A stretch of 55,840 nt of DNA, counting the filler, from Dugesia japonica (lineage: Eukaryota), in assembly GCA_001938525.1 (NCBI GenBank). It is 5 parts of 5 records of this genome, joined end to end, with 100 filler letters (N's around TTAATTAATTAA, not from the genome) between each part and the next. Parts side by side here need not be neighbours in the genome. Positions count along the whole stretch, not along the records: positions 10,452 to 22,288 come from MQRL01634838.1; 4 more parts are not named here. The stretch is one strand, 5' to 3'. Below, in pieces: positions 1-55,840 of the stretch (position 1 is the first letter of the stretch; each line of letters begins with the position of its first letter). Below the pieces are notes generated by a model. The model did not search any database, had not been told where the DNA came from, and saw only the letters and a program-made list of their open reading frames with translations. Position numbers and translations under genes: made by a program.

Positions 1-599
1 GGGCGGAGTCCAAAAAGGGGCGGAGTCCAAAAGATAAAAAGGGGGCGGAGTCCAAAAAGTAGGCGGACAAAAATGGGGGGGGGTACCCCCTTCGAGGGGC
101 CCTGGTTTGGTGCGCTCATATCTACCTACTAATCTCGACTTATATGTCCTGTTTTATGACAACTTCAGCACTCTACCACTTTTTTTGTCGGACAATTTGC
201 TTTAGTATGACCGATCTTATGACATAACCAACATTCATCAACAATTCTCTTTATCTAATTATCAGAACAAACTGTATCAACTTTTCAGTATTCAGTGATA
301 AACAAAATTTTGATCTCGTTCTTGTTTAGTTTATGTGCATCGATATTGGATCGGAATGTCCAGATTATTTGCTCATTGCTGATTTAAAATAAAATACTTA
401 GTTATTTTTCTTTATTTATTATTCGTGGGATGAAAATCATTAATCAATTAATAAATAAAATATAGTAATATAACATACTCTTTATCCAGAATGTCAGCAA
501 AAAGTGGTTGGGATAAGATAAAAATTAAAAGGCTAAGATAAAAGATAAAGGATAAGATAAAAAATTTCTAATGAAAATTGAAGGAGAAAAATGTTACAA

Positions 600-1588
600 A
601 TTATCAGACATGTTTGGAATTCAAAGTTCTAAAGATACTTTCGAAGAACTAGACAAGAGAGAAATCGAAATTCAAATTGAAGCAGTGTTATGTCAAACAA
701 ATAAAAAGAAATAGAACGGATAATTCTAACGATAGGTTTCGTATAAATTGATATAATGTTATAATAATACCAGTAACATGAATGAACGATTTTTAAAAAA
801 TGACCCTCTTTATAATGATATATTCTATTTTGATCCAAATAATTTCCCACAAATTTCAAGTAGTAATATACCTCGTCTCATTTTTGAACCTTTATTCAAT
901 TTAATAAATGAAAAATTGAATAAAAATATTGCGAAGGAAATTTTGAAAGCTGAACTAATGGATTTTCAAAAAAAGTGGAAAAGTTTTAATGGTACTTTAG
1001 CAGAAGATAGAAGTGAATTGTTTTGTTATGAAGAAGATGATGAAGAGATTAATACAGTAAGATCATGCAAATCATGCAAAAATCGTATTGTATGCTGTTA
1101 TACAGTTTTACAAAAATTTCATCTGGATACACTAGCATACTCAAATTTATTTTTAGCGTACAAATTTGTTATTACTTTATCATCAACACAAGTATCTTGT
1201 GGGAGATCTTTTTCAAAGTTAAAATATATTTTAAATCGACTCAGAAATTGTTTAAATCAAAAACACTTGGAAGCATTTATGCTCATGGCGTGTGAAAAAA
1301 TATTCTAAATAACATTGACATAATAGAGTAATTGATATAATGAGAGAAAAAAGTGAAATATTAACAAAACTTGTTTAATTAGTAATATTTATTTAATTAT
1401 TTTTAATTACTTAATTTTAATTTTTGATTTTTGTTGCAATTATTAAAAAAAACTCTTTTTTATTATTTTAATAAATATGTTTATAAATTACTAATGTACT
1501 TTTTTGAAATTTTTTTTTCTCAAATTTACTATTGTGGGCCTACGTCACCGATATTTCCCGGGTCTAAATGTGTTTCCAGTCCAGCCCT
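600..1588 (+). mobile_element. hAT DNA transposon remnant: 3' part of a ZMYM1-like transposase (ORF 778-1308) plus the right terminus
   Basis: ORF ends with STQVSCGRSFSKLKYILNRLRNCLNQKHLEAFMLMACEK, the hAT C-terminal dimerisation motif (ERSFSxLK...LR). Frameshifted upstream residues (DRFRIN*YNVII) fit the same family. GC-richer terminus ends ...CCAGTCCAGCCCTG at 1588 (CAGGG on the - strand). Left end not seen. Confidence 0.8.
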
Positions 1589-1859
1589 GATAATCAATAA
1601 ACATTTGTGGAGAGTTGTGAGATTTTGAATTTAACTAATAATTCGTATTAAAAACGTAATAATAAAAGTAAAATACTTTCCACTTTGAACACATATTTAA
1701 TATAAAAACAAAAAATATAAAAAAGATCACCCCGATATTGTATAGATTTATATTTGTTATATAAAATATTAAACGCTCAAAAAAATATTGATTTATATAA
1801 TAAAAGTAAATTTTATGTTTTTGATTAAATGTACTAATATCATTTTTTATCATCTAAGT

Positions 1860-2155
1860 CAAGGGTGCACAACATACGGCGCGCGGTACGAATGCGGCCC
1901 TCAACTATGTTGCATGCGGCCCGGGACCCAAGTCCATGACAAATGCATAATGTATATTTTTAAAGAAATATAATTCTATACAACCCACTAGGTGCAAAAT
2001 GACACTTTAACCGTGCTATATTAAATTTTTGAATTATATATAACCTATAATATCAGTGATGCATAATCTTAGGCCCGAAAATTTTACATGCATGCCCGCG
2101 ACATTGATTTAAACTGATGATGTGGCTCGTTTAGAAAAACCATTGTGCACCCTTA
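1860..2155. mobile_element. hAT-type MITE (~296 bp)
   Basis: TIRs CAAGGGTGCACAA (1860) / TTGTGCACCCTTA (2143-2155, 1 mismatch). 8-bp TSD ATCTAAGT / ATCTAAGC (7/8). Confidence 0.85.
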
Positions 2156-2839
2156 ATCTAAGCCATATGAACACTTTATAGTAAGTGTTTCTAGCTGATT
2201 CATACTTGAAGATAATAAAACCATATAAGCAAAATATACAGTATTAAAATAATGTTTTAGAAAGAAATTGAGAATTACAGCGTGGAGAATAATACAGCAC
2301 AAAGAAAACATACGTTTGACTGTATAAATAAAGTTTTCATATAATTGTATAATTAAAATAATCCATTTTTGATGCGTGTTATAGACAAGTGCGCCCTATA
2401 AACGGAAAAAATACAAAGTATTTGTTTTTTGTCGATTTTCATGATTTCCACTTATGGAGTGCGCGCACACTAAGTGAAGTAACACGTTAGCATGGACATC
2501 AAGCGATAATCATCATCTCAGTATTCCTCATTATAATTTCAATCATTATTATCAATTATTTATATCATTATAATATGAAGAAAAATATTTTACTATTCTG
2601 ATCCTTAGTAAAATATTACTATGATTCTACAAGAAAATGACAATATAAATAAATAAAAAATTTCTGCATGATTTTACGATTGCAATTTTCTTTCGTCAAT
2701 TTTGACGTTTCTAATAATGGGCTATCATTTCAGATTTTTTTTAGATTACAGCTATTTCATCCTAATTAATATTTGTTTCAGTCGATATAATATTTTATTG
2801 AGTCGATTTAATATTTTTTTCATTCAATTTAATATTTCA

Positions 2840-3199
2840 GAGTTTAATATCAATGTTTCTATGTCTACGGTTAATAGGGCCATAGGCAAGTTTAATTACA
2901 GTGTTAAGAGAACCCATCTCATCCCAGAGAGGCGTAATATATCGGCAACTCTGACTTTAAGGAAAACTTATGCTCAAGGATTCAATAATTTTGTGACCGA
3001 CATAAATACTGCATACAACTTTTATTTCATAGATGAAGTTGGATTCAATCTTTCTATGAGGACTCGCAGAGGTCGATCTCAAATATGGCAGCGAGCTAAT
3101 CATATAGAATCTGCTCTGAGATCACAAAATATATATTGTAGACACATGCTTAGCTATATCCCCAAATGTTTGAATGAAACACCTCTTGAAAATGGTTAA
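2840..3199 (+). mobile_element. Tc1/IS630-like (DDE_3) transposase fragment
   Basis: NVSMSTVNRAIGKFNYSVKR (HTH recognition helix) followed by FYFIDEVGFNLSMRTRRGRS (first catalytic Asp, FIDExGF motif). Rest of the DDE domain absent. Confidence 0.75.
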
Positions 3200-5207
3200 T
3201 AAATTCTTAAACTAATATCTTACTTTTTATTTTCTGTGTTTGATGTATTTTAAAGCATTTTGTAAATAAATTTTTCAAAATTTTTCTTGACTATTAAATT
3301 GAATGAATAAAATATTAAATTGAATGAAATAATCAAGTTCAATATCGCAGTGATTATAATTTTATTGTTGTTTGTCTTTCATTCTCTTTAGAACAACTGA
3401 TGCTCCACTAATGTTCATACACACTGGTTAATATGTATTTGCTTGCTTTTGTGTAGGATGCTAACCTTATACTCATATATTATATACATTTTCTATATTT
3501 TACAGGTGCCTCCTGATAACAACATGTCTACTACCTTTGTTCGTAATGCTGCTTCTGCAAAATCATTCTTAAACCCGCATTGGTCCTATCACAAATTGAA
3601 ATCACTGAATTGAAACTTTTTCAAAAAATAAAATAATAATATTTTTGATTTAAAATAATAATTTTGAAAGCCAATATTTCTGGACATTACATATAATTAA
3701 AGGAATAATAAATGTCTCCAAATAAATACATTAATAAAAAATATCAATTTTTAACCCAAAATTNTCTGGGCTTTCTTACATTTAACTTCCTTTCAACAAT
3801 ATTTTCTTAATTTTTCTGAATAATAATATTTATTACCTTAATAATAATTTAATACAATTTAATTTAATGTAATACTTATCTACAATAATAAAATTTTTTA
3901 TTTTTGACTTTACTTTAATTAATACATTAATAATATAATTTTACAATAATAGTTATAATAATAATTAACATAAATTAACATTTATGAATTTTACTACTTC
4001 CTTATTACTTTTATTCTAATAACATTAATCTCACTTTTTATAAAAATAATTTTTCCTTTTAATGTAATTATGTAACTTTTGTTATAATCTTACTCTCTAC
4101 ATAATTTACTTTAATATAATCCTCTTTTATTATTTATCTACATTTATAAAGTATTTAACCAGTAAATTATTTAAAGTATTTTATTCCAGTCTAGCTTTCA
4201 AGTTTCATTTTTGTTTTAATTATCATTTTCGATTTTTTATTGAATTCCTTCCTTTTACTTGTAATTTGTCGTTTTAATTTCATTTTAATTGATTTATTCA
4301 AATAATAATTCTGTTCATCATCACACTTTATTGCTTTTATTCTTTTCTTTAATTTATTTCTTTTATAATTTTCATATTTTCTATTTTATTTATTCAATTC
4401 TTTTTATTTTCGCATTGAACATATAATCCATTTCTTTTATTTCTGTGTGATATTGTATTATTAATTCTTTCTTTAATTTTCTCTTGAGCATTATTTTAGT
4501 TGACGATTAATTTACTTATTTCTTTTGATTTTCTGAGAATCTCTGCACTTTTACTTTCTTTTGATTTTCTTTAAATATTCTATTTTCGTATTCGCATTAT
4601 CCATTTAACCATTAGTTTTGCAAACTTTTACCTTCGTGGTTGTTCTAGCCCAACAAAACATTAACTGCAAGCAAATTATCGCATAATGCTTTATACCATG
4701 TTGAACGTAAAAAAACTTTTGTCTATATTAGTAGATCAAATTCTTTAAAACATGGAGCTCAATCTAAGTGATCTCTATGAAGTTAAAACATCAGTTGTGA
4801 ATCACGATTTTCAAACAACAATGAAATTATTGTTATTAAATAAATGTGATTTATTTTCAATGTAAACGTAATCTGAAAATGGTTTTTCTATTAATCCATT
4901 TTTTGTTAATTCATTTAACTCGATTTTTACCTAGCCCTGATTTAAACGTCCATTTATGAAAATTATGTTGTTATATAATTACTATCTTACCAATTCTTAT
5001 CTTAAACCGTTATTTTTAAGGGTTATTAATAAATATTTCATTCCTCTCATCAAAATATTAAAAATTTTCGACTGTGGAATATTAATACTTAAATTAAAAC
5101 GATACTTAAATGATTCGTTTTAGTGCTCTGAATATTTAACTAAAGCAATATTTTCAACTGATAAAACTCAATCATATTAATGAACAATGCATAAGTTTCG
5201 TTTATAT

Positions 5208-5508
5208 CAGTAGTAAACAATTAGTAAACAATTAGTGTGTCACGACAAGTATCCTGATGTATCACGAAAAATTTTTAAAAATTAAAAAATACTGTTCGCA
5301 ACGCCAAGCCATACATCACATTGATTTTTAATCTTACATAAAGAAAAAGATTTTATTTTTAAGCTTTTTGTCATACCGTATGTTTTTCTAACTTTTTTAA
5401 TAAAAATTTTAATAAATCTTTATTGTACCGCTTTAAATTCCGTAAAAATAAATTGGTGTCGCGAAAATACTTTACATAGGTGTGTCGCGACTTGAAGTTT
5501 AAACACTG
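5208..5508. mobile_element. Degenerate hAT-type MITE
   Basis: Starts CAGT..., ends ...AAACACTG. Internal GTGTCGCGA/GTGTCACGA subterminal motifs. 8-bp TSD GTTTATAT / GTTTAAAT (7/8). Confidence 0.6.
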
Positions 5509-5931
5509 GTTTAAATAATTGATTTATTAGCAATATAAAATGTAAAAACATTTATTAAATGTTTATAGTAATGTAACAATATGGTAAAAACATTAACAAT
5601 ATTTTTAAAATTATCAGTGTTAACACAAAAATTTGTCTGAATAAAAATCGGAAAGCAATTTATCCAAATTTGTTACAAATTAAAACGAAAATGAATTGAA
5701 AACGTTTTATACCACAATTTTTGAATTTTCAAATTCTCGAAACCAATAATTTTAACTATAACTAAATTATGTAAGATATTTTCCAGTATTAAAATACAAA
5801 AAACTATAAATAATTTTTGTTTATTGTTTTAATACTTTTTCAGTGATAACTAAAATAACTAGCAATTCTTAACTTCTCGAAATAGTTTTTAGCAAATAAG
5901 AATAATATCAAAGGGCAATTAGATAAGTTAA

Positions 5932-6826
5932 TTAATTTTGATATTCATTTAGAATAGATGTTAATCTTTTAGATATTGAGTCTGCTTTTAAAATTCCATT
6001 ACTTTCATTTTCCAATTGTGTAGCGAATTTCATCAAATGAGATTCCAAATATTTTCGATTTTTTTTTGGTTTTGTGTTATCACTTCTGTTTCGTCGATTT
6101 GCAAACCACGAGTTAACCTAAATCAAATAATTAAACATTGATTAAAATCTAAAATAATAACTTGTGCGACTGATATTAATCCCTGAAAGGCTAGTGTTTC
6201 TTTTTGTTTGTTATTTGGATATGGATAGTCAACATGTTTCAGATACCATTTTTCCATTATTTTCACAGCCTTTTTATTTAGTGGTTTATTTCTGTAGTTA
6301 GTTATATCATTTTTTTTCCTATCCCTTCTTATGGATTTCGAATAGATTTCTTCAGAATTAGAGAGAACTTCGTATGGAGTGCAAGCTTGTATATTATTAT
6401 TAACTGATCTTGAGTATTTTTGGAGAAGATTTTCGTTTAGTTTATCTTCTTTCGAAAATTCCAAATCAGAAAATAGTTTATCGTCTAAATTTAACACAGT
6501 ATCCTTTGATGGTTTATTGGGTTCTTCAACAAATAAATGAGAGAATACATCGTTGCAATTTAATTCTGAATGTCTTGATGTAATTATAGAAAAATTATTT
6601 TCAAATTTTTCATTCCAAAATGTGTTTTCATCATGTTCATTTGTTTTGAGTAATGTTTCAAAATTAACTCTTAATAACAAAATTAATTTATAATTTTAAG
6701 ATACATTTTAATTAACTCATACTTTTCGTCATTAATATTAATTTCTGGATAATTATTATTTAAAATATATTCTTCTAAAGGCAAATCAAATATCGAATCA
6801 GCAATAAACGACCCACTTGAATACAT
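5932..6826 (-). CDS. TALE-class homeobox transcription factor (~265 aa), divergent and spiralian-TALE-like; 3 exons
   Basis: Exons 6826-6723, 6669-6162 and 6117-5932, with GT-AG introns of 53 and 44 nt. Spliced homeodomain RNKPLNKKAVKIMEKWYLKHVDYPYPNNKQKETLAFQGLISVAQ|VNSWFANRRNR has the TALE PYP loop and WFxN helix 3. The intron sits at the classic helix-3 Q|V position. Stop TAA at 5934-5932. Confidence 0.92.
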
Positions 6827-8559
6827 TTGAATTTAATTGTCTTTGTTTAAAAATAACCAATGAAATTTAATATAATACACACAATTATATTGGTTTTAAA
6901 AAGTCCAGATCATGTATAAAATAATCCGATTTACAATAATCAATTTGGTGCTGTATTACAGTTTTGGAAATTCATAACTTTAAAGAAATAATATTTTCGG
7001 TCTTTTAAAGTTGTTATTTTAAACCTTAACATCTGTAGGTTTTCCATGTATAATAACAAGTAATTCATATTTATGAAACCAATTTGTTATTATTAAGCAC
7101 TGTCTCATCTTATTTAGGTAATACTATTTGGCATTAGTTTCCTAATTTAAATTAAAATGTAACCTTAGGCATATTATTAATGATTTCATGTTGGCATATA
7201 AATTCATCAAATAACAATTTCATATTAGCAAGTAACTATTATCGAATAATAGTTTCATGTCTACGTAATAAATTCATGAAATATCAATTCCATATCCAAT
7301 TTCGGGAACAAAGAATACTGAAAAGATTAACATCCAATAATTATCTTAAAAAAATTTAAACCTTTTTCTTTCAATTGAAATTATTGAAAAATATATTTTT
7401 TTATTTTTCACAAATATTTATAAAACTTATGACTTTGAGAACTCCTTACCTAGTTTAGTTCTGTATACTTTATTTTTTGGTGTACAAATTGCAAAATTTT
7501 CACACCTTGTTTTTTTCATTCCTTTATGATTGTTCCGTCGCTTATTTTTGTTGATCCATTTACAACTTATTTTGTAGTGTGTTTTCATAAGTTTCATGCC
7601 ATAAATTTTTGTATNNNNNNNNNNNNNNNNNNTATCAATTGCTTTTTTTCGTTTAGAATAGAGGTTCTCAAAGTCAAGATAGCGAAAAAAACATTTTGAG
7701 ACTGTATGAAACTTTCAAATTGTCTCTGATTTTAATCATAAATTTATTATGTATTAATTTTTTTGTCTTATAAAGAGAAAGTCATATTTTCCTATGATAT
7801 TAGGGATCATACAAATTTTAAAGTCAAGACAAAATATTTTTAAGTAGACATGTAAAGATATTAATAAACAGCATATATAAGTCCTTAGCCAACATGTTAA
7901 AATTATAAAAATATGTTCATTCTGTCAAGGAAAATATATGGATCAAATGATTTCGTTAGTTAAAATTAGTTATTAAATAATGTTTTATAAATATTTTTCT
8001 CTATAATTTTTAAATTTTGAAATTCATTAATTTATTTAGTCTAATTTACGATTTTCTTTTAAATTTAATAAAATTACTGGAGTCTAAGCCTTTGTAAATA
8101 AAATAAGTAAATACGGTACTCCTAAGTAATCATTTAAATTACCTTAAGATCTACGTAAACTAGTGTTGATAAATCTGAATTTAAGATTAAGAAATAATTA
8201 AATATTTTTGAGTTTTATAGTAGCGGTTCGAGATTACTAAAAGAAGTAATTTTAAAGTTTTATAATAGCAAATCAATATTATGATATAAAATTCATCAAC
8301 TTCAAAAATTTATTGACTAAGATATTAAGTCTACAACTTCAACACAAAAAATGAAACTGTTCTAAGTTAGTCGAATATCTGACCTATATAGTATTAAATT
8401 ACGATTAATATATGAAGCATGAAGTCAGTTAGTAATAATACTGTATTCTGATGATAAAATCCTAGTAGTAAATGATTCCAATGTGAAGTCTAAGAATATA
8501 ATAGTAGATTTTAGAAACGCATCATTCGATGAATATATAAATTATAGACATTCTGTTGA

Positions 8560-8880
8560 CAGACACCTAAAGGAGTACTTGATCACGCTAATAAATCAAA
8601 TGATTGCTTAAAAATTAGACGGTTAACCATTCAGAGATTTTAATAATTAAGATTTTGTAAAATTTATTTTGTCCAAGATTTACAATGATGATATAGGTTT
8701 CGATAAATTCTAATGTTTTTCAGGATTTTAATAATGATTTAATTTCAATAATAGAATTTAGTTTAATTTTGACTTCATGAGGAGCTATATGAGCAGTTGA
8801 TTCACCAACTATAAGTGATAAAACAGTATTGATTACAATATAAATATATAAAATACAAGTTTAACAGTCAACTATTCTAT
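8560..8880 (+). pseudogene. Possible highly decayed APE-type endonuclease fragment of a LINE or Helentron
   Basis: Broken-frame motifs xDFNN, YEQLI/SPT and SIDY occur in the order expected for the APE C-terminal half. Many stops and frameshifts. Confidence 0.25.
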
Positions 8881-9892
8881 TTTTAAAATTTGGCCATCNN
8901 NNNNNNNNNNNNNAAATATTTAATTCAGATCTAGACAAGCACAGATTGATTTGGAAGTTGATAGTTTAGAAATTTTATGGGAATAATTGTAACGAATATA
9001 GTAAATTCTAAATTGCGTATAGTTACATTCGTTGTCATGGTAATAAATAAATTTGATAAATTTAAGTTTTCGCTATTAAATCATTAGAAATTAAGAACAA
9101 TATTAGTTAAATTCAAAGTCTCACAAGTCTCCATAAATTGTTTATTGATTATTACAAGTCTTTTATTAATATGAAAAATGATAAAGCACAATTCACAAAT
9201 TTCAAACAAATAATCTGAGAAATCTTAATAAAATATTTTTGAAAAATATGGATTTTTTAAATTCCAAAATACTTTTATTTTACCTGAATCTTTAATTATT
9301 TTTAAACCTAATTTTATAAAATAATTTTCAAAATTTTATAATTTAACACAATATAAAATATCGAATTTAATTTTAAATACTATTATTTTACATATATATT
9401 TATTTATTTTTAAAATTTTTATAATTTAACATAATAAAATATATATAAATTATTCAATTAATTTGTATTTTAAAAAACCTGTTTTATATTTTAAAAGTTT
9501 CAAAAAACCAATTTTAATATTAAATATAAAAATTAAAAAATCTCAGATATTTGAAATTCATGAATCGATACTCATAAACAACAAATATAGTAATGAACTG
9601 GGACAATAATGCAAATCCAAGTTTTTAATTATAAGACCGTAATCAATTTTTTTTCTGTAATAATATTTTATTAAAATTACTATTACCTATAAAATTAAAG
9701 ACGTTTTCCAAAAATATTTAAAATTTTTTATTTTTAAATTTTTAATAAAATTTTTTTTAAACCTATGAAATAATAAAAATTGAAATTTATTTTAAAAAAT
9801 AAAATACAAAATCTATAAAAAAAAACTATATTCAGTATAATTGGATTAATCTATATTTAAATAATATAGACTGAATATACTCATTTTTTTCA

Positions 9893-9940
9893 TTTTTATC
9901 TGATGATGACAGTTGATCCGTCGAAATATATAACAATAAA
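9893..9940 (+). ncRNA. Minimal type I hammerhead ribozyme, family A (core intact, stem I weakened)
   Basis: ttttat-CTGATGA(9900-9906)-t-GAC-agttgatcc-GTC-GAAA-tata-TA^acaata. Stem III is palindromic (ATATAT). Lies in a repeat (about 9825-9960) that recurs inverted at about 26010-26140. Confidence 0.7.
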
Positions 9941-10351
9941 GTTTTATTTTAAATGGCATTATTTATTTTTTATGGAATAGAATTTTAATTTTGTAATAAA
10001 CATGTCTGATAATTTATAACTTGATTATTAATGGTGATATAAATTTGCTATATCCAGATGTCACGACGAGTAATGCAGGCCGAAGCCAAGAGATCTTTGA
10101 GTGAGCATGGATGATTAGATGAGAAGGTAGCCGCGAATAAAGAACAATGTAAAAAACTTCGAAGCTTAACACCGTATTTTTCAGAAAATAAACCATACCA
10201 TGATTTTTAAGAATGGTTTTAATGTAAGACGTATTCTAAAAATAAGCCCTAGGGCAAAAATAACACCACACCCATAGGTGTGTTATGTAACATAATTTTT
10301 CATGATTTTTTTTTGCTTTCACGCTTCTAGTCATAAATTATGTAAATAAAT

Positions 10352-10451
10352 NNNNNNNNNNNNNNNNNNNNNNNNNNNNNNNNNNNNNNNNNNNNTTAAT
10401 TAATTAANNNNNNNNNNNNNNNNNNNNNNNNNNNNNNNNNNNNNNNNNNNN
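10352..10451. other. Artificial contig-joining spacer N44-TTAATTAATTAA-N44
   Basis: Exactly 100 nt with a 12-mer giving stops in all six frames. Identical to three other spacers in the window. Confidence 0.95.
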
Positions 10452-11109
10452 AGGAAAAGTATTGCAAGATGTAACAAGCAAAATGAAGTTTCCTATCGGT
10501 AAACCTTCTCAAATGCAATGCAGATTCAAGTTAAACAAAGCATTTCCAACTTTTTTCATATGTTGATTTTTAATTGGGCAGGTTGTGTTTCAACAAATTT
10601 TATATAAAACAATTCATTTTCAGATTTAATTCGTTTTTTTTTAAAAATGCTTTTATAAAATGGAAAAGAAATAAGTGAACATGGTAATAATTTGATTTAT
10701 TATTTCTATTTTTAATTTATTTCTAGATCTAATTCGGAGAAAACAATTACTGGAACTATGTTTTAAATACAAAATACTTCGATATTCCGGATGTATTATT
10801 CTTCTTGATAACAAATTCTATTTAGAAAACGAAAATAGTAAAGATCTATGTCCGTAAACAATCATGAAAGAAATAATATTAGACTTTTTTAAAATAATTT
10901 GCGTTATTGTCTTTAATAATTGTTAATTTATACTGACTATTTGTTTTTCTTTATTTGTTAAAAAAAACTTAAATTTGGTGTGTTTTCATAAAAGTTGCAA
11001 TTCAGGTGCAGTAAAAAAAATTAATTTAAAATTTAAAAACAAAAATTAAAAACAAAAAAAAAATTTTAATAAAAAAAATTAAAAAAAAGAAAATTTTAAA
11101 AAAAATATG

Positions 11110-11906
11110 GAAACATGATTTTTACCATGAAGGAAGCATTTTACGGTCCAAGTTCATGAGAGATTCCTATCCAACAATACCTTTTGTCTTTNAATAAAAT
11201 GAAAAGTGGGCTGATGCGCCACTATATACCTACTACACTATCTACCTTAACATTTTACTTTTTCATTTCCTATATTTTCAAAAAAAAAGTTCTTTGTTTC
11301 AAATTTTCATATTTGTGATAAAATGAAACACTTTATGATATTAGTCTTTTAAGTAATGTATAGGTAGGTTTTAATTGACTATCCACTGGTAAAAATTTCA
11401 AAGTCATATCTTTAAAGATGGTGGCTGTACGCCATTTTGAAATATTAAATGTTTAATAACCTTTTACCTTTTCATCGGATTACAAATATAAATGCACCAT
11501 CGTGCTCGCCATCAAATTCCGCGTCCAACAATTTCTACTTTTCCCCCATTGCACATTTCTATTCGCCAATAAGGTACAGGTGAGGTAGTGCGCCACTATC
11601 TACCTACTACACATAGACCTCATTTTTCACCATGAAGCAAGCATTTTTCGATACTAGTCCTTTAGGCAATGTAAGGTATTTTTCGATTTACTTTACAACT
11701 ATATAAGTTTCAAGTCAAAAAATTACAGTCCAACTTTAAAAAATAGCAAATATCTCGTCAGAAACGAGGTTCTCGTCAAACTTTAAATACGCAAAATGTA
11801 GAAAATTTAATAAAGAAAAAGAAAAACAAATTTGTCAAAAAAAATTTCTCGACAAAAAAATTGTTTCCACGGGGGGGTTGAGCTAGTGCGCCACTATCTA
11901 CCTACT
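11110..11906. mobile_element. Unclassified non-autonomous element with repeated GTGCGCCACTATCTACCTACT motif
   Basis: Motif at 11215-11234 (variant), 11589-11608 and 11886-11906, with duplicated internal blocks (CATGAAG[G/C]AAGCATTTT at ~11127 and ~11631). The TATCTACCTACT terminus also occurs at 119-130 and, inverted, at 47699-47710. Confidence 0.45.
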
Positions 11907-11909
11907 CAC

Positions 11910-12075
11910 ATACATATTGATAATATATTGAACAATTGTCAACATTTCAACGAATGATTTTCAGCGTTTTCAATAATCATCAATCGATATGAATAGTAAT
12001 TCATGTAACTGACTTTTTTATACGTTTCCTCATTTGTTTGTGGATTTCTTAGTATGATGTTGAATGATTTAATCT
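11910..12075 (-). mobile_element. Helitron RepHel fragment
   Basis: Minus-strand translation IILRNPQTNEETYKKVSYMNYYSYRLMIIENAENHSLKC*QLFN matches the conserved Helitron segment KVSxMxYYSYRLMIR...ILxCRQLFHQYxVDMY just before the Rep domain. Confidence 0.8.
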
Positions 12076-12192
12076 TTTTTATTAAATAAAATTTTAATTA
12101 TAATTTATATTAATAAAAGTGTTTCTATTAATAATTATATATTAGTATAATTATAAATTTATAAAACGAAATATTATCACAATTAAAGTTAC

Positions 12193-15100
12193 TTTTCATT
12201 TATCAGATGATTTTCAAAGATCAAATGAATAATATCAGAAAATGCAGCAGATAAACCAAATCCAGAAATCGTAATTCCAAATATTATTCCTCTATTTTTA
12301 TTAAAACACTAAATGGAAATATTGTTAATTTAAAAAATTACATTAATATTCAATACGAGATTGGATTATTTATATTAATTATGAACGGAAATTCTCAATA
12401 AGAACTATTATTTGTAATGGGAAATACGATAATTATTAAAACTAATTGATATACGATTTTTGAGTAAACATCAAATAATATGAATAAAGGGCTTGGTGAC
12501 ATTTAATCACTCGACAATTAATCACTTACAAATGCAATATAATAAAATAAGCATTAATGTATATTATCAATTAAGTAATTAATCATTGTTCCTTAATTTA
12601 TACACTGAAAGTAATTCACATATATTTAACTAGTAAAATTTAATCACATGTATTAAATTTAAATGTACACATTTAAAGAACTAAAATTAATGAACATAAC
12701 AAGTAAAAGTGTCTGTTTTGTATAATCAATATGAATTAATCAAGAATTTGAAATATGCCAATGGTAATATTCAATGAGGTTAGCAGTTCAGAAAATTTTA
12801 AGCCCGTTTAACTAAACAAAAAATGATAAAATCTTTGGTATTTGTGATCATCAGCATATTTATGGTGTTAATAAACCTACTGTTTTGACCAAACAAGCTT
12901 TTGCAAAAATTAGGCAAATTGGATTGACTTAAACATCCACAGTGATAGGTTATGTTATTATGCAGCCTCATTGGAATCTTCCTTTAGCTTTACCCAAAAA
13001 GAAATCACTAGTTTGCAGCGAAATCACCAAAATATATAGTTTGAGTAAGGATCTAGATTTCTTCTTTCGACTACAAAAAATTTGATATTCAATATACCAG
13101 ACGAATTTCAACATATGAGTAGATAGATACTAGAGTCCTGACAAAGCACTTATTTGTTATCCCCCCACCTCGTGACTTAGTGAAATTTAATCCTAATGCA
13201 TTTAGTTGGGAATTTTAAAAAATGATATCATATGTGGTAATATTAGGTAATCGGATTAACTGTGTCTATATTTCCCAGTGTATTTAGTTGGGAAATGTTT
13301 TTGAACACAAATTATGTTATGAGATTAATTTCATCGGTGAAACTTCATATAATAAGATTAACTGTGTCTAAATTTTTTAAGCTTTTTAAGCAGTAGAATT
13401 ATTTAGGCTTTTTAGTTGAGAATTTATTCGATGTGGTCGAATAAGGTAAATTTTTGGTTGGTTTAGGTGGATTTGGTTGATAACTTGCTCGGTGACGTCG
13501 AATCTGAGCAAACTTGGATGGTTCTAGGTTAATTTGGTCAACTATTTCATCTGAAATAGTTAATTTGTGTAATTTTTATGTGATTTAGTCGACGATTTCC
13601 TCGGTGAGGTTGAATCTGAGGAAACTTGATCAGTTTTAGGTTAATTTGGTCAAATATTTCCTATAGAATGGTTAATTTGCGTAATTTTTTGGGCAATTCG
13701 GTCAAATTTTTCCTCCGGGTTAGTCAGTTTGAGTAATGTTTATGTGATTCAATAAATTTTTCAGCAATCTGGTTGAATTTGGCTCATTTTTGGGAAATCT
13801 GGTTGAAATTTTTTCTCGAGATTGCTCGGTTTGAGATTTTTTTGGATGATTAAGGTGAATTTGGTTAAACATTTTCGTGATGAGGTCGAATATTGTCAAT
13901 TTTTTAATGGTTTAGACCCATTTTTATGTAATTTGGTCGAATATTTCCTCGGGAATTGAAATTTTGGGTAACTTTTGGATGAATTGGTTGAATTTTGCTT
14001 GGGTATTGTTTAATTTTCTTCTTTTGTGGGAGATTTGGATGAAGTTTTCTTCGGGAATAGCCAATTTGGGCCAATTTGGTCAATTATTTACTCGGTTTAG
14101 ATAATATTAATCAATTATTTTCTCGGTATTGACAAACTTGGTTAATTATTTGCTCGCAAGGGTAATTTTTAGGTACTATTGATCAAATATTTATTTGGTA
14201 AGTATCAGTTTGAGTAATTTTATGACGATTCGGTCAATTATTTCCTCGGTTTTAGTCAATTTGGTTCAGATTTGAACGATTTGGTAAATTAATTATTCAC
14301 AGTGGTCAGATTTTGGTTGAAAATGTTCAGAGATTGGCTGACAGTTCTCAGACTTTGGTTGAAAGTGCTTAGATTTTAGATGATTCGGTCAATTATTTTC
14401 TTATAATGGATAAACTTAGTAAATAATTTACTCACGGATGTCGATTTGAATGGTTTTCAGCTGGCTATAGTCAATAACTTACTCACCAGGGTAATATTTA
14501 GGTGAATTCGGTCAATTATTTTCTCGGATTTGCTTAATTTGGGTTGAATTTTTATGGACATTCATGTGAAAAGTCGAATTTGTATAAATTTTCCATTTTT
14601 ATAAGATAATTTAATATTTTTTTGTGGTAAATTTCTGGTAAAATGGGGGGAATTATATTTGTTTGAATTTTCAAATTTTTGAAAATTTTATATCAAAATT
14701 TTTATGGAAATCCAAAATTTCCTAAATTCATAGAAAATATCAGATTACATTGAAGAAAATTTTGACAGTCAAAACGAAACATAGATGTATAATACTGATG
14801 ATGAATCTTTATGGATAGAAAAATAATATAATGAGTCTAGGTTTAATTTATTGGAGATAAGCTTCTATTAAGCTTCAAGATAAGCCTCTATTAATAATTT
14901 ATGGTTTATTTTATTAGAAAAAAGATTAAATTCATTAGAATTTGAGATCAATATGGTTTCAACATGAAAATAATAGGTTTATCCTGTGATAAAGATGTCT
15001 TTCTCTCAATAAATTCCTTCACTTTTTACCTTCATACTTGCTTGTTTCCCGATTCCTTGCTTGCTCATTGGTTTATAATTGTAATATAAAATTAAATAAA

Positions 15101-17811
15101 CATTTTCTCGGTTAACTGATGCAAAGCATTATGATAAATCTATTTTTAAAACTTAAAAATCATTTTTTTAACCATTAATCTGTCAATAAATAAATTTGTA
15201 TTTAACAACAAAAAAATTGTTTAAAAAAAATTTTAACATACAAAAATAAAAGTTGCTGTTCTTCTTTTTTCAAAATTTCGGCATAGCCTGCTTCTTAAAA
15301 GAAATTATAAAATAGATTTATCATAATGCTTTACAGCAATTAACTGAGAAAATGTTTATTTAATTTTATATTACAATTATAAACCAATGAAAATTGATTT
15401 TACTCAGATTTATTTGAAATCTGTCTTTATGTCAAAGTTTGTAATAAAAGTTTACTAAAAAATAGTTCCTGAAAAAGGCAATGCTGAAATATTGAAAATA
15501 GAAGAACAGTAACTTGTATTTTTGTATGTTAAAGTTATTTTTAATAAAAATGTTATTTTGTTTAAAACAAATTTTTTTATTAACAAATCAATGGTTAAAA
15601 ATTAATTTTTAAGTTTTAAAAAATTTTTAAAATAGATTTATCATTGTGAATAGGTTAGAGGCAGTTAAAATTTTTTGTGCTCTGGTTAAAAATTGTGTTT
15701 TAAAAATTTTTATTTATAAAAAAATCAAAATCACAAATTAATCAAGAAATTAAAATAAATTGAAATTTTTGAAAATGTCAATTTTGTTTTGAAAGTACAG
15801 AAAATTTTAAAATGATAATTTAATAGCAAATGATATTGTTAAGAAAATTTTATGAAAATTTCAGAAAATATAATTACAAATGATCATTTTTTTGTTTTGA
15901 AATTTTATGAAATTTTTTTAACAAATGATCAGTTTTTTTAAAAATTTTTTAAATTATATTTTAATACGTAAATAGTATTCCATATCATTTGCATTTGTAA
16001 AAGTTGCCCTAAGGTACTTATTGCAGGACTATCAAAATGGAACAGTATTCGGTCTGGTGAAACCAGTGAAATCATCCATTTTACTATACTTATAATATAA
16101 TCATTAACAAATATTTTCGTTTAAACTAGACAGTAAATTGCAGTATGATTTATACCTGAAACAAATAGAAAAGATATGATAACAATTGAAGAAATAAAAA
16201 ACACTTGTTTTAGTTTCGAGGGATTATATCTCCGTATACTGGATGAAGAACATTGAGTAGAAGATATTAAAAATTAAAAAGGAATTTGTTTAATAAATTA
16301 CTTTTTTAAAGCACACCATTATTTGCGGAATGAAATTTATAAATGTGTCTTATAATTATTTACGTGATCATAAGTGATTTAATACAAATTGCGGTTGTTG
16401 TTACCAATGTATCCATAGAATTCACACTTCCCAAAATTAAGCAGAACGGCACACTACAATAATTAAGTAGTTACTGGGGAATACCCTTATTCAAAAACTA
16501 TTATCTAAACATTTTTATGACATTTACTTAATATTTTTAGGTCGATTCAGTCAAAATTTTTCATCGTTTAGGTCGAATCTGGTTAATTTTANTCGATCTT
16601 AGGTAAATTTGGTTGACTATTTACTCGGTTATTTATTGATTATTTACTCAAGTCGATTTTTGGCTAGTTTGGATAAGTTTTAGGTGATAATTTACTCAGG
16701 CTGGTCGAAATTGCTTCATTTTTGGTGATGTTTTGGTAAAATTAATTGATAATATAATCAGACAAAGTTGATTTTTAGGTAAATTATGAAGATAATTTAC
16801 TCGGTAAGATCGAATCTGGACATTATTAATCAGTTTTAGGATATTTTGGACGATAATTTGCTATTTGAGGTTGAATAAGATCTATTATGGGTAGTTTGGG
16901 GTAATCTTTGGATAATTTTCGTCAATTATTTAATCACAAGGATCAGTTTTAAGTAAATTTGAATGATAAATTTCTCGGCCTTGTCAGTTTGGTTTAAATT
17001 TTCATGAGAAGTCTAATTTGTTTAAAAATTCAAGTTTTTAAAGGTTTTCCATGGGAGGTTTTGTGGAAATTTGTATAAACAGCCCATGTTATTTAAATAA
17101 ACACTAAAAACCAATATTTTGAAAACAAATTTAATAAAATTAATTTTCAATTGCAAAGATCAAAACGATGTTTTTCTATTTTCATAGAGTTCAATATTTC
17201 GGCTNTGCCTTCTTCAGGAACTATAAAACTGTCTCAAAAATTTATGTAAATTTAACAAAAAAAATTAATTTTTCATTAACTTAATTGAATAAGACAAAGA
17301 AAATAATATTCTAAATAACTTTTGCTGCAGCACTCAAAGCAACTCCATAAGCGATTCCAACTCCAAATCCACCGAAAAGCCCAAATGATATGATAACAAG
17401 TGATAAATATGATTTTAGAGTAAAATACATCAATCCAAAATTTAAACTAAAATATTTCGTTTAAATTTCAATTTCTAAAATCAATTCGTTTCCACCTCAT
17501 AAACCACGAACCAATCAAAATCGTTATAAACGTCCCAAATTTCAATTCAAGATATCCACCAAGTGACAAAGCAGCACCAGTTCCCAATGATATTGCTCCA
17601 AATATCCATTCTGTATTTATCTCATTCACTGAATTTCGAGAATAACTGTTATTTTTCATGTAATTAATAATATCATTTTGAAAATTTCCTAAGGAAAATA
17701 ACTTTCTTAAAGAACTTTAAAAATTTTACCAGCTGTATACAAATGTCCAAGAGTTAATTCAATTAGAAAAGCTCCCAATACAACAAAATATTTATTATGA
17801 AACTTTATCAT
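12193..17811 (-). CDS. MFS transporter (oxalate:formate antiporter / monocarboxylate-transporter-like), 5' part only; 4 exons
   Basis: Exons 17811-17730, 17688-17496, 17446-17320 and 12308-12193, with GT-AG introns of 41 nt, 49 nt and ~5 kb. Spliced: MIKFHNKYFVVLGAFLIELTLGHLYTAGNF...SLGGYLELKFG...FGLFGGFGVGIAYGVALSAAAK|CFNKNRGIIFGITISGFGLSAA..., typical TM1-TM5 of OFA-family MFS proteins. Later exons not identified. Confidence 0.85.
13250..14650. repeat. Degenerate G/T-skewed minisatellite block inside MFS intron 3
   Basis: Recurrent TTGGTCAATTATTT(T/C)CTCGG-like subunits. ~112-bp higher-order copies at ~13491 and ~13603. A related block lies at 16540-17070. Confidence 0.7.
15066..15645. repeat. 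Hammerhead-bearing ~320-bp repeat (family B): inverted copy abutting a terminally redundant forward copy
   Basis: 15066-15146 is the reverse complement of 15309-15389, and ~15135-15295 of ~15465-15645. AAAATAGATTTATCAT recurs at 15309 and 15629 (period 320). Decayed hammerhead at 15462-15500 (+): CTGAAAA-a-GGC-aat-GCT-GAAA-ta-TT^gaa. Confidence 0.7.
16540..17070. repeat. Second block of the G/T-skewed degenerate minisatellite
   Basis: Same subunits (TTGGTTGACTATTTACTCGG, TCGAATCTGG). Ends with a tail (GAGAAGTCTAATTTG...) similar to that of the 13250-14650 block (GAAAAGTCGAATTTG...). Confidence 0.6.
17185..17225 (-). ncRNA. Minimal type I hammerhead ribozyme, family B, apparently intact
   Basis: Minus strand: tatagttc-CTGAAGA-a-GGC-aNa-GCC-GAAA-ta-TT^gaactcta. 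All core nucleotides are present, stem I pairs 7/8, stem II is 3 GC pairs, stem III is palindromic (ATAT). Predicted cleavage between 17193 and 17192. Confidence 0.8.
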
Positions 17812-18159
17812 GTTTTTAAAATATTTATCGAAATTAATTAACTCTAAATAAAACTATTGAATAACCAAATTTCTTTACCCGAGCAATTATACAAGATCTA
17901 TTTGACATTTTTTAAAAAATAGAAAAAAAGTTAACAAAATATGAACTTAATAATTTTCTTTTTGTTCTTCTTTATTTAACTTAAATAAAATTTTACAAAT
18001 CTGGAAATTTATTTTATTAAATCTTTTGAAAAAAAGTTTTAAAAATTTAGATTGAAGTAGTATAGTAAAACAACGAAATAGTACAAATTAATTGAAAAGT
18101 TGAGTTATTAAGTCTATAAAATGTTTTTGTATATAAAATTTGAATATGATTTCAAAGAA

Positions 18160-19075
18160 ATTGATAGCTTCTAATCTCTTTGTCTTCTCTTTAGCAAATG
18201 TTTTCATTACTTTGGTCTTCTGACAAATTTCATAACTACGAATTATCTTCTGCATTTAGGTCCACGAATTCTTCGCAATCTATTTGTTTCTAATATATTC
18301 TTAAACCTTTTCAAATCCTGCATGATGTAATAATTTATGTATTTTGTCTATTGTCTCATGTATTTTATCATCAGAAATTTATATTTTCTTGATTAAATAT
18401 GTTTCATCAAAAATGCTTAATTGTTTTTCTTTTTATATTATGTTCAGTATTCTTGTTTTAATCTTCTCTTTCTTGGCATCTTCATGTGACATTTGAAATT
18501 GCACATATACCTCACAACTTGGTCTAGATAACATATCTGCATTAGCGTGTTGAATTCCTTTCCTATATTCCAAAACCATGTCTGGACTACTCAGATAATT
18601 AATCCATGTCTGAAATTGTGAAGTAATTGATTTCTTTGTCATCATCATAAAAGTTTAGAGCTTTATGATCTGTTCTAATATTAAATCTCATACTGTACAA
18701 GTAATGTTTGAAATGAATCCAGAAATAATAAACAGCCAATAATTCCTTTCGTGTTATGCAATATCCTTTTTAATGACTAGTCATTGAGTGTGATACATTG
18801 GCAATAATTCTTTCTTTTCCTTCTTTATACTGCTTCAATTTTATCAAAACTGCCATTTGTATTTAATATCAATTCTCTATTTATGTTAGGAAAACACAAT
18901 ATTGGTGCAATCATTAGAGATTTCTTAAGACCCTCAAAAGTATCTTTTAATTCATCTCTTCATTCTAATTTCTTCTCGATTGGTCCACTGCACAACTACT
19001 CTAAGATCCTTGATTTTCTTGCGCAGTTTTCTATAAATTTCGTGTATTAATTACAAATTCTTCAGAAAGAAACTT
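18160..19075 (-). mobile_element. Ty3/Gypsy pol relic (RT connection and RNase H), pseudogenised
   Basis: YCITRKELLAVYYFWIHFKHYLYSMRFNIRTDHKAL ... WINYLSSPDMVLEYRKGIQHANADMLSR are Gypsy RNase H motifs. Frameshifts and stops present. Confidence 0.9.
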
Positions 19076-19084
19076 TTTTTGAGA

Positions 19085-20430
19085 AGACTTTATATTTATG
19101 TATGATATTGGGCAATCTGGATATTTTGCATGGGGAGTCTATATTTTCATGGTATTGGGATGTCTATATTTTGCATGGCATGGATGAGACTTTAAGATGA
19201 GGGGAATATCTATATTTTGAATGGTGTGAAGAGACTCTATATTTAGCATGGAATGGGCAGTATAAAATTCAAAGGTACGTGATTTTCAGTGTATATTTGT
19301 TGCATCTGAATTACATACCTATTGCATTTTTTTAAAAATATTCAAAATGGCGGCTATGTTGATTTTTTAAAAATTTCTTTTTGGTGGGAAATTTTAAGAA
19401 AATTTTTTAAAAATTCCCAGGCGTGTGATTTTTAGTGTATATGTGTTGAATCTGAGTTGCATCTGAGTTGCATACATTTTGCATTTATTAAAAATTTATT
19501 AAAAAAATCAATAACAACCAATGGAAATTTTAGGCACGCGCTGCTGTATTGTATTCATTATGCATTCATTATTAAAAAACATTGGGTAGTCATTATATTT
19601 TGTATTATACTGGGCAGTCTTGAAATAACTGCAAGATATTGGGCAGTCTTTATTAGTTCCGGCAGTCTAAAATTTAATTAACATTATAAAATATATCTAT
19701 AAAAAAAAATTTTTGTGATATTTATATGAAATATAACTATCAAGAAACTTCAAAGAGAGGAATCTTTGTGACATTTACACGATAAAATATTCAAATAAAA
19801 ACTTTTCTTTACAAGATGATATAAAGCAGAAATTTTTTCAAAAAAAACATATAGTTAGGTAATTTTCTTTAAAAAAACATATAAGTCATGCAGTGTGCCT
19901 ATAAAAAATATATTAGTCATGAAATATTTCTATAAAAAACATATACGTGTTGCAATTTTTTATAAAAATCTCATTAGTAATGCAATTTTTAGTAAAAAAT
20001 CTTATTAGCTGAGAACATTTCTTTACAATAGGTTAAAAACATAGAATTCTTTTCATAAAGATCATAAATTCAATATATAACTATTAAGCCTATATAAAAA
20101 TTTATAAGAAAATAATTTTATGATTGTATAGGATTAATGAGTGTATTATTTGTATAGTTACCTTGTATTATTTACATAGAAACCATGTATTATAGGGTTT
20201 ATTAGTGTATTATTTGTATAGTTACCCTGTATTATTTACATAGAAACCATGTATTATAGGGTTTATTAATGTATTATTTAAATAGGAACCATGTATTATA
20301 AGGTTTATGAGTATATTATTTGCATAGTTACCTTGTATTATTTACATAGCAACCATGTAATATTTACATAGTAGCAGTGTATCATAGGGTTTTAGAGATT
20401 ATTATCTACATATTAACCTTGTAATATGAG
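19085..20430. repeat. Composite minisatellite tract
   Basis: Consecutive arrays: ~21-bp TATATTTTGCATGG units (19085-19265), a duplicated CGTGATTTT(C/T)AGTGTATAT block, GGGCAGTCTT units (19610-19670), ~30-bp AAAAAACATATA..TCATGCA units (19830-20040), and ~21-bp TGTATTATTT(G/A)(C/T)ATAG units (20140-20420). Confidence 0.7.
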
Positions 20431-20568
20431 ATCACCATGCAAAATGTATGTTTATAAAATTAGTTATCAAAAATTAATTTAATCAAAATATTGTTTTGTG
20501 TTACTTAGTATTATAAAAAAATAAACCTTATTATTAATTTCTTATTAAATAAATAAAAATAAACTAAT

Positions 20569-21637
20569 TGTTGGGGTGAAACACCCACTAAAGTATAAAA
20601 TAATCAATATCAGAATCTACAAGGAAAGAAATAAAGCACAAAAGCANNNNNNNNNNNNNNNNNNNNNNNNNNNNNNNNNNNNNNNNNNNNNNNNNNNNNN
20701 NNNNNNNNNNNNNNNNNNNNNNNNNNNNNNNNNNNNNNNNNNNNNNNNNNNNNNNNNNNNNNNNNNNNNNNNNNNNNNNNNNNNNNNNNNNNNNNNNNNN
20801 NNNNNNNNNNNNNNAACGAAATTAGATGAAAATCTGTTTTTTACAGATAACTCCGGCCCCGGACGTCAGAAAATATTCAAACAAGAAAAATCGAAAAGAA
20901 AATAGTTAAGTGCAATTAGAACCCTAAAAAGAAAAAGCGTACCACCTTCCAGAGGGAAAAATATCTAAAATCTAGCCAATAAGCAGCCAGAAAATAAAAA
21001 TAAGACAAAGACATCGAAGTCAGGTGCTGCTCTAAAAATAGTTGCCAATCATGGCACCAAATTTTACAGAAAATTGCAGAAAATCGGGGCTAGCATCAAT
21101 AAAATTAGAAAAGAGCTAGTCTAAAAATACCAGATAATCTGAANATAGTTGGGGTGTCCAGAAAACCGTATATAAGGAGCCCCGGTTTTAGACGAAAAAA
21201 CTAGAAAAAACACTGACAACAAATCTTTATTCAATGTACAATTACAGAGAATTTTAAAGGAATTTTCTAATTTGATCTAAAGAAAATAAATAGTTTTCAG
21301 TTATCGCGCAGCTGGTTGCCGAATAATAAAAAAATCATATCAAGTGGGATAATTGTAAATCGGAACAAGCTTAATTAATTTTTCAGAACGCAAGAAATAA
21401 GAAAAAGCTCGATTCAAGAAGTTTCTTCCNTTCAGAAGCTACTAGGAAATAGCACCAGGTACCCGTTGCAGAAAAAAAAGGTCGAACCAAATCAGTTATT
21501 CAGTAATTTGTGGAATTATATCTAAGTAATTATTATTCTTGTGTTGTTATCGAAACGTATGAAAAATGATTATAATGAATTTATATATGCTTTTATTGAT
21601 AAAGTAAAATATTAATACTTGTTTTCAAGTTGAATAA
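20569..21637 (+). mobile_element. Probable solo LTR, interrupted and terminated by gaps
   Basis: Begins TGTTGGGGTG, is GC-richer than its flanks and has a TATATAA box at 21169-21175. The 3' CA end is hidden by an N gap. Confidence 0.35.
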
Positions 21638-21825
21638 NNNNNNNNNNNNNNNNNNNNNNNNNNNNNNNNNNNNNNNNNNNNNNNNNNNNNNNNNNNNNNN
21701 NNNNNNNNNNNNNNNNNNNNNNNNNNNNNNNNNNNNNNNNNNNNNNNNNNNNNNNNNNNNNNNNNNNNNNNNNNNNNNNNNNNNNNNNNNNNNNNNNNNN
21801 NNNNNNNNNNNNNNNNNNNNNNNNN

Positions 21826-22105
21826 AAAATTTAATTATAATTAGAAATGATATAGGTGAGAAAATACCAGAATTTATTTATATTCAGAGATAATGTTATG
21901 AAGAAATATCAAAATATAAAATAACAAAATGTAATCATAATTGATAATGAAATAAGTAAGAAAATACCAAAAATTATTTATAATGTTATTAAGAAATATC
22001 AAAATATAAGATAACAAACTTTAATCATAATTAGAAATGATCCAATTAGTAAAATACCAAAATTTATTCATATTCAGAGATAATAATAACTAGAAAATAA
22101 CAAAG
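21826..22105. repeat. Tandem repeat, about three copies of a ~90-100-bp unit
   Basis: ATAATTAGAAATGAT...AAAATACCA(G/A)AA...AAGAAATATCAAAATATAA repeated. Confidence 0.7.
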
Positions 22106-22288
22106 CTACTCCTAACCGCAAAAGACAATGCTTTTCTCGTGTCGCAACACATTATCGTAGATTCCTCCATCATACATATGAATCCATGATAATTTTTTCA
22201 GGAAATTAAATTTAAGACAAGTGCGCATGTTCGGACAGATTACTGCGATGATGCCAGAATAAATGCTCAGTAATATAATTTCCATTTA

Positions 22289-22388
22289 NNNNNNNNNNNN
22301 NNNNNNNNNNNNNNNNNNNNNNNNNNNNNNNNTTAATTAATTAANNNNNNNNNNNNNNNNNNNNNNNNNNNNNNNNNNNNNNNNNNNN
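22289..22388. other. Artificial contig-joining spacer N44-TTAATTAATTAA-N44
   Basis: Identical 100-nt spacer. Confidence 0.95.
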
Positions 22389-22639
22389 TTTATTTATTAA
22401 CTAAAATAAATCTTTTCAAAATTAATAAAACAAAATTTTATTTTGTTGTAACCTCTTATAATTTATACATTACATTTTCAATTGTTATAAAAGTGGCCTT
22501 AAAAATTTTCGTCAACACACTTACTAATATTTACTAATCAAACTAATTCNNATAAATAATATTTGTTATAATTTACAAAAAGCTAAATAAACAATTTTAT
22601 TTAAAATAAAAAGTTTTTCAAAGCAAAAGATCAAAATTG

Positions 22640-22685
22640 TTGTTCTTTTTTAATATTTCGGCTATGCCTTCTTCAGGAACAATAG
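22640..22685 (-). ncRNA. Hammerhead ribozyme, family B copy (core intact, stem I decayed)
   Basis: ctattgttc-CTGAAGA(22676-22670)-a-GGC-ata-GCC-GAAA-ta-TT^aaaaaag, within a family B repeat copy (~22585-22695). Confidence 0.65.
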
Positions 22686-25540
22686 TAAATTTAAAAAAAG
22701 ATAATTTACAAAAATAGGAGAAAAATAAAATTGAATTATTAAAATATTAATTAGTAAAAGTAGGTCAGTATNNNNNNNNNNNNNNNNNNNNNNNNNNNNN
22801 NNNNNNNNNNNNNNNNNNNNNNNNNNNNNNNNNNNNNNNNNNNNNNNNNNNNNNNNNNNNNNNNNNNNNNNNNNNNNNNNNNNNNNNNNNNNNNNNNNNN
22901 NNNNNNNNNNNNNNNNNNNNNNNNNNNNNNNNNNNNNNNNNNNNNNNNNNNNNNNNNNNNNNNNNNNNNATTGATTCACCGGATTACACTAATGTTCACG
23001 CATGATGTATTTTGTAGTTATTACTTTTGATTAAATCCTTACTTTTCGTTAGAACACAAAGTTCATTACTCTGGTCTAGTCTAAAATTAGCAAGGATTTG
23101 TTTGTATTTCGCTCAAAATACGGGACAAAAACCGTATATTTCCATAGATTTTAGTTTATTTTGATTAAATTAAATTATAAACTTTAAAATGGTTGACGAG
23201 CCATGAAAAAAGGCTATAAGACACGACGCAAGAAATCCTGAAAATGTTTGATAATCACTGCTCTATAGCAATGATGATTTCATTTAAGTATTTAGAAATT
23301 ATTTTTAAATTAGTTATTATTATTTGACATTTTGAATTTTCATAAATTTGCGTTTATTATTTTGAAGTGAATTTTTATTGATGTATGGTAAATATAAAAA
23401 AAGTTGCCTATATAAGTATATATGCTAAATATGTGTGTGTAGCACAAAAATATTTCTACAGATTATTTAAAATTTTAAATAAATTCTAAATATATTTTAT
23501 TGTTACATGGTTTTCACTTTAAAAAAATAAACAAGCCACTTTAGAATGCGTGTCTTGAAAACGGTTTTATATCTCGACATATTTATTTTTTTTAAATTGT
23601 ATTATAATTTAATATTTTAAAATGATATAATATTAACATTAATATCTAAATATAATTGTAAATATCATTTTTTTCAGTGCGAGATAGATTGCGAACTCAA
23701 ATGGAACGGAATATTCTCGTAGCAATAAATCATCCATTTATTGTCAGATTAATTTATGGTAAATTAATTTTAAATTTGCAAATAATTAATTAATTTTATT
23801 ATATTAAATAAGAAAATATATTTTTTTCTGAATATTTAAACATTAATTAACAATTTATTAGTATCTTTTTCTATGAAATAATTACGATTAATTAAATTTT
23901 TTATATTTTATTTTGAAATTAAACATTTCAAATGTATGTATTGACAATTGTTTAATTACATAATCTAAATATTGAAGAAAATTTGTTTGTTTACTTATCC
24001 AAAGAACCGTTTGATTTAAATTTCACAACAATATTGATTAGTCAATACGTTTTTATTTATCACTTCTAGAGATTTAATTTTTAATTTTTATTCGATATAA
24101 TCTCCAGAACCTCTGAAAAAAGCTCGGTATTACTTTCAACGATTTTTTTATATAAATGCAATTATTTTCCATATTTAAAAAAAATTAAAATGAATAAAAT
24201 TACTATTTTAAAAATTTTAAATTGTAAATTTTAAAATATCCAGCTATATGATGCCTATGGAAATATTATTATGTTTTTTCATTCATCTAAATCAAACCAG
24301 GCAAACATTTTAGATGATGGACTACATTTGAATTGTAAAAATGTGCGATGGGCCGCCAGTAAATATTAATATTAAATATTTAAATGAAATTTAAAATGAT
24401 AAATCAATTTCCATGTGAATTTATAAATTAATTATTCAATAAAATTGTTTAAAAAGAGAGTTTTCAAAAATTCAAATTACTAACAACAACAAAAAATGAA
24501 AACAGTTTGATCGAAGCTTCATAATTTATTGAGACTTCAAATTTTAATATATAATAATTAATATTATAAGTTTGTCCGGTCCGCGAACTATAATGTTATT
24601 TCAAAACAATGATTTTTTTAAAGTTCACAATATTTTCTTCAACATCAGAATCTTCGTCAGAGTCGTAAAAAGTCATCAATTTCAGCCATTTTTACAATTT
24701 TTTAAATAAAATATTTCAATATTTTCGAATAAAAATCAGATTCAATATAGAAAATTCGAATACAATTTTACTGCGCACTAAAACACCTTACTTTTTGTGT
24801 GAATAATTTGAAATCAAAACAACTAATGAACAAGATTGGCCTCATTAAACTATTTAAAATGATTTGTAATATGATAATTTCCTCATTACTATTTATTTGA
24901 AAATTCAAGTGTATCCAATTGGATACGCCCGTAGTAAAAGGGTTAATAAATTCATAAATTACATTAAATTTTTACCTAACCGTATTATTTTGATATAAAA
25001 GAATACACCCATTCTAATCATAAATAAATACTGTTTCAATTAAATATATTATAAGTAAAAATATTTTTTACCTCCCTGAAAATATTTCTGTGGAAATAAA
25101 ACTATCTTTATAAAAATTTATTTATGTAAACTAAGTTCAAATAGTTTTTGATTTTNTTACGATTTTTAACAAAGCTTTTATCACATTTAGCAATAAATTA
25201 TCCATTTTATAAATGTTAATTATGAAACTAAATAAATCAAATGATGTGTTAATTAGAACAGTAAACATGTGAAAAGGATAAATAAATAATTAATAATTTA
25301 ATTGTTTTTCATTTCTCAGCAAACAGATATTCCATGAAAGAAGACTATGAATTATTTTCATTAAAGAAGATCCAATGAATAGCTTTCTTTTATGAAAACA
25401 TTGAGCTTCACTTCATCAATTAATATTATATTATCTTTTGAGATATTGATTGGTAGTTTAAACTCCTTTCTAGCTTCAATAATACCTGGGCCATTTCTTT
25501 TTTTATTGAAATATAATTATTTTTCTTACGAGAATAATGA

Positions 25541-25990
25541 ATAAATCTTTTTTTAAAAATCTTAACCATTAATCTATGAAAATGACTGAATAAACAAATT
25601 TATGTCAAATAAAATGTTTTAAAAGCAAAAGATCACAATTGTTAATCTGGTTTTTTCATTTTTTCAATATTTCAGCTGTCTTTTTAAGGAATAATAGTTC
25701 AGTAAATTCTGATTATAAATTTTGAAATAACAACTAAAATTAAATTAAACTTTCATTGGTTATTATTTATAGTTTTGAATTCATTGAAAATATTCACGGT
25801 TAATTGTTTGCCAATATTAAAATAAATCTTTTTTTTAAAAGTTTTAACCATTAATCTGTAAAAATAACCGAACAAACAATTTGATTTTAAATAAAAAGTT
25901 TTAAAAGCAAAAGATTAAAATTGTTGATCTTCTTTTTAAATCTTTCTTTTAAACAATTAACCGCGATTATTTTCAATGAATTTAAAATTA
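25541..25990 (-). repeat. Tandem ~282-bp family B repeat (about 1.5 units) with a decayed hammerhead
   Basis: ATAAATCTTTTTTT...TTAACCATTAATCT recurs at 25541 and 25823. It shares TTTTAAAAGCAAAAGAT(C/T)A(C/A)AATTGTT with ~22615. Decayed core at ~25660-25695. Confidence 0.65.
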
Positions 25991-26028
25991 TAAATAAAAA
26001 ATAAGTAACGTCATTTAAAATAAAACTG

Positions 26029-26073
26029 TTTTGTTACCTATTTCGACGAATTAACTGTCATCATCAAACAAAA
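26029..26073 (-). ncRNA. Minimal type I hammerhead ribozyme, family A (stem I perfect, C3>U core mutation)
   Basis: ttttgt-TTGATGA-t-GAC-agttaattc-GTC-GAAA-tagg-TA^acaaaa. Stem I ttttgt/acaaaa pairs 6/6. Confidence 0.65.
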
Positions 26074-27288
26074 ATCAAAAATATGAGATTAATCAGTCTG
26101 TATTATTCAAACAAAGATTGAAGAAATTATACTGAATATTAGATNATTAATAAAAATTCAAAACTTTTTAAATTTTAAAATCTAAAAATAAAATTCAATT
26201 AAATTAAAAATCCAAATTGTAAAAAAACAAAACAATTCGAAAAAACTTGTATTAATTTAGTTTTAATTTAGGTATGCGAATTTTCTTAATCCAATAATGA
26301 AAAAAAGTTTTGTTTAAAATCGTGTTAAAATCAAATAAAATCTTATGAAATAAACTGATAAAAGCCTGTGATGGCGAATTTAATTTTATAATTTATTTAA
26401 TTATTTTTAATTTTATTAAAATTAATATTACATATATTTCTGTTCATTTATAAATTTATTTCAAATGATTTATAATTGAAAAAATCATTAAAAAATGTCA
26501 AATTTAATTCATTTAAAATGAAAATATTCCAGATCTGTAATCTTCAAATTAAAAAAAAATACATTTATGAAAGATTTTTAAAACAGAAATTTCATTTTTT
26601 CAAAAAAAAAATTTGTTTTGTAATTTTCTAAAAAGAAAATCTGTAATCATAAAAAATTCAATCAATTCAATTTCATTTTTTTTGTGAAAATATTGAGTAG
26701 AAATTTGATAGATGTTGACTAAATAGTTGTCAAAAATCACTTTTGTAAACTTTTCTTGTAAAAATTATTGAATTTGGGTTTCATTTTTTGTTAGTAAAAA
26801 AATCTGTCACTTAAATTAAAGGAAAATTTAATAGAGGTTGATTAAATATTTATTATTATTAAATTCAATTAATTTTTTTGCAACAAGACTAGTGATTTAA
26901 AACCAAACTTTTCTGCATATACTTTTTAACACATGTGCAAAAATGACGATTTATTTCTGCAATGACACCCGTTACAATTTAATTGATAAACTAGATGTAG
27001 TATATTTGTTGCTTAAATAATTGGAAACTTTTTCGAAGTAAAAATGAATCTGAATTTACTATCATCTAAATAATCCATGAGTAAGTATTTCAATAATTTG
27101 GGTCCTTCCGAGAATGGTAATTTTATAGTTATTTTTTCCTCTTATCCATTTTTAGGTCATGAGCACAGTTTACTTAAAGTACTCCATTAATTATTAAAAT
27201 AATTTTTTGGTTATATCTATTAACTTTAAGATTGTTATCTAATCTGCTAAGACTATTATTGACTACCTCAATGTTAAATGATATACAC

Positions 27289-27671
27289 CATTGTTTCTCA
27301 ATCGGTGGTCCGCCGAAATATTTTAGTGATCCATGAACTTTATTTTTATTTCATAGTTTTACAATCTTTAAATGCATCATTAATCATTTTTAATGGCAAT
27401 AATAATACAGAAAACTTAGAAAACTGAGCACTTGCTTACCGTACAAAGTCGTATGTACTCGTTTCATACGACTGCGAGTTTACATTTTACAATACTATCT
27501 GTACGTCGTTCAAAACTAGTATTTTGTTATACTGTACCTAAAATTTCGATAATCGGTCGCGAATTACTAAAAACAAACTTTGACCTTTCTCCAATTTAAT
27601 ATGCATTGTGATTACAATGGAAGCTTAAAGTTTTTATTAGTCCGCATTATCAGTTGTGTTGAGAAACACTG
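27289..27671. mobile_element. hAT (Charlie/Buster-type) MITE
   Basis: TIRs CATTGTTTCTCAA / TTGAGAAACACTG. 8-bp TSD ATATACAC / ATATATTC (6/8). Confidence 0.75.
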
Positions 27672-30419
27672 ATATATTCCACAATCGATGAACTAAAGCT
27701 TTTATTAATCCATTTTTTATATCGATCATCACAAAAACATTTAGGAGTGGTATACAGTTCTGTGTCTGTTGGTTTTTTATAGAGTTCTTAAAGCGGTTAA
27801 ATAACAAGCTGAAAATGTAAAATGTATTGATTCATAATAAAAAATAAATAATTAAATAAAAAAAGCCTTTCGGATATAAAATGATTTAATCGTTTAACTT
27901 GAAATTTCTGAAATATAAATCAACTAGATAAGTCAGTAATTATAATAATCTTTAATTGTAATATAAACCTGTAATGACCATCACTAGTTCTTCAAATCGA
28001 TCAGTCCAGCAGATCTTTTTCAACTCATAATGTTTTTTTAATTAAAACAAAGAAAAATTATTTTTCTGAAGGATACAAATATTCTCTATTTAAAATCAGA
28101 GTGAAAATCAACTACAATCTTCTAAAATAAAACGTTACATTTTCTTAACCACCATGGCTAACATTTTATTTTATTAATTAATAAATAAATATACTAAAAA
28201 TCGAATTTAAACTAAATTGCGACTTAAAAATCGTTAAGTTATTAAATTTCAATCTTAATACAAAAAAAATCGATCTTTGAATTTATTAAATAATATCGAT
28301 TAAACAAAACTATTGACTAGCAATAAAAAATTTGAACGAAAAAAAATTTCCATTCGATCTGATTTAATTATGTTTTTTTATCGAAATAATTTTGAGACAG
28401 AATAATCTCTATGTAACTATTTACTCCCTATTCTTCATTCAGAAACTGTCGTCTCAATGTGCCTTTACTGAAATTATTTCTTTCATTTTATGACTCACTA
28501 AAATTAAATTCCACATCTATTAATTGATTTGCCTTTTGAGTGTGATTCTTAATTTATATTTGCGGTATTTTGCTTTATAAATTGAAGTTCACTTTTCTTA
28601 ACGAAAAGAATTTATTTTTGATAAAGAATTGAATTACAGTATTACTGTGATTCGAAAATCAAATTGATTTTCAACATCAAATTATTTTTTAACTATGAAA
28701 TGAAGTCTCATTTATGATTTATATATAATTTTTTATAAGTGTATTGCTGTAAAAATATTTTTAATACATATTATTTTAATTTGTGCCTTCGTGTAAATAT
28801 TGCAGAGATTTTGGAGTGAAGTGAAATCTTAGGATTAGTAATTAAATTTTTTGAATAATCAAACTAGTATTTAACTTTTTGTTTTGTTAATTATAAATTT
28901 ATTGAATTGTAATTGTAAATTGTGATTTTTATTGGAGATGATAAATGTTTTTTATTAGGGGGATAAATTACAGATTCCAGGTTCAGAATGTTTAACAGAT
29001 TCATCGTAAAAGAATTTATTAAATAAGTTTTAGAAAGTATGAATTATAGTTCTAGTAGTTTTCGTAAATTATTTTAATAATAAATTATTTTAATCCTAAC
29101 ATCATTAATTAATAAAATATTTTCTAAATAATTTTATAATAAAACTTTATTCATAAGAACAATTTGATTTAATAATTAATTTAGTTAATTTTAAAATACA
29201 ATGGGTAATCTTCTTTATATGNNNNNNNNNNNNNNNNNNNNNNNNNNNNNNNNNNNNNNNNNNNNNNNNNNNNNNNNNNNNNNNNNNNNNNNNNNNNNNN
29301 NNNNNNNNNNNNNNNNNNNNNNNNNNNNNNNNNNNNNNNNATTTTGCATACAGTGGAGAAAATCAATATTTATATCAGAAATAAACAAAACCTCAAGAAA
29401 ACATCAATAAAAAATGATGAATTCTAAACTGAAAAAAATATGGATTAATTTTTCATTTTTAAACCATTATATATGCTCTTCATCATGTTCAGTATAATTA
29501 AGCAATGATTTAATGATGTTTATTTTCATTAACCATCAAGACCAAGATATTATAGTTAAATAAAAACAAAATTAAACTGCTGTTTATTTATGATTAAATT
29601 ATTTTATTAATGATCAATCATTGCGCTTCCCTCGAAAAACCGAAAACATCTCAATCTCAAAAAATATATAATAATTAATGTCAAAAAATCTTTCATTTTC
29701 ATATTTATCAATATCATTAATAAATAAGCATGAAATAATAAATATTATTAATACCAGAATTCGTGATTTTTTTGACAAAATTATTTGATTTATTTATTTA
29801 TTCTGCCAATTTACTAAACTTATTAATATTAAAAAAAANNNNNNNNNNNNNNNNNNNNNAATTAATAATACTTGTTTATTTCATTTTTTAAAGAAAATGA
29901 GTTCTATTTTATTAAAAATTTCCCCTATTTTTCTCCGGCTTTAGTAACTTTTCCATATATTAGTAACTTTCCTCCTAATTTCATTAACTTAATATATATT
30001 ACCACATAACTACTCTGGAACTTCTAATAATTCTCCACATGTAAAAAATAATTATAGCATAGGTTATGAAAACTTTTAAAAACATTAAAAATATTGAAAA
30101 CATTTGTAATCAAATTCAATTATATTTATTTTTTTCAGGAAAGTATGATATTTTTGTTTCATTTACTATCAAAGCTGGCCTTCCCGTTTTCTTCTTTTTA
30201 GATATAAATACCTCGCTGAGACCTATTTTATTCTCCAATCTTAAAACATTAAAAACGTGTTTACATTGTTTTTATTTAGAAATTCTTCTTCACGTACAGA
30301 ATATATTCTCAAAAACATTAAGTTAAATCAATAATAACAGACATCGTGAAATTTAAAAATACATTTATTATTTACACTTTAATATATAAACAAAACTTCA
30401 AGGTCATATCAATTTTCAA

Positions 30420-32016
30420 CTTTTCCGTCTCTTCTAGATTTTTAACACCTTTTCAGTCATTCTATACGTCTGTATTTCGAACCTTCTGAATTCTGCAATA
30501 TTACTTGATGAGGTGATAGGAATTCCATAATTTTGAAAGGCCCATCATATATATAATCGTTTTTCTTTCGTTTGGCCGGATCTCTCTTTACCAGAACTTT
30601 ATCTCCAAGTTTAAATTCCCTTTCAACTCGATTTCTTTCTTGATTCATCATTTTTTTCAGAAGCTGCGTTCAAGTTACTTTCAGCCTTTTCCCATAAAGA
30701 TAATGCCGAAAATGTTGAATAAATTCATAAAAAGCTAATAACTCCTTCCTGATCATACAATATCATTTTTAATGTGCGTTCAACAACCTTGACCAATATG
30801 CTATAACGACATTCATACCGTTTTGTGATTGGCTCAGTACAGCACCGATTCCCGAAAAACTGGCATCAGTATCCAGAATAAATTGACCTTCTGAATTAGG
30901 ATACATCAATACTGGAGAATTACAAAGAGCATNNNNNNNNNNNNNNNNNNNNNNNNNNNNNNNNNNNNNNNNNNNNNNNNNNNNNNNNNNNNNNNNNNNN
31001 NNNNNNNNTAAAGGTGTAGCAAGTTGCGAAAAATTCTTTATAAATTTCCTGTAATAATTTGTCATTCCAAGAAAAGATCGCAATTGCTTAGTACATTTTG
31101 GAATTCCAGCATTAACAATCTCCATGACTTTCTCCAAATTTAGTTTTAATCCAAATTTGTTTATTGTATGACCCAAAAACCCGAGCTCCTCTTGATAAAG
31201 TTTACATTTGGCTGGATTTACTTTAAGACCAGTTGTTTGAATTCTTTGAAATACTTCTGATAGAATACGATAATTTTCTTTCCGATTTTTCGCAAAGATT
31301 AGAATATCATCGTTATAAACTACAACGCCTTTAAATAGAATATCTGACAAAATTGTATGCATTTATTTTTGAAACGTAGCTGGAGCTGTTGATAGGCCGA
31401 ATGGCATGCAATTTTAGCAGTACTGGCCTTTCTTTGTAAAAAAAAGCGGTTTTAATTTTATCCTTCTCTTCTAGTTCGACTTGATTATACGCTTGGCCTA
31501 TATCTAGTGTTGAGAATATTGTACACTCACTAAGATGATCGAATACCATTTGAGGATCTGGCATAGGAAACGAAAACTTATTAGTTGCTTCATTCAATAA
31601 TCTGAAATCTTGACAAATAGGAATAGCTCCATTCTTTTTCTTAAAAATCACCATAGGTAAGTTCTACTGGCTACTGCATTCTTTTATGATTGCGCTTTTG
31701 ACAAGTGTTTCAATCATCTCACGAATCTTGCCTTCTGGATGCATCGGTTGTCGTCTTGGCTGTTGTAAGACAAGATTTCCCGTTGTTTGGATAGGATGTT
31801 TCACTAGGTGTGTTTTACCCAGATCAAACGTATGCGCCATGAATATCGAGGCGAAACGCTTTAAAAAATTTTTTAAGATGTCATCTCTTGGTTTGAAAAC
31901 GTCCATAGTGACTCTTAAATGATCCTCATCAGAAACATCACACATTACATTATCTGATTCGAATAATTCAATCATCTTTAATTGAATATTAAAAACTTTG
32001 AACATGTCTATTCCAC
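30420..32016 (-). mobile_element. Ty3/Gypsy pol relic: RT, RNase H start and integrase C-terminal GPF region; internally deleted and frameshifted
   Basis: HPIQTTG..QQPRRQP; KKKNGAIPICQDFRLLN; FSTLDIGQAYNQVELEEKDKIKTAF; VVYNDDILIF; LRSFLGMTNYYRKFI; FILDTDASFSGIGAVLSQ; FKLGDKVLVK...YDGPFKI. Truncated by the spacer at 32017. Confidence 0.95.
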
Positions 32017-32116
32017 NNNNNNNNNNNNNNNNNNNNNNNNNNNNNNNNNNNNNNNNNNNNTTAATTAATTAANNNNNNNNNNNNNNNNNNNNNNNNNNNN
32101 NNNNNNNNNNNNNNNN
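32017..32116. other. Artificial contig-joining spacer N44-TTAATTAATTAA-N44
   Basis: Identical 100-nt spacer. Confidence 0.95.
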
Positions 32117-32141
32117 ATATTAGCATCACAGTTAGTTAATA

Positions 32142-32401
32142 ATGAAGAACGTGAATAATTTCTATACACTTTTACCTAGTAATAGCTGTCTTCTTATTCA
32201 CCCGAATAATAATGCTAGTAAATTCATTTTTGAGCTTCAAAATCCGATTTATATGGATGGTAGTTGGAAGTAGCATTGTTGGATTTTACCTTTGTATATC
32301 AAACATTCCCATTATATAGCAAATCTAAAATTCAATACATGACATCGAAAACCATAACGAAAGAAGTGACTATACAATTAATCATAAAGAAAAGTTGCTG
32401 A
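32142..32401 (+). pseudogene. Maverick/Polinton (adintovirus-like) minor capsid (penton) N-terminal relic
   Basis: MKNVNNFYTLLPSNSCLLIHPNNNASKFIFELQNPIYMDGSW-(1-nt frameshift)-VALLDFTFVYQTFPLYSK matches the recalled penton N-terminal pattern FYxTLPSNS..xPxN..SxF...L..PI.L.G.W.V.L. Confidence 0.7.
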
Positions 32402-32559
32402 GTGTCAATCAAAATGATTATGAAATGGTGAGAAATAATGATAGGCCTCAGGCCGAAAAATAGGGTGAAATATTGTTTTAAATTAATTTGACATTAATAA
32501 ACGATATCATCATTATATTCATATTTAAATGTTTATGCTAATTGATTGATAATTATTAG

Positions 32560-32982
32560 AAGAGCAAATCTAGACGGAACCTCAAGCGGCCCAGATATAT
32601 ATGGCCATATATTTACTCAAGTGGGCACTATTATATCGAATGGGCCGAGGTCCAATGTATGATTCGGGAAGAGAAGATAGCGCGTCTTGAAGAAACATAC
32701 AGCTTACGAGCTGATCTGGAGGTGGTCAACTTGCGGGTCGCCATCCTGGAAACCAATATTCAGCTGCTATCTTCCCAGCGAGATCGAATGATGGCGGTCC
32801 TCGAGGAGATCGAGTCGACAGTTACTGCCGGAGACGATAAACCGTCGGGGGTGGACCGAAACGGGGACAAGATTGACGAAGGAGAGTTGGATTCGCAAGC
32901 CGAACAAGAAAAGGGAGAAATAATGAGGAGCTTGCTGGGCCTGAGCGGTGCTAGCACGGCCTCAGATGTAATTAAAAAATAA
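32560..32982 (+). CDS. Orphan GC-rich ORF or exon with a predicted coiled coil, function unknown
   Basis: Frame of ORF 32659-32982 is open upstream to a TTAG at ~32559. Markedly higher GC than its flanks. Heptad-like LRADLEVVNLRVAILETNIQLL. No family recognised. Confidence 0.35.
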   Translation, partial: KSKSRRNLKRPRYIWPYIYSSGHYYIEWAEVQCMIREEKIARLEETYSLRADLEVVNLRVAILETNIQLLSSQRDRMMAVLEEIESTVTAGDDKPSGVDRNGDKIDEGELDSQAEQEKGEIMRSLLGLSGASTASDVIKK

Positions 32983-34029
32983 AAATTTTCTAAATGAATT
33001 GAAGAATTATGCTTTATTGATTTTTCTTTGTAATTATTTAAATGTGGTTGAGTTATAGCAAATAGGTGAAAGTGTGATACGTACGTCACGATAATCTGCA
33101 GACGCAGGGTTGAATGAATTTCGTTTATTTTATTTTATTTCGTTTATTCTGAAGTGCAAAGAATGGCCATAAATGCGAACATGGAAAATTATCAAATTCA
33201 AATAATTATAAAATGTAATCATTGAACGTTAATTATTTCAGGAATGATATCAAGAATATTATAGAGAAATTGCGATTTTCAAGGATCATTTTAGGTGGAT
33301 CGAACCTTTTTACTAGAATTAAATATGTGTTGAATTATTNNNNNNNNNNNNNNTTAAAGTATCTATTTTAATTCATTAAAAAGTTAAGCCTAGATCTTTT
33401 AAAATCAGGGTTTAGTCGTTCGTATTTTATTATTTATATATTCGACAATAGTTTTATTTGTTTTTGTTTTAAGACATTGACCTAAATGAATTGTTAAATT
33501 AATTATTATTAAATACTAAATTAATTTTGAAATAATAAAAAGATTCNTTCGCAATTGTATCTGTTAACATTTAAATGTAACGGTGAAACCCGAGCATGGT
33601 GTACGGGAAATATTGGAAGATGATGACGGCAATACTAAGAAAACTGATTTGACCAATGCAGGGATCAATTTTATTTGTTCATAGAAAGGAGATAAGTAAT
33701 AATTATAGTATTATTAACCGTCCAATTAAATTTTGAAATAGCTGAAATATCGTGTTAGTTTGTATAATGGTCAGATATGACCGATTTAAAATTTTTTATT
33801 GACAACGAATACTGACCAAATAAGTGTGTTGGTAAATGGGGGTTCCTGAAAAAGAAACGTAAGACGCGATACCACAAAGTCGCGCTGAACCCGCAAAAAA
33901 GAGGGGCATGTCATAGACGTGACTAAATGCTTGTGGTTTTTAGGTCGAAATATATCGGATTTATTTAGCTACGGAAATAATCGAGTACAAAGAGTGCAGA
34001 TATTAAACTCAAATGTTCAAAATCCTAAA

Positions 34030-35578
34030 AACCCAACATTTTCATGGACCCCCTAATTTATTTATAACTTTTATCAACCAAAGATACGTAAATAATACAT
34101 ATAAAAATCTTAATTAATTAAAAATTAAATGTTCAAGTTTTTTCGTTATTGTATATGTTGTTAAATAACAAAACATTTATGTATGGTATGTTTAAGTTGG
34201 TGACTCACATGTTTTTTAATAATACCAAATTATGAATGTCAATGATGCTTAACTTGGTTCAAAAGTAGGATATAATAATTTTAACTTTAATTGCAAAAAA
34301 CGGAAACAAAATTGTAAAAATCTAAATTTATAAAATAGTGAATTTTATTATGTAACATTAAAAATTTAATGTGATGGATGTATCTGATGACATTTATCTA
34401 ATTTTTTCAATTTTAGGTTTGATTTCCTGTCAGTAAAAGTCTTAAATCTCCACGATTGAATTTCTTTTGTTTGTTAAAAGGTTCGAAACCTCACTTAAAC
34501 TTCTTTCAACTAAATACGATGAAGGAAATGAGATCAAACAATTTATTGACTATGCTCCATATTTCAGGATAGGTCTTTTAAATTTGTTCTTATAAACCAT
34601 TATTGAATTAAAATTTAAACTCAAAATTGGTGCGTTGTTCCATTAATTCTTCTTGTATTTTAAAGATTCTTCAGAAGTTACACTTTCGAATGTATCTAAA
34701 ACCCAATCAGGTATTTTCATCTTATAAATATCCACAAATCGATGATTAAAGTCAGAATAACAAAAATCAAGGTAATTACAATACGCAAGAATATCATCTT
34801 TATTTAAACTTGCGGCAGTTAAATTTGAAAATCGACTCATTGAACGTCGTCTTCGATTCTGTTTATAAAGCAAAATGCTTTCTACAAATCAACATATAAC
34901 TGATTAGGCTTTTATCAAGTTTAAATCATTATCTTGAAGTTTCAGATTCATATTGTAAATTTGACAAAATAAATCAGTTAAGTATGCAATATCAGTTCTT
35001 GATTCAACCAATTTCTGTTGTAACCGATAATCTTTTTTTTTCAAGATATTCTATAACAGATTTATAGAGACAATAAAACATATCACGACAAGAACCTTTT
35101 GAGAGCCAACGAACGTCAGTATGTTTCATTACAAAGTCAACTGAAAATTTTTTAGTAAGTGGGTTACTTTTTATTTTATTTATAGATTTTATGACACAAC
35201 CCAGTGATTTGTGAATTTTATTCGTAAAGATTGAAGATTTTTTTAGATAATAATAAATCGTTACTATTACTTTTTAGAAGTTATGAACTTCATATGTTAA
35301 AATCTGAAAAGGATATAAACTAAAATTAAATAATTAACTTTTTAAGTTGTGCCAGAACTTTGGTCATTCTAAAATCAAGGCACATAAAAGAGACTACTAT
35401 ATATGTCACAGTATTTAAACCTGCTAAACGGAATCGACTAATTATAAAATGTACAAAAACACAAAAAAAACATAATTTATTAATCACGGACCCACTTCTC
35501 TGACAAATATTTGTACGGACCCCTTGAATCGTTCCACGAACCCTAGGGGATCCGTACGGACCACTTTGATAAACACTG
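34030..35578 (-). mobile_element. hAT (Buster/Charlie, ZBED5/8-like) transposon relic
   Basis: Minus-strand fragments VRWLSKGSC, DIAYLTDLF, MNLKLQ, KMKIPDWVLD and LISFPSSYLVERSLS. Terminus CAGTGTTTATCAAAGTGGTCCGTACGGATCCCCTAGGG read inward from 35578. Other end not clearly located. Confidence 0.85.
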
Positions 35579-36438
35579 ATTTAAATGAATATAATGACTG
35601 TTAATTGATTGAATATTGATTTTTTATTATTTCTAAAAGTAAAGTTAAATCTTAAGTAAAAACGGTAAATGTATCTTCCTTAAAAATGTAAACATTTTAT
35701 TAATAGTAATGGTGATGTTAGTGGGATAATGATTTCACATATTTTTAAATGATTTATGGTTTTTTCCTCGTCATTTAAACATTAAACAATAGTGAATTAT
35801 TAATCGTGAAATTTAAAGTTCATTTAAAATACTACCTTTCAATTAAGGTTTTTTGTTTACAATAATGTACACTTTTACATTACTATCTAATTTTTCATAT
35901 ACCAATTCAAATATATTTATTGTTATAATTGTCGTTTGAAATTCGTATAGTTTCAACCTATCAATACATATTTCTTTTTTTTTTAATGAAGCATCATTTT
36001 TTAAATTTCTATAAATTGTGTTAGCATTCATAAAATATGTTCTTTTAAAATATCTTACCTATACACTTTCTTTTAATCTTGTATACTATTTTATCACTAA
36101 TAATGTGAGTTTTTTAATTTTTAATAATGTTCTAACTGCAAATAATCAACATCTAGGTGTAAAATGTCTACGAACATCATTTACTTTCTAAAATGATTAA
36201 ATGAATTCAGAAAATGAATTATAAAAAATTTCATGAATATTTTCAACAGCGATTAACTTGAATTTTTTTATTGAACAATTATTTAAATATTTCAAATTAC
36301 AAAAAATTAAATTATAGCATAAAATTTATAATTTTTTGTTTTTTACGTTACATTACCATTTTTCATGACAATTACACTTGTTTATTTAATTAGATTTGGT
36401 TGCTAAAACGAACTAAATTAAAAATACTAATTTAAATT

Positions 36439-55840: not shown

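What the first reader, a model, noticed from the sequence alone, without database searches (positions are those of the whole stretch)
17185..17225. Apparently intact hammerhead ribozyme in the sense strand of an MFS transporter intron
Seen: complete core (CUGAAGA, GAAA, UU^), 3-bp GC stem II, 7/8-bp stem I and palindromic stem III, on the same strand as the MFS pre-mRNA and about 95-135 nt downstream of the exon 3 donor (17319). The same intron has a decayed sense copy (~15255-15300) and an antisense copy (15462-15500) that could pair with it. Established: minimal hammerheads are weak as monomers and activated by dimerisation, and intronic hammerheads are known in animals. Inference: it could cleave the pre-mRNA or affect splicing. 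It is the best-preserved copy here, reflecting either recent insertion or selection. The single N falls in loop II.
Basis: partly seen in the sequence, partly recalled or inferred. Interest (0 to 1): 0.75.

Follow-up and report, generated by a model that had tools for sequence, protein, structure and literature searches.

The report
Retroelement-type minimal hammerhead relic in intron
The 41-base hammerhead ribozyme motif is really there and looks intact, but it belongs to a many-copy mobile-element repeat of a known kind (Penelope-like "minimal" hammerheads), and nothing shows that it cuts or regulates the host gene's RNA.

Summary
Observation confirmed. On the minus strand, 17225-17185 holds a complete type I hammerhead: helix I 7/8 bp, CUGAAGA, an unpaired A, a 3-bp G-C helix II, GAAA, a palindromic AUAU helix III and U17, with the cut site at 17193/17192. 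My descriptor expects 0.0003-0.003 such motifs by chance in this piece.

Spliced reads confirm that it lies 94-134 nt inside a 5,011-nt GT-AG intron (12309-17319) of an expressed minus-strand gene.

It is not a single-copy host element. Region 17104-17224 is one copy of a dispersed repeat, with two more copies in the same intron and read depth about 55 against under 1 in neighbouring intron.

The unpaired base between A9 and G10.1, the G10.1-C11.1 pair, the palindromic helix III and the head-to-head copies on opposite strands are the published hallmarks of Penelope-like-element (PLE) minimal hammerheads. Metagenome contigs carry the same core with covarying helix I beside a GIY-YIG open reading frame (ORF).

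No RNA ends pile up at the predicted site. Family RNAs in the hammerhead sense spanning 17185-17188, 4-7 nt from the cut site, persist in polyA RNA, and the intron is spliced.

Verdict: a solo relic of a known retroelement ribozyme class, most likely inactive as a monomer. A role in the host gene is unsupported.

The parts
17185..17225 (-). Complete minimal type I hammerhead motif. Helix I 17225-17218 with 17192-17185. CUGAAGA 17217-17211. Unpaired A 17210. Helix II hairpin 17209-17201. GAAA 17200-17197. Palindromic AUAU 17197-17194. U17 at 17193. Predicted cut 17193/17192.
   Evidence: Sequence. Only descriptor hit in the piece. Chance expectation 0.0003-0.003. Isolated 41-mer folds into helices I and II. 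35.2 bits against a model built only from PLE-linked metagenomic hammerheads.
17104..17224 (-). Copy A of the dispersed repeat that carries the hammerhead at its 5' end.
   Evidence: Profile match 17223-17104, E=2e-24, though A is part of the profile. A-B local alignment scores 60 against shuffles of 28 +/- 4. RNA read depth about 55 here against under 1 in flanking intron; indel variants at 17161, 17185 and 17188; loose ends at 17135 and 17224.
15454..15640 (+). Copy B of the repeat, antisense to the gene. The hammerhead has G8 changed to A and C11.1 changed to U (a G-U wobble), and a 9-nt gap removes the helix I 3' strand.
   Evidence: (I3); 21.3 bits.
15065..15310 (-). Copy C of the repeat, sense to the gene. 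Helix II, GAAA and the body are kept. The CUGA box is absent, so the copy is either decayed or 5'-truncated near helix II. Its head faces copy B, 161 nt away.
   Evidence: (I2); 23.4 bits.
15309..15390 (+). 82-nt inverted fragment of the repeat's tail. It is 95% complementary to 15065-15146 and lies 8 nt from the head of copy C, giving a head-to-head, 5'-truncated inverted partner.
   Evidence: (I1).
12309..17319 (-). 5,011-nt GT-AG intron that holds all three copies.
   Evidence: Spliced reads and a contig join 12308 to 17320 in X22, X23 and X7 (table 5).
17320..17446 (-). Further exons are 17496-17687 and 17729-17897, separated by introns of 49 and 41 nt. The downstream exon ends at 12308.
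   Evidence: Joints 17446/17496 and contig record 7. Open frames. Weak MFS/Nodulin-like signals.

Best explanation
The motif is the ribozyme of a short non-autonomous retroelement repeat. That repeat is either derived from the flanking repeat (pLTR) of a Penelope-like element (PLE) or mobilised by such elements, and one copy landed in this intron in the sense orientation.

In an active element of this class, two neighbouring copies, or a copy helped by the element's own protein, form a double hammerhead through the self-complementary helix III and process multimeric element transcripts.

Here the copy stands alone. Its helix III is a single base pair, it has no loop-loop tertiary contact, and the only nearby same-strand copy has no catalytic box and a different helix I. 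It is therefore expected to be essentially inactive in the pre-mRNA and to be removed with the intron.

Shown: the anatomy, the repeat nature, the intron, expression of the gene and of the family, and the existence of the same ribozyme variant beside PLE genes elsewhere.

Inferred: the PLE ancestry of this family, and its inactivity.
For: (1) All core positions are present, with G10.1-C11.1, A15.1-U16.1 and U17.

These are an unpaired base between 9 and 10.1, a palindromic helix III, and paired copies on opposite strands 100-700 bp apart. Copies B and C are head to head, 161 nt apart. An 82-nt inverted tail fragment lies 8 nt from the head of C.

(3) It is a repeat. There are three copies in the piece. 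Read depth is about 55 on both strands in stranded polyA libraries, against under 1 nearby, and summed contig depth is 1,285-7,074.

(4) By parsimony over copies A, B and C, each core change is private to one copy, so their common ancestor had the intact core, helix II and palindrome.

(5) A pattern scan of metagenome contigs, with helix I and the two helix III bases left free, found AT-flanked loci (L003, L005 twice, L012, L019 twice) with the same core. Their helix I covaries (UUUC/GAAA against CACC/GGUG), and the helix III dinucleotide stays palindromic (CG, AU, UA). On the 8-sequence alignment, 82.9% of cells pair against 74% in shuffles (1 of 500 reach it), and covariation is 0.288 against 0.157 (1 of 500); slid controls give 0.04-0.12.

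(6) L005 has a GIY-YIG ORF (Pfam E=3.2e-5, above the cut-off) between its two hammerheads, plus PLE-like ORF pieces.

(7) A covariance model built only from those loci scores A at 35.2 bits, C at 23.4 and B at 21.3. The best unrelated site scores 15.3.

(8) No cleavage signature is seen, and the intron is spliced. PLE hammerheads are reported as near-inactive as monomers (PMC4209133) and as leaving no RNA-seq ends even in an active element (PMC11167929).
Against: - Rfam's hammerhead models give no hit even at E<=10 on 161 nt. They also miss the PLE-linked control loci L003 and L012.
- Helix II has 3 bp, against the 6-8 bp described for PLE minimal hammerheads. The PLE-linked relatives found here have 3-4 bp.
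- There is no PLE protein remnant anywhere in the piece, so the PLE link rests on resemblance.
- The metagenome loci were fetched with a pattern taken from this motif, so their core similarity and the model score are partly circular.
- Only copy A has a convincing helix I in the window.
- One read-derived variant group has G8 and helix II changed (table 7), so much of the family is decayed.
- I could not see the rest of the genome's copies.
Confidence: 0.7

Rival explanations
1. Chance look-alike. An AT-rich repeat with no ribozyme history happens to contain CUGAAGA, a short G-C hairpin and GAAA, and copy A happens to have complementary flanks.
For: The chance rate of 0.0003-0.003 per 11.5 kb still gives tens to hundreds of sites in a large genome, and the scan reads very many windows. 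Rfam gives no hit. Copies B and C lack a full core or helix I. Helix I of A depends on 9 nt that B and C lack.
Against: Features outside the descriptor all agree with the PLE class: the extra base, G-C at 10.1-11.1, the palindrome, and the head-to-head pairs. The core is ancestral to the three copies. The same variant sits beside a GIY-YIG ORF with covarying helix I in other organisms.
Confidence: 0.17
2. Monomer of a retrozyme-type element, that is, a small tandem repeat expressed as circular RNA, rather than a PLE flanking repeat.
For: The repeat unit is about 245 nt (hammerhead, body and 82-nt tail). This falls within the 150-450 nt given for animal retrozymes. The family is low in GC and abundantly transcribed (PMC7229834).
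Against: There is no tandem arrangement in the window. There are no loop 1/loop 2 contacts or canonical helix sizes. A 2026 preprint reports retrozymes as depleted from introns and as PLE derivatives anyway.
Confidence: 0.08
3. Host-adopted intronic ribozyme. The sense copy cleaves the nascent transcript of the transporter gene, or modulates its splicing, as proposed for the conserved intronic hammerheads of amniotes.
For: Sense orientation, 94 nt from the donor, with every core position intact. The local fold forms in a 41-111 nt context.
Against: It is a multi-copy repeat rather than a conserved single-copy element. It needs a matching partner, and none exists nearby. The intron is spliced and the mRNA is present. 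No pile-up of ends is seen, and in X7 unique intron contigs downstream of the motif have depths (2.6-10.6) similar to those of the exons (6.5-8.3). Pairing with the antisense copy is far more stable than the ribozyme fold.
Confidence: 0.04

Closest known systems
Minimal hammerheads of Penelope-like elements (Cervera and De la Pena 2014, PMC4209133)
   Same: Type I topology. Unpaired base between A9 and G10.1. G10.1-C11.1 pair. Helix III reduced to a palindrome that works only between two copies. Short helix I. No loop-loop contacts. Many dispersed and mostly solo copies. Pairs on opposite strands 100-700 bp apart. AT-rich insertion sites.
   Different: Helix II has 3 bp instead of 6-8. No PLE reading frame is nearby. 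The carrier is a repeat of about 245 nt, not a recognisable pLTR-ORF-pLTR unit.
Animal non-LTR retrozymes with type I hammerheads (PMC7229834)
   Same: Low-GC short repeat carrying a type I hammerhead with a weak palindromic helix III. The repeat is strongly transcribed.
   Different: It is not in tandem, it has no canonical loops 1 and 2, and circular RNA was not examined.
Conserved intronic hammerheads of amniotes (Rfam HH9 and HH10; named from my own knowledge and the mention in PMC7229834)
   Same: A hammerhead in the sense strand of an intron.
   Different: Those are single-copy, deeply conserved, stable monomeric ribozymes with tertiary contacts. This one is a minimal, repeat-borne motif with no Rfam match.
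Hammerheads with an extra core nucleotide, such as the chrysanthemum chlorotic mottle viroid plus-strand ribozyme (De la Pena and Flores 2001, cited in PMC4209133)
   Same: One extra base between A9 and G10.1 is tolerated.
   Different: That ribozyme belongs to a viroid, has type III topology and is stable as a monomer.

Membership tests
Hammerhead ribozyme, type I | Core C3 U4 G5 A6 N7 G8 A9 and G12 A13 A14 | tested here: met
   CUGAAGA at 17217-17211 and GAA at 17200-17198.
Hammerhead ribozyme, type I | A15.1-U16.1 pair and a non-G base 17 before the cut | tested here: met
   A 17197, U 17194, U 17193. All eight aligned relatives have UU here.
Hammerhead ribozyme, type I | Three helices around the core | tested here: inconclusive
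   Helix I is 7/8 with 5 contiguous pairs, and helix II is 3 G-C pairs. These form in the minimum-energy fold of 41-111 nt but not of 221 nt. Helix III is 1 bp and needs a second copy.
Hammerhead ribozyme, type I | Match to Rfam hammerhead covariance models | tested here: not met
   No hammerhead family at E<=10 on the piece or on 161 nt. The same is true of the PLE-linked controls L003 and L012, so the test is insensitive for this class.
Hammerhead ribozyme, type I | Self-cleavage at the predicted bond | not testable with these tools
   RNA reads show no pile-up of ends (table 6), but locus-specific depth is near zero and standard libraries rarely capture such ends.
PLE minimal hammerhead | [quoted passage not shown] | tested here: met
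   A at 17210. The feature is listed in PMC4209133.
PLE minimal hammerhead | Palindromic 15.2-16.2 or loop 3 | tested here: met
   AUAU here; ACGU and AAUU in relatives. The pair at columns 36-37 has three pair types.
PLE minimal hammerhead | Long helix II (6-8 bp) | tested here: not met
   3 bp here, and 3-4 bp in L003, L005 and L012.
PLE minimal hammerhead | Lies in the flanking repeat of an element with RT and GIY-YIG genes | tested here: not met
   No PLE protein similarity in the piece. The feature is met in the relative L005, with GIY-YIG at E=3.2e-5.
PLE minimal hammerhead | Many copies per genome forming families with compensatory changes | tested here: inconclusive
   Three copies in the window and high read depth. 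Covariation is seen only across loci of other organisms. The genome itself could not be searched.
Animal non-LTR retrozyme | Head-to-tail tandem units of 150-450 bp, each with a hammerhead | tested here: not met
   No tandem copies of this unit.
Conserved intronic hammerheads (HH9, HH10) | Single-copy, monomer-stable ribozyme matching those Rfam models | tested here: not met
   It is multi-copy and has no Rfam match.

The most novel reading that the evidence does not exclude
The sense copy has been taken over by the host. In the nascent transcript it cleaves at 17193/17192, perhaps helped by a PLE protein or by another family RNA acting in trans as the dimer partner. This would set the level of the transporter mRNA, and the antisense copy 1.7 kb downstream would act as an off-switch by pairing with the motif.
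Probability: 0.04. Interest if true: 0.6.

Novelty: new member of a known kind. Interest (0 to 1): 0.27.

Why it matters
It adds one more genome, and a short-helix-II variant, to the known spread of retroelement-borne minimal hammerheads. It also shows that the same core variant occurs beside Penelope-like genes in unrelated environmental eukaryote contigs. It does not open a new question. The practical point is that an intact-looking hammerhead in an intron should first be tested for being a repeat copy before any role in the host gene is proposed.

Tried and rejected
- Rfam cmscan at E<=10 on the piece and on 161 nt gave no hammerhead. It also missed the control loci, so this counts only weakly against.
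- A viral-contig scan and the first, stricter metagenome scan gave 0 hits.
- Most of the 22 hits of the looser scan are GC-rich bacterial coding look-alikes and were set aside.
- The word search with the 82-aa exon frame found no candidates because of the length window.
- Pfam on single exons gave only a sub-threshold Nodulin-like hit.
- Strand folding refuses N. Folding was done in a script with the N left as N. The N was never filled or looked up.
- tblastn of the L005 PLE frames against the piece found nothing.
- The 15.3-bit model hit at 19027-19073 (-) has no helix II or helix I and lies in a retrotransposon frame, so I treat it as chance.
- No target-site duplication was found around 15065-15390 (by eye).
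- The organism is coded in the run table. I did not pursue its name, beyond noting weak hints (very short introns, about 24% GC, Atlas taxa).
- Complex prediction, structure prediction and the large protein search were not needed.

Full report
**What is there**

On the minus strand the stretch 17225-17185 has, in order:
- 8 nt of the helix I 5' strand
- CUGAAGA
- one unpaired A
- GGC, a 3-nt loop (holding the masked N at 17205), then GCC
- GAAA
- UA
- UU
- 8 nt that pair with the first 8 at 7 positions, five of them contiguous next to the core

There is an extra base between A9 and G10.1. 'Stem III' is only A15.1-U16.1, and the four bases AUAU are self-complementary.

**More than chance?**

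A descriptor written to allow these peculiarities finds only this site in the piece. In 3,000 simulated sequences per Markov order it occurs 0.002-0.003 times per piece with helix I at 6/8 or better, and 0.0003-0.001 times at 7/8. That is significant for one window, but not for a genome-wide scan, so other evidence is needed.

In isolation, and in 71-111 nt of context, the minimum-energy fold contains helices I and II. In 221 nt it does not.

**The setting**

Spliced reads and a contig from three runs join 12308 to 17320. The skipped ends read CT..AC on the plus strand, which is a 5,011-nt GT-AG intron on the minus strand. Two further introns of 49 and 41 nt lie just upstream. The gene is expressed and the library is stranded: exon depth is about 8-15 in one direction and under 1 in the other.

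The motif is therefore in the sense strand, 94-134 nt into the intron. The MFS assignment rests only on a sub-threshold Nodulin-like Pfam hit and on Atlas feature hits to Nodulin-like and MFS_1 clusters. I did not build the joined protein.

**It is a repeat copy**

Copy A aligns over about 100-120 nt with 15454-15640 (+) (copy B) and with 15310-15065 (-) (copy C). Similarity starts at the first base of helix I.
- B has G8 changed to A and a G-U at 10.1-11.1, and it lacks 9 nt that form the helix I 3' strand in A.
- C keeps helix II, GAAA and the body but has no CUGA box. It is either decayed or 5'-truncated at about that point.

B and C lie head to head, 161 nt apart. An 82-nt inverted piece of the repeat's tail (15309-15390, 95% complementary to 15065-15146) lies 8 nt from the head of C.

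Each core change is private to one copy, so the ancestor of the three had the intact core, helix II and palindrome.

In stranded polyA RNA libraries, depth over 17135-17224 is about 55, on both strands. Most reads are 90-95% alike and align only in part. There are indel variants at 17161, 17185 and 17188. Neighbouring unique intron has depth under 1. Summed contig depth in X7 is 1,285-7,074 here, against 3-10 for unique intron and exons. The family is therefore many-copy and transcribed in both orientations, probably as a passenger in other transcripts.

**What kind of element**

PMC4209133 describes the minimal hammerheads of Penelope-like elements (PLEs). They are type I, have an unpaired base between 9 and 10.1, keep G10.1-C11.1, and reduce helix III to a palindrome that can act only as a dimer. 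They are mostly solo and widely dispersed, sometimes in pairs on opposite strands 100-700 bp apart, and are barely active in vitro. The window motif meets all of these features except the long helix II.

I then scanned metagenome contigs with a pattern taken from the motif, leaving helix I and the two inner helix III bases free. Most of the 22 hits are GC-rich coding look-alikes. L003, L005 (two sites), L012 and L019 (a head-to-head pair) have AT-rich flanks and the same architecture. Their helix I covaries (UUUC/GAAA against CACC/GGUG), and the inner helix III bases are always self-complementary.

On the 8-sequence alignment:

| Measure | Observed | Shuffled mean | Shuffles reaching the observed value |
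|---|---|---|---|
| Cells paired | 82.9% | 74% | 1 of 500 |
| Covariation score | 0.288 | 0.157 | 1 of 500 |

Structures slid by 1-3 columns give covariation scores of 0.04-0.12.

In L005 a GIY-YIG ORF (E=3.2e-5, above Pfam's cut-off) lies between the two hammerheads, with further ORF pieces that look PLE-like by eye. An Atlas lead points to animal, mostly rotifer, clusters.

A covariance model built only from these outside loci scores A at 35.2 bits, C at 23.4 and B at 21.3, with the best unrelated site at 15.3. This is partly circular, because the loci were fetched with a pattern from A. Even so, helix I, the palindrome and the PLE genes were not part of the pattern.

The piece itself has no PLE protein remnant.

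Rfam finds no hammerhead here, but it also misses L003 and L012.

**Does it act on the host RNA?**

Nothing says so.
- No position in 12100-18000 shows a pile-up of molecule ends.
- Hammerhead-sense family reads spanning 17185-17188, 4-7 nt from the predicted cut site, are present in polyA RNA.
- The intron is spliced.
- In X7, unique intron contigs downstream of the motif are about as deep as the exons. X7 may contain DNA, so this last point is inconclusive.

A double hammerhead needs a partner with matching helix I and III strands. Copy C does not have them. Copy B is antisense: on the same pre-mRNA its complement can pair with A at a predicted -52 kcal/mol, against -9.4 for the local fold, which would mask the ribozyme.

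PMC11167929 reports that an active PLE hammerhead cleaved only with the element's protein and left no RNA-seq ends.

**Verdict**

The motif is best read as a solo, recently inserted or simply well-kept copy of a known class of retroelement ribozyme (confidence about 0.7). Chance resemblance remains possible (about 0.17), a retrozyme origin less so (about 0.08), and a host function is unlikely (about 0.04).

It is a new member of a known kind, and interest is modest.

The masked N was left as N throughout.

Noticed in passing
window 18436-18959 (-): Remnants of a Ty3/gypsy-type retrotransposon polyprotein, just upstream of the gene's first visible exon. Pfam RT_RNaseH scores E=9e-10 at 18602-18769, and RT_RNaseH_2 scores E=4e-4 at 18828-18959. 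The remnants are split over several frames by stops and shifts.
   Followed up: partly
window 13400-14600 and 16536-16975 (+): Degenerate arrays of about 51/112-nt units (the TTTAGGT..AATTTGGTCAA type) fill much of the intron. Reads that are 90-95% alike cover them deeply on both strands, with summed contig depth up to 2,263, and show many internal rearrangement joints. This is a second abundant repeat family. No ribozyme boxes were found in it.
   Followed up: partly
window 17447-17495 and 17688-17728 (-): Two confirmed introns of only 49 and 41 nt lie next to the 5,011-nt intron. This is a strongly bimodal intron size within one gene.
   Followed up: no
window 17347-17454: The 2026 RNA runs X22 and X23 carry about eight near-fixed differences from the window in exon 3, while X7 matches the window. 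The cause is either a divergent lineage under the same species label or a paralogue.
   Followed up: no
L005 758-804, 1455-2009, 2667-2709, 5434-6279: A 257-kb metagenome contig (WLWD01000564.1) carries Penelope-like element pieces: two same-strand minimal hammerheads 1.9 kb apart, with a thumb-like frame and a GIY-YIG frame between them. A frame resembling a PLE N-terminal domain lies further on. The second hammerhead sits about 50 nt before an ATG.
   Followed up: partly
L019 2795-2838 (-) and 3205-3248 (+): Two identical minimal hammerheads lie head to head about 370 nt apart with identical flanks. This is the same arrangement as copies C and B in the window.
   Followed up: no
window 20100-20450 (+): A tandem array with alternating 42- and 22-nt spacing (64-nt period, about 9 registers).
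   Followed up: no
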